Source: Anolis carolinensis
Lineage: Eukaryota
Direction of reading: 5' to 3'
DNA length: 64,000 nt
Assembly (NCBI RefSeq): GCF_035594765.1
Contig: NC_085841.1
Coordinates: forward strand, 319,309,402-319,373,401
Shown here: in pieces, positions 1 to 64,000 of the stretch
Numbering within the stretch: position 1 is the first letter of the stretch
Layout of the letters: every line of letters starts with the position of its first letter
Program-made: the position numbers and the translations under genes
Notes under the pieces: generated by a model
What the model was told of the DNA's origin: nothing
Databases searched by the model: none
The model's input: only the letters and a program-made list of their open reading frames with translations

Positions 1-1058
1 TACAGTTTATGTTATAAATAACTGTACATATTTAACTTATTTATTGGTTACAATATGTTGATAGAAACAGGGTTGGCAGCCACGCATGGGTCCATGACCG
101 ATGCCATGAAAAAATGGTGAGATGTATTAGTGCAGTTTACTGTTCATTTCCATCCTGGGACACCTGTACTTCTGCACCCCCAGTAGCCACCTGACTTTTC
201 CTCTCTTAACAGAAAGGAGACACTAACCGGATACATTGTCCATGACACATACTTCCAAGTTGTGATGAAGGAACAGAATAGACAACATAACAGTACACAA
301 AAATAACCAAGCACAGGGTGGGTGGGAAGGGACCAACTCGAACAAGACTGAGCTGTGAGCTCGGCATGCCCTGAATTCATCTGCTTGGATGGATCACAGG
401 CGAGCCAGGGCCAGCCAATCAAGTTGCAGGCCAGAGCCTACACTTAACTGGCTGAGCAGGTAGGGTGCATCAAAGAGAGTGGGGACATCGGCTCTTGGGA
501 AGAAGGAGTCCCATGCAGATGGCGGGCAGAAGGGAGCACCCCACTGCCGCAACATCCCTGCCCGGTAGGTCGGGCAGGGCATTTTTAGAAAATTGTGAAG
601 ATGGAAAATGGGATATCAGCAGGATTGTCCAGATACATATAATCTCTTCCTAACCAATGCCTTTAAAAAGAACAGGACAAATGTATATTGGTCCTATTGT
701 GAATCATTTCCGATGTATTACTTTGATTTGTTTGTGTGCTCTTACTCATTAATAATGTTTGCAATCGTGATTACACTCTGATGTTGGTTGACCACATATG
801 TCCCACTTCTCATCTGTGAAATGTTGAGAGATATGTTACTATCATTTGTTGTTTCTTGTTCTTTCATTCTATCAATATCCAAACTTCAGTCCTCCCATTT
901 AATCCTTCCCCAGTCCAGTCTCACATTTTCTTAATACTTATATTTCTTTATATGTGTCTTAGCACAGTTTTAGTGTTGCTTTGAGTCTACTTTGTGAGCC
1001 ACTTTGAGTCTTCTTTGTGGAGAAAAAAAGCTGGGTATAATTAATAGTAGTAGTAGTA

Positions 1059-1396
1059 CAGTAGAGTCCCGCTTATCCGACTTCTGCTCATCCAATACAC
1101 AGTATTATCCGATGCCCGGGGCCACCGTCCTTGCTCGCTCACTCAGCCACCCTCCTGAGCCAGCAGGGCCCTGGTTCTGCGTGAACGAGGGAGGGCAGGT
1201 GGCAAAGCCGATAGCGGCGGCAGAAGCAGGAGCCTGGCCTTCCTTTCCTGCCTCCTCCAGACCCCAGCTCTTTACTCTGCTCATCCCAGTGGCAAAGGTA
1301 GTGGCTCCTGCTTCTGCCGCCCTCCCTATTATCCAACAGTTTCGCTTTTCCAACATTCTGCCCGCCCGTTTATGTCAGATAACTGAGATTCTACTG
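1059..1396. mobile_element. Tc1/mariner-type non-autonomous DNA transposon (MITE)
   Basis: Left TIR CAGTAGAGTCCCGCTTATCCGAC; right end reverse-complements to CAGTAGAATCTCAGTTATCTGAC; TA on the left flank, CA on the right. Confidence 0.8.
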
Positions 1397-1519
1397 CAGT
1401 AATAATAATAATTTTATTAAGTAGCAACACTCCCGTTAGCAACTTGTCTGTCTCTGTTCTGGCCCATTTTTAATATCATGATTGATTTTGATTGACTCTT
1501 ATTATTTTAAATGTGCATA

Positions 1520-2067
1520 CAGTGAAACTTCTACATAAGAGCTAGAGGCAGAGTATAGGGTTTTAGAGTTTCAAGGGAGCAGCCTCCATGCTTCATGTTC
1601 TTGTCCACTTTGGGAGATTGCTGTCCGCTTTCCTCTTGTCTGCTTTGAGAAACTTTGGGTTAGTTGATTTTGTGTGGTTTTTATTCCTGATATGTTTAGC
1701 TTCATGAATAGAGGGAGGGAGAGCAAGAGAGGGAGGGAGCTTGATTGAGGAAGGGAGTATTTCTGAAGAAAAGGGCTTTTGTGCCTCTTCACTTTGTGCT
1801 TCTTTAGCACAACTTTGTGCTGCTACCATTTTAAAGTTGATATTTCTTTTTTATTGTTCCATGCAAATGTGCATTTATACATTATTTGTTATTTATAAAG
1901 TACATTTTCTTATTTAAAAACATATTACAAAAATGGGGGGGGGGGGTTCCAGGCACAGAATGGATAAATAGCATTTTCAATGGAGAAATTTGCTTTAAAA
2001 TAAAAGCATTTTTGAGTTAAGAGCTCAGTCACGGAACAAATTAAATTATTAAGTCAAGGTATCACAG
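1520..2067. mobile_element. Degenerate pogo/Tigger-like MITE
   Basis: TA-CAGTGAAACTTCTACATAAGAG ... TTAAGTCAAGGTATCACAG-TA, an imperfect TIR pair. Confidence 0.4.
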
Positions 2068-3149
2068 TACTTTGTACAACAAAAAAAAGCATTAAAACAG
2101 GGAGGAAATAGAAATATTGCTGCATTCTTACTATTGAACAGATGGAAACTGTCCAGAGAAATTTTCTCCTGTACTTTGAAAAAGCCTTCTCCATAATAAG
2201 AATGGACTAAAAAGGCAAGGTCTGTATAATGTTGATGAATACAATTTTATAAATCCCTTCCACATCTTGACAGCTATGCAATTGAACACATTATGTTGTC
2301 CTAATCAGAGTTGGGGTGGAAAGGTTGAATAAGTATGCAAAACGCCTTAGAAATACCTATGATATTTGAAATCATCTTAACATATTACTCTGGTGTTAGT
2401 TTAGGAAATGTAGCTAAGTAATGTCTCCCAGCCTGCCCGCACAGCCCATGTTGAGAAACAGCTGCCAGATCAGGCAAAGAAGGTCTGTTCAGGGCACAAT
2501 GAGGATATTTTCAGCCCACTTCCACCAGTGCGCAAGACTTGAACAAGGACGTATACCAGGGATCCTGCTTCCCGTGGTTGCAACTTCACTTGCTAGTGGA
2601 AGGGATGTGGAAGTATCATCTTCTTTGTGCCCCAATTGCCAGCTGAATGGGCCTCTACTAAATTGGCTGGCTTTTATGGTTGTCTGAGATGATATTTATG
2701 TAAGACAACAGAAACACTACTAAGTTTTACTAAATACAAATCAATTATGAACCTGTAACTCTATGTTATGCATCTATAACAAATATTGAATTCTAGCTTC
2801 AGTATACTAAGACCTCTTCCAGTGGGCATTTATGGTTTTCAGTTTTTAATTCATCTTTTTCATTAGCAAAAGTGAATTATATCCAGCATTGCATTATGTT
2901 CACATTAAGGTCTGCCTCAATAGCTGATTGAATGTGATCAAATACCAGGCAGAGGTATGTGGCCTTGACAAATTGAATGATGGGGCTGAAACAATAAGAT
3001 TGTATTTGTATCTGGATCTGGTAGGCCACAACATGCTCCAAAACCATCTCTTCGGTCGAGGAACTATACAACTCTGAACAAGCATCCAAGGCGTTAACAT
3101 CAGTGGACATTGCTGAATCGAACAGTATCTGTAACATAGCTATAAACAC

Positions 3150-3846
3150 TAGGGTTGTGTGATTCGTGTAAACCGTGATCCATTTCAGTGTCCTAGATTT
3201 TGGTGGGGGCCCTGAACTATTTTTCAGGAGCCTCCTGAATACAGGAGGACCAAAATTCATTTTTGATCTGGGAAGCTGAAAGAGTTGTTTTCTATTTGGC
3301 CCTTTGGCGGCAATGGGAGGGACTTCCCAGGCTCCCCTTCCCATCATTTTAGGCATTATTTGTCCTTTTATCCTTCATTAAAACTGGATTAAAAGCATCA
3401 GTTAAGCTACCACTATTTTTGGGATGGTTTGTCCTTATATCCTTAATTAAGCACTGTATTAAAAGCAATAGGGTAAAGATGCCATTCTTTCTGCGATCTT
3501 TTCCCTTCTGTCTTTCAACGAGAACTGGGTTTAAGACAAGAGCTTAAGAAAACACCCTTTCTGAGATCCTTTCCCTTCTGTCTTTCAAGGAGATCTGGAT
3601 TTAAGGCAAGAGCTTAAGAAAACACCCTTTCTGAGATTCTTTCCCTTCTAGTGTCTGTCTCCCTCCCTGCACTCTATGTGTAGCCAAAAGAAACAAAAAA
3701 CAGATGTTTTTTGGTAGCCACTGTTCTGTTGCAGCCAGAAAAAAAATGGTGGCGGAGCCCATGCCATTACGGGCATCCAAACCAGTCTGCTGCTGCTGCA
3801 GAGCAGCCAAAGACCATTTTTGAAAACGAAACTGTACACAATCCTA
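3150..3846. mobile_element. Non-autonomous hAT element (TAGG termini) with an internal ~69-bp tandem repeat
   Basis: TIRs TAGGGTTGTGTG / TACACAATCCTA; 8-bp TSD ATAAACAC (3142-3149) / ACAAACAC (3847-3854); repeated TTTCTGAGATCCTTTCCCTTCT...AAGAGCTTAAGAAAACACCC units at ~3485-3650. Confidence 0.8.
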
Positions 3847-4487
3847 ACAAACACCCATAACAAGCCCCCATTATAATCATAATGGGAAATATACAGTTGA
3901 CCCCCAGTGTTTTCTAAAGTTTGTTATATACTGGATGCAGAATTCATGGTTATGGAACGCCCTGTATATGGCTGTATATATGTATTTTAGCCTAGCCTCG
4001 CTGTTTCTCTTACAAGCAGTATCTGTCAGCATGTCTGGCCAGTTTATCAGCTTGTCAGTAACAGTATGGCTTGAAGGCAACATTGCAGCTTGCAAAAGCA
4101 ATCTGATTGCTATCTTCTTTTGGCTTCCTTTATTCTCTCCCTAGTCTCTGCCCGGCCTATCTGCTGTTCTATTTGATCCAATCAAAACAAATGTGCCCAT
4201 GGTACCTTGTTTATGTCAACAATCTGATCCTTCAGATAATTGGAGATAAAATAAACAAACACAGGTCCTGCTATATCTGGGCTTTTGGCTGTCTTCCACC
4301 AAATTACATCACCAATTGCACCTGCTAGGTCATTATTATTGCTCAAATCTGCTCATATCTCAATGCTGATAGAAATACAGGATTCTCATCTGTCCAGATT
4401 TTACCAGTCTCTTTTCTGCCAGTAACACACATGCATCCAATCTAATACTCACAGCTTTCTGCATTATATCTTATACTCTATGTTATA

Positions 4488-4997
4488 TGGGTTGAGCATC
4501 CCTTATCAAGAATTCTGAAAAACAGTTAAGTCTCCTGTTAGGGTTAGAGGCACAGGACCCATCTAAAAGTTCAAAACTATGGATGAAAAAGTTGTCTGGA
4601 GAGAATGCCTCTCTTTGACTCTTTAGGTAATCCAATGTGACTCTATCTATGGTCAGTGTCCAGCTGAAGTTGATCAAATAGTCACACTGGAGGACCTATA
4701 GATTTCTAGAGAGAACATATAAGCAAATCCATGGATGATTGAATCCTCAAAAGCCAAACCCACAACTGCGGAGAGTCAGCAAGGACAAAATTATTCAAAA
4801 TGTTACATAAAATTAGCTTCAGATTGTATATAAGGTGTATATGAAAAATAAACTAATGTTGTGTTTAAACCTATATCTCATCTCCAAGAAATCGCATGTT
4901 GTATGTAAGCAAATGTAGATATTCTAAAATTCCATAAAAATCTGACATTCAAAGCATTTCTAGTTCCAAGCATTTTAGATAAGGGATATTCATCCTG
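4488..4997. mobile_element. pogo/Tigger-like MITE with a second MITE nested at ~4522-4780
   Basis: TA-TGGGTTGAGCATCCCTTATC ... GATAAGGGATATTCATCCTG-TA; the nested part (GGGTTAGAGGCACAGGACCC) resembles 26728-26963. Confidence 0.65.
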
Positions 4998-5119
4998 TAC
5001 TTTATAGGTTATACTCTATATGTACATTTTTAGGCCTCAATGTTGTTGAACAAATCAGAACAGCTTGTAACAGGTCTGAAGGTTACCAATTCCAGATTTA
5101 GAAAAATGACTTATGTCAC

Positions 5120-5310
5120 TTTTTTGTTGTTTCTTCAGGTTGATCCTGACTTGTGATGACCCTACCATAGTATTTTCTTGGAAAGATTTATTCAGAGGAG
5201 GTTTGGCAATGTCTTCCTCAAAGGCTGAGAGTTGGATTTTCCCAAGATCATCCAATATCTGATTTCCTGGAGTCCTAATCCAACACTCAAATGAATATAC
5301 CATGTTTACT
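5120..5310 (-). mobile_element. Degenerate tRNA-derived SINE (BovB-type tail)
   Basis: Reverse-complement similarity to 9828-9970 and 13380-13560 (CAGAGGAGGTTTGGCAATGTCTTCCTCAAAGGCTGAGAG...CCAACACTCAAA). Confidence 0.55.
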
Positions 5311-5789
5311 CTATATCTATTCCATCCTGTATGAAAAGATCTCAGGGTATGTACAGAAATTAGATCAATACCAATATTTTAAAAATAATTGAAAATAATA
5401 CCAAAATCTTCAATAGACTAAAACCTATTAAACACATCAACAAGTTATAGGAGGTATCAAATATTAAAAGAGTTTAGAATAACAACTAATGAATCAAATG
5501 AAGAAGAAAATGCTATCCAAGCTTATCAAGGATCTCTTACACTTCATCTCATTTCAAGCAGTATTTTAATATTTAGTTATCAGGAAGAAAGGGTATGAGC
5601 TGCACAGAGTAAACATTCAGAACCTTCATTCAGATCTTTTGTGAATGGAAGCTGACTTGAAAAGGGAAATCTATTTATGTAATACATGTAGAAAAATGGG
5701 TAATCCTCAGGTACTTTTCACTGTATCTATCTATAAACTGAAAAACATAAATTGCTGAATTGCTATTGCTGCAAAAATGAGTTTTGTGT

Positions 5790-6190
5790 CAACACTATGA
5801 AACAGAACTGCAGAGCTTTTGGGAGTCTGGGACTGCACCCAAATGGTTTCCACACATCCATGGACCTCAGAAATGTTCTCCATGTATTTCTCATTAAGGA
5901 CAGTCTGCCCTGCTCTGTCTAAGACTACCTTATGTTCCCTAATTTTCTGGAGAGTAGCTACATGGCCTTCCAGCAAGGTCACCAACTTGCACAGGTTGGG
6001 GGTGTAGCTACTAACACACTGCAATAAGAACAAAAAATATGCCACAGCTGTTGCAGGTGACTGCAGCAGCTCCCTTACTATCCATATTCAGTAGTCTTGG
6101 GTAGGCACTGAAGCAGAACTCCAAGTCTCCTCCTCAAATTCCCCTGCTAAACGCCCACACAAAATGCCTGTTGGCCTTTCTGCCTTTTCG
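5790..6190 (-). pseudogene. CR1 LINE 5' region / ORF1 N-terminus remnant
   Basis: Minus strand reads MDSKGAAAVTCNSCG...SYTPNLCKLVTLLEGHVATLQKIREH across a frameshift: the CxxC zinc finger plus coiled-coil pattern typical of CR1 ORF1. Confidence 0.6.
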
Positions 6191-7641
6191 AAGAGCTTGT
6201 TCCAAATGCACAATAGATGCTTTTTCAGTTTCTTTTATCAGGACAATTTAAACAGTCAGTACAGGCAAAGAACTTTAATGATTTCTAAAGAAGCTGTCCA
6301 AGGTGCTGAATCTATTTTTGGACCTTGGATAGCTCTTTTAAAATTCAGACTAAAACCTAGAGTGCATTCACTGCCCTCTCTAGCATGAAAGCTGCCAGAA
6401 ACCACCAAGTCTGCTTTATCCTTGCCTTGGCAGGACAGTCCTGGAGATTGATAGCTACAGATCTGGGGAAAGAATTCAATGGCAAAATACTGCATCGATA
6501 GTGCTAATAGTTGCTGCTTTTCCAGTGTTCGGACTGAAATCATGTCCTTACATAGCAGGAAGGCACACATTGTGTTCTTGCATTGATGCCAAGAAACCTG
6601 ATTGCTATGGGTTGATGCCAAAGCTGTCCTGTGGACTGCAAAGCTCAATTCCTGCCTTGTGCAAAGAGGCTGTCAGAAGCACGTCTACCACAATATTAGC
6701 ACTTCATTCATTACTGGCTTGCACTGAAACAGGTCCACCCATTTCCCACAAGAACTCTGTGATAACTCGCTCAAGCCACCTGAGAGCTCTAGTGTAACAG
6801 CAGATACTGTTGCCAGGCAACCATCATTATATCTCCGTTTCTAAAAATGATCTGACTGGACTTGACCTTAGTTGTACATTAAGGGCACCCCCCAAAGCGT
6901 TTCCCAAAATAGATCAATTCTGTCAAACTGCCAGAAACAAAATTCCGTCATTACCCGGATATTTTGCAGCCCATTTGCCCAGAACATGATCCTGTGCCTT
7001 TGGCTCTCCCTGAGGATGACCACATACATTACCAATGGCTGATTTGCTCCATTTATAAATAACATTTCTACTTTTTTAGTCCTTGTGCACCAGTGTACAT
7101 TCACAACGAGCTAAAGCACAACCCAAATTCTGCTATATTTAGGCAGATTAGGCAAGTATTAACCCTAAAGATAGTATTGTTTTTTTTTAAAGAATGCATT
7201 GCTGGGCACAGCAGCAGAATTAATCCAAAATGACACCAGTTACTACAAAGAATACAGCAAATACACCTTGTGATCACCACTGCTGAACAAACACAGCGAG
7301 CTTGTTCATGCACTTAAAAAAAAAATCGGGTTTCCACCTCACCCAGGAAATGTGGGGCAAGAAGGAATTTGTCATGGATTTATTTGACTATGTGCCCATT
7401 TTGAAACACTCCAGGAGTCTTTTCACACTAGAAATTATAGCACCATGTTCCTATTTAAATTGCCATGATTTCATGCTGTGGAATCTTGGAGTTTGTAGTT
7501 TGATGAGGTACTAGCTTGTTGAGAATCCTAAATACATCTTCCTAAGCTACAAATCTCACAATTGCATAGAATGTAACCATGGTAGTTAAAGTTTAGTCAT
7601 GGTGCTATAAGTGTCATATGAAAAAAACCTCTTGTCTAGTA

Positions 7642-7956
7642 TACTGCTTCTTAAACTGTGAGTCCCAACCCCAGTGCTGTGATTCTCCAAAATTTGGCAA
7701 CAGTGAAAGTTTTCTGAACATCACCTAGTGGCTGTTTTAGACATTTGCACGAATCTGTTGTGCGGTGCTTACAGTGGACTCTGCAGAAAATGCTTCAGCT
7801 ATACTTTATAAAAAAAGGAAAATCAGCATGCTTGACAAACTTTGCAAATACTGATTTTTTTATCAGTAAATGTTTGATTTTTATACCCATATACCCGGGA
7901 TCATGCAAACATTTTTCAGGCTGAAAGGGGATGCAAATGGAAAAGTTTAAGCCCTG
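7642..7956. mobile_element. Non-autonomous hAT element
   Basis: Perfect 8-bp TSD GTCTAGTA (7634-7641 / 7957-7964); degenerate TIRs TACTGCTTCTTAAACT / AGTTTAAGCCCTG. Confidence 0.75.
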
Positions 7957-8069
7957 GTCTAGTAGAGGCTTGGGGAAATTGTCTGTCAAACTTACAGTTA
8001 ATGTAGAACCAGACTATTCAACACTGACCATACAATGCAGTTAGAATTTCATTCAGCCTAGAACCATTA

Positions 8070-8479
8070 CAGGCAGTCCCTAAGTTACAAACATCTGACT
8101 GACAAATGACTCATAGTTACAAACGGGTCTGAAACAACAGGAAGTGAGAGAAATCTTTCCCTAAGAAGGGAAATGCGCTCCTGGAAGAGTTATCATGGGG
8201 AAAAGATGTCCCCAATGAAGGTTAATCACCAATCATTGTTTCCACAACAAGCCAATTTTTTCAAAATCCAATTATCAAAGGGACAGCAAGTAAGGTGAAA
8301 TCTTCTGAACAGGGACAGAGACAGCAAAACAAACTCCATAGGGGTGTTAATCCTTCCCTATGCTATACAAAGCCTATATGGGGTTACATTTAAAAATGTA
8401 CCCATACCAGTTTACAAACAAATCCAACTTAAGAGCAAACCTGAAGAACCTATCTTGTTTGTATATTAGTGACTGCTTG
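8070..8479. mobile_element. pogo/Tigger-like MITE
   Basis: TA-CAGGCAGTCCCTAAGTTACAAAC ... GTTTGTATATTAGTGACTGCTTG imperfect TIRs. Confidence 0.7.
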
Positions 8480-8831
8480 CAATGCAGTTCAAATTCAATT
8501 CTATGGTTGTACACTGAACACATAATGCAGCTAAGTGCAGTTCTAACTGCATTATATGGTCAGTATATAAGTAACCCTAGTGAGGCAACATTCTAATGGA
8601 TTCCTCTCAAACACATATATTACACTCAGGCAAATATTTCCGCTCAATCTTCAAAAGAATCTGTCTGAGATTACCAGAGGAGTAGCTGTCTATTTTGAAG
8701 CTTGTCATATCAATTCATGTAGTCATGCTTTCACAGAAAATCCAAAACATCAGTCACCTTTGTTGATCCATATCAATGAACTGGTTCGCTAGAATCTTTC
8801 ATCATCACCAAGAACAGATATATTAAAGCTA

Positions 8832-9020
8832 TTTTTTTGTGTCAGAAGCAACTTTAGAACATACTGCAAGTCACTTCTGGTTTGAAAGAATTGGTCATCT
8901 ACAGAGACATTACCCAGGGGATGCTCAGATGTGTTGCTGGGAAGCTTCTCTCATGTCCCTACAAGCTAGAGCTGACTGATGGGAGCTCACCCAGTCTTAC
9001 GGATTCAAACTAGTAACCTA
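8832..9020 (-). mobile_element. 5'-truncated tRNA-derived squamate SINE
   Basis: T-run tail, then GTGTCAGAAGCAACTT...GCAAGTCACTTCTGG...GGGAGCTCACC...GGATTCAAAC (B-box-like on the minus strand). Confidence 0.6.
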
Positions 9021-9827
9021 GTTAGTAAAGCTAATAATCTTAACTGGTCAATCAAGACAAAACCACGATAAAATACACTGCTTGTATTTACTGGAAATAT
9101 TTTTTACACCATGCCCCCAGTACAGTGCCCTTGCACTATGCAGCATCCTTTTTACATCTTTTGAAAAGCTGCCCATAAAGGTATGCTGCTGAATCCTTCT
9201 TGCAGTGTAATATCCCAAATTCCATCCATAATTTCTAGAAGTCCATCAGCACCCCTGAGGAAATCCCATTTTAGCACAAATACTTTTCCATCAGTCAAAG
9301 TGTGTGTAGTTTGTTTGTACCTCAGATCTTGCTTATCTCAGAGCTATTATTAACTTGCATTGATTTTCTTTTAAATTCAGAGATGTACTGAAATTATAAG
9401 CACACTTCAAAATATACATAAAAGATTTTAATGTAAAGGCTCGTCCCTAGTATTTAATCGGTTTTTAGATGCACATTGTTTTTCTCTTCAGTGTTCAATC
9501 TCCAGCTCCAATATATCTTTCGTATAATGATTACATTGCCATTACTTCAGCCACATTTCATGAGCCTGACAAAAATCTTGGCTGCTTTCCTGATACTGGG
9601 ACGTGTATTGTGTGCACAGTTCTAACTGCATTCCTTACTTATCTTCTCTACAAATGGGCCACTACTCAGTAATAATTCATGGGGGAAACTCCTAGGTCCT
9701 ATGGAAAAAGTCCTAGGTCCAATTGATACTGCAGGAAAACCTCTAACTTGAACCTTGCAGAACTGATAGTTTTGAACTAGATGGACTAATAGTGACCACA
9801 ATGCCCAAAACTATTGGCTATTGAAAG

Positions 9828-10167
9828 CCAGCATGGTATACGTAGTGGTTTTACTGTTGGTCCAAGACTCCAGAAGACCAGGATCTGAATCATGGAAACC
9901 TACTGGGTGACCTTGGGCAAACCATACTCTAGCTAAGAAGGAAGCAATGGCAAAATGTTTTCTGAACAGGCTTTGGGGAGGTTGGGTGGGATTGGGAGGA
10001 TAAGAAATTTAAAAGCCATAGTGTATTTATTGTATTTTAATTCTATTTTTACCACACTGTTACTATTTAATTGTTTTTAAACTTTTTATTGGACTTTTAA
10101 AACTTGTCTAGTGTGAATTGTTAACCGCCTTGAGTCCCCACGGGGAGAAAGGCAGGTCATAAATAAG

Positions 10168-10237
<70 letters not shown>

Positions 10238-10270
10238 TTGCCATGAGTATACCATGATAAGCCATCAATA
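9828..10270 (+). mobile_element. tRNA-derived SINE interrupted by an L2-type 3' tail ending in (CAT)n
   Basis: GCCAGCATGGT...GTAGTGGTTT...GGGTGACCTTGGGCAAA...GCAATGGCAAA to ~9970, resuming at CTTGCC (10237); insert ends CCGCCTTGAGTCCCCACGGGGAGAAAGGC...AAATAA. Confidence 0.55.
10171..10236 (+). repeat. (CAT)22 microsatellite
   Basis: Perfect CAT array, read directly. Confidence 0.98.
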
Positions 10271-11519
10271 ACCACAAGAAATTTAATCTAAACATACCCT
10301 TGAAAACCTAAATTCACCAAGCAGAAACTGCTTATATTTTGATGATAAAGGTGCAGCAATGTTATTAGAACATTTTATGATGCACAAGACTTCATGCTTC
10401 AATGTGACCTTTAATGCAACCTTAAAATGGTGCTCATTTGCAACACAGGTATGTTCCTGTGCTGTTTTTCAGCACACACCAGACACGATCATAAATATTT
10501 TGATAGAAGCTCAAAGTTAAAATAAAAACTTCACACATCTAGGTCATTCTGTTACTAAGAACTCATTCTAGCACGGGCAGAGGTAAAGTATTTGAGCAAT
10601 ATATGCATATAGTTTCATGAATACAGTTTAGTTGCCCTGAAAGCTCTAAAGAAGAATAAACATGAGTGAACTGGGACAAAAACAATGGCATTTTAATACA
10701 TATATTCAGTTTTGCTAATTAAGTTGTCCTTTTCCAAATATATGACAAATCACATTTAATTCGTCAATGGTACAGGAACAGTGTAACTAACAGTAAAATA
10801 TTCTCAGCCACAAATGATATCTGAAAATAGGGCAAGAACAGAAGGCAAGAAGTTGCCCTAGAGGGCATGGTGATGCTGGTGAGCAGCTATTTGAATCTCA
10901 AATGCACAAAATTTTGTGAATGGCAGACAGAAGACAACTGTACAAAACAAATCTTATATAAGATCTTGAGTTGTCTTTGTACATAAGCTTGTAAAAGGTG
11001 GTGACAACCATAACCAGGATCTTAAATTACTTGACATTAAATTATCAAAGGAAAAGAACCTCAAAATGTCTATGCTGCCACCGACAGTGAAGCATAACAT
11101 ATCAAGTCTTCACAGCTCATGTGGAGATTAGTCCATCGGTAAAAATATATGAAAAGCCTTGTTGAAAGAAGGCTTTCTTCCATGGTGTTTCCAGTTTGGT
11201 AACCAAAGGCTACCACAGATGTGGACCCTTGTTTGAAAAATGGATGAGACTAGCTGTTTGCTTCCATAAGTATAAAAGTGATGGAAAAACTATTGTTACA
11301 TCAAAAAGAATGAAATAATCCCTCAATATTTTGCAATAGTAATAGGTTACATTATACCTTCATGGTTGAAAAAAATGAATTGATTACAATTAACCACAAG
11401 TTAACCCTATCTTCCCTGCTTGGAGGATTATGTGTTCCTATGAGTCATGAGGCTGCGGTGCTGCTGATGGGATATCCTATGTCATTCTCTGACAGCTCTT
11501 CACACAGGGGGAAGCATGG

Positions 11520-11722
11520 TGTGCACATTGAGAGCATGGCTTCCTCCATTGAAAAAATGGTAACATGGGAAGCCTCCCATGTTGACAGGACGGTGGAGGC
11601 GGCACACTGGTTCCACCCTCCATCCACAGAGCTGGCATGAGGTCATGTGATCAGAGCTGGCCGGCTCCGTGGGTGATCAGGGCTAAATCAGCATTTGCCA
11701 CCAAATCTAGCCCCACATTATG
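11520..11722. mobile_element. Interspersed repeat fragment, probably a Harbinger-type MITE, homologous to 28960-29246
   Basis: Shared AGCCTCC...GAGCTGGCCGGCTCCGTGGGTGATCAGGGCTA...TAGCCCCA block. Confidence 0.5.
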
Positions 11723-11729
11723 ATTCTAA

Positions 11730-11906
11730 GAGCTGTTCAGCAGTGGAACCCTCTGTCTCAGAGTGTGGTGGAAGAACTTTTCTTGGAGCCTTTTACACAG
11801 AAGTTGGATGGCCATCTGTCAGGGGTATTTTGTGATTTTCCTGCATGGTGGGGGGTTTGATGAGAAGGCTCATGTGGTCTCTTCCAGGTCTATGATCCTA
11901 TGATAC
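11730..11906 (+). mobile_element. CR1 LINE 3' end
   Basis: GAGCTGTTCAGCAGTGGAAC...TGGATGGCCATCTGTC...GTCTCTTCCAGGTCTATGATCCTATGAT (CR1 terminal octamer-repeat tail). Confidence 0.8.
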
Positions 11907-13220
11907 TATTTTTAAATTTGTTCTTCTTTATAATTCTATATATTGTTTGATATTATAAAAATGCATGTGTTAATAAAGATATATTTTAAAAGAATTTTCT
12001 TGTGCTAAACATGCAAAAATAGCCCTGTTCTATATATTATGACTACTTTAGGTAGGACTAGCAACAGAATTCAGGCTTAGGTTTTAAAATGAAATGCAAA
12101 TTTACACACAAAACCTAATGAAAGACAAAATGTGACACATATTTATTTATTTTTTAAATACCACCAAATACAGAAATACCTATATTCATGGCATATGAAG
12201 AACATTATTTTTGTGAGTTTTATTGAGTAATTGCATCATCTGAAAATTAAAAGATGACAGCATAGGGAATCATCATACAGTTGATGTAAGAATTGGACAA
12301 TGGGTAACCACTACTTATTTTAAAGCATGGTCCTCTTTTTTCTTTCATTATTGTATCATGCACATTAAAATAAAGGCACTGCATTACATCACAGCATAAG
12401 CCAAAAGGCTATTTCATCAGGTATTGTTGTCATATCATATTCATCATGTCAATGGACAGCCCTGATATTAATGAATGAATAAACATAGACTTGGGGACAT
12501 ATACTGTCCTATTTCTGCTCTGTTTTATCTTTGGGAGAGACGTTTACTGGTTCTTTTTACAGCCATTTTTATGTTCTATTAGTGCCCTCTGCAGTATTTT
12601 GTAAGAAAATACAAAATTTATGAACCTGAAAAGTTCAATAACACTGCTTGTAAGAAATATATTGAAAGGTTATATCCATCGTAAACTTGAATTACTGACT
12701 GCAATTTACTGTTGATTGTTACAATTTTTAACTTGATTTACTTGCATATAATCAGAAAGAACATAATGTTCTTACAGCTTTGATATGACTACTGCATGAT
12801 TATGGACCAAACATTTGGAAATATATTTAAATAAAAATAAACTCCTAATGGACACAAGAAAACACCTACATTTATTATTTGAAGGGGACAATGAGATGTG
12901 GGGATTTTTTTCCTATCTTTATGGATTTTATACCAAAAAGCCACACATTTTACTCTCCACCACACGTTTTATGTGAAAAATTATGGGATTTTTTTTTTGC
13001 AAAAAATCATGATTTTATGCAACTAATACTTTAGAAAACATTCCAAAATGAAGAAAATAATTAGAAAATTTGCAAAACCTTTCTTAATGGAATGGAATGG
13101 GGTAGTTTCCCCCCATCCTCTGCTTTCAGCAACGGAGGGCTTTGGTTAGACTACACTTAGTCTAATGAGTAGCTTTATTTGTTATGCCTAATATGTTACT
13201 TTGGGGGAGATTATTTATAT

Positions 13221-13355
13221 CAGTGGTTCCCAACCTTTGGGCCTACCAGTGTTTTGGACTTCAGTTCTCATAGTTTCTAACAACTGGTAATCTGGCTGGG
13301 ATTTCTGGGAGTTGAAGTCCAAAACACCTGGAGGCCCAAATATTGAGAACCACTG
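13221..13355. mobile_element. Short palindromic hAT MITE
   Basis: TIRs CAGTGGTTCCCAA / TTGAGAACCACTG; TSD ATTTATAT / ATTTAAAT; same family as 48859-48992. Confidence 0.85.
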
Positions 13356-13379
13356 ATTTAAATGATTGTGAGACATTTC

Positions 13380-13560
13380 TAGCATTGTGTAGTAGTTTGA
13401 GCATTGGAATATGAGTCTGGAGACTCTAAAGACCAGGATTCTCCTGCTCAGCCATGAAAACTAATCAGCATATCCTGGGCAAGTCACACACTTTGAGCCT
13501 CAGAAATCTCTATAGCACCTAGGGTCATTATAAATTGGAAGAAACGTGAAGGCACAGAAC
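13380..13560 (+). mobile_element. Degenerate tRNA-derived SINE (BovB-type tail)
   Basis: TGTAGTAGTTTGAGCATTGG...GACCAGGATT...GGGCAAGTCACAC...GAAGGCAC; homologous to 9828-9970. Confidence 0.55.
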
Positions 13561-13719
13561 AAGCACACATTAATAGCCTGCTACTCTTTAAATCATGGAT
13601 AAAATTAGCAGATATTAAAAAGAAAAAAATAATTATTTAAAAATACTATTGCAAGCAGGGTTGGACTGACTTGATCTGGTCAAGGTAAATGTTTTTGTAA
13701 TGGTGTTAAACAAAAGCAA

Positions 13720-14060
13720 GTGGATGGGTCATCAATACAGAAAAATTCAGTGCAACCTTTTCACTGGCCGCCAGGTCATTTTACAGCTCAGTTCAAGATT
13801 ATAGTTATAAACATTAGAATTCTAAATGGCTTAGGAGAAGGTTTTCTGAAAGCCTATCTTTCATGTGAGCCTGCCCATCAATTCAAATCTTCATCAGAAG
13901 TCCTTCTATGTGTACTTTGGATTTCTGAATTCAGGTGGGTGGCTTTTAGAGGAAAAAAGCATTCCCTAGTAATGAAAATATTATGAACTTTCCTCTTTTT
14001 GGCATGTTTACCTCTTGCCATGTTTTTCAGGCAATAGCTAAAGCCTATCCTATTCTCCTG
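13720..14060 (+). mobile_element. Old L2 LINE 3' fragment
   Basis: Translates to FHWPPGHFTAQFKIIVI..ILNGLG, a decayed L2 LHWLP..FR.QFK..L.YKALNG motif. Confidence 0.6.
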
Positions 14061-14757
14061 TGTTTCAATACATTTTAAAAAACAAAAAACAAAAACAAAA
14101 AAAAAAGCATTTGAAGGATAGTCAGTTCTGCTTTCAGTCGGATTCTTATATTGCCATGCAGTCCTATCCTGTGTATACTCCTAAGTAAACCCTACCGAGT
14201 GCTGTGGTGCTTATTTCCAAGTAAGTGTATAGGATTGTGATGCCAATGTTGCTGTGTAGCAAACCCTCATATGGTTGTTAAGGCTTTCTTCATGATTCCG
14301 TTACTTTATCGACATCACTTTTAGCTTTCTTTGAAGCACATACTAAAAATGGGCTATACATTACTTAATTCTTAAAACAAACAAGTTTGTAAAAAATCAC
14401 ATAGGATGGCATATTTCTTAGACATTTCAAATCAATCTGGAGTAGCTGACTGGTGAGGATTATCTACTATTACTACCATCACTCCTTCAACTACAGGTTT
14501 TGTTGATGCTGTTGTTATTAAGCTTTTATCCCATAAACTTTTATGTAGTGCAGTGTAGATGGTATATTGCAGAGCTGCATGAAAGGGAAAGTGTCTGCTA
14601 CATCTGACCTTAATGTGGGCAACAGTGAAAAGAACAGAAAGGAGGTAAAGTGAGAAGAGAGTAATGGGAGTAAACAAGTTACACATGGTAGGGCATCATT
14701 TTAACAGTGACTGAAAAACTAAGCAAAGGAAAATGCAGAAGAAACAATATGAATAAA

Positions 14758-14989
14758 AGGTTGTTGTATGTTTTCCGGGCTGTATAGCCATGTTCCAGAA
14801 GTATTCTCTCCTGACGTTTTGCCCACATCTATGGCAGGCATCCTCAGAGGTTGTACCTCACAACCTCTGAGGATGCCTGCCATAGATGTGGGTGAAACCT
14901 TAGGAGAGAATACTTCTGGAACATGGCCATACAGCCCAGAAAACATACAACAACCCTGTGATCCCGGCCATGAAAGCCTTCAACAACAG
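14758..14989. mobile_element. Penelope-like element: inverted (fold-back) pseudo-LTR pair
   Basis: ~96-bp inverted arms (14759-14854 / 14860-14955) around ACCTC; same sequence as the 3' end of the GIY-YIG-bearing copy at 59617-60252; TSD TATGAATAAA (14748-14757 / 14990-14999). Confidence 0.9.
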
Positions 14990-15314
14990 TATGAATAAAC
15001 ACTAGAGAATACTTGCATTGTGCTTCTTAACTATGGTGCACATGCATGGAAAGGAAACTTTCAAAGAGGCGATAGACAGATACATAAAGACCACGTACAC
15101 CAATCAACTTAATCTCAGAGTCTCTGAGGCCATCCTGGGTGGTGGTTTCTGGGAGTTGTAGTCCAAAAGTAACTTTCTCAACTTTTGTGAATTTTTGCTA
15201 CAGAAAAAGAACAGGAAGAACATGAAATATTCTACACTGGAGTCTATGGCATTACATTTTTTATTTCTATATATGGTTGCAAAAGTTGAACAGCAAAAAA
15301 AAAATTGGTAAGTG

Positions 15315-15630
15315 TCTCATTTGAACTATGGTGCTAGAGGATAGTTTTTCGAATACTATGGACTGTCAAAAAGATAAATAAATGGGTTCTGGAGCAAATG
15401 TGGACTGAACCTTTCCTAGACTAAGCTGAAGCTATCACGCTTTGGACATACCATGAGAAAACATGATTTAGTAGAAAATACAGTAAGGCTTACTAAGGCA
15501 GAAAGTAGTAGGGAAAAAAGAAAGGAAGTCTGCATTCTAGATTAACAAACTCAATCAAGGAAGTCATAGATGGTCTTGGAGATTTTGCATTTATAGCATT
15601 GCTATAAGTTGAAGTTGACTTGATGGCGGC
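15315..15630 (+). mobile_element. RTE/BovB LINE 3' fragment
   Basis: TTTGAACTATGGTGCTAGAGG...GAATACTATGGACTG...CTTTGGACATACCATGAGAAA (FELWCWR..IPWT...FGH.MR, decayed). Confidence 0.65.
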
Positions 15631-15799
15631 TAACCCACAACACTTTATATTGCAATACAATGATGTATCATTATATTGAACCCGGATTCATAAATGGCAC
15701 TCCCATTCCAAGAGACTTTTTGTTACCAGTATTTTTGGTTCCATAAACCAGATATTAGATTAGCCCCCTCTCAATCTTCCTGCATTCAAAAGAGACTAG

Positions 15800-16064
15800 G
15801 GACCTCTTCACATGGGGAAAATTCTCCGTTGTAGAACACTTTGCCCATGCAGACAGAACAAAGCCTGCCAGATCTCATTACAGATAGAAAATCATGAGGA
15901 CAGCGTGGAAGCATGCCGGAAAGATACGCTTTACGGCATGTGATAGGCAAACAGGTGATGCAGACAATGCATGGTACTGGACTACAGATTTGCCCCGCTG
16001 CCCCACGATTTGCCCCACTGCCCTACAGATTCTTCTGCTGTCCCCGCACCATGTGATGAGGTCC
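15800..16064. mobile_element. PIF/Harbinger MITE
   Basis: TIRs GGACCTCTTCACATGG / CCATGTGATGAGGTCC (15/16 match); 3-bp TSD TAG. Confidence 0.8.
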
Positions 16065-17120
16065 TAGATCTCATGTGTAGCTCACTTCCTGTGGAATCTA
16101 GGATGGTTTCTTCCTTTGTTTCCTATATTATTTGTTTCCAATTTTTTCCCAACATGAGTTCTACAGTGGCATACAACATAAAAAAACCCCCAATGCAACT
16201 AAAAAAACCATTAAGTACCAAAGTTAAAACACAATTAAACTAGACTTCTATTTAAAAATATGTGGGGATCAGCAAATATTTGTACCTATCAAGTCATCTT
16301 TCACTTTTCTCTCTAACAATCTGTATGTATGTGTATGTGTCTCTGTGTGTGTAAAAGTAAGGGACAGAGTGCTCTTCACATAATTTTGATGCTTGATTCA
16401 AAATGATCAACATGCATTCTGTATAACAGGGCAATATGATTTACCTTTCTTTAGTGTCATGCTTTCTAATAATGGTGTATAAATAATAAAGTAGAAAAGA
16501 GATTGAAAGTAATGTAATCATGTACATTTCTCACAAGTTGAGAATCCAATAAAAGCAGAAGTGCTTAGGTTAAAAATGCTTCTACTTTCCAGAATATTAG
16601 GATTGGGCCTCAATCAGTTTGAACAAAAATGATTTGTAGTTTTAGATGGGCCATATTATATAATATCTGAAAACTGAACAGAGAGAAGCCCGGCAAAATG
16701 GATTGAGAGTGCCAGATTTTATCAGTTACAGGAGAGGATAGAGTTAAGTCTGCAATATACCTGAGGCAGGGATCTGCCATGTCTTTTTTTCCTCTCCCCC
16801 ATGGCAGCAGCACCACATCATTTTCTTTTTGGAATTCCCTAGGCTCCTCCGGGTACTTCCTTTCCCAGCAGCACTTTCATGTGGTGGGCATTGAATAGTC
16901 TTTGAGTTCCTCTTAGAGCATGATGGGAGTTGAAGTTTTTCCTCTCTCTCTGTTTCTCAGCCATGCTGTCCATGCTCTGATTGGTTGAGAATGAACACAA
17001 CAAGTGACTACAATTCCCAGAACCCTCTCTTGTGGTTTGTATTATTTTTTAAAATGTTATGGTTAAAACTTAAAATAATTCTAAAAAATTAGTAGATTGG
17101 TGAATTGTTTTGAAACTTCT

Positions 17121-18017
17121 TGTTAGGTTCCAGCCAGCCAGGGCACCAAGGCCTGCAGTGTTTCGGGACCTGCACTTTGACAAAGATAATGATGAGGAAT
17201 TTACTGACATTGCACCCTCCACAGAGGGGCCTTTACAGCTGCAGATGCCTGAAGATGTTGACGCTGGAGATTTGTTAATTGGAGAGGATTCTTCTAGTCC
17301 TCCCTCACAGATAAAGCCAGATGTGGAAGAAATACCTGAGAACAGGGTTTTTAATCGTAGGGATTTTGTGACTAGAGAAAGAAGTGCAAAACAGGAAATT
17401 CGCTGCAGCCAGAAACTGGCAAATAGATGGGATAATGGGTAGCGTTTCCCTTGGGAAAGTTTTGGGAGTTTGTACTCTCCAAATTCTGAACAGCTCAGAA
17501 TCTGTTAAAAGTGTTTTGTTTGGTGGATTTCCTTGTGGTGTCAACGATGCTTTTTGGAAAAAGGTTTCTCAGTTTCTAGCTCCTGTTTCTAAGCCAAGTT
17601 TCCCAGTTCCAGTCGGGCCATGCTGTGCCGCGACTCTCGAGTAGACCTTGCTTTTATTTTGGATGGTATTCCTTGTTCCTGTTCCAAGTTTGCCTCAGCT
17701 TTAACAACTTTGCTGCCTTGATTGCTAAGAAGCATTTCCAGTGGATAGAACTCTGTTTTCTGCCAGCCTTGTTTCCCTGTTTAACTTCATGGACTTTGAT
17801 TTCTTGGGATAGCTATCAATTTCTCATTGTGGATTATAATATCATACCTTTTCCTTCAGACAATTGAAACCGTTATTGACTTTCTGAAAAGAACTATTCC
17901 TTACTCAGACTCTATACCTAATTTCTTTTGGATTGATAATTGTTTTAATAAAGATATAGTGTGTTATATTGGCTCTTGTCTGGTTTTCGTGTGATCACAC
18001 TGCTTTGGGGTGCAACA
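17121..18017 (+). mobile_element. Gypsy-type solo LTR (older copy) with a frame-2 ORF at 17122-17442
   Basis: TGTT...AACA termini; AATAAAGATAT polyA signal near 17947 as in the other LTRs; decayed TSD CTTCT/TTTGT; ORF ends FNRR-x13-RCSQKLA. Confidence 0.8.
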
Positions 18018-18347
18018 TTTGTCAGGCCTGCAGTTGTAAATGGGATCTAAAACTGAGGTAGGTTTTTTCATGCAGATAGGCCTTAAAATGGCTGAGGATT
18101 GAGCTTTTAGAGTTATAGCCAAATGGCCAGATCTTTGCCTCTCCCCATTTGAGTAATTTCCCGGTAAACAGAATGAGGGGTCAGTCAACAATAGACCCCA
18201 AAACAGCATGCCTTTTGGCCAAATTGCACACCTCTACAGAATTTTAATTGACCCAGTGCATTTTCCTGTGACATCATTGTTAACACTCTATTAGCTTATA
18301 GTATAATCCTATGCATTTCAGCTGAAATGTATGCCCCATTAAGCTCA

Positions 18348-18895
18348 ATCACAGAATCATGTTGAATCTACCTCCCTGATATGCAGTAATACACAATAAA
18401 AGTACTCCTGACAGATACCCAATTGGTCTCCATTTAAAAACCTCCAAAAAAGGAAAATCCATTACACTTCAAGGTGTGTATTCCACTTTTGAACAGACCT
18501 TACTGTCAGGAAGTTCTTCTATTGTTTAGGTGGAATCTCTTTTCCTGCAATCTGAATCCCTTACTCCATGTTCTAGTCTCAGGAGCAGCAGAAAACAAGC
18601 TTGTTCAATCTTCAATACGACATCCTTTCAAATATTTAATATCATGTCCCTTTTTAATTTTCTCTTCTCCAAGTTAATCATACGCAGCTCCTTAATCATA
18701 GGGCATGGATTCATTCAGTTACCCTCCTCTAGAAGTGTACTAGCTTCCCAATCTCCTTTTTAAAGTGTGGTGTCTAGAACTGGACAGTGGACACAGTATT
18801 CCAGGTGAGGTCTGATCAAATTGGTATTATTACTTTCCTCCTATTGATGAAGCCTAGAATTGACTTTTTAAGCTGCCACATCACACTGTTGAACA
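18348..18895 (-). mobile_element. CR1 LINE ORF2 3' fragment
   Basis: TCAGGAAGTTCTTCTATTGTTTAGGTGGAATCTC...GTGTGGTGTCTAGAACTGGACA (reverse complement of the CR1 RF.LN.R.NFL and VQFW.PH motifs). Confidence 0.8.
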
Positions 18896-18959
18896 ATGGC
18901 ACTTTTCCCTAAGAAAATGTGTATGTGATTTCAGCCTTAATGCCATTCTTTGTAACATC

Positions 18960-19480
18960 ACAATTCAAAGTGCTGGCTTTGACCTATAAAGCCCTAAACG
19001 ACCCTGGCTCAGTTACCTGTCCGAACGCATCTCCCTCTATGAACTACTTCAGAGATTAAGATCTTCTGGGGAGGCCCTGTGCTTGGACCCGCCACCGTCA
19101 CAGGCATGATTGGCGGGGATGAGAGACAGGGCCTTCTCAGTGATTGCCCCTCGGCTATGGAACTCCCTCTGTGGCAAGATGAGATCAACCCCCTCCTTCC
19201 TGTCCTTTAGAAAGATGGTAAAAACCTGGCTGAGGGACCTAGCCTTTGGGACAATGCAATAATGGCAGCAATAGGAAATTTCACCCTGCTGACCGGATAC
19301 AGTACGGCTGACTTGTGATGGCTTTAAATAATGCTTTTAATGTGAAGATAACTGATTGTAGTGTTTATGTATATTTATGGTTTATTTTATGTTCCAGCTG
19401 TATATATGTTGTGCTCCACCCTGAGTCCCCTCCGGGGTGAGAAGGGTGAATATAAATATTTTAAATAAATAAATAAATAA
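18960..19480 (+). mobile_element. L2 LINE 3' fragment with tail
   Basis: QFKVLALTYKALN...RDRAFSV.APRLWNSL reading; tail CCCTGAGTCCCCTCCGGGGTGAGAAGGG...(TAAA)n. Confidence 0.9.
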
Positions 19481-19868
19481 TGATCTCATGATACGTGTGT
19501 AGCTATTGGGTAGGGGGGCGGGCGGGCAGTGAAAGAAACATTTTACATCAAATAATAATTCCGCACCAAATTAAATGTTCCTTCAGTCACCAAATTTCTA
19601 GCATTACAGACAGTGAAAATCATTTACTTCTATAACTCTTCTACTTTCTGTATCCATGTTTCTTTGTAACTTTGCTTTTCCCTTTCTTTGGATGCCTAAC
19701 CTGCATTATTAAATGCTTGATGCAAGTTCTGAAGATTTAAATTTAAAAATTCCTTGCCAAGAATTTGAGGACCTGAAAGAATATTTCCCTGGGGGCCAAA
19801 AATTTAATTTAGGAGGCAATGCTCTCATTCCCTCTGTCATAACTACACCCTTGCCTTATGATAATTAT

Positions 19869-21547
19869 TAGGCTTGTCCGATCGATGGAAAAAATGTTTC
19901 AATTCTCGTTTCTAAAGTAGGGGGTGCCGGCTCTTCGATATAGAAATTATTTCTTAATTTTTCACCCAAAATTTTCGGATATTTCCGAAAATTCGTAATG
20001 TTTCTAAAATGTTTCTAAAATGGCGGACGCGCATGCGCAATCGCCAAAAAACAGGAAACCGGGGGTGACTTTTCTGGGGGTCTCCCGCCCTCATTTCTTG
20101 AGCTATTCTCATCAAATTTGGTACAGTGGGAGAACACATTCCACACTCTTTGCTCAACAAATTGCAGAATGTTTCCTGTCTCCTATGATTTTTGGCAAAT
20201 TTTCATAACTTTTTATAATACACTATTTTTCAATATTTGAAGAAACCTGTTCCTGGTTTGAAAGTCTTATTTCCTGTTCAATTGGGTTCTTATCACTGTA
20301 AAAGTCCCTCTTCTACTTGTGTAGACTTTGGATTAGAAATGCAGCACACGCCAAGCAATGCCTTGACAGGATTGGCAACGTCCCTTGGAAACTATAAATT
20401 GCTGTGGACCCTCTATTGAATCAAATCAATGTCTGACTTTGTGATTGCAGAAATAAAACTCAGCCCAAGGCTTGGGAATAGAAATGGAGCGTGAGGGAAG
20501 CAATGCCTTGACGGGTGCCCCACGTCCTTTGGAAACTATTTCTTCCAATGTACCCTTTAGGTTTGAAAACAATGTGTGTCTTTGTGATTGCTGCAATAAC
20601 ACTCAGCCCGGGGACTTGGGATTACAAATGGAGCGGGAGGGAAGCAATGCACTTGCAGGAATGCAGACGTCCGTTGGAAACTATTTCTTCCAATGTACCC
20701 TTTAGGTTTGAAAACAATGTGTGTCTTTGTGATTGCTGCAATAACACTCAGCCCGGGGGCTGGGATTACAAATGGAGCGGGAGGGAAGCAATGCACTTGC
20801 AGGAACGCAGACGTCCTTTGGAAACTATTATTTTCAAGTTCCCCCCCTTTCAGGATTGCAAAGAAGGGCTGATGTGGTGATTGCTAAATTCCAAAAAAGA
20901 AAACAGAAAGGCAAAAGGTCTCCCTCAGGAGTAGATGGAAAGCACCCCAAGCTCAGCACTAGCAGGGACGCAGACGTCCTTTGGAAAAAAAAGTTCCCTA
21001 AAGCCAGCCATAGCAAGGACTCTGCCCCAAGCCCCCAGCCAATTTTCCCCCCAAAAAACACAATATCGAACCAGCAACAACAGAAACACTCTACCTCTCT
21101 CCCCCAAACAAGCAAGCAGCAGCTTCCCAGTGCGTGCCAAACACCCTCTCTCCTCGGTATCCCAACCCAGAATGGCTTGGGTCGGCTGTGGTTGGGGATT
21201 TTTATAGAGATCCTCCACATGGACACGGAGGACGCTAGCCCCCACATTTGGCAGCCATCGTGGAAGACTCTGATTGGCCAGGGAGCGGCCATGTTAGGCT
21301 GCGCTAGGCTTCCATTCATGTTAGGTTGCAGAAACAAAAAATAAAAAAATAAAAAATAACTTTTAAAAAATATTAAAAAAAAATTTGGAAGGAAAAAAAT
21401 TAACGAAAATTTTAAGAAACAATTAGAGAATGGGCCAACGATGGTTCAAATTACATTGCCAGTTGCACCCAGGGAAAACGTTTCAATACTCGTTTCAAAA
21501 AACGAGAACAATCCGAAATAATTACGAAACGAGAAACATAACGAATA
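19869..21547. mobile_element. Non-autonomous hAT-like (TAGG) element with an internal ~144-bp tandem array; right TIR not visible
   Basis: Begins TAGGCTTGTCCGATC; subterminal CGAAA/TTTCG repeats at both ends; flanks ATAATTAT / TTAATTAT resemble an 8-bp TSD. Confidence 0.65.
20337..20830 (+). repeat. ~144-bp tandem repeat (about 3.5 units)
   Basis: AAATGGAGCG(G/T)GAGGGAAGCAATGC...TTGGAAACTA recurs at ~20337, 20482, 20626, 20770. Confidence 0.9.
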
Positions 21548-23101
21548 TTAATTATTTATGTGCTGTTTTTCCAAAACAAAACAGTTCTGCTTTGTGTTTG
21601 ATAAAACATTTGCAAAACATTTTCATTTTCTAGCACGGCATTTTAATCAACTCCTAGATTATTTTTTAATCTCAACCTTTTTTTGGAGTATATGAAGACA
21701 AATATCAAGGCAAGCACACACAAGTAACGAAAAGCCATGTCAATCTGATTTGATTGATATCACCTACTTACTAGGCTGGTGCAGAAATGTCGTATCCTGT
21801 GGTAAGTCGTAAGAAATTCATTAGCTTCATACTTATGATGAGATATCTAAAGTGCGCGGGTGGCCCATGCCAAAACCTTTAGAATCAAAATTTACTCAAT
21901 ACATTTTTGTTTGTATTGTAAATCTTGGAAGGCTCCCTCCCAAAGTCAACTTGATCTACTTTTTCATGGCAGGCAAGCAAAGGAAAGCCAAAAAAAGCTC
22001 CCATTCCTCTGTCAATTTATAGCCTCTCAACATTAGTAGTGGAAAAGAAGGGAGACGAATTTGCTGGGAAAAACACAGAACTCTAGGAAATGTAGTTTGG
22101 GAAGGGAGGAGCTCTATGCCAAATAATTCCAAAGGCCCTGCCCTAAACTACATTTCTCAGAATGCATCAGCATCATAAAGCACCAATCAGGAAAGGGGGA
22201 GAAATAAAGATTTCCCTCCATAGTTAGCCAGAGTTACAATAAATGTGGAAGGGACATTGTACTATAGCACATTTTGCTATAGTATCTTGTTGAGTCTCCA
22301 CCAACGGAGTTTGTGTCACAAAGACAAAGTTTATGGAGTAGAACATCTACATTCAATGTAAGGACTAAACCATTAAACAGGAAATAACACTTTCACACTA
22401 GGAACATATTTTCTTTATTATTATATTATTCAGAGGCTGATGTCCATCTGTCGGGGTGCTTTGATTGTGTATTTACTATAATTTTTGTTCCTGGGATATA
22501 TGTTAAGTGTATCCTGTTGTTAAAGTGAAATGTTATATCAAGTTATGCTGCTGGGTGTTTGCAACTGTGTGTTTTCCAGCAAAAAATTCCAGCAGTGCAA
22601 GGGTTAAGCACAAGCCAGCTTGATTGATTGCCCACAGGACCAATAGGTCAGGGCTTCCGTTTGAACTGTCTGGCCTGATCTTTCCTCATAAACTGAAGAA
22701 TGTGGGAGGTGCCAGCTTTGTGCAGATAACAGCATTGCTATAGCGGAATAGTTCTTCAATGAATATCTCGTCATCAAGTCTCAACCAAATCAACATAGTT
22801 TGTGTAGAACAACTACTTTCAAAGTAAGGACTACACCATCTAACAAGAAATAATGCTTTCAAACTAGGAACATATTTTCTTTATTGTTAAAAATGTTGTT
22901 TATAAAAACTTTGACAATTCCCCAAAAATCTGTGGATAAGTGACACGTTCTGAAACTTGGTGGGCTAGCAGTGGCAAATCTGTTCTATTATTGAAGCAAG
23001 TTTCACCCCAATAGCTGTACAAATTAGGGAGAAAGGAACCCCTGAAATTTCCACAATTATAATAATTACACACAATTATTATAACGAAAAAGTAACAAAA
23101 T

Positions 23102-23132
<31 letters not shown>

Positions 23133-23215
23133 GCTGCTAAATCTTTATTTATATCCCACTTTTCTTCCTAAATGGGACCCAAAATGGCTCACAACATTAT
23201 GTAAAAAACAATACA
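23102..23215 (-). repeat. (TAC)n microsatellite followed by an L2-type tail on the minus strand
   Basis: TAC array, then TTTATTTATATCCCACTTTTCT...GGGACCCAAAATGGCTCACA. Confidence 0.7.
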
Positions 23216-24099
23216 AGACATCATAAATAGGTAAAAAAATAACATATAAAAACAACTTACAATAAAATGAGTGAACATATTTAAAAACATTTATCTAATA
23301 CAGTTATTACAGGTAACTCAACAGACAGATGATAAACTTAGCATGACTCAATAAGAGTTAGCCTTCCTGTCATTACAGCTAAATATCTACTCTCATTGTA
23401 GTAACAATTTTTTGAAACACATTGAAACATAAAAGCATGCAAATACACAACACATCAAACTTTAAAATCAAAATAAAGCATATAAATACAATTAAATAAC
23501 TGTTAAAATATAACACCTAATCTCACAATCATAATCCAAGCTTTTGACTTTTAAAACTTTTTTTATTGATGGCATGCCTACTACTTACTAAATTGGGTAA
23601 ACCACATCTGAGTATTCCTTGCCTAAGAAAACCCTGTGAAGTTAATGGGATCACCATAAATCAACAGGCAACCTGAAGGCACACACTTACACACACTTCT
23701 AATGGATAATATGCAATATTGCTCCAAAATGCATGTCTGGGAGATGACATACCTGCGATGTATTATTAAGTTATACAATAAATAAATATTAAACATGCAT
23801 AATTGTGCCTCAGTAGTTAAACATAATGCCTATGGGAACTTTTTCAAGAAGACTACTAACCCGACCTTTTTCATTTCATTTTTAATTCCATCTTTTCCCT
23901 AAATGGGATCCAGACTGGCTCTCTCTCATATTCTTACCAGATATGCCTGTGATGATGGTGAAGCTGATAAAAAGTCCTTCCTGAAGGTTCATAAAACCCA
24001 AGCAGACTCCTATCAGGACATACTGTTTTTAGATAGTCTGGGCCTAAGACCTTTTAATATTATATTTCCCCTCCTCACTCCTGGAATATGCCTTTGGAC

Positions 24100-24280
24100 T
24101 GTGTGGTTTTTAAGTAATTGGTTTTAAGATTATGATGTTTTAATTATTGATTTTAATGTATATGTCTTGTTTTACTCTATGTATTTATATATGACATCAA
24201 ATTGTGCCTTTTTGTGAGCCGCCCTGAGTCCCCTTCGGGGTGAAAAGGACAAGATATAAATGCAGTAAATAAATAAATAA
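24100..24280 (+). mobile_element. L2-type 3' tail
   Basis: GTGAGCCGCCCTGAGTCCCCTTCGGGGTGAAAAGG...(TAAA)n. Confidence 0.75.
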
Positions 24281-24971
24281 ATTGTGATATTTGAAATTGC
24301 AGTCTAATTAGTAGCAGTACATCTGTTATTCAACTAGCAGCCGGCTCTGACATCTAAAGTTACAGCTAAAATGTTTGCTTCTTTATTCTTAGCTTTCTCT
24401 GCTTGGTTGCATTATTAATTTGGGTACTACTTCCATGAATATTACACTAATCTTCCCTGTACTTCTAGAATAACCGACATGAATTTAATTACATTAAATC
24501 AGCTTAAGACTAAATATTGCAGTTCATCTGGGTTATTCCTGTGGCTGCCCATGGGTAAGTTCAGTTAAGTGTTTAAAATGACATTATGACTAGGGTTTTT
24601 TGAAACCATGGAAGGAATTCTGTTTTACTCCATGTTTCAAACCTTGAATAGAGGATTTCTCTAGAAAATTTGGCTGCCAACTTACATTTCTGCTTGTTAT
24701 GACTCTGTCTCCACTCCTTTTCTCAGTATAACAGCTTATTTTCAAGAAGTTAGTGAGGTTTTCCTATACCTCATTAATTAAAATGGAAACTACAGCTCAG
24801 ATAATTAAATGAAAGAACTAGATAAGATCCTCAAGTGTAAATCCATATCAATAAATACAAAAGTCCAAATCATTCAGACCATACATTTCTAATTTCTCTA
24901 TGTGGATACTGATGAAAGCTGACAAAAAAACCCAACTCAATTGAAATGTTTTGCGGGAGAAACATGTACAG

Positions 24972-25625
24972 CAGTGTTTCTCAACCTGGGAGTTGGGACC
25001 CCTGGGGGGTCACAAAGGGGGGTGTCAGCGGGGTTGCCAAAGACCATCAGAAAACACATATTTCTGATGGTCTTAGGAACCGCTTTGTAGGTGAACTATA
25101 AATCCCAGCTACTTCAACTCCCAAATGTCAAGGTCTATTATCCCCAAACTCCATCAGTGTTCACATTTGGGCATATTGAGTATTTGTGCCAAGTATGGTC
25201 CAGATTCATCATTGTTTGAGTCCACAGTGCTCTCTGGATTTAGGTGAACTACAATTCCAAAAACTCAAGGTCAATGCCCACCAAAACCTTCCAGTATTTT
25301 CTGTTGGTCATGGGAGTTCTGTGTGCCAAGTTTGGTTCAATTCCATCATTGGTGGAGTTCAGATTGTAGGTGAATTGTAGATCCCAACAACTACAACTCC
25401 CAAATGACAAAATCAACCCCCCTCCACCCCACCAATATTCAAATTTGGGCGTATCTGGTATTTGTGTCAAATGTGGTCCAGTGAATGAAAATGCATGCTG
25501 CATATCAGATATTTACATTACGATTCATAACTGTAGCAAAATTACAGTTATGAAGTAGCAACAGAAATAATTGTAAGGTTGGGGGTCAGCACAACATGAG
25601 GCATTAGGAAGGTTAAGAACCACTG
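24972..25625. mobile_element. Non-autonomous hAT element
   Basis: TIRs CAGTGTTTCTCAACCT / AGGTTAAGAACCACTG; TSD ATGTACAG / GTGTACAA; internal ~140-bp repeats. Confidence 0.88.
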
Positions 25626-25633
25626 GTGTACAA

Positions 25634-25940
25634 ATATCATGGATTGCTAAAAAGACAAAATGTATGGTGTCGAATACTAAATCAAGCCTGAACTCTCACT
25701 AGAAGTGAAGATGACTAAAATGAGGCTGTTGTACTTTGGGCATATCATGAGATGGCATGGCTTATTGGAAAATATGACAATGCCTTGGTAAAGAGGGAAG
25801 AAATAGAAATTCTACATTATAGGTGGATTAATTCAACCAAGAAATGATTTTACAAGACCTGATGAAGGCAACTGATGATCTTGGAAGTTTCTCATTGAAG
25901 AGGTTGCCATAAACTGAAGTTTATTTGGCAGCAAATAACA
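25634..25940 (+). mobile_element. RTE/BovB LINE 3' fragment
   Basis: CATGGATTGCTAAAAGACAAAA...ATCAAGCCTGAAC...TACTTTGGGCATATCATGAGA; homologous to 15315-15630. Confidence 0.65.
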
Positions 25941-26727
25941 ATAAAGCCACTAAAACCAAATCCCAGCTCAGATCAGTCAACATTCAGTCAAAAAGTATTG
26001 TGTCTGATGCTGGAGTTTCTGAACATCAGAAAAAAATGGGCTAAAGAAGTCAATGTCTTTGCTAGGTAAACAGGGCCTGATATACTGTGACCTCTTGGAA
26101 GACGAACCACAGCAAAACAACAACAAACAATAATAACAACAATAATTTTAAAAGGACAGAAGCAGCAAACAGATTTGAAAGGGAAGATAATTAGAAAGCA
26201 AATCCATTAGCCTGAGATCACCAAAAGATAATGTTATACGATCTGGAAGGAAACATTCCCTAATGTAACAAAGCAGTGATTATGTGACCAAATATGACAA
26301 ATTATTCAAATAAACCGTGGAACTGCAAAAAAAGATCAATAAAGCAGAAGAACAAGAGGATTAAAGTGATGAGGAATCAATGGAAGCTTCTAACTTGGAA
26401 AAGAAATGTTTTGAACCACTAATTGAAAACCAAGCTAGTATTGGAAATTTAGAAACTGAAATGTTATTGCAAGAAAATAAGGAAAGAAAAGAAAATTACA
26501 TGTTTTTGTTAGTAGATGAATATCAAAGGATAGGTATTGGCAACAGATGTAGTACTGGTTTAGTTATAAATATATTTGGCAAGTTGGAGTCACATCATCA
26601 GATGGACTGCAAGGCTAAAATGGGATAAGATGGTTTTGCCTGTTTTGAACTGTGTTTGAAAGAAGGGTGGGACAGTAACATAATGGTATGTCAGGTGGTT
26701 ACTTTTACTTTGAGTACTCTTAATGCA

Positions 26728-26963
26728 CAGTTATCTCTCCACATTTTCAGGGGTTAGAGGTACAAGACCCCCACAAAAGTGGGGGATGTAGCAAATAAAA
26801 ACCCCACCTTTTAAAACAAAAACAAAAAAATGGGAGACTACCTCTAGGGAATCTCTAGGTCCTCCAGCGTGACACTGTGGTCAACTTCCAGCAGAAAATT
26901 TTAATCAAATCTGTGAATAATCAAATCTGTAAAAGGCAAAACTGCAAATCTGAAGGGCTATAC
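26728..26963. mobile_element. pogo/Tigger-like MITE (degenerate)
   Basis: CAGTTATCTCTCCACATTT ... GCAAATCTGAAGGGCTATACTA imperfect TIRs; homologous to the nested insert at 4522. Confidence 0.5.
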
Positions 26964-28959
26964 TATAGAGTAGTCTGGTATGATTAACTGCTATACTTTG
27001 GTGAAATCATGGAATCTTTGCTGTGGTGCATGGAATTCACTGATAGAAATTCCTAAATGTTGTAGTTAAGGTCAGTGCGTTAGAGCTCTCTAGCAAAGAA
27101 TTATAATGATTCAACCCAACCGTAAATCCCAAAATTCCATAGGACAGAGCCAGTTCAAGTGGTATAAGATTAATAAAAGAACATAATATAGATAAGTCTT
27201 GGTTAATATGTTATCAAGTGGATAGATCACCAGACTCTTAATGATATATGTAATGCAATGACATCTGTCTCTATTGGAGGGCTATCCTTTTGGAGAGGCC
27301 AATGGAAGTCCAGAGTGGCTTTTTAGGCTTAACATGGGTTTAACCTACTATAGAATTATTGCACTAAAATATATCAAGGTGAAATATTGTGTTAATATGG
27401 AGCTTGGTCTTATTTATGATCCCTCAGTAAGAATTCCATAATTCAGTATTAATTAGGCAACAAACCATGACTGGATGTGAGCTATGGAGTAATTATTCAT
27501 GTTTACTGAAGCTCAGCCTCATGCCATCTTCTGCAACTAAGCATGAGTAATTAAACTATAAATCAAGACTTATTGCAATATCATATTTCTAATACAAAAA
27601 TTGTGCAAAAATATTTGTTGGGCTGTTGTGTTTTTTCCATGCTACTCAAACATAGTATTTCAGCATGAGAATATTGCTGTCTGAACCTTAAGTTCAGAGG
27701 CAAAATATCTGAACCAAAATGAAATGTACATTTAACGTAATATTTCTTAGTCCCCATCTACACTGACCACTTAGACTGATGTATAGACAGATCTGCCTTA
27801 TGTATGGGGCAGATCTGGCATAATGTGGTCAGTGCCAGATTTACCATTGTGTTTAAGTGTGCTTAAGCGCAGTTACCCCATTGGCCAGGGGGCCCCATCT
27901 CTCCCCCCAACCATTTTTACGATAGTTTTTGCTTATGTGGTACAATTTGATGGCGTTCTGTTTCAGAGTGATTCCAGACATAATGATAGAGTTGCTAGTT
28001 AATGGGAGTGTGTCACAAAGCAGGTAGTGTAGGCCTACTGGGCCTCCCTCCTTCAGAGCTCAAGCAAGGGGCCTCATAACTTAATTAACACAAGGCCTCA
28101 TTTGTCCTAAATCCGGTACTGAATGCAGGGCAAAGTCATGCTAGCCAAAGTTGGGGAAAAATCAAATTCTACCAGATTTAGGGTTGGTGGGATTGGTTGG
28201 GTTAGTTCTAAAATGGAACCAATTGGAATTATCCCCACTGCTATTTGACATCTCTCGGGTGGCCAGTGACACAGGATGGTGTCCCCTTCACCCCCTTTCC
28301 TTGTGTGCTGGTTCAGGTAAAGGGTTTTAAAGATTAAAAAATGATGTGTTTCGATGACTTGCATGGAAAGAGCCTATAACTTAGTGAGAAGAGTACATTC
28401 CAGGTTGAATCTCTAGTATCATTAGGTATACTTCCGCCTGAAATCCTTTAAAGGTATTAGTGTTGATCGTTCTTTCCTAATCTGATGGACTCCACACATG
28501 TTGAACTGTATTTTCCATCATACAAAGATGATGGAAAATGCAACCTGACATGTTTGGAATGGACTAGGAATGGGCGAATCAGATGTTGACAAGAGTGGTA
28601 GTTTGTTGTTGTACTCCCTCAAGTCATTTCTGATTTACGGCAACCGTAAGGCAAACCTATTATGGAGTTTTCTGGGGCTGAAGGTGTGTGACTCTCCCAA
28701 GGTCACCCAGAAAATCAATCCCTGGTCTTCGGGGTCATAGTCCAACACTTTTGACTTGGTATATAGTAGTTTTTACTTCCTCTTCCACCAGAGCATGATG
28801 GAATTAGCTCTAATTTTTGATATTATGGCATATGACCACATATTGGGAGTTAGCTTACATTGTTTCATCAAGATTAATTTCATCAATTGTCTTTTTAGTC
28901 AATGATGCCGATCTTGCATCCTATGGGTATCCTCAGACTGGGCAAAGTGTTCCACATCA

Positions 28960-29246
28960 GTCCTCTTTGCTGCAGGGCGTGGGGAAGTTGCCGCCCCATG
29001 TCCTTTATTACCAGGCTCCTCCGGCAGCTGATCCCATGGGGGGAAGAGTTGTGCGAGGGCATGGCTTTCCCCCATTAAAGTCAATAGCAACACGGGAAGC
29101 CTCCTGTGTTGCCACAACAGTACGCCGGTTCTGCCCTCCTTCACCTATGGAGCCGGCACAACGTCATCTGATGGGAGCTGGCCAGCTCCATGGGTGACTA
29201 GGGCTAGATTGGCGTATGCCACTGATTTTAGCCCCATATGATGAGG
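28960..29246. mobile_element. Interspersed repeat, probably Harbinger-type
   Basis: Homologous to 11520-11722; ends ATGATGAGG like the Harbinger TIR at 16049-16064. Confidence 0.5.
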
Positions 29247-29607
29247 TTGCAAGTTAGGGACCTAAGGACCCCTTCACAATACACAATTATAGCACTATGA
29301 TTCCATTTTAACTTCCATGGTGGCAACCTGGGGTTTCCAGTCTGCTAAGGGACTAGCTCAGAATTCCAAATTTCTTTCCCTAATCTAAAAACCTCAGGAT
29401 TCCACAGGATGGAATGGCAGCAATTAAAGTTAAAATGGTTTTTCTTACCCACCTCTCACCAAGGCTCAAATGAAGTTTAAAAGGACCCCAGTTTCAGAAG
29501 GTTACCAACTCATTAATTACTTAGCATGGAATAGTTTGGAACCCCATCTACACTGCTACATAATGTCATTTCAAACAGCAATATATGGTAGTGTAGATGG
29601 GACCCTA

Positions 29608-30034
29608 CCGTGTTTCCCCGAAAATAAGACAGTGTCTTATATTAATTTTTGCTCCCAAATATGCGCTAGGTCTTATTTTCAGGGGATGTCTTATTTTTTC
29701 ACATTTATTGTTGAACAAGAATTCACATTTATTGTTGAACAAAAAAATGAACATTTATTATATACTGTACAGTAGTTGTCATCACAAACCAGCATAACCA
29801 GACAAACTGAATCCTATCAAGAATTTCTTGTTACTACCAATATTTCCATGTACAACACTTTATGGTACGTACATTTACTGATCCTGCATGCTCTGGTGTT
29901 CTGTTCGTTGGGCATGCTTACAAACAAAAACTTCGCTAGGTCTTACTTTCAGGGGAGGCCTTATATCTAGCAATTCAGCAAAACCTCTACTAGGTCTTAT
30001 TTTCTAGGGATGTCTTATTTCAGGGAAAACAGGG
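29608..30034. mobile_element. Tc1/mariner (Tc2-like) MITE
   Basis: TA-CCGTGTTTCCCCGAAAATAAGAC ... GTCTTATTTCAGGGAAAACAGGG-TA; internal repeated CTAGGTCTTA motifs. Confidence 0.85.
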
Positions 30035-31847
30035 TAGAAGGCTTATGTCTATTGTATGTTGCACCTTCTCTTTAGATTTTTATTCTTGCTAATATATCTT
30101 TCTTAAACTGACAGCTCTTCCACTTGTTCATTTATCGTCTTTTTGTTACCATTTTTGGGATGGAATGGGAATATTTTGCTGCTTTAGTCACAGGTTCAGC
30201 CTTCAGACTTGTGAGGCACGATGCACAAGAGGGCAGCATTTCCCAGGAAAAAAAGCCATCGGTGATTTATATAAAGTGCTATCTTGTGGGATGCTGGCAC
30301 AAGCTTTCCCTGCAGAAACAAATGTTGCAGTGATTGCATCATCCCAGATATTTTAAATCTGGTCCTTCGGCCAATCCAATGAGTCTGGGGAATTGAACAA
30401 ATTAGGAATACATTTTCCTGTGTTTTCAGACTTTATTTTCTTTGTGTAACTTCTCCAAGCAGAGCTGCAAGAGAAAGCAGAAAATAGCAGCAACTGCCAG
30501 CAAGGACAACTGTCTTCATACTTTTGCAATCTGCAGCCAATATTTGATAATGGCAACAATTGATTCAGCAACGCGTCCTGCCGTTTCTGCTCCAAGGTCA
30601 CCTTCAGGCACTGAAAATAGCAGAATTTTCAATGGTGCCCAAAGAATAGAAGACTTTGGATCATGCATTATTCAGAAAACAAAACAACAACAAAAAAACC
30701 CCACACCTTTAAAAGGAAATGGCACACATACATTTCTTTTTAATTTAGAAAATGTATAGATACTGTTTAGCAATATAGCATGTCCTGTGTGATTATTCCA
30801 ACTTGTAGGCAAAACCCTATAATTACAATCAAATAGCCAATGCAATACCATTTGTAAATGTTGTCTCAATTTTCCTGTGGCAAATGAATGTTTTTGTATT
30901 AAAAAGGCTAGCAGACAAAGAAGAGGGAGGAGATGGGATAAGTGTTTGTATGGAATGAGAGCTAATAATGAAATCCTGTGTTTATCCTCAGAATCCAAGG
31001 TCTATTATTTTCTTAGGCCATAATGGAAAAAAGCGAAGGTGACAGCTTGTGCAGAGACATAAATGTGAAGTCTGCTTTCCATGTTGCTACTTGCAATCAA
31101 ATATATCAAAGGGTTAAGCATGCAAAGAGGGCTTTGTGGCCATTTACACATCCAAATGATAGATGAGAAGATAGGGACAGTCACACCCACATAGTACGAA
31201 CCATATAATATAAAATGCATTTGTTATAATAGACCATATACCATCACAGGCATAAAAGCACAGGACATTATTATACAATGGTTCATGCAATATATAAGTG
31301 AAACACTTGACTACTGGGCTTGTGTTTTGGTTCTGTTGTGTAGCATGGGCTTCTATTGTACAGCATTCCAATCATTTTAAAATACAAACACACTGGACAA
31401 TGGAAAGGCTTCCATTGTTCTTTGATTGTATCGCGTGCTTTCACTGAATTTCTGTTGTGTTCTGTTTCAGCTGTTGCACAATTCATTGTATAATACTGTC
31501 TGTCTTATGCTTGTATATGTATTATGTCATATTTTTATTGTGAAAATTGCATTTTATATTGTAGTGGGTGCAGGCTATTTGGATATGAGTAAGGCAGAGA
31601 ACAAATGTGGGCACATATTTGCATAAAATTTGCATGTATATATGCAGATTTACTTATGTATGTAATTTACACCCCACCTTTCTCCCACCTTTCTCATAGT
31701 AGTAACATATAGTTTATAATAAAGTATATGTGAAGCCATAAGGATGAAGAAGTTTTAAAAACCATTACATAAGCAATCTTATTAAAAGTACCAATTTAAA
31801 ACATTCTATTCTAATTCTAATTCTAAATTCTAATTCTAAATTCTAAA

Positions 31848-33055
31848 TCCATAATAAAAGCGAAAACCCGTATGTGTGTATGTGGTACGGATGTCTGTTC
31901 ACACAGACAGCTTCCAGCCTCCACAAGCAGGCTATAGTTCCCAGGGTTAAGAATCCAGCAAGTCACTCTTTTCCACTGACATTGCGGTTACAGCGAGCGC
32001 CATGAACATGCAGCCCAGCCCCTGCCAATGTCCTTCCCAAACACTACAGCCCACCACCCAAGGAATGCTTTCGTTTGTGGACCATTTCATCCTAGATTTT
32101 GCTTTTTCTTCCACCACAGGCAGGCATCCCAGGGTTCTCCATTGCTGTGGAATTTGCACGGCCACGCCCACTGCCCTTTTCTTTCCAATCTCTCTGCATA
32201 AGAAACAGAGCAGAACTGAGCTGCAACTAAACTTACTGGAGGAGTTTAGGGATTGACTCCACATGGTGGAAGTTGTAGTTCACCCTGCATCAAGTCAGAG
32301 CACTGTCACTCCTACTGGGGAATATAGAGGAGTTGTAGTTCACCTACACCCAGAACGCTATGAACCCAAACAATGACTGCTCTCGGCCAAACTTGCCATG
32401 CAGACCTGATATGCCCAGATTTGACTACTGGTGGGTTTGGAGGGGAACTGGACTGGAAGTTGAGGAGTAGTAGGTACTGGGATTTATAGTTCACCTGCAA
32501 TGAATGAGCATCACACTTGGCACACAGAGCCCCCATAACCAATACAACATATTGGACATGTTTGGGAAAAAGGGAGTTATAGTTCACCTGCAGCCAGATA
32601 AACACTGACCCTCACCGACAATGCACTAGGACCACACTTCACACAGAGAAGCCTCATGACCTACTGAACATACTCCGGGTATTTGTGGGAAGGGGCCTTG
32701 ATTTTGGGAGTTGTAGTTCACCTCCATCCAAAGACCACTGAACCCATCCAATGACGAATCTAGACCAAACTTGGCACACAGACTGAATATTGCCTGCTGT
32801 GGATACTGATAGATATTTCGGGGCAATTGCACCGGGAATCTGGAAGTTGCCGTAGTTCACCCCCATCCAGAGAGTACTGCACCACACCTGGAGCACACGC
32901 CCAAAATGGCCAACTTATAATACTGGCAAGGTTTGGGGAGGATTCAGCCATGATTCTGGGAATTGTAGTTCACCCACTCCAAACAGAATACAAACATTAA
33001 AAGACAAATAATACCATTCTCAAATGACCTGGGCACCGCAGGGTCCCCAAGCTAG
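31848..33055 (+). mobile_element. Non-autonomous Helitron #1
   Basis: 5' TCCATAATAAAAG; 3' hairpin CCTGGGCACCGCAGG followed by CCAAGCTAG|T; no TSD. Confidence 0.8.
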
Positions 33056-34251
33056 TATATAATAAAAGTCAGTGTTTGTATGTATGTTTGTGGGTATGTT
33101 TCTGCGTATGTTTGCATGTGGCAACTTTCTGATTGGCCGCCACTTTCACAGGCAACTGCGACCACCAGGAATGACAGACCTGGCCCAAACTTGGCACACT
33201 TAACCCCCATGATGCACTTTATGGCCTGGTGCCGTTTGGGGGACGATGGACCACGGATTATAGGATTTGCAGCACTTTCAATTGCTTTGCCTTCCACAGA
33301 CCACTGCGATGCCCACCAGTGATGGAACTGGACCAAACTTGGCAGACAGGACCCACATCACCCACTTTACACCATGTTGCAGTTTGGGGGAGGGTGGACC
33401 ACAGATGATGGGATTGCAGTACCTTCACTCACTTCCTGAGACCACTGCAACTGGCAGGAATGAGAAAACTGAACCAAACTTAGCACACTTATCCCAAATG
33501 ACACACTTTACACACTGCAGCAGTTTGGGGGAGGATGGACCAAGGATTATGGAATTTGCAGTACTTCCAAACACTTCCTCTCTCACAGACCACTGTTACT
33601 CTATCCAATGACGAATCAGGACCACACTTGGCACATATATCACCCATGACCCATTTTAAGTCCTGGTGTGGTTTTGGGGAGGACATACCAAGGATAAGGG
33701 GACTTGGAGTACCTTCACTCACTTCCTGAGACCACTGCAACTGCCACAAATGACTGATCAAGACCAAACCTGGCACACAGAGCCGCAATGACCCACTCTA
33801 TACCCTGGGTTGATTTGGAGGATTCTGGACCATGGAGGATGGGACTTGCAATACCGTCACTCACTTCCAGAGACCACTGCAATTCCCACCAGTAACGAAT
33901 CAGTACCAAACTCAGCACACAGAACCCTCATGACCCACTTTACATCCTGGTGCAGTTTGGAAGAGTTTGGACCATGGATGATGGGACTCGCAGTATCTTC
34001 ACTAATTTCCTGAGAGCACTGTGACCCCCAACAATGACTGATCAACACCAAATTTGGCATATTGAGCCCCCATGACTCATTCTACATCCTGACGCTGTTT
34101 GGAGGGAGATGGACCATGGATAACGGGACTTACCTATGGAAGCAGAAGTTCACCTGCACCCACTGCACCCAGCTGACATTTGATATAGACTAAACACAGC
34201 CAAAAAATGCCTTTCTTTAATAACCCGGGCACCACCGGGTCCCCAAGCTAG
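33056..34251 (+). mobile_element. Non-autonomous Helitron #2, head-to-tail with #1
   Basis: 5' TATATAATAAAAG; 3' hairpin CCCGGGCACCACCGGG followed by CCAAGCTAG|T. Confidence 0.85.
33150..34130 (+). repeat. ~141-148-bp tandem array (7 units) inside Helitron #2
   Basis: CCAAACTTGGCACAC-like anchor at ~33190, 33338, 33479, 33627, 33769, 33911, 34053. Confidence 0.9.
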
Positions 34252-35675
34252 TATATAATAAATGCGAAAGCGACAACTATGGAATAGCAATGGGGAGGAG
34301 GGAGAGGGGATGGCACAGAAACAGAATGGGACCATTACACAAAGGGAGTTGATGGGAACACTCCAGAATTAGAAGCTATTAAAAATGTTTTTAAAATAAA
34401 AATACATAGAGCATCAGCTACCTTTTATTGATTTTGAATGTCAATAACAGAGCAGGAAATTGTTAGTTATTTCAGGTAATATTGCTGCATTTTTACAATG
34501 AGATATATGAATATATATTTATTTGCAGTATGTGCAAAAATGTTTTACCATTCTGTGTAATTAACTGGGGGCGGGGTGTGTGTGTGTGTGTGGATCAAAT
34601 ACATACAGTACTGTTACTTTACCTGTCTTTCATTGTTTACTGTTTACTATGACAGTGGGCCCTTGGTACCAACTGGGAATTTTTTTAAGGACTCATAATG
34701 GATACCAAAATCTATAGATACTTAAGTCACATTACTGCATTTACAATGGTATAGTAAAATAATGTCCCTTACATAAACATTTTTTTGTTTTTTAAAAAGG
34801 TATGTTTCCAAGATGTGAATGTTGAGTCCTTGGATGGAGAACCAATGGATAAAGAAACCACTATACCTAATAATGATACCCTGTGCATACCTCTCAAAAA
34901 CATTGGGCTATGAACATATTTGAAAGATAGATTTTAAAACAGCCAATGAAGGACTATGCAATAGTTGCTGATCCCCCCGCCCCCACAAGAACATTCATGA
35001 GATTGCCAAGGCAGAGCCAAAGCATAATGAACATCTCATCAGATTAGGAGTATATTCATGAAGTCAGGATCCAGGCTATTAAACTTTTCAGCATTTTGAC
35101 TAATTTTAACTTATTATAGAATGATGAATAACAAAGCTTTTCTAGAAAAGTACAAGATGAGCAACACATGCAAGGCATGATTGTCCCATGATGATCTTGG
35201 CAGCTTACAAAAGATGTCAACTTTGAAGCTGCAAAGGATGCATGTCAGCAACTTCAATCAACAAAGCAGCCTCTAGTCAAGCTCAGTAAATTGGAGATGA
35301 ACAATGCAGCACAGTGAAAAAAGTCATGTGTTTTGAACGGAGAGGATCTATGTTGAGTGTCTAGCAAGGAAATAATTATCCCACGCTGCAGCTGCATACA
35401 CAGCTGGCCTTTTCTCCCCATTTGCACTCCAGCAAATCATCAGTCCACTCTTGAACTTTAGGAAACACAGACATTCCACTTGAATTAGAAATGTCTGAGA
35501 TGGGAAGAACCAGGAATCATTTGCAACTGGTTCCTGCTGAAGCTGGTGATGCTAGTATTTTACCCATTCACTTCACTTACAGATTCCCATGTACAGTTTA
35601 ATAAAAAGAATGAACAACATTGAAGAAAAATGTGAAGAAGGAATAGCTTAGTGTTGTTCTTCTCCACATACATAG

Positions 35676-36303
35676 AGCCTGTCTACACTGGTCAAAATGT
35701 GACAAAAACCTGCAGCCATGTGTGGCAGGGTGCATAGCCAGACATACCTGCCATACTGATGCACTGTTGGCACAAGCAGGTATAGCCAATACTACTCTCC
35801 TATCCTTGTGCCCATTTCATTCCAAAACAGAAGAAACAGATTGTTTACCAATGCAGCAGACATCCCTATACTTCCGTACTGCTTAGAATAAACATGTCAG
35901 AGCTTTGGCGAGCAAATCCCCCTCTTTTCTCCATAGCTCCATCACACCATTTCTGAGTGCCACAGTGCTATGGGAAAGCCTCTCACATCAGTAAACATAA
36001 TTTATCTTTTTCTTCATTTTGGGGTGAAACAGGATGCAGGGAGGGGAGGGTGACATTGCCATCCTGTTTCACCCCAAAATCCCTGAGCCTGAGGAGCATG
36101 GAATGGCTGTGGAGACTAACATTGGGGATCACACATGGTGATCCCTGATAGCAGTCTCCACAGCTAAGGCAGCAATAGAAGTCCGGATCTTCCTGGAATT
36201 GCAGATTTATCCTGGATTACATCGCATTCACTTGGTGTGCTATTTGGACGCCCCAGATTAACAGGTCAGCTACACTACATTATCTGGCAGTGTAGATGGG
36301 CCC
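35676..36303. mobile_element. PIF/Harbinger-type MITE
   Basis: GAGCCTGTCTACACTG ... CAGTGTAGATGGGCCC imperfect TIRs. Confidence 0.55.
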
Positions 36304-36893
36304 TCGGTCTATCTAGCCTCATAAAACATTAGAGAATAGAATGCCTGAAATTTGGAGCTAAATGTAGGTTAATGGTCTAGGAAATCAGCACAGGTGAAAT
36401 GGCTATGAGAGAAACCATATCTTAATGGTAGAAGTGTGCTTTGCAAGATAGTATTCTCATTTACAAGGGTCAGGTCACAGGTGATGGGGAATATATTGCC
36501 TGAGAGACCCCAGAGTATTAGAGACAGTACTAGAGATGAACAAATAATTTGAGCTAGTATAGGGCGCATCTCCTATGTTTTATACCTTAGATTTTCCTAG
36601 ATAGCACTTCAGATTCTTGAAAAAAGCTATGACCCTTTTGAGATTGTTGGGCTACATCTTCCATAAACTCTGATGATTGTCCATTTTGACTCGACCTGAG
36701 ATTATCTCAGGCCAAGACAGCATGGACATCTAATCAAGGATGACAGGCAGTATTGTTCAACAATATCTATTGGGTCATCACTTTTGCACCCCTCATACTT
36801 TACTGTTCCAACTATACCATATTTTAAATATAAGATGCAGTGGTTGGGTTTAAATTTTTGGATATTAATGTCTTAAAAATAAATCTCTGTGCC

Positions 36894-37858
36894 TGTGATG
36901 ACTCATGGGCCATGTAGTCCCGTTCCTAACGCTGTTGTGACAGATGAAGAGGAAAACTTGGGGTTTCCACCATTTCAGCCAGAATTGGAACTTTCCCAGC
37001 CTGAATTGGAGCCCTTGCACCTGCAAGAGGTTTGCCTTCCAGAAATCTGCCAAACAAGCCCTGAGTCAGAATCTCCCCCATTTTCTCGCCGTAGTTATTA
37101 TCAACAACAAAAAGGAGTTCAGCAGGCTAATCGCAGAAGCCTGAGAATCGCAGCCAGGCATTCGGCTGATTAAGACTGCTTCCATGAGAAATTCTAGGGA
37201 GTCATGCATCTGGACACAGAGATTGACTTTCGGTTCTGATTCCCCAGAGAAGTGTTCTTTGGTGGGAAAACGAGACCCTATTTAGGTTCCTTGCCCCGAA
37301 GGAATCTTGCGGAGTCAATTCGTCAGCTACTGGAGTAGGTTGTGTGTGGACAGCGCTACTCCCGTTTCCAAGCCTCGTTCCTGTTTCCAAGCCTTCGTTC
37401 ACGTTCCCAGCCTTGTTTGCTTCACGGACCTTGCCTTGTTTCCTAGGACTCAGCCTTGCCTTCCAGGACCTTGCCTTGCTTCCCGGACCTTGCCAAGTAT
37501 TTACCACGGATCTTGTCCCTGTTCCTCGTTCCTTGTTGCCTTGAATCAAGCTTTGTGTACCAAGAATCAAGCTATTTCCTTGCCTTGCCTAAGTTTCATG
37601 GATTAAAGGACCTTGTCATCTCCCCTCACCTTGCTTGGCAAAGTGAGTGTTTCGGTTACTGGATTACAACTTTGGACCTTACTATTTCATATTGGACATT
37701 GTTTTCCTGGACTATATTTGACCTTTCCTGAAAGGACATCTTCTGAACTATATTCTACACTTATTTTTATTGCCTTTACTTATTTCCTTAATAAAGATAT
37801 TAGATAGATTCTGGCCTCTGTGTATGGTTATTGGTGCTCTGCAGCCTGGGTCGTGACA
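36894..37858 (+). mobile_element. Gypsy/chromovirus solo LTR with a frame-2 ORF at 36895-37173
   Basis: TGTGA...TGACA termini; perfect 5-bp TSD GTGCC; AATAAAGATATTAGA; homologous to the 3' LTR at 40265-41125. Confidence 0.95.
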
Positions 37859-39732
37859 GTGCCTTCAAGAAAACTGCAAATGTTATCAATTTAAAAGGAA
37901 TTTAAGAAATCCTTTCTCAGGTTATCTTGTTTATTCAGTTTTAAATTTAGCTTTTATTTTAGAGCAGCAGGACATCCAAGGCAACCCTGCATGATTAAAT
38001 GGCACTGCTATTGACCTCTGATACAGCATGTTGGCTCTTTCTGGCTGGATGCACAAAACCTTGTGGAGTCTTTTTTCTTAGTTTCTTAATGTACACTATA
38101 TATTTTTTAAACTCCCTTTGGAGCTTTCCTTCATATTTGTGACTTTCTTGTGAAATGCCTCATTTTCTTCAGTGCAATCTTATATATTACTTAAATTCAG
38201 ATCTTCTTAGGACCTCTTCACATTGAGGTCCCCAATCCGGGCAATAGTGGGGGGATTTGCTACAGATTATGGTGAAACCAGTGGGGCCTGGGGAGGTGTG
38301 GGGAACCCATCACCCCACGCACATCTCCAATACACATCAAGAATGATACAGTTCTTTAAAAATGTCCCAGGATAATCCAGGCTCTGTCAAAAATGTGCTG
38401 CAGCTGATCCCTGTATATCCCAGATCTGGGGCAAAATTGGCTCTGCGAAATGTGAAGTGCATTGTAGAAACTCACCCCTGCTGAAGTCAGGGAAAGATCC
38501 CAAACAGAGGTTGCCAAAAATGCCCCAAGGACATGACTGGGCTGCAGGGGGTCAGTTGGCCACCTGGGGGCACAATTGATTGTTTCCTCCTCTACTGGTC
38601 ATTTTCCACTACACCACACAGGCTCTCTGTATAAGAGGAAAAGTCTGAAAGTGACTATAAGGCCTAAATGACTTAGACCATCACTTAGAACCATGTTGAA
38701 GGAAATAATCTGCTTAGATGTAAAGAATGGAGCAATTTCCTATGATTTCAAGTTAAGTTCAATGTGTACAGAACATTCTGAGTAGATTCCAGAACATCTT
38801 CACAGCTAGAACACAGGAAAATGATACAAAGAACCAATGTGATGTAGATATTTTGTGAACAATGTGTGAAATTACAAGTATAATCTGCTCAATTGCTGCC
38901 ACTGTAAATTTAGATAAGAATTCTATGCAAAATTAATGTAATTGCTCATTTGGAATATTAATCAATCTGTTTTGGGGGTACACTACTATCTCTCACTACC
39001 TCAGTGGGCTATTTGTGTTGAGAAATGACAAGGGCCAAAGAAGATCAATACTTGGTCCAGCAAGCCCAGGGACCTGATTTTAGACTCGAATGTCCTCCTA
39101 TATCAACCTACCTGTCATTTCAGATCTTCGGTGGAGGCATCACCCTGACAGATTCTAAAGATAAATTCTTGCCAGTGTTGTTTTAAGCAGTTATGACATC
39201 ATAAAAGAGACACAGGATATCATAACTGTTGAATTTATTGTACTAAATGGTTGAGTATGACTCCTCAAACCTCCGAAGCATAGCAGAACCCTAACCAAAT
39301 CGTTTCCCAGGTGCTGAAGGTCAGGGAATTGGAAAACGATGTTTGATGTGCACTCCCAGTTATGGGGCACTGTAGGGTTTCTCAAGTTGCCAGGTGCAGA
39401 GGACAGGAGCAGGGGGAATGCACAAAACTGATAATTTGTACATAAGGTGTTATATGTTTCATTAATTTATATTTCTTCTTTGCTGCCACCAATTAATATT
39501 CAGGTTTCTTTAGCTGTCACCATTTTATTACACCTCCGCCATTTCCTCTGTCAGGATTTTATACTGACAGGCCACCTCTTTGTTGGGATGTTCAGGAAGA
39601 CACACAAACTCTTTAGATGAAGTAAAACAAGAACATAATGTTTATTTATATTGGAACAGTAAAAATGTGTTGTGGTTTTAATAAAAAATTAGGCTTTACT
39701 CTTACAAGGAATGGTTTTATAACTTGAATTCT

Positions 39733-41125
39733 TGTAATGCCTCATGGGCCTTGTAGTCCTGCTCCCAGTGCCACCGTGGCTGATGAAGATGAAAACATGG
39801 GGTTTTCGCCGGCTCAGCAAGAGTCGAAATTTTTCCAGATGCCGGAAGTTAGATGCCTGCTTCATTGGTCCCTACCCGGTGGTGACGCAACTTAACCCTG
39901 TGACTTTCAAACTCCAACTTCCACGTTCCATGCACATTCATCCGGTGTTCCACCGTTCCCTCCTCCTTCCGGCGGATGGTGTGCGCCCAGATGTGAGCCG
40001 GCCACCCCCTGCCCCTGCATTGGTGGACGGGGAAGAGGAATTTGAGGTCCAGGACATTTTGGATTCTCGCCTTCATCGCCGCCACCTCCAGTATTTGATT
40101 GATTGGGTGGGTTATGGACCGGAAGAACGCTCCTGGGAAGACGCTTCCACAGTCCATGCCCCTGACTTAGTTCGACGCTTCCACCGGACTTACCCTTCCA
40201 AGCCGCGCCCCCGCGGATCTCGGGGGACGGCCCTGAATGAGGGGGGCCTTGGGAGGGAGGATAGTGTAATGCCTCATGGGCCTTGTAGTCCTGCTCCCAG
40301 TGCCACCGTGGCTGATGAAGATGAAAACATGGGGGTTTCGCCGGCTCAGCAAGAGTCGAAATTTTTCCAGATGCCTGATGTTGATGTTTTTGCCCAAGAA
40401 CCCATTAAAACAGACCTTGAGCAGTTCTCACCTCCTTTTGCTAGGAGACAGTCCTATGCTGCGAGCAGGGGAGAGAAGGAGCAGGTTCGGAGGAGTTTGA
40501 GACTTGCAGCTAAACAAGAAACAATTAGCCATGTTCCCCTGGGAAAATCTAGGGAGTCTCACATCTGGAGAGAGCTGTGTTTCGTTTCCTGTTCCCTAGG
40601 GAAAGGGAGCGCTGGACACCTGCTTTGCAGGAAAACGAGACCTAGTTAAATGTGCCTGGCACGGTAGGTTCCGTGCGGAGTCAACAGAGCAGCTTCAGGA
40701 GTGATTTCGTGTTTCCAGCCTAGTGTGGACTTCGCAAAGTCCGCAAACCCAGTCTCCTTGCTTTGCCTATCCAAGTATTCAAGAATTGCCTTGCCTTGTT
40801 CCTAGTCACGGACCTTGTTCCTAGAATCAAGTTTGTTTCCAGCCTTGTTGTGGATTTACCTTGGACCTTGTAAGATCTGGACATTTCCCCACAGTATTGC
40901 TTGGCAATAGTGTGTGTTTCTGTTTGTTGGATTCTACTTTGAACTCTAATATCATTTATTGGACAAAACATTTCTGGACTATATTTGACCTCACTTGATA
41001 GGTCTGCTTCTGGACCATATTTTCTACTTGTTTTTATTATTCTTATATATTTCCTTAATAAAGATATTAGATAGTTATTGGCCTCTGTGTTTGGTCCTTA
41101 GTGCTCCGTTGCCTTGGGCGTGACA
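39733..41125 (+). mobile_element. Internally deleted chromodomain-containing Ty3/Gypsy LTR retrotransposon
   Basis: TSD ATTCT on both sides; 5' LTR stub 39733-39843 (110/111 identical to the 3' LTR start); integrase 3' end; PPT-like GGGAGGGAGGATAG; full 3' LTR 40265-41125. Confidence 0.96.
39844..40649 (+). pseudogene. Gypsy integrase C-terminus (GPY/F motif + chromodomain) reading into the 3' LTR
   Basis: KLDACFIGPYPV...HPVFHRSLL; chromodomain EFEVQDILDSR...YLIDWVGYGPEERSWE; no stop before the LTR. Confidence 0.93.
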
Positions 41126-44100
41126 ATTCTGTAGAGATATGTTCCTTCATAGAAGAGTACAGTTCAGGTTTATGAAACCCTTTTAAAAACCTTTTCTCCT
41201 GTTGCTTGACACCAGCACTCTAAACTATAGAGTCTCAATATAGTTCTTAGCCCTTCTTCACTGTCACTTTGGCTCCGCCCATCTCTAGTTGCTAAGCAAC
41301 TCCCTCCATTTACATCAGCCAATAAGACTGCACTTCCAGTAATGGCTGCTTTATCGCTCCTCCCCCTTGCTCTGCTTAGCTTTTGCAAGCAAGGCCTGAA
41401 GCTACCTGTACACCAACCTTGTAAGGTAGGCTAATCTGTTACACCAGGTATCAAGGCAGCCAACAATTGGTGACATTTTGCAGATATTATTTCCTAATGA
41501 TTCAGAAACTCTTTGGCTAGGGTCTTGCCAGGTTGGGCAGATAGGCTTCGGGGGCATCATCAGTCATCTATTATTGTAGCTCCGTTTTTCTAGTTACAAC
41601 TGTGATGCAAGATCTCAGCCTATATTATGAATTTAGTAAAAACAAAATCTCCCCTTATGATATGTCCAGCATTACATCCCTGACTCTAGAACAAGCTAAA
41701 GGGACTCTCAGCCAAAAAATGCCAATCATCCACAAGACACAGCAATTGAAATACCCTGTGATGGATAACATTAAAAAAAGTGACAGGCATAGCTAAGGGG
41801 GATAGAATAAAAAGATGTCATATGTAGAAGGACTTGGTTTTACCAGCAGACAGATAATAGAAAGCAAAAGAAAACAAAGAAGAAAGAAATAAGTAATGGT
41901 TGAATTCATTAGTTTTGGTGGTTCCAAACCATGCTTTGGGAAGAGAGAAAACTATAATGGAGTCTCCTGGATCCACTTTTTCAGGAAACAAAATAATTTC
42001 TTTTAAAAAGGAAAAGGTAGGAGGGGGCTCATGAATTTCAAAGAAGAGCTCATGAATGTGCAAATGTGCCTGTCAAGCACAGATAGCAGATACGCCTTCT
42101 TAGCCACCAGTCTGCATAATGCACTTGGACACAGTCGCTCCAGTGGTAATAAATGAACTTCAGTCCTTGTCCGAAATGTTTGATCAGGAAACAGCAGTCA
42201 CAGCTGTGCCAAATTTAATTGCTTGAAAGTAAAAAAAAAAAAGGCTATGAAGATATTAAGAGAAGTGTATCCGCTCTCAGAGAGGATTTGAAATCAAAGG
42301 AAAGCACAGGGCAAATAACCCAAGAGCAAACCCACTTTGGGGGATTTGTTACCAGGAGACAATGAGAATAACTGCCAACTCTCATTCCACTTCAACTTTA
42401 ACTGCCTCGGTGACATTATATGGAATCCTGGGACATGTAGTTTGTGGAAGTCTCAGCCAGAGAATTCTAGTGCCTCACCACACTATAAAACCTAGAATTC
42501 TATGTGATAGACAAAGTAGAGTTATAGTATTATAATTGCATAGTGTCAAAGGGTCTTGATTCTCAGCCTCACTGATCTGTTCAAAAGTCTCTGGAGAAAT
42601 AAAAGGAGGAAAGTAAACTGGAAATGAGCAGCAGCAGGACAGGACTGGCCGAAGACATTTTGGTGCCTAAGGTGCAGCTACAGAGCTCCCCTCCTCTGTC
42701 CAAACACCCAAATGTATGTAGTAACTAATGCCTGTTGAGTTATTTTGACATATAAGGCATTTCCCCCCACAAATCCCATTGTTGTAACTAACAGTACAAT
42801 AAGAATAACTGAAATAACCACATAACTGTTAGATTTTCAGGAACCTCCCCCCCCCCCCCCCAAAAAAAAAAAATGTTTTCTCTGAGATAGTTGCTTCAGT
42901 CTGTCTTTTAGTAAGACTGTCTCTGGATAGAGGGAAAATGTATGCATGATCAAAAGAGATTAAGGCTGGAGTAGAATGATTTTAAAGACAATTAAAAATC
43001 ATGACAAATTGATTAAACAGGGTTACAGTCATGTGCTTTAATGGGCAGCATGTACTCTTTAGATGAGGACAGTGAATCCCGAGTGCTGCCCAAAATGAAA
43101 ATCGAAGCACATGATTTGAATTGTATGTGTGTAATGAATGCCAATTGAATTAAATCAGTCTTAATTCAACGCTTTACTCACCCAGAGAATCCTAGGGAGA
43201 ATAGTTAGAGCCTGCACTCAATGAAGTTTTCCATACAGATCTAAACCAATGAGCTTCTAGCCCACCTCACACTATATTAAAGTGTGGCCATTCAAATTAG
43301 TGTCTTTTGGTCTGCCAGGACATGCACAGACAATGTGATTCCAATTATCAGAACTGATATTGTGTTGGAAAAAGACTCTACTAAATTTATTTTAAACAAT
43401 TGTGTAAAGGACCAGGGTGTTATTTCCTCCAAGGGTCCTTCAACACTGGCCAATAATACAGGACCAATATGGCATTCTGTATGCCGGATTGGCCCTGCAT
43501 AGCAGCCCAGTTGGGACTCCCCAAACTGTCTCTCTAATCTGGCTGATCTAGGGGTGCTTCCACACAGGGCTTAAACTTGCTTCAGAGCGGGTTTAAATCC
43601 CCACAGGTACCCAAAAGAAATGGACTTTCCCGGGGGTAGTTACTGTGCTGGAACTGGGCCATCTTAACCCCCTCCCCAGAGCCTTAAAATAAAATAAAAA
43701 CTTGCCGGGTCACCATGAGGCTGGCACATCATTTTAAAAAACCAGGAGGGCTGCCGGAGCAGCTTCATGGTGACCCAACAAGTTTTTATTTTATTTTAAG
43801 GCTTGGGGGGGGGGGGGAGGTTAGGTTGCCTCTTTGCTTCTCCAGGCTCATGGAGCCCTAAGACGTAAATTGGGCTGTGGAGAAAGACTTGTGGGACCGC
43901 AGAAGCAGTCCCCGGTGTCTGGCTCCACAGGACCCCTACCTTTCAGGAAGGCCCGGATCTAATGGGTATCTAATTAATTCGATATAAAACAGGCTTTTCC
44001 TGCTTTGTCGTATGAACGCCTCCAGTAAATGTTCAACAGGGTCTGCATTTTGGGCCCTGTCTGGAAGGCCCCTAAAATACCAGGAGAGGACTGACTGGCT

Positions 44101-45690
44101 AGACAGTATAGCAGTAAATGTTTTCTTGAAGGAGGCTGAGGTTCAAGATATTGTAAATAATGTTATCTTTGTAGAGTTATCCTTTGATCCCTTAATTTCT
44201 TGGGTTTATCAAAATTATTTAAAACAGGAGAATAACTGCAAATTAAAACAATGGTAATTGAAAATTAATGGGATCTTGAGCATACACTCTTTAACATATA
44301 TGCATACATATAAAAAGGCATAAGGTAGCAAAAATCTGATTACATGTGTAGTCTGCTGGAAGATTCATGGCCAAGGAATTCATTCCTTTGGAGACAAAAT
44401 AAAATATAGACATCCTAGTGAAAAGTACTGATGAGCTCTGTGTGTGCGGACAAAGTGGACAGGGTTGTTTCTCATATCTGGTTTAGAAAATTCTTCTGTG
44501 ATATGTATTTCACTACTAGAAAAATCAATGAATGCTTCTGTTACGATTATAAGGGTATTGATGCGTTAGAGAGCTTGTTCTTTTGATGGAAGCACAGAAC
44601 CTTCTTACATGAGACGTACATCAAACAAACCACTGCACACAGAGGATCACAGTACCTACCAGTACATTGGATGTCACATTTGAAAGATGAGTGAAGCCTC
44701 ATGTGCTATTTTTAATTCACTCTGTCATCTGAGATTCCTTTAAGTTGCTCTTCTTACATCTTGAAGTGGGAGGAAGCGGGAAGCAGGGGAGAAAGAAAAA
44801 AGGAGCCCTTTTTTTCCAAAGAGAATTTGAAAGAAAAAAGTTTTAGTTACATTTAATCCAAGACAGAAAGCAATGTTTCAAAATCATTCAGTTACCTGCA
44901 ACAAGATATGTGTGGAGGTTGCCTTAAATAATGACTGTGGAGAATCAGTGTGATATAACAATATGAGTGTTTGACAGGAGAGGATCTTCATTGACATATA
45001 TCCCATCTATACTGGACTTTTAAGCATCTTTTCCCCAGTCTGAAACCAGAAGTAGCACACATTTGGGACTTCACACAACACACACACACAAATCTCCAAT
45101 CTCCATGGTAGTCTTCTTTCCAAAGTGCTGCTCCATGGCTTTGGTATGTTTGTAAATAGCACAATAACGTGGTGAAGATGGAAAGCACATGGTTTCCTCC
45201 AATGATCAGCATCAAGTGTTGTAGTAGAGCCAGTAAAGTAATGTTGCAAGCAGTAGTATGAGTACCAGAAGGGGGGAAAGGGCTACTCGCGAGCAGGAGT
45301 CAGATGAAGAACAGCAAAAGAAAAGGATCCGGGATATACTTATGGCACCTACTGATGAAGACACATTTGAAGGGTTTTCAAGTGGCAAAGAGTCAATGAG
45401 CGATGAAGGAGATGTGGTGGATGGGAATAGAGGCACAAAGAGGGTTACTCGGGAGCAGGAATCAGATGAAGAATGGGAGAGGAAGAAGATCAGGGATATA
45501 CTTACTGCTCCCACAGATGATGAGTCGTTTATGGGTTTCTCTGGGAATGATGGGTTTGGGAGTGATGAGGATGGGGAGAACACAATGGATTGGACTAAGG
45601 TACAAGAGATAAGGGATATATGTGCAGAGCCAACCTCTAGTGTCACGTTTGTGGGGTTTTCGGGACATGAGGATTGGCAAAGGGGAGATA

Positions 45691-45794
45691 GGGTTGTTGT
45701 ATGTCTTTCGGGCTGTGTGGCCATGTTCCAGAAGTATTCTCTCCTGACGTTTCGCCCACATCTATGGCAGGCATCCTCAGAGGTTGTGAGGTAT
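45691..45794 (-). mobile_element. Penelope pseudo-LTR fragment
   Basis: Same family as the 14759 arms; perfect 9-bp TSD GGGGAGATA (45682-45690 / 45795-45803). Confidence 0.92.
45743..45783 (-). ncRNA. Minimal type I hammerhead ribozyme motif (Penelope-associated), core intact
   Basis: Minus strand reads CCU-CUGAGGA-U-GCCUGC-CAUAGAU-GUGGGC-GAAAC-GUC-AGG: core boxes, helix II, helix I and a GUC cleavage triplet. Confidence 0.75.
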
Positions 45795-48700
45795 GGGGAG
45801 ATACATCAGAATCATGGGAAAGCCTAAGTCTTGACAAGAGATGGAGGAACTGGAGGAATGGAAACAGGGGTTCACATGTGAAGACGACAGCTGTAAGAGA
45901 TGATGATGGGGTGGAGGCCAGCTCATCATCAGATGATGATGTGTAAGTTAAAAGTAGACTCTGAAATGGGGAATTTTTGCAGAAGGCAAAGTGTCAGTTA
46001 CATGTCGTGTGTATTTGTCGCTGCCTGTTCTCGTGTTGGGTTTTGGGTCCGGGTTCTGCAGCCTGGAGTTCGTGTTACCTGTGGATCTTCGACTTGGACT
46101 GATTTCTTGTGAGTGTGGCTTTCTCCCTCTCTGGATTGTGGACTGACTTGATGACAACTTTGTTTGACAGACTTGGAAACGACATATCCTTTGGCTTCTT
46201 TGGCAATGACTCTTGGACTACGGCTGGCTTTGGCAACTCCTTTTTGCAGTTAACTCTTTGGGGGGCAGTGCTGTTTGTTGGAACTCTTTGTATACAGTGC
46301 TGCTTGTTTGCTGGTTTGCTGTTTTTTAATCTGTTTTTTCCTCCTGTTTAATCCGGATTATTTTCCGTTTGCCTTTTGGAGCCCAGTTTGGGTAAATTCT
46401 TTAAGTTTTGGCCAGAGACACTGAAGCTAAGTGTATCTGAGCTTTTATTTGTTTCTGCAATAAACCTTTTGTTGGACTAAATAGCGTGTGTGGCTCTTTA
46501 AGGCCTCTGTGTCTCGACACCAGGATTCATATTTATCTCAGTATTAATTAGAACTGAATTTTTATTTAGGCTTAATGTGAACATTGGCCCACAAATATCT
46601 GTTAAGATTGTTTGCACATAAATCACTAAAAACTGCTGTCTAGAGAAAATGAAGATTAGAGGGAATCATTTCAGATTATATCACGGGCATTTATACTGGA
46701 ATTGATTGTTGTTGTGAAAATGAGTACATTGTTTATTTTGACTGGGGAACATTTATTAAGAATATCAAATAAAGTTTAATAATATGGTTTTTTGTGAAAG
46801 AAAAATAATTCTAAATTCAAAATGTGCTGGTTCCTCGGCAAACTACAAATCCCAAAGTTTCATAGCATTAAACCACATCAGTTAAAGGGATATTAAACTG
46901 CATTAATTCTACAATGTAGATGCATCCATAGATGGCCCTTGCAATCCCTTTCATAATGCTATGGTTCTATTGATATAGGTAATGTAGGTATTTCCTTCAT
47001 TCTTGTCTCATAACACACCAGAGATTCATTTTCTCCTTCATCAAATTGCTTATGTGTTAGTATTTCACTGTGCATTGATTTGCCAAGCTTACAAAGTTGT
47101 TGTTGGAAAATGCTTTGTTTTCATACTCAGTAGAACCCCAAGAAAGTCCAAAGTCCCACCAATGAAATTTCTCCTGGGATATTATTACAATGAAGTGGAA
47201 TGATACCTGCTGGGCATTGCCCTGATTTACAGTGCTTTAGTGAATAAAAAAAACTCCTCTTTCAGAATCCACTGCTGCTGCTTTGTAAAGGTCAGTGTGT
47301 ATTGGGTGGTGATTTAAATCAATACTTTTGATTGTTGTTGCTTCGGCATTAAACAGTGGTGAAACTATATATGAAAGGGAATGTTAGGCTCTCTCAAAAA
47401 TAGATCTGCCCTCAGAAATATAACAAAGGGAGAAAATGGATGAACAAATGGATGTGGCTGTTTTAGAAAGGTTCCAAAGGAAGTAATTACAAGTCTTTGC
47501 ATGCCTTCAAAAACAACAGTGTCACCAGCTTGAAAATCTTGAACCTCAATTGAACACCTACAGCATAGATAGAGGGAATATGTGGATGTTTTGTGCCAGA
47601 AAAATACCTCGCTTTTCAATTGGTAGCAGCAAAATGGACAACTCAGCAGCTACTGTGTTATCTTTCCTAGCAAGTGAATTTGCCGTCATACAAGTATTTC
47701 TTGGCTGACAACAATATTATTGCAAATCTTTCTCTACATCTGAGCATTAACCTCCCTTATACGTTCACCAAATTGCTGCACTTTTTGTTTGATGACACAG
47801 AAAAATAACACTTCCCAAAAGCACAACACCAGATGGTAATTACATTCTAATAATAGAACAAAATAGTGAGATCGCCTCCTATTTTTTTGTGCTTTAAATT
47901 GATGAGACGGCAGAAAGGCAGTCACTTGGTAACTATGGTAAAAGGAATGGGACTGGGATAAAGAGCCATCCACCAGTTTAGAAACAAATAAACAAGTGGC
48001 AGGATGGCATTTGAGGCATGATTCGCAAGTGATACTACTGGATATACTGGGATTTTTTTTTTTGAACAAGCAGCTACACAGGGCAGGTTCACACATGCAT
48101 GGCAATGTCTGGTGGGGAAAAGATCTTGTATGAGTGCTTGAATTACAACTTTCAAAAAACAACATTATTCTTGGGTATTATTTATGTGAAAGCAGGAAGC
48201 CTTACACAAATATAAAGTTATTTCACACCACTGAGGAAATAGAAGGCCAGCATAACCATGACCCTGTAGAGAAATCTTGCAGATCAACATATCAATATGT
48301 GATTGCCTTTAGATTTGTAATGTTTCTTTTATATGGATGTGAGGCATTGAATCTTTGCCTTTTATTATGTTGTGAACTGCTTTGAGTTTCCCTAGGGATG
48401 AGAAAAGCGTTATATAAATGAAATAAATAAACAAATAAAATAACAGAACCCTCTACAATTCCTGGTCTATTCTGCTAATAGGCACCAACCATTTGAGCAA
48501 GCAGGATATAAATAGACTGCTTGATAGTAGCAAAATTGCTTTTTCATAAAGTACTTATGTTCAGCTAATTAGTAGTTCAGCGTTTATTAACTTCAATATT
48601 TCCTCCATTGTAGCATAACTACTTATTTTCTTTTAGGTAAATTGTAGTTATTACATGAACACAAACCAGTGCTTATATCATAAGATTCTGCTTGGCCTCA

Positions 48701-48858
48701 GCTTCTTCCAAAGTTATCTATATCCCATCTTCCTTCCACAGTTATCTATAACTTCACCAACCCATTCTTTTGGGAAGAACAGAAATAATGTTTTGTCTTC
48801 ATTTAGAAATCCTACCTTGGTCTGCTAGGTGTGCTCAGGCCCCTTTTACACTGCCATG

Positions 48859-48992
48859 TAGTGGTTCTCAACCTGTGGGTCCCCAGATGTTTTGGCCTTC
48901 AACTCCCAGAAATCCTAACAGCTGGTAAACCGGCTGAGATTTCTGGGATTTGTTGGCCAAAACCCTGGGGAACCACAGTTTGAGAATCACTG
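48859..48992. mobile_element. Short palindromic hAT MITE
   Basis: TAGTGGTTCTCAA / TTGAGAATCACTG; homologous to 13221-13355. Confidence 0.8.
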
Positions 48993-49177
48993 CTTTAATG
49001 TGACCTATGCATTCTGTTCAATCTGTTGTCCAGATACTACCGGTAGTTATTGATGGGAAACATCAAGGCTCCTGTTTTCCACTCTTCTGGTTCTTTATTG
49101 ATAGCATACTGTCATCTGATAGATGTTCAATTAATTGGGGGGGGGGGTTGCAAAGTAATTAGGACACATGGACACTG

Positions 49178-49251
49178 TCCCTTCTACATTGCCATATAAT
49201 CCAGTTCAAAACAGATAATCTGGATTTTATATGGCAGTGTAGAAAGGGGCC
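49178..49251. mobile_element. Harbinger-type palindromic mini-MITE
   Basis: CCCTTCTACATTGCCATATAA...TTATATGGCAGTGTAGAAAGGG; related copies at 29540-29605 and 60715-60807. Confidence 0.7.
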
Positions 49252-49397
49252 TGGGTGTCCATGGTGATCTCATGGAGCTCATGATGACTTCTTGTTTTGG
49301 TTTGGTTGGTGACACAAAGTCCTGGTCTTCTAGGTGGCATCCTCTCGCTAATATTTATTTGTTACCTTGTTATCATTTCACCGTCACACAAAACCCT

Positions 49398-49422
49398 CTA
49401 TTATCTGTCTATCTGTCTATCG

Positions 49423-49495
<73 letters not shown>
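49398..49495 (+). repeat. (TCTA)n microsatellite
   Basis: Read directly. Confidence 0.97.
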
Positions 49496-50494
49496 AATGA
49501 GCTGTTGGAAATTAAAACACATCTCAAGACCTATCTCTTCCAGCAGGCCCAGTCAGTTTAAATCATGAATTTTTTGCATTTTGTGTTTTAATCTTTGCTC
49601 TGTGTATTTTAATTTGTATTTTATAGAAATAAGTTTTAATATGAGTATTTTATAGAATGTGCAGGATGTTTGTGTTTTACCTGTGTTGTAACTTGCCTCA
49701 AGCTATGAGGAGAGGCAGGTAAGACATACAATTATTTATCTATCCATCCAGGCATCCAGATTTCAAGTTTTCTTACCATATTATGAAAATGTGGTATTGT
49801 TTTTATTTGTTGATTTTATTGTTCAGTCTGTTCAACTCTTTATTGTGAGCCACTCTGGTAATGTTACAGTTAAAGGAACAAAGGGTGATGGGAATGCCTG
49901 AAACACATGAACTCAGCATCTCACATAAGAATTGTTGTAGAAACAAACTTAAACCACTCCATCTTCTCACATATGAATGTATTATACATTTCGATTTTTA
50001 TCTGTGGGCTGTGAAAAGACTCCATTGCCTTTGGAGATTAGGATTATATATATGGATAGGGAAGGAATAGTACATGAATTCATACTTTTACAGAAACTGA
50101 CCTATTTTGTATTGCTTGGATTTATATACATATTAGAATACAGTTTTTTGCACATTGCAATTTCTCAGAACTTTTTAAAATGTAAATCTCAGCTGAAAAT
50201 GTATGTACAAAAATGTATATATGAATGAATGCTGCAGACAAAAGTATATGTAAGGGTAAATTGAATACTAACTTCATTTGCTGGAGAAAATTGCTTATGA
50301 AAATAAATTGTAGACTGATGTGGAAAGTGAGTGGAATAGACTTATGATGGAATATATACAAAATGGAGCAGAAATAATGACTGATTCCTCCATCTATATT
50401 TATGTACATGTACGTAGGAGAAATTCCTATTCAGCGGGACATCTAACTTGACATTCCATAGCTAGCAGAGAAAGGGTCTTTTTAAAGCTGATAT

Positions 50495-50970
50495 GGGCCG
50501 GGCTGTGGCGCAAGCTGGTTAGTAGCCAGCTGCAATAAATCACTATGACCAAGAGGTCATGTGTTCGAGGCCAGCCCGTGGCAGAGTGAGCACCCGACCA
50601 TTAAAATAAAAAATAGCCCTGTTTGTTGTTGACCTAAGCAAACCGAAAGATAGTTGCATCTATCAAGTAGGAAATTTAGGTACCACTTATATGTGGGGAG
50701 GCTAATTTAATTTTACAACATCATAAAAATGGTCCAGCTACCGTTTGGAATGAGGAAGTCGGCATCACAGTGGATGATGAAGCAGCTGCTCCCCCTGTGG
50801 CTGGAATTGAGCAGGAAGCTGGAAGCTGGAGAAGGTTAATTTGCCTCTGTGTCTGTCTCTATGTTTATATGGCATTGAATGTTTGCCTTGTATGTGTACA
50901 TTGTGATCCACCTTGAGTCCCCTTCGGGATGAGAAGGGCGGAATATAAATACTGTAAATAAATAAATAAA
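50495..50970 (+). mobile_element. Full-length tRNA-derived SINE with an L2-type tail (Anolis SINE2-like)
   Basis: GGGCCGGGCTGTGGCGCAAGCTGG (A box), GTTCGAGGCC (B box); 3' tail CCTTGAGTCCCCTTCGGGATGAGAAGGGCGG...(TAAA)n shared with the L2 at 19410-19480. Confidence 0.85.
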
Positions 50971-53257
50971 TATCCACTTACAGATTTCCCTCCTCTACAA
51001 ATTTAACTAACACTATCATAATTATTTTTGGGCTACTGGGATAGGAGGATCAAACACATTGAAAAACTGGAGACTATTTCTTACAGATTTTTTCCTGTAT
51101 GAGATGCATCTTGAGGATCGGTCTTTCCCTACCTGTTGATCATCTTCACATACCTCTTTCATGTCCCTATGCTAATTGCTTGTTTGCATCCTAATTGACT
51201 TCCTGATTGTTTCCTTTTCCATATCAGCTCTCTTCCTGCATCAGTCCAGCATGAAGCTATTTGTCATCTTTTCTCTCTCTCCTCCCCTAAGCCCCTAAGC
51301 CTATGCCATATGCAAGTTTCAAAAGGTGTGAGAAAAAGAGAAAGAGACAGACAGTGAGATAATGCATAGTTGTTCAGCTTCTACCTTGCCAATCTGATTG
51401 CTCTTCTAGAGATCCTAGACTATTTCACACATTTCCCAACATATATATGTAATTTCCAAATTCTTGTTCCCAGCTTAGACAGATGAAACAGGGTTGTGGG
51501 TGGAGGATAAAGGGGGAACAAAAAAATCTGCATCTCCTACTTGTTCTACTGGTGTAGGATTTTCAAAGCTTTGGTTATCTTTAGGCTCCAACATTTGGAG
51601 CTCTCTGAGATAATCCTTTTGATTGCCCTGACTTTTGAGGCCCAACAAAGACTTAATTTTTTCATAAGCCTTTTACATGGAATTTTAATCCGCTGAATGT
51701 TTCATTTTGTATTCATAATGCTGTGGCTTTTATATGATATTTTCTGCATTTATGTAGAATTCATTGCTGTATTCTTTCTTTATAACACCCAGAATATACT
51801 ATGGAAAAATTATAATAAAGAAATATAATAAAATGGATGGTTACATTAAAATTGGTTTGTTACTTTCCATAAGGGAGACTAGAGAAAGGTATGTTTATAA
51901 AAAACAAACAAACTAATTTGACTAATTACAGATTTTTTTTAAATTATGTAAACCACATTCTAAATAGTTGTTAGAAATGTTTTTGCATTTCACTTAAAGG
52001 AAACAAAAGCTTCACCTCGTAATCACAGTATAGGAAAATGGCTCTCGGGACAAGTTGGCTAGAGGATTCTGGGAGCTGTAATAAAGAAAAAACTTTTACT
52101 TACTTGGTTAATTTTGGAAGACCTCCAAGAAAATTACCTGTGTTGCTGAACTTTCAAGATACATTTACAAACTTTTCTTTAATCGATAGACACTATGTAA
52201 CAAAATCTGAAAAAAATCTGTTCTTGGTTTGAAAGTGTTATTCCTGTTTAATTGTGCAGTACCTACTTTGAAAATACCTACTTCATTTTCGTGGCTGCCG
52301 CAAACTATGTTGAACTGCTTGAGACTGGATGAGATATTCATTGAAAAACTATAGCAAGAAGTTTTGCAGTTTAATACACCTTTTCCGTGATATGATAGAA
52401 CATTTATAACCCAGGAACAAAAATCATGTTACATAGTGAACCTGGCATTCTACTCTTGGTTATTTCTCTATCTGAGCTGATCTAATAATATGATGATAGT
52501 TTCTACTATCCCTTAATGATTCTGAGAACTTGTAACTTATATAGAAAATACTGAACAAAGGATTAAGATTGACAGTTTAACTTTGTCCCATAGAGAAATT
52601 CATCCCTTTTTCCTCAGCTCTTGCAAAGCAAACATATAATTGAGGCTCTTCAACAATTTGAACCAGCTTTTATTTTACTAGCGCGGGGGGGGGGGGGGGG
52701 GGAGTATATCCCGTTCTCAGTCCTATAGAAGAAAATGTGTGCTCAATCCATTATTCTGACAAATGTGACCAACTAGGAATGCATGTAATTGTAGGTGCTG
52801 ATATAAGAATATCTTTTTACATTTTCATCTTTTTCAACGCTGTTGACCTTTTCAGCACAACCCACAAAGAGGAAAAAGCCTTGTTATGAAGACAGACATA
52901 GTGCTTGGGAAACAAAATGTTATAATCCCATAGAATCCTACTGTCATTCACAAATGGAAGTCCTTCTGGTGTATTTATGTGAAGCTCAATGTGAAAAGCT
53001 CCCAAAACATAAGGAAAAATGATGGCGTCCAATAAAATGAAATTCATTGCAAAGACTGAATTATATATCATGAGATCAATGTTGCTTGTTGATCCTTGTT
53101 CTTTTATTCATTATACACACAAGTTTATTTAATAAGTTTATATCCAACTTCCCCATTTGTCTAAACACAGGCCTACAGTAGTTTTTCCTCAATCAAGGAA
53201 ATGAAACTCTTGTCCCAAGTACGAAGTTAATTGATGGTGCTTCAGTACCGCGGAATC

Positions 53258-53390
53258 NNNNNNNNNNNNNNNNNNNNNNNNNNNNNNNNNNNNNNNNNNN
53301 NNNNNNNNNNNNNNNNNNNNNNNNNNNNNNNNNNNNNNNNNNNNNNNNNNNNNNNNNNNNNNNNNNNNNNNNNNNNNNNNNNNNNNNNNN
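53258..53390. other. Assembly gap (133 N)
   Basis: Run of N. Confidence 1.
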
Positions 53391-53443
53391 TCAGTGTTCT
53401 GGAAAACATTATATTCTTCCATTTTCAACACCTTATGGGTTTT

Positions 53444-55233
53444 TTTAAAAAATATATTTTTATTGAGAATTCTTTATTACAAATATATAAAAACAAAGAG
53501 TTGGGTAAGGGGTAGTGAAGGGAGTTTGGGGTATTGAGAGAAGGGGCAGGTGTAGAAGGGGTATGAAAGGGGAAAGGGGGCTAGGGGGTGGAGGGAAAGG
53601 TGGGGGGATGAGTAGGGGGGAGGGAGGGTTAAGAGATTAAAAAAAATATTGTGTTGGACTTCCACTTCTCTTCCGGGAAGGGGGGGGGGTAATGTCTCGA
53701 GTTCTAATTCCTCTTCTTATTTTGTCCTCATTCATTTCTTCAGCAGTTTTCCCCGCATCTTCCTTCTGTTTTCTTGTTGATGTATGGGTGTGTTCTGGAA
53801 CCTTTTTTTCCCCTTATTATTCTCCTCTTTTTTTCCATTTTATTTTCCCAGTTTTTCCTCCGTTAAGAATCTCTCTAATTGTTTACAGTCAGTTTCTTTC
53901 CTTGATTTTCCCTGGTGTTTAGCAATTAGAAATGTTAGCCTGTCCATGTTCTTAATTTCTGAGATTTTAATTAACCATTCCTCTTTAGTAGGGATTTCTT
54001 TCTGTCTCCAGTGTTTGGCGTAGATTATCCTGGCTGCAGTTGTAAAATAAGTCATTAATTTTTCCTCATTTAATTCCCTAGTATTTTTAACAATTCCCAA
54101 TAGATAAATTTCCAGTAATTTAATAAACTTGTGTTCCAATATTTTCTGGACATTGTCATGTATCATAGACCAGAATTCTTTAGCCTTTTTGCACTTCCAC
54201 CAAATATGATTGTAAGAGCCTTCCTCTTCTCCACATTTCCAACATTTTAAGTAGCTACTTTTCTTAATAATACTTAACTTTTTAGGAGTTATATACCATC
54301 TATAGAAAACCTTCATCCAATTTTCTTTTAATTGATAGGCATATGTAAATTTAAGTCTTCTCCCCCAGCATGCTTCCCATTCATCCACATGAATTGCTCT
54401 ACCTATATCCTTGGACCATTTTACCATACAATGTTTTACTAGTTCCGTTTCTGTATTCCACTCTAATAAGATCTTATAAATCTTAGATATTGCTCTACCT
54501 TCAGTAAATAAGACTCTATCCCATAGATTATTTTTATCCATAAAACCCACTGTCTTATCTTTCTTGAACTGATCTCTTAGTTGGCCATACTGTAGCCATG
54601 TCATATTTGTAAATCTTTCCTTTAATTCCGATTGTAATTTTAATGTGTAATCTGAGTAATGTTTCTTTATTAAGTCTTCGTATTTAGGCCATTGGGTCCA
54701 GCCCAGTAGCCTTCTTTGTGTAGCCTCGAGAGGGGATAGCCATTGCGGGGTTTTGTTGTAAAGTCTATTCTTATACTTATTCCATGTTTTTATAAGGGCC
54801 GATCTAACAAAGTGGTTTGCAATTTTTTTCCCCCTGATTTTATTTTATCATACCAGCCGTATGAGTGCCAACCTACACGTAGGTCAAAGCCCTCTACCGT
54901 AAGAATTTTCCTGTTTTTAATTTGTAGCCAATCCTTAATCCATATCAAATTACATGCTTCATAGTAGGTTTTGAGGTCTGGCATGGCGAAGCCTCCCCTT
55001 TTCTTATCGTCAATTAGATTTTTCATTTTTATACAGGGTTTTTTCCCTAACCAAATGAAATTACTTAAATCTTTGTTCCAAGTTATAAATTTTTTTCTGG
55101 TTTCTCAATATAGGTAGACACTGAAATAGGTATAACATTTTGGGGAGGACGTTCATTTTTATAGCTGATATTCTGCCCCATAATGATATTTTTAATTTTT
55201 TCCAATTCTTGAGCTCGGCTTTTATGTCATTCT
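53444..55233 (-). mobile_element. 5'-truncated L1-clade LINE
   Basis: ORF2 C-terminus with a CCHC knuckle (KCWKCGEEEGSYNHIWWKC) and GGFAMPDLKTYYEA; ~23-bp TSD ATTTTCAACACCTT(A/G)TGGGTTTT at 53421 and 55234; TTTT/AA target site. Confidence 0.92.
53840..54604 (-). pseudogene. L1 ORF2 C-terminal fragment
   Basis: 254-aa ORF with CCHC knuckle; upstream ORF2 sequence is frameshifted (54790-55026). Confidence 0.88.
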
Positions 55234-55318
55234 ATTTTCAACACCTTGTGGGTTTTAATGCAATTTTTACAACTAATTTTACTCTACATTTTAAGGGGGA
55301 ATGGCTTTTTAACATGTG

Positions 55319-56182
55319 TGTAGTGTCTCAGAGACCTCCGAGTCATGACCCCGTCGCCATTACGGAGCAGACTGAAGAAGAGATGGGGTTTCTGCCATTT
55401 CCGCACGATTTCGCTCCTTTCCGGATGTCCCCTGTTGACAGTTTTAGCCCACAGTTCATAAAAAAGGGCCTTGGCTCACAGCCCGGTTCTCCAGAGAATG
55501 CTGGGTTTGACCGCAAGTTGTTTTGGGAGGCTTCGCGCGCGGAAAAACAGATTTTGAGAAGGAGCGCTCGTTTAGCGGAGAAAGCAAGCGTTAATTAAGC
55601 CAGTTCCCTTGAGAGTTCTCAGGGAGGATTGCAGCTGGCAAAGTTGTTGACTTTAGCCATTTTCCCTTGGGAAAGAGTTCAGACACCTGGCTGGGGAGGA
55701 GAGCTAAGTCCCATAAAAGTTCTGGGCACCAACTGGATGATGCGGTGTTCAACGTGTCAGTTGAGGAATTCACATCGACTCTAGTTCTGCAGTGCGCTAC
55801 TCTCGAGTAGACCGGCGTTGCATCTCGTCTCCCTGTCAAGCCTGGACAGCGATTCAGCTTTACCACGACTAACTTTGCCTTGCCTTGCATCCTAGCCTCG
55901 GATTCGAGCCCTGGAACTCTTGACAGATCTTGCCTTAATCCCCACTCAAACAGCCTAAGGTTTGAGTGTGTTTCGGTTATTGGATTTAAAACTTTGAACT
56001 CTAATACTGGACATCTACTTTCATATTACTGGACTATATTTGACCTTTCCTGAAAGGTCTACTGCTGGACTATATACTCTGCTTATTTTTAGTTGTCTCC
56101 TTTATTTCCTTAATAAAGATATTAGACTGTTTATTGGCCTTCGTGTCTGATTCCCAGTGCTCACGATGCCTGAGGTGTCACA
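55319..56182 (+). mobile_element. Gypsy/chromovirus-type solo LTR with a frame-2 ORF at 55320-55598
   Basis: TGTAG...TCACA termini; perfect TSD ATGTG; GGACTATATTTGACCT and AATAAAGATATTAGA shared with the LTRs at 36894 and 40265. Confidence 0.95.
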
Positions 56183-56726
56183 ATGTGTCCTGTGCACCCG
56201 GTCAAGATCAGAGTGGAATTGGGGGTAGAGTGATGGAGGACAGAACAGGTTGGTGGGTGCTGTGGTCTAGCAAGCCTGGTCTCACCATTTTATTTATTCA
56301 CTCATTTCCAAAGTTGTGAGATTCTGTGCTCCCTGGAGGATTTTGTTAATTTTTAAGATATTCATTATGTAATTAAGTTTTATTACATAAATCTTTCACT
56401 GGGGCACATGTAGGATTGGGCACTGAGCCTCACTGAGAAGGTCTGTGCCTTCTCTAAATAACAATAAAAGGTTCAAGCCCCTCCCCAGTAGCTGGATACA
56501 GTATTGGGGTATTACAATGTTTAGTTCAAAGACCCAAATGGTTCAACTTAGCTTGTGATTCGAGAATAATTTAGTTAGTTCCAGGCTCTGAAAATTTAAA
56601 CTCAATGGCTTGGAAGGGGAGGTAGTCTTCTTGCCAAACTGTAAATAAAGTTGTCGATGCAGTATAAAATCACACAAGGCATTTTTTTCTTCTATATTCT
56701 AATAGGTTTTTAGCGTAGGAATTTTA

Positions 56727-56940
56727 AAAAGGTAAAGGTTTTCTCCTGACGTTAAGTCCAGTCATGTCTGACTCTGGGGGTTGGTGCTCATCTCCATTTC
56801 TAAGCCGAAGAGCTGGCATTGTCTGTAGACACCTGTAGGTCATGTGGCCGGCATGACTGCATGGAGCGCCATTACCTTCCTGCTGGAGCAGTACCTATTG
56901 ATCTACTCACATTGGCATGTTTTCGAACTGCTAGGTTGGC
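56727..56940 (-). mobile_element. 5'-truncated Sauria SINE
   Basis: AAAGGTAAAGG tail; body homologous to 61390-61696; 10-bp TSD AGGAATTTTA. Confidence 0.92.
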
Positions 56941-58158
56941 AGGAATTTTACTTACATTTAAATTATAACCTAACATAAACCTGATAGTCACGTTTACTCT
57001 TTCTAATGTCAATGCGATTAAAACAGGTTTCTAAACTTATTACTATTTAACTAAATACACTAACCTCTTTCAATTAAGTTTCCTATCTCTTTGATCTTTA
57101 TGCAACAAGAAACACATCGATCTCATAAGGATACAACTACTAAGAATCAGAGAAGTAAATGGGAGCATAATGGACAAGTACAAAGGAATATTTTATGAGG
57201 TTAATATCTATCCAGTTTTTCTCCACATGAGAAATCAGGTTTCTAAGCTACCATATGCCTTCACAATAAAACCATTTTGTGAATTATGTGTTTATGAAAA
57301 GTGGTTTTCTTTTAATTGGACTTCAGAACTACTTTTTTTGGACTTCAGATCTCTAGCCATGTTGGCTGGCGGATTGTAGGGGAATGTCGGGTTTTTAAAA
57401 AAGTAATTTTCCTAAACATACATGTTGGATTCTTTTTTATTATTATAATATATTTTTATTCACAAATTATGAGTGAAGAAATAAATTCTTCTTTAATAAA
57501 TTACTGGATTCTTGAATAAATTGTGATTACTGTTCAGGGGAATGTTCTCAAAAAGTTTTCAAATGAGACTGATATAGCTTGAAATATACGCTTTGCTTTG
57601 TATGTCAAGCTGAAATGACACTTTTAATCTGAGCAAGCTGAAAAAACAGATTTAAAGGATGGCTCAGGAGAGTTATTTGGCAAATGAAGCAATTGTACTT
57701 AATGATTTTTCCATTGTTTATGTAAGACATTGATCACAAGGGTAACTGTAACACACGCCAATTTTCTGCACGCTTCTATTTTCCATGTATTTAGCATGTG
57801 TATTGGCCCACCTGAGAGTCTGCAGTAGCATGACAGCAATAAGTTGCCTTCCTGGATAACAAGTCTAGTGGTGTCTATTATAATGTGATAGAAGAAAAAT
57901 GGATGCACATAAGAAGAGTCCTCTTTCTTTCAGCCTTCTTTGCAATCCATTATGATGATGGATAGATCTGCATTCCATAGAAATTGAATGATCCACATAT
58001 ATGTACTATGTGGATCATTATATCCATCATAATGATGGACATTTTGTTCTTACTAAAAGGCAAGAAGAGATATGTTAGATCAAACTAACTCAAGAGGCTG
58101 TCTTCACAGCATTCTCAAATGCCTATGGGAAGCCAACAATTAGTGCATAAGCACAATG

Positions 58159-58498
58159 CAGATTGTGTATCCTTTATTCAAAATGTTTGGTTCCAGATGT
58201 GTTTTGGATTTCAGATTTTTGGGGATTTTAGAATGCCTGCATTTGCATATACTTAATAACTAGAAGTCTTGGAGGTGGAACCCAAGTTTAAACATGTAAT
58301 TCCCTTGTTTAATATGTATTTTGTGCACATAGCCTGAAGGTAATATGATACATAATGGTTTTAATAGGTCTGATTATGAAGCTAAGCTTGTGTATACTGA
58401 AGCATCAGAGAATAAAGGTGTCACTATCTCAGCTACTGATGTGAACAATTTCAGAGTTTAGAATACTTTGGAATTCTGGACAAGGGATGCCCCACCTG
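58159..58498. mobile_element. pogo/Tigger-like MITE (same family as 4488-4997, opposite orientation)
   Basis: CAGATTGTGTATCCTTTATT ... GGACAAGGGATGCCCCACCTG-TA. Confidence 0.6.
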
Positions 58499-59389
58499 TA
58501 GTAGTTTCCTGCTTCCATTCACCAGGAAATGGTATTCTGAAGCATAATTCCTCTAAAACTATAGATCAGAGACAGACAACATGCAGTCCATGGTCTAAAT
58601 GTGATTCTTACGACCCCTAAGTGTGACCCATGATGTCCCCTAGAATCTGGAAAACCCCCAGAATGGCAGCTGGAAACAATGTTCACCATGTCGTATACAA
58701 TGAAATGCAGTTAGAAGTGTATTCAATAACTCACTGTGAAAAAATGCCTGACACCTATCTATTCTGAATAACTTTTGACTTTTTTTAAAAAAATATTTCA
58801 TTTTGGAACATGGTGTTGGAGGATATGATGACATGTAAGCTCCAGGGATTTTTGAAGGATATAGATCAGTGGTTCCCAAACTTATTTGGCCTGCCGCCCC
58901 CTTTCCAGAAAAATATGACTCAGCGCCCCCTGGAAAGGGGGGGCGTGGCTTAGAGGGGTGGGCGTGGCTCCTGCTCAAGAGGGTGGGCCTGAGCCTCTGC
59001 CCTAGTCCAAGATGCAGGGCTAGGAGGGGGAAGTGGGCAGGGCCACAAATGGGTGGCCAGGACTGGGATGGGCGGAGTTACTAGCTCTGAGGCAGGGCTG
59101 AGCTTCTATCCCTGTCCTGCGGTGCCTGCCAGGACACAGGGGGTGGGGCTAAAGGAGGGATGGGGCCTCTTCCCAAGTGCCTAACAAGGCTGGACCTCTA
59201 TACACCGCCCCCATGTTCTAACAAGTGCCTCAGGGGAAGTATACAGAGGCTATTGGGAAGAGACCCCACCCCCGCCCCTAGCCCCGCCCTTTAGTCCTAA
59301 AAGGCCCCTCAGGAGAGGTACAGAGGCTCAGCCCTGTCTCGAGCTCTTGGAAGGAGCTCTCCCTCTGTGTCACAACAAGCGCCTCACCT

Positions 59390-59515
59390 AGCAATGGATT
59401 CCACCTAAACACTAGGAAGAACATTTTTAGGTGACAGTTGGTAGACTATGCTGCCTGGGAGCCTGCCTCCTTGTCTACTAGAGGCTAGATGGCCATCTGT
59501 CAGGGGTGCTTTGAT
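59390..59515 (+). mobile_element. CR1 3' fragment inside the hAT
   Basis: GATTCCACCTAAACACTAGGAAGAAC...GGCTAGATGGCCATCTGTCAGGGGTGCTTTGA. Confidence 0.65.
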
Positions 59516-59616
59516 GGTAGACTGAGATTATATTAAGCTGTCACATAGCTGCAGAGAAGCGAAAAAAAATCAACACGTTGCTGCTGTTATTATTTATATC
59601 TCACTTTTATGCCTAT

Positions 59617-60252
59617 TACATAGGGACTACCAAACACAGCACCCAAACATGAATCAAGGAACATGAAAGGCTCTGCAGACTATCTCAACCAGAGAGGTTA
59701 GCCATAGCAGAGCACTTGATGAACCAACCTGGACACAGCATGTTTGAGAACACAGAAATGCTGGACCACTCCAACAACTATCATGTCAGCCTACACAGAG
59801 GAGCCATTGAAATTCACACTCATGTGGACAATTTCAACAGAAAGGAGGAAACCACGAAAATGAACAAAATCTGGCTACCAGTATTAAACTCTAAAAACAG
59901 GACAGTAAATAAAGAGCAACACTCAGAAGACAGTGGAATTCCAGACATGAAACAATAAGGGCCAGCTAATGCCTCCCAGAAAGGATTCCCCCAGGCTGGA
60001 AGCAGCCAGGCTTTGAAGCTGCAAGGCTTTTCAATGCTAATCAAGGCAATTAACTGCAACATTCACACTTGCCTCCAACAGACAAGAGTTCTTTCTCCCA
60101 CTCTGGACATTCCACAGATATATAAATCTCACTTTCCTAGTTTCCAATATACATCACAAACTTTGAGGATGCCTGCCATAGATGTGGGTGAAACTTCGGG
60201 AGAGAATGCTTCTGGAACCTGGCCATTCAGTACGGCAAACTCACAGCAACCC
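59617..60252 (+). mobile_element. Penelope 3' fragment (GIY-YIG endonuclease C-terminus + pseudo-LTR)
   Basis: YIGTTKHSTQT*IKEH...AIAEHLMNQPGH...AIEIH..NFNR; ends with the pLTR (decayed hammerhead at 60160-60200). Confidence 0.92.
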
Positions 60253-60714
60253 AGTTTCCTCAATTGCTTGCCTACAAGCAGGACTCTGTGCCTATGTGTG
60301 ATGGAGAAAGGGCTGGAGATGGCCAGGGGGCCTTTGTTTCCGCTTGGGGACGTGTTGCTGGTGGGCCTGTTTTGGAGGCGTGTGTCCCTTTAAGAGTGCA
60401 GGGCCGGACCTGAGCGCACAATGGCCCCCCCTGGTGCGTGGGATAGGCTGCCTTTGGCAGGGATGTGCTGGGAGGAGCCCTCCCGCATCTGCAAATGAAC
60501 TCTGGCTGGGAAGGAGAGGTGAGGAGGGGGGCCCAGAGGAGGAGGAGGAGGAGGAAGCCCGAGGTCGGGCTCCTGGGAAACCACGCCCTTCCCCTGGCCC
60601 CACCCCCGTCTCCTAACAGGTGCCCTCACTGCCCCCAGGATCGCTGCAGCGCCCACTGGGGGGGGATAGCGCCCACTTTGGGAATCACTGATATAGATAA
60701 TCGAGAACCATTTT

Positions 60715-60807
60715 AGGCCCCTTCTACACTGTCATATGACAGTGTAGACCCATATAATTCAGTTCAAAGCAGATAATCTGGATTATATTGCAGTGTAGAA
60801 GGGGCCT
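60715..60807. mobile_element. Harbinger-type mini-MITE
   Basis: AGGCCCCTTCTACACTG / CAGTGTAGAAGGGGCCT perfect TIR. Confidence 0.8.
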
Positions 60808-60869
60808 CACTTTGTTTTTAGGCCAGGTTATGGAGCAAAAAACAGTTTTCATCATCTTGTTGGATGATC

Positions 60870-61310
60870 AGCATGGGGAGTGTGTCCTTGTTGGCTCTGC
60901 TGGACATGTTAGCAGCTTTCAGTATTATCATATCTTTCTGAGTTGCCTAGCTATGATGGAATGTTATGGCACTGTTTTACAATGGTTCCTCTCCTTCCTG
61001 GAGGACTGCACTAAGAAGGTGGTGGAGGGGGAATCCTATTTGATCTGTTACCCATTGGCCTGAGAAGTTTTCTTTTGTCCCCCATGTTTTGTAATCTATA
61101 GATGAAACCACCAGCAGAAGTTGTCCAGATTTTGGGGGTGGAATGTCACCTGTGTGGCACTATGTTCTATTACTCTTTTCTGGTCTGGCCATGGTGACAA
61201 ACACCTTGGTTACTTCCTGTTTGAATTACTGTAATGGGTTCTATGGGGAGCTGCCTTTGAAAATTGCTCAAAAGGGCCCAAAGAATGGCAGCCAGATTGT
61301 TTATTGAATT
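60870..61310 (+). mobile_element. Old L2 RT fragment
   Basis: Decayed GTVLQWFLSFL..QKV, LSP.LF..YMKP and LDYCN motifs. Confidence 0.6.
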
Positions 61311-61389
61311 TGTAAAACAACAAAGTAAGTATTTTACATATTTCACATCATAAACACATTCTGTATACACTTTTACAAATACGAATTAT

Positions 61390-61696
61390 GGAGCCCCCAG
61401 CGGTGCAGTGGGTTAAACCGCTGAGCTGCTGAACGGTTTGAATCTGGAGTGGGGTGAGCTCCCACTGTTAGCCCCAGCTTCTGGCAACCTAGCAGTTCTA
61501 AAACATGCAAATGAGTAGATCAATAGGTACCGTTTTGGCGGGAAGGTAACGGAGCTCCCTGCAGTCATGCCGGCCACATGACTTTGGAGATGTCTATAGA
61601 CAACACCGACACTTTGGCTTAGAAATGGAGATGAGCACCAATTCCCAGAATCAGACACAACTAGACTTAATGTCAGGGGAAAATCTTTACCTTTAC
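61390..61696 (+). mobile_element. Near full-length Sauria SINE
   Basis: GGAGCCCCCAGCGGTGCAGTGGGTTAAACC head; GATCAATAGGTACC, GGCCACATGAC, GAAATGGAGATGAGCACC body; (ACCTTT) tail. Confidence 0.92.
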
Positions 61697-62869
61697 TTAT
61701 ACCAATTATACACATTATCAATTGAGCATATTCTTCTTTACTGAAATGCACCACTCACTTTGGAAATATAGATTGGAGTAAAAGATGGTCAATCCTGTTG
61801 CCAGTTCTGGGAAGTGCAAAGGGGATTTCATTAGATGAAAATGTGAAACCAATGAATTTATTTTCATCCCTAGTAACTTGTTTACATTTTAAAAATCATG
61901 CCAGAAGACTATAAAAACAGAGCATGTGTGCTCCATTTAGACTGTTTTGTCTCTTCCCCTTTGTCACCTCAGATTGGCTTCCCACATGTAGGCTCATCTG
62001 GGAATCTTGGAGGTTACAGTGAAATGTCAGCTGATTGTTTTGGGTTTCCAGCACAATAGAATGATAATAAGATGTGGTTGGGATTGGGGGAGCATAAGGA
62101 AAAGGAAATGTAGATTAGAGAGATTGATTGAATATGCCTTGTGCACATAAAAAACAGCTGCTGCAATTAAAAAGTAATTAGGGGTGTACAAAAATAAATG
62201 GGAATGCTTCACGCCATTTTGGGAGAAAACATATGGGGGTTGCTGAATGATGAAGGACAGCAGAGAAGCTAAGTTATTTCATTTCTTAAAGTACAATAGG
62301 AATCCAACAAACTACACTCATAATATTTAGCAGTGTATTAATTCCTCCTAATTTAAATATATTTGTCAGTGTGCCTTTTTGCTCTCGCCCAGAGAAACAT
62401 TAATGCAGTCTTCCAAAGACCAACCCAGCATTACACTATATTTTATTCTTGAGGCTTGCCTAAAGCTTCTTCAAGACTTCTAATTCATATAATTAATTTA
62501 TTCCAGACAGGAAGCAGATTTTAATCTGTGATGGGGGAAAAGCCGAGGCACCATTTTTTTCTATAGCTATGACACATTTATGTTTACGTTTTATTCTAGA
62601 TAGGGAGTGAGAATAATGGGTCCTTCTAGATATTCCTGGATTACAAGTCCTGCCAGTCCTAGTCAGCATAACTAATGGCAAAGAATGCTGGGAATGGCAA
62701 TGGAACAGCCTTTGGAGGAATATACGATTCCCATCCCTATTCTAGATGCATTGCCTATCAATTGTGATCTAAGCAAAGAGTTAGGCAGCTGAAGAAAGGA
62801 AAAATAAGTTAGTGGCTGAAAAAGGAACAAGCCTGATGGCGACTCTTAGGTAGGAATTCATGAAAATCA

Positions 62870-62923
62870 CAGTGTTCCCTCACTACTTTGCGGTTCACTT
62901 TTCGCGGATTTGCTGTTTTGTGG
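62870..62923. mobile_element. Left end of a Tc1/mariner-type MITE interrupted by the L1
   Basis: CAGTGTTCCCTCACTACTTTGCGGTTCACTTTTCGCGG directly abuts the L1 poly(T). Confidence 0.55.
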
Positions 62924-64000
62924 TTTTTTTTTTTTTTTTTTTTTAAATAATTTTTATTAAGTTTTGATGGTTAACATCGGTATAAAAAAAGGGGGGGGGA
63001 AGAATGGGAGGAAAGAGGAGAAGGGGGAAGGGTTGAAAACAAAACGAAGTTTCCATAATAGGGGGATATGGGGAGAGATAGGAAGGGGGGACTGGAGTGA
63101 GGGTGAAGGTGGTAGAAAGGTAGAGGGGAGGGCTCGGCTGGGGGGAGGGAAAGGTTGAAAGGTAGAGAAAGGCTTGAAGGGGGTGGGGGGATTAGAGGAA
63201 GACTTCCGATCGTCTAACTTCCAGTCCATGTTTCACATCAGAGCGTTGTCTCCTGTAGGTAGTTATCTAGTAGTGTCCAGTTTGTTTCCTTCATTGGTTG
63301 TCCCGTAGATTTTTTAAGAAGAAAGGTCAGTCTGTCCATGTTTCTGATGTCCAATAATTTTTCCATCCATTCTTCTTTACTGAGATTTTTCCCTTCTTTC
63401 CAGTTTCTGGCTAGTACTATTCTAGCTGCAGTGATAGCATAAATAAATAGTTTTTGTTTGTTTTCTTTCCCTATTTCTGGGTTATCAATTTTCTCTATTT
63501 TGAAATTATATAGACCTAAAAGGAAGTATTCGGGTTTACATTCAAAATTAACTTTAAGAATTCTTTTACATTCTCTATGGATTATTAACCAAAATTTTTT
63601 AATTATCTTACATCCCCACCACATGTGGAAATATGAGCCCACTTGTTTTCCACAATGCCAACAAATCTTACAGCCGTCTTTATACATAAGGCCTAGTTTT
63701 TTGGGTGTTATATACCACCTGTGTATGGTTTTTAGCCAGTTCTCCTTTAATTCAATAGAGTAACATAATTTCGTATTCTTGTTCCAAATAGTTTCCCATT
63801 CGTCTAACATTATCGGTCTTCCAATATTCCTTGACCAGTTTAGCATCGAATCTTTAATTATGTTCATTTCAGTATTCCATTCTAGTATTTTATTATAGAT
63901 TAGTGTTATAATTTTTTTTTCTCTTTTAAGTAAAATATCCCAGAAGTTAGTGTTTGTGTTGAAGCCAATTTCCTTATCTCTTTTATAGCACTCTTTTAGT
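62924..64000 (-). mobile_element. L1-clade LINE 3' end (runs off the window)
   Basis: Poly(T) at 62924-62944; ORF2 C-terminus 63238-63867 with ICWHCGKQVGSYFHMWWGC and NMDRLTFL shared with the L1 at 53444. Confidence 0.92.

Follow-up and report, generated by a model that had tools for sequence, protein, structure and literature searches.

Can the coding part of a retrotransposon extend into its own long terminal repeat (LTR), and if so, what does the additional protein sequence do? This question is raised by a short Gypsy element of Anolis carolinensis (assembly GCF_035594765.1, contig NC_085841.1, forward-strand positions 319,309,402 to 319,373,401; this whole analysed stretch of 64,000 nucleotides is called the window here). 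The first-pass annotation of the window had noticed that the integrase frame contains no stop after the chromodomain and continues through the polypurine tract (PPT) into U3, where it encodes a motif resembling the nucleosome-binding core of HMGN proteins. The element (39733-41125) is an internally deleted, self-priming chromovirus of the Tf1/sushi type, a label given by its features, the trees comprising fetched relatives only. It consists of a 111-base stub of the 5' LTR, the end of a Gypsy integrase, the PPT, and a complete 861-bp 3' LTR (Table 1), and the joint between stub and integrase is a 4-base microhomology. The Pol frame is open from 39738 to 40649, running from the SH3/GPY module and the chromodomain over the PPT into the LTR, which starts at 40265. 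In the window copy it is free of stops from the chromodomain up to LTR codon 127, as had been described. However, the listed open reading frame is not integrase throughout, because its first ~35 codons are 5' LTR sequence joined by the internal deletion. In addition, its end at 40649 does not represent the end of the family's tail: a private frameshift lies a few codons past the motif. Among the 65 copies with an open motif, 60 stop 29-30 codons past its phenylalanine. The chromodomain has aromatic residues at all three cage positions and is thus of the group I type, read against the definition in the accessible part of PMC3605345. The tail itself is composed of an acidic part of ~57 proline/serine-rich residues, which is predicted to be disordered with a net charge of about -10, and a basic part of ~30 residues C-terminal to it. 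Among named proteins the closest are those of Anolis carolinensis, with up to 98% identity to a related copy, and they include the tail uncommented.

Table 1. Positions in the window of the chromovirus element, of the related LTRs, and of the second Gypsy clade.
Feature	Position	Strand	Remarks
TSD, left copy (ATTCT)	39728..39732	+	right copy 41126-41130
5' LTR stub	39733..39843	+	97% identity with 3' LTR bases 1-121; junction placed against full-length copy L196
Integrase C-terminal SH3/GPY module	39846..39968	+	Pfam PF24626, E 1e-11
Chromodomain	40041..40187	+	Pfam PF00385, E 2e-10
Polypurine tract	40251..40264	+	translated in Pol frame
3' LTR, 861 bp	40265..41125	+	TG...CA
U3-coded integrase tail	40266..40517	+	acidic part, then basic part
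F-x-R-[RK]-x13-RRSxR[LI]A motif	40437..40508	+	HMGN-like core RRSLRLA at 40488-40508
Out-of-frame extension	40518..40649	+	private to window copy; after frameshift; outside the family's protein
TATA-like box	40643-40651	+
Self-priming site	40675-40684	+	complementary to PBS of full-length copies; covaries with PBS, four variants
AATAAA polyadenylation signal	41057..41062	+
Solo LTR, family C	17121..18017	+	TSD imperfect; tail open 106 codons; decayed motif at 17350
Solo LTR, same clade	36894..37858	+	TSD GTGCC; tail open 92 codons; motif at 37081
Solo LTR, family B	55319..56182	+	TSD ATGTG; tail open 92 codons; motif at 55506
LTR, second Gypsy clade without chromodomain	45217..46519	+	short repeat inserted at ~45691-45795
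Helix-acidic-FxGF units in U3 of second clade	45306-45395, 45468-45557, about 45597-45662	+

Pol is open through the PPT, U3, and the motif in 65 of 79 distinct chromodomain-linked copies, which were picked by similarity and are therefore biased towards intact copies. Of the remaining 14, one stays open with a changed motif, and 13 are interrupted by a stop, a shift, or a truncation. Full-length elements encode gag and a Pol frame of ~1260-1360 codons, which reaches 85-97 codons into the 3' LTR. Their LTR pairs are 95-100% identical, and copies with identical LTRs are part of the read-through set. Thus, intact elements do not stop before the LTR, which confirms the read-through proposed for them. 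The copies have hallmarks of chromoviruses, namely a chromodomain after GPY at the integrase C-terminus, paired TG...CA LTRs, a PPT, a 5-bp TSD, gag, and pol, and their UniRef relatives contain the Pfam families of reverse transcriptase, RNase H, integrase, and chromodomain. Chromodomain and tail are also in phase in three of four integrase-linked copies of family B, in which the junctions were located by pairing matches, and integrase and tail form one chain in the UniRef records of the 36894 type (P0196/P0197). Family C is represented by six copies with internal sequence, whose Pol belongs to the same clade. An intact PPT-LTR junction of family C was not present in 14 flanks and six PBS-linked copies, one of which has a chromodomain and is cut off directly after it; read-through in this family is inferred. 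Three PPT-plus-LTR patterns gave no matches. A second chromovirus lineage of the same genome, with 240-bp LTRs, is tail-less, its Pol stopping at the PPT/LTR junction (L147, L148, L152). Changes in the G-run of the PPT let single copies of this lineage read ~20 codons into the LTR, and such a change is a possible route to the origin of a tail.

The tail is under purifying selection at the protein level. In 472 pairs from 37 two-LTR elements, considering only sites where the two LTRs of an element agree, pN/pS of the tail is 0.36 in the Pol frame versus 1.06 and 1.28 in the other frames. In the non-coding LTR it is flat with 0.79-0.85 in all frames. Third-position divergence in the tail is 0.34, compared with 0.17-0.20 at the other positions, and is flat downstream. 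Between branches (30 elements), pN/pS is 0.35-0.72 for the whole tail, 0.05-0.34 for the eight motif codons, 0.05-0.13 for the integrase core, and about 1 (0.64-1.30) for the linker plus PPT. An indel-frame test on pairwise DNA alignments is suggestive only, with 50% of the gaps in frame in the tail and 15% downstream. Aligning 190 copies by an upstream anchor, so that the motif positions were left free, revealed lysine at the three motif arginines in none, none, and two of the copies, versus 72 and 119 copies at the neighbouring basic sites. The motif serine is kept in 185 copies, the fourth core position is L, A, or Q, and an additional arginine 10 residues past the motif phenylalanine is conserved in 179. 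Most deviations from the motif are CpG decay. It might be argued that the open frame and the motif are just a by-product of promoter constraint on the DNA, or of a chance loss of stops, given that the region lies within U3, that the serine codon is always AGY, and that the post-insertion controls are noisy rather than cleanly neutral (pN/pS of 0.47 for differences between 5' and 3' LTRs, and 0.48 and 0.99 for singletons of families B and C). However, the synonymous sites of the motif are saturated in six branch comparisons, the three arginines switch between CGN and AGR codons, tail lengths vary by whole codons, and pN/pS is low in the Pol frame only. A by-product of DNA-level constraint is already contradicted by these selection and codon data and is hardly conceivable, and the protein-level constraint suspected in the first-pass annotation holds.

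In full-length copies the PBS behind the 5' LTR does not match a tRNA; its partner is an LTR site ~25-30 bases past the TATA-like box, so that the PBS is complementary to the transcript's 5' end. PBS and priming site change together in four variants, and the PBS of family C, predicted from its LTR, was then found in six copies (control: none). Self-priming is a mark of the Tf1/sushi group according to the available sections of PMC6317226. The transcript likely starts near 40675, so that the tail is located upstream of the start and would be translatable only from the 3' end of the full-length RNA. The likely U3/R border, at 40643-40684, is downstream of the tail. The tail is an extension of Pol, because no start codon is common to families A, B, and C, and families B and C do not have an ATG at the LTR start. 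An independent U3 reading frame was considered and ruled out, as there is an ATG in family A only and U3 is upstream of the promoter.

The full motif pattern has four matches in the window and none in 100 local shuffles. The four LTRs concerned all have the motif in frame from LTR base 2, and the frames of about 90-105 codons noted earlier for the three solo LTRs agree with the lengths measured (Table 1). That the motif is common to all four is correct for the pattern, but the RCSQKLA of the LTR at 17121 is a decayed copy from a family with mostly RRSQRLA. The LTRs had also been regarded as divergent families. Instead, they belong to one clade (clade 1 in the following), their integrase cores being 82-98% identical to one reference copy, although the tail DNA of its main branches is only ~46-67% identical. 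Because families A, B, and C are a single clade (monophyletic with support 98/94 in the tree of fetched relatives), the motif has arisen once here, and its four occurrences are homologous and not independent. At synonymous sites the tail has diverged more than the integrase core, and tail and core also differ in their relationships, which points to rapid evolution or exchange of U3. It is common for the elements to be inserted within one another, either in the LTRs or in internal parts (L162, L164, L052, L200, L206, L272).

Concerning the function of the tail, its resemblance to known nucleosome binders suggests that the RRSxR[LI]A motif is an HMGN-type arginine anchor to the acidic patch of H2A-H2B, a reading to which we assign a probability of roughly 60%. 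The core RRSxR with its three arginines and the serine, followed by L or I, is HMGN-like, and this likeness, which had been pointed out before, is real in that the motif matches the contact residues determined by cryo-EM. In the accessible part of that study (PMC12487698), R363, R364, S365, and R367 of Dsup (RRSSRLTS) and R23 and R26 of HMGN2 touch the acidic patch, and phosphorylation of the serine is modelled as repulsive. The R, R, S, and R conserved in the lizard motif are the Dsup contact residues, and both leave the fourth position unconstrained. Yeast Dot5, whose RRSARIAT is nearly the same as the lizard RRSARIAA, requires the three arginines for nucleosome binding (PMC13347269, from the text available), and a loop of APC3 binds the acidic patch by the same arginines (PMC11910654, likewise). 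As far as these sources go, HMGN and its mimics share with the lizard sequences the RRSxR[LI] core, the three arginines and the serine, and the disordered context. They differ in that the lizard motif is found at the C-terminus of a retrotransposon integrase, with additional conserved residues upstream (F, R[RK], an aromatic residue, and R). However, RRSxR[LI] is short and has 58 matches in 100 shuffled windows, and sequence likeness alone is therefore weak evidence. Searches with the clade 1 tail gave no useful match in Pfam, the protein atlas, or the PDB. A predicted complex of the window peptide with the H2A/H2B of this genome scored 0.02 (mark 0.34), a value that weighs on neither side; AlphaFold 3 also fails on HMGN2 and the nucleosome, according to the same partly available study (PMC12487698). 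At 85 target sites a 10-bp periodicity is absent (p 0.35, at low power). These insertion sites have a weak symmetric bias, with an excess of A/T at TSD positions 2 and 4 and three bases beyond the TSD, and a deficit four bases beyond it.

An AlphaFold2 model, of low confidence with a mean pLDDT of 55 and a misfolded chromodomain, places one helix over the whole motif, unlike Dsup, whose bound form is a short segment lying across H2A helix 2. It could thus be possible that the C-terminal 30 residues make up an arginine-striped helix binding DNA or RNA, be it target DNA, nucleosomal DNA, or the RNA of the element, with the acidic part as autoinhibitory region or spacer. The helix is predicted over residues 146-174, the conserved basic positions 4, 11, 18, 22, and 26 would share one of its faces, and the exact spacing is retained in all branches. 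Given the low confidence of the model, and given that phosphate binding generally tolerates lysine for arginine and that the match to the HMGN contact residues would have to be a coincidence, we regard a nucleic-acid-binding helix as rather unlikely. The exclusion of lysine at three positions also bears on the idea that the two basic clusters F..R[RK]-x13-RRSxR are a bipartite-like nuclear localization signal importing the integration complex, as the C-terminal signal of Ty1 integrase does. The clusters are at the extreme end of the integrase with fixed spacing, and the ends of other squamate relatives are basic clusters of different sequence. However, classical importin-alpha signals prefer lysine, and a localization signal would leave the invariant S, L/I, and A unexplained, so that this function seems unlikely, too. 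Finally, as a short linear motif within a disordered tail, the sequence might dock on another protein of the host or the element, for example a kinase, a phosphatase, a chaperone, Gag, or the chromodomain itself. The context of the serine, which we take to be Aurora/PKC-like, and the recruitment of a protein as apparent strategy of the second clade described below would fit; the family, structure, and atlas searches did not result in any partner match, and we consider docking on such a partner highly improbable.

This other clade (clade 2) is represented in the window by the LTR at 45217-46519. It is high-copy and monophyletic (100/100), and its integrase is ~45-50% identical to that of clade 1. 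In 16 of 20 integrase-linked copies the frame continues from GPY, in this case without a chromodomain, over the PPT junction into U3. An FxGF motif is present in 13 of these 16 read-through copies, and a sub-lineage of three copies, including L273 and L276, has the helix and the acidic stretch only. The tails have one to three units each (loci L259-L280), and when the FxGF positions were left free, 58 units contained F, G, and F in 54, 53, and 54 cases. HIV integrase, whose choice of insertion sites is guided by the host protein LEDGF, binds to LEDGF via its folded core; it is the same LEDGF domain to which the short motifs of other proteins bind. Such LEDGF/HRP2-binding motifs (TIMs, for example of JPO2 and MLL1) are defined in the available part of PMC9987994 by a helix, an acidic linker of eight residues, and FxGF. 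The clade 2 tail has these elements, namely an amphipathic helix, an acidic linker within the range of 8-16 residues, and FxGF. It differs from the published motifs in being U3-coded on a retrotransposon integrase and in having up to three repeats. The best match of a profile of 11 units to 177,635 PDB sequences is the M1 motif of JPO2 in complex with LEDGF (6EMO, E 5e-4), and the KMT2A (MLL1) motif in 2MSR follows at lower rank (E 0.47). Thus, the clade 2 motif likely recruits LEDGF/HRP2, judged by its sequence. Two clades with motifs of host chromatin tethers at the same spot raise the odds that both are targeting modules. That U3 is a cassette for integrase tails mimicking host chromatin tethers, of the HMGN type in clade 1 and, by convergence, with up to three JPO2-like LEDGF/HRP2 motifs in clade 2, has in our view an even chance of being correct.

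By crossing the PPT into U3, the Pol frame of clade 1 adds a selected tail behind the chromodomain. If the motif is an arginine anchor, this tail would be translated from full-length RNA, whose 3' end holds U3, and would stay on the mature integrase. While the chromodomain would read methylated H3 tails, the flexible tail could dock on the same or a neighbouring nucleosome, and the combination would result in a multivalent, sequence-independent capture of chromatin. The upstream F, R[RK], aromatic residue, and middle R might add further contacts, and phosphorylation of the invariant serine could release the anchor, as modelled for S24 of HMGN2. Reverse transcription copies U3 in one piece, and the tails could therefore be a swappable, fast-evolving targeting module, with which the LEDGF/HRP2-type tail of clade 2 is consistent.

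Parts of this arrangement are known from other systems. With the Tf1/sushi group (V-clade of GyDB with Sushi-ichi and Amn) the lizard elements share the Gypsy Pol order, GPY and chromodomain at the end of the integrase, and, according to the accessible part of PMC6317226, the 5-bp TSD and a self-priming PBS instead of a tRNA site. They differ in that Pol runs 85-106 codons into U3, encoding a selected acidic-then-basic tail; the available sections on Sushi LTR models do not mention a coding U3 (PMC3601003). Pol frames that run on into the 3' LTR and bear a targeting motif have been described in plants, for CRM group A and for some chromoviruses of beet (PMC3059260 and PMC3605345, in the parts at hand). 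In CRM group A, likened here by description, the CR motif replaces the chromodomain, while clade 1 keeps the chromodomain and adds the tail. CRM group A is primed by tRNA-Met and clusters at centromeres, whereas clade 1 is self-primed and dispersed, its copies being distributed along chromosome C1 from 1.7 to 365 Mb without clustering. For Arabidopsis Tal1, an R/K change in the C-terminal region of the integrase is described as switching targeting in the excerpt of PMC11735389. The arginine anchors of KSHV LANA, CMV IE1, and foamy virus Gag would, like the lizard motif, tether a mobile genome to nucleosomes, but they are on those proteins and not on an integrase, and have other sequences. In the available part of the respective review (PMC9040877), these three comprise the acidic-patch anchors so far and integrases none, and the foamy virus intasome does not use such an anchor. 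In the full-text literature outside most subscription journals, Repbase reports, and supplements, with FxGF covered more thinly, we found neither a retrotransposon integrase with an HMGN-like motif or FxGF nor U3-coded tails in reptile Gypsy elements. To our knowledge, little work has addressed how vertebrate Gypsy elements choose their insertion sites. Provided that the motifs act as their sequences suggest, clade 1 would have an integrase with its own acidic-patch anchor, and LEDGF/HRP2 would be used by a non-lentiviral element. In addition, vertebrate solo LTRs can hold coding sequence of chromatin-binding motifs in hundreds of copies, and host genes could capture these as exons. In the Anolis gene model LOC107983085 isoform X2 (P0081), upstream sequence is joined to the whole LTR tail including RRSARIAA, which may reflect capture of the motif as an exon or else an artefact of annotation.

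Outside this genome, RRSxR[LI] is present in one of 140 related chromodomain proteins from other sources, which has a short tail and its nearest named relatives in frogs. The junction recurs in one amphisbaenian and two vipers, whose tails are acidic with a basic end that lacks RRSxR[LI]. Fish chromovirus integrases (P0050, P0084, P0202, P0203, and others) have RPRGRPRR past the chromodomain, presumably an AT-hook-like sequence, and often a short REPSP-type end; these ends are a third kind of C-terminal add-on. As a measure of the microchromosome share, among the matches listed, counted by eye, contigs other than C1-C6, which hold ~15% of the bases, contain 11 of 144 for family A, 13 of 150 for family B, 31 of 150 for family C, and 7 of 150 for clade 2. 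By these contig counts alone, there is no sign of a preference of clade 2 for gene-dense chromosomes. The rest of the window includes a run of 133 N at 53258-53390, short duplicated units in the ORF translations of 20512-20883 and 33052-33797, and fragments on the minus strand at 53840-55104 with frames of 334 and 104 codons, which we assume to resemble the end of a LINE ORF2.

What the first reader, a model, noticed from the sequence alone, without database searches (positions are those of the whole stretch)
45258..45946. LTR-encoded 191-aa protein with three tandem LEDGF/TND-binding-like (helix-acidic-FxGF) motifs
Seen: removing the Penelope insert and one copy of its 9-bp TSD restores an uninterrupted 191-codon ORF inside an LTR-like element. 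It carries three repeats, KRIRDILMAPTDEDTFEGFS, KKIRDILTAPTDDESFMGFS and QEIRDICAEPTSSVTFVGFS, plus GFGSDED and CK2-like SDEE sites. Established: host partners of the LEDGF/p75 integrase-binding domain and other TFIIS N-terminal domains (MLL1, CDCA7L/JPO2, POGZ, IWS1) use a short helix, an acidic linker and FxGF, enhanced by CK2 phosphorylation. From memory, the JPO2 motif reads VADIFNAPSDDEEFVGF, which aligns almost position for position; this must be verified. Inference: a lizard retroelement may encode a multivalent mimic that tethers to or hijacks LEDGF/HRP2/IWS1-type elongation factors, convergent with lentiviral use of LEDGF.
Basis: partly seen in the sequence, partly recalled or inferred. 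Interest (0 to 1): 0.88.

Follow-up and report, generated by a model that had tools for sequence, protein, structure and literature searches.

The report
Retrotransposon integrase tail mimicking LEDGF partners
The reading frame is the tail end of the integrase of a lizard LTR retrotransposon family that lacks the usual chromodomain and carries one to three motifs resembling those host proteins use to bind LEDGF, so these elements likely reach active genes through the same host protein that HIV uses, by a different route.

Summary
45217-46519 is a solo LTR of a high-copy Ty3/gypsy family, interrupted here by a 104-bp insert with a 9-bp duplication. The frame is not a stand-alone gene: in relatives that keep their internal part, Pol runs without a stop from the integrase SH3 domain through the polypurine tract into the 3' LTR and through the motifs (21 of 30 junction loci). 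The ATG is subfamily-specific. These families have no chromodomain yet nest among chromodomain-bearing squamate elements, and carry 1, 2 or 3 helix-acidic-FxGF motifs. A profile built only from them picks the JPO2 motif bound to LEDGF as its one significant PDB hit (E 0.00038), and three host CDCA7-family motifs. Between young families the tail is under purifying selection (dN/dS 0.32; motif 0.17). Wall-lizard elements carry similar motifs behind an intact or decayed chromodomain. Likely mechanism: the integrase tail tethers the integration complex to LEDGF/HRP2 on transcribed chromatin. Binding is only weakly supported by prediction; targeting is untested, and copy distribution gave no support. 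New variant of a known kind.

The parts
45217..46519 (+). Solo LTR (TG...CA) of a Ty3/gypsy family, about 1190 bp in uninterrupted sister copies
   Evidence: 94% and 91% identical over its 5' part to PPT-preceded 3' LTRs L081 and L127
45218..45946 (+). U3 stretch that encodes the integrase C-terminal tail in full-length relatives; in this copy cut off from Pol and interrupted by the insert
45258..45260 (+).
   Evidence: 29 of 29 close, 10 of 17 intermediate, 1 of 20 distant copies
45321..45380 (+). Motif 1: helix, acidic linker, FxGF
45483..45542 (+). Motif 2: helix, acidic linker, FxGF; exact match to [E/D]xExFxGF
45603..45662 (+). Motif 3: helix and FxGF with a Ser/Thr-rich, poorly acidic linker (weakest)
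45682..45690 (.). Left copy of 9-bp duplication
45691..45794 (-). 104-bp insert of a very common repeat, likely a Penelope-like pLTR fragment (label not confirmed)
45795..45803 (.). Right copy of 9-bp duplication
45944..45946 (+). Stop codon shared by the family at the end of the tail
45948..45954 (+). TATA-like TTAAAAG just after the stop (promoter role inferred)
46459..46464 (+). AATAAA polyadenylation-type signal

Best explanation
[quoted passage not shown] Shown: Pol reads through the polypurine tract into the LTR and through the motifs; no chromodomain; motif likeness; purifying selection on the tail. Inferred: loss of an ancestral chromodomain; gain of one motif, then duplication to two or three; binding; CK2 enhancement; targeting. 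The window copy is a dead solo LTR whose tail frame is cut off from Pol.
For: Architecture: frame open at least 100 codons upstream and through an FxGF in 21 of the 30 PPT-LTR junction loci fetched, of 60 found, including L085 and L086 of the three-motif family and L097 of a two-motif sister. Young one-motif relatives L119, L120, L122 have 99% identical LTRs and uninterrupted 1136-1219 aa Pol frames ending in the tail, with PR-RT-RH-IN-SH3 and no Chromo hit, while L080 from the same genome has one. RT tree: the clade nests among chromodomain-bearing squamate elements (SH-aLRT 100; quick tree). Motif: sole significant PDB hit is JPO2 M1 on LEDGF (E 0.00038); the element-only profile ranks three host CDCA7-family motifs first in about 93 kb of six-frame host DNA (E 0.00012, 0.00038, 0.0023; next 15); up to 11 of 17 residues identical to the host motif. 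All known LEDGF/HRP2 partners need FxGF (PMC9987994, passages). Selection: L119 vs L120 tail dN/dS 0.32 (Fisher p 1e-5), motif 0.17 (p 0.007); across 30 motif units first F 30/30, G 29/30 with all four codons, last F 29/30 with both codons. Short helices are predicted just before each motif in an otherwise disordered chain (low confidence, pLDDT 47). Precedent: MLV, Ty5 and Ty1 integrase tails bind host tethers; plant CRM group A encodes its targeting motif in the 3' LTR in the chromodomain's place. Complex prediction with anole LEDGF IBD: weak support, 0.37 vs best control 0.00 (see evidence against).
Against: No binding or targeting was measured. The complex score is weak: the mark was reached by 51 of 78 solved and 2 of 108 mismatched pairs, but at 0.60 or under by only 5 of those 78 and by all 4 mismatches that passed; runs agree in at least 67% of contacts, partner pLDDT at least 56; a like complex is solved (6emo), so the pass may be memory. 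Copies are not enriched on the small contigs that are likely gene-dense microchromosomes: 7 of 150 three-motif copies (15.3% expected, p 6e-5, depleted) and 5 of 60 junctions (p 0.15); there is no control family, and selection after insertion confounds this. Within the window's own family selection is not significant (66 copies: singletons dN/dS 1.30; variants shared by 8 or more copies 0.61, p 0.067). No copy found holds an unbroken frame from integrase through all three motifs. The first Phe is TTT in 30 of 30 units, so some nucleotide-level constraint in U3 is possible. Whether the tail stays attached to mature integrase is unknown.
Confidence: 0.6

Rival explanations
1. The tail binds LEDGF/HRP2 or another TND protein (IWS1, TFIIS, ELOA, MED26, PNUTS), but for a purpose other than site choice: nuclear retention, integrase stability or activity, or keeping the new insertion transcribed; it might act after protease cleavage from integrase.
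For: Same motif evidence. Copy distribution shows no enrichment on small contigs. Multi-motif host proteins act as adaptors joining several TND factors (PMC9987994).
Against: Position at the integrase C-terminus in place of the chromodomain is where MLV, Ty5, Ty1 and CRM elements carry targeting modules. FxGF points to the two H3K36me readers rather than other TNDs.
Confidence: 0.2
2. One reading: the LTR expresses a separate 191-aa multivalent decoy from its own ATG.
For: ATG in 29 of 29 close copies; 11 of 29 keep a 191-192 codon frame.
Against: ATG in only 1 of 20 distant three-motif copies while the motifs persist; frame open from the LTR's first codon in 25 of 29 close copies; continuous with integrase in parents; it lies upstream of the TATA-like site, so LTR-initiated RNA would likely not contain it; private changes in solo LTRs are neutral with stops.
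Confidence: 0.07
3. The likeness is incidental: an acidic disordered tail, or a U3 DNA repeat kept for a nucleotide function, that happens to resemble a short motif and binds no TND.
For: Short motif; single-sequence E 0.33; TTT fixed at the first Phe; tail dS lower than core dS (0.46 vs 0.8-2.0), as expected if U3 has DNA-level constraint.
Against: Synonymous change is free at the Gly and second Phe codons; pN/pS 0.25 at helix and FGF positions vs 0.66 in flanks (66 non-independent pairs of 12 units); FxGF is in 1 of the other 78 integrase tails; similar motifs sit at a different position in wall-lizard elements.
Confidence: 0.13

Closest known systems
Host LEDGF/p75 IBD-binding motifs (TIMs): JPO2/CDCA7L M1, MLL1, IWS1, POGZ, MED1, ASK
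   Same: Short helix with two hydrophobic anchors, 8-residue acidic Ser/Thr linker, FxGF; serial copies as in IWS1 and JPO2; up to 11 of 17 residues identical to the lizard JPO2-type motif.
   Different: Carried by a mobile element's integrase; binding not measured; motif 3 is poorly acidic; no DNA likeness to the host exon beyond 11-nt words, so capture versus convergence is open.
Lentiviral integrase-LEDGF tethering
   Same: Same proposed host factor and chromatin target.
   Different: Lentiviruses bind through the folded catalytic core dimer and N-terminal domain; LEDGF binding was described as lentivirus-specific among retroviral integrases (PMC4176367). Here it would be a host-type linear motif in a disordered tail of a non-retroviral element.
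Gammaretroviral integrase tail (BET ET domain), Ty5 TD5 (Sir4), Ty1 TD1 (AC40)
   Same: Short motif in a disordered integrase C-terminus proposed to bind a host chromatin or transcription factor.
   Different: Different partner class; motif is repeated; encoded inside the LTR.
Plant CRM group A chromoviruses (CR motif)
   Same: [quoted passage not shown]
   Different: CR motif is linked to centromeres and its partner was unidentified in the paper read; no sequence likeness was tested; independent lineage.
Vertebrate chromoviruses (Ty3/gypsy with integrase chromodomain), e.g. L080-type elements in this genome
   Same: Gag, PR-RT-RH-IN-SH3 order, 5-bp target duplication, same polypurine tract, Pol reading into the LTR.
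   Different: No chromodomain; FxGF motifs instead.

Membership tests
Ty3/gypsy LTR retrotransposon | LTR with TG...CA ends and 4-6 bp target duplication | tested here: met
   16 of 22 exact 5-bp, 20 of 22 at least 4 of 5
Ty3/gypsy LTR retrotransposon | Gag, then PR-RT-RH-IN order | tested here: met
   L119, L120 Pfam; window family's parents L115, L116, L081 hold broken Pol remnants 55-85% identical to L119 Pol in the same order
Chromovirus lineage | RT groups with chromodomain-bearing elements | tested here: met
   Nested in squamate clade, SH-aLRT 100, quick tree of 25 rows; the integrase tree left its position unresolved on a long branch
Chromovirus lineage | Chromodomain at integrase C-terminus | tested here: not met
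   No PF00385 in L119, L120, L117, L115 tail; present in L080
TND-interacting motif of LEDGF/HRP2 type | Short helix with hydrophobic anchors | tested here: inconclusive
   Hydrophobic pattern conserved; helices predicted at the right places but at pLDDT 40-63
TND-interacting motif of LEDGF/HRP2 type | Acidic linker of 8-16 residues with Ser/Thr | tested here: met
   Motifs 1 and 2 met; motif 3 has Ser/Thr but at most one acid; definition from PMC9987994
TND-interacting motif of LEDGF/HRP2 type | FxGF; strict form [E/D]xExFxGF | tested here: met
   FxGF in all three; strict form in motif 2 only, motif 1 has D for E
TND-interacting motif of LEDGF/HRP2 type | Measured binding to a TND; CK2 enhancement | not testable with these tools
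   Only a weak prediction
Integrase targeting domain | Located at integrase C-terminus in frame | tested here: met
Integrase targeting domain | Biases insertion sites | tested here: inconclusive
   Only a contig-size proxy without control family; no gene annotation available
Stand-alone LTR-encoded gene | Conserved own start codon downstream of a promoter | tested here: not met
   ATG in 1 of 20 distant copies; TATA-like site lies after the frame
Penelope-like element (the insert) | Identity to a PLE pLTR with hammerhead motif next to a GIY-YIG/RT frame | tested here: inconclusive
   High copy and inverted pairs; no Rfam hit; genome search skipped it as too common; the consensus file of PMC11167929 could not be read

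The most novel reading that the evidence does not exclude
Squamate chromoviruses have, possibly twice, traded a heterochromatin-reading chromodomain for host-type LEDGF/HRP2-binding linear motifs, retargeting integration to transcribed gene bodies. Wall-lizard elements (chromodomain plus motifs, then decayed chromodomain plus motif) and anole elements (motifs only, amplified to three inside the LTR) would be snapshots of that switch: the first non-lentiviral retroelements to use LEDGF, by motif mimicry.
Probability: 0.45. Interest if true: 0.9.

Novelty: new variant of a known kind. Interest (0 to 1): 0.76.

Why it matters
LEDGF use has been treated as a lentiviral speciality, reached through a folded interface. 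A vertebrate retrotransposon integrase ending in the host's own LEDGF-binding motif would be an independent route to the same tether. It would give a natural series (chromodomain, chromodomain plus motif, motif only, motif tripled) for studying how integration targeting evolves. It is directly testable with short peptides and with an annotated genome.

Tried and rejected
Pfam on the window protein: nothing significant. PBS-style and purine-run patterns for parents gave solo LTRs or little; the PPT pattern worked. L080 looked like a full-length parent but is an unrelated chromodomain element nested in an LTR copy. Homolog search with the tail found it only in two Anolis carolinensis proteins among 5 hits. 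The motif profile against 1.84 billion representatives gave 8 hits: four anole-type element sequences and four repetitive, apparently unrelated proteins; no host protein reached the threshold. Atlas search: no usable hit. Capture of the motif from host CDCA7L: 25-32 of 51 nt identity and no flanking DNA likeness; undecided. One or two origins of the motif in squamates: the free tree separates anole and wall-lizard groups, but the AU test does not reject one clade (p 0.13). Chromosome-distribution control with the chromodomain family: 3060 junctions found, only the first 100 listed, unusable (one search found none). Expression: no RNA holder listed. Rfam, tRNA scan and folding of the insert: nothing. 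Three look-ups of earlier scan findings returned nothing. The careful integrase tree did not finish; the quick tree is cited; row L115_2732 there is a different element, mislabelled.
Full report
Observation. The three repeats are present in one frame from the ATG at 45258. A 104-bp insert at 45691-45794 is flanked by a 9-bp duplication. A DNA search of the genome scored 40 of 1372 candidates, all 94-100% identical; a protein search scored 150 of 8245. The element spans 45217-46519, begins TG and ends CA. Of 30 loci, 22 had both ends scorable: 16 show an exact 5-bp target duplication and 20 at least 4 of 5 bases; the window copy matches 3 of 5. It is a solo LTR. Eleven of 29 sister copies, all without the insert, have a 191-192 codon frame.

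What the frame is. In most copies the frame is open from the first codon of the LTR (25 of 29 close copies), and the ATG is found in 29 of 29 close, 10 of 17 intermediate and 1 of 20 distant three-motif copies. A pattern for polypurine tract plus LTR start found 60 junctions; in 21 of the 30 fetched, the frame is open for at least 100 codons upstream and through an FxGF. Most of these belong to a one-motif sister family; L085 and L086 belong to the three-motif family and L097 to a two-motif family. I found no copy unbroken from integrase through all three motifs: the three-motif parents are old and damaged. Young one-motif elements are intact: L119, L120 and L122 have 99% identical LTRs and Pol frames of 1136-1219 codons that end about 144 codons into the 3' LTR. 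Pfam gives Gag, PR, RT, RNase H, integrase and Tf2-type SH3, and no chromodomain, whereas L080 from the same genome has one. On an integrase tree all motif-bearing anole rows form one clade (13 rows, SH-aLRT 100, quick tree). On an RT tree that clade lies among chromodomain-bearing squamate elements (SH-aLRT 100, quick tree, 25 rows), so the chromodomain was likely lost. The nearest named proteins are from Anolis carolinensis, hence 'anole'.

The motif. TIMs consist of a helix, an 8-16 residue acidic linker and an optional FxGF; all known LEDGF and HRP2 partners have FxGF, and CK2 phosphorylation raises affinity (PMC9987994, passages). The strict form is [E/D]xExFxGF (bioRxiv 10.1101/2023.01.30.526367, passages); motif 2 fits exactly, motif 1 has D for E, motif 3 is poorly acidic. 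The window protein's only PDB match is JPO2 M1 on the LEDGF IBD (6emo, E 0.33). A profile of 30 element motifs finds it at E 0.00038, the next hit at 0.71. In about 93 kb around the two host zf-4CXXC_R1 genes, the same profile ranks three host motifs first (E 0.00012, 0.00038, 0.0023; next 15); calling them CDCA7L and CDCA7 is my inference. The host has LEDGF-domain genes. AlphaFold on one natural copy gives a disordered chain with short helices just ahead of each motif (mean pLDDT 47, low confidence). Complex prediction of motif 2 with anole LEDGF IBD gave weak support: 0.37 against a best control of 0.00; the mark was reached by 51 of 78 solved and 2 of 108 mismatched pairs, but at 0.60 or under by only 5 of the 78 and by all 4 passing mismatches; runs agree in at least 67% of contacts, partner pLDDT at least 56; a like complex is solved, so this may be memory.

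Selection. Between two young families dN/dS is 0.02-0.05 in RT, RNase H, integrase core and SH3, 0.32 in the LTR-encoded tail and 0.17 in the motif (Fisher p 1e-5 and 0.007). Across 30 motif units the first F is invariant, G is in 29 with all four codons, and the last F in 29 with both codons; the first F is always TTT. Within the window's family, private changes are neutral (dN/dS 1.30, 10 stops), as expected for dead copies; changes shared by 8 or more of 66 copies give 0.61 with no stops, not significant (p 0.067).

Elsewhere. Of 121 Pol relatives, 87 had a locatable tail; 10 hold FxGF: 2 anole, 7 Podarcis muralis and 1 rice protein with an 857-residue tail. In Podarcis the motif follows an intact chromodomain (P0147, P0150; 10 of 12 members of P0150's cluster) or a decayed one without Pfam hit (P0162 group), upstream of the polypurine tract rather than inside the LTR. 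These motifs score poorly against the anole profile (best E 0.015 in that small set), so they are motif-like by pattern only. The RT tree separates the two groups, but one clade is not rejected (p-AU 0.13).

Mechanism. Most likely the tail stays on integrase and its motifs dock on the LEDGF or HRP2 IBD, whose PWWP domain reads H3K36me2/3, drawing integration into transcribed chromatin; repeats would add avidity across the intasome. The position, loss of the chromodomain, motif likeness and selection are shown; binding, retention on integrase and targeting are inferred. Against: copies are depleted, not enriched, on small contigs (7 of 150, 15.3% expected, p 6e-5; 5 of 60, p 0.15). That proxy has no control family and is confounded by selection after insertion.

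Comparison. Tail tethers are known for MLV (BET), Ty5 (Sir4) and Ty1 (AC40), and LEDGF binding is described as specific to lentiviral integrases, through the catalytic core (PMC4176367 and PMC7459421, passages). Plant CRM group A elements encode their targeting motif in the 3' LTR in the chromodomain's place (PMC3059260, passages). Ty3's chromodomain binds TFIIIB (10.1101/2021.07.27.453949, passages). Seven searches of the open library (listings, with passages of the papers named) showed no report of a TIM in a retrotransposon integrase; subscription papers and bioRxiv supplements are not covered.

The insert is a very common repeat often in inverted pairs, in keeping with the Penelope-like element described in anoles (PMC11167929, passages), but its consensus file was unreadable, so the label is unconfirmed. 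It does not bear on the main result.

Verdict: real; a new variant of integrase targeting tail with a probable LEDGF/HRP2 partner; interest 0.76.

Noticed in passing
window 39733-40649: Fragment of a chromodomain-bearing Ty3/gypsy element (SH3 E 5e-14, Chromo E 2.5e-10) whose frame also runs into its LTR; a related junction pattern matches 3060 times in the genome.
   Followed up: partly
L080:4051-7827; P0003, P0146, P0153; window frame 39738-40649: Chromodomain-bearing squamate integrases end, inside the LTR, in RRSAR[L/I] (3 of 87 tails; RRSLRL in the window fragment), resembling the HMGN acidic-patch motif RRSARLSA (search listing only). LTR-encoded tails may carry a second kind of host chromatin motif.
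   Followed up: partly
P0147, P0150, P0162, P0163, P0168, P0177-P0179: Podarcis muralis Pol proteins with FxGF motifs directly behind an intact or decayed chromodomain.
   Followed up: partly
L115:2-3862 and L116:6044-9501: Another Ty3/gypsy family next to the parents; in L115 its Pol ends right after SH3, with neither chromodomain nor motif.
   Followed up: no
L130 (G000:C2:143.72 Mb): Intronless LEDGF-domain match with a stop, likely a processed PSIP1 pseudogene.
   Followed up: no
window 14759-14956 and 60149-60252: Further copies of the insert's repeat, one as an inverted pair.
   Followed up: no
L080 and L081: One family LTR lies beside ABC-transporter-like exons and another beside a C2H2 zinc-finger array; anecdotal only.
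   Followed up: no
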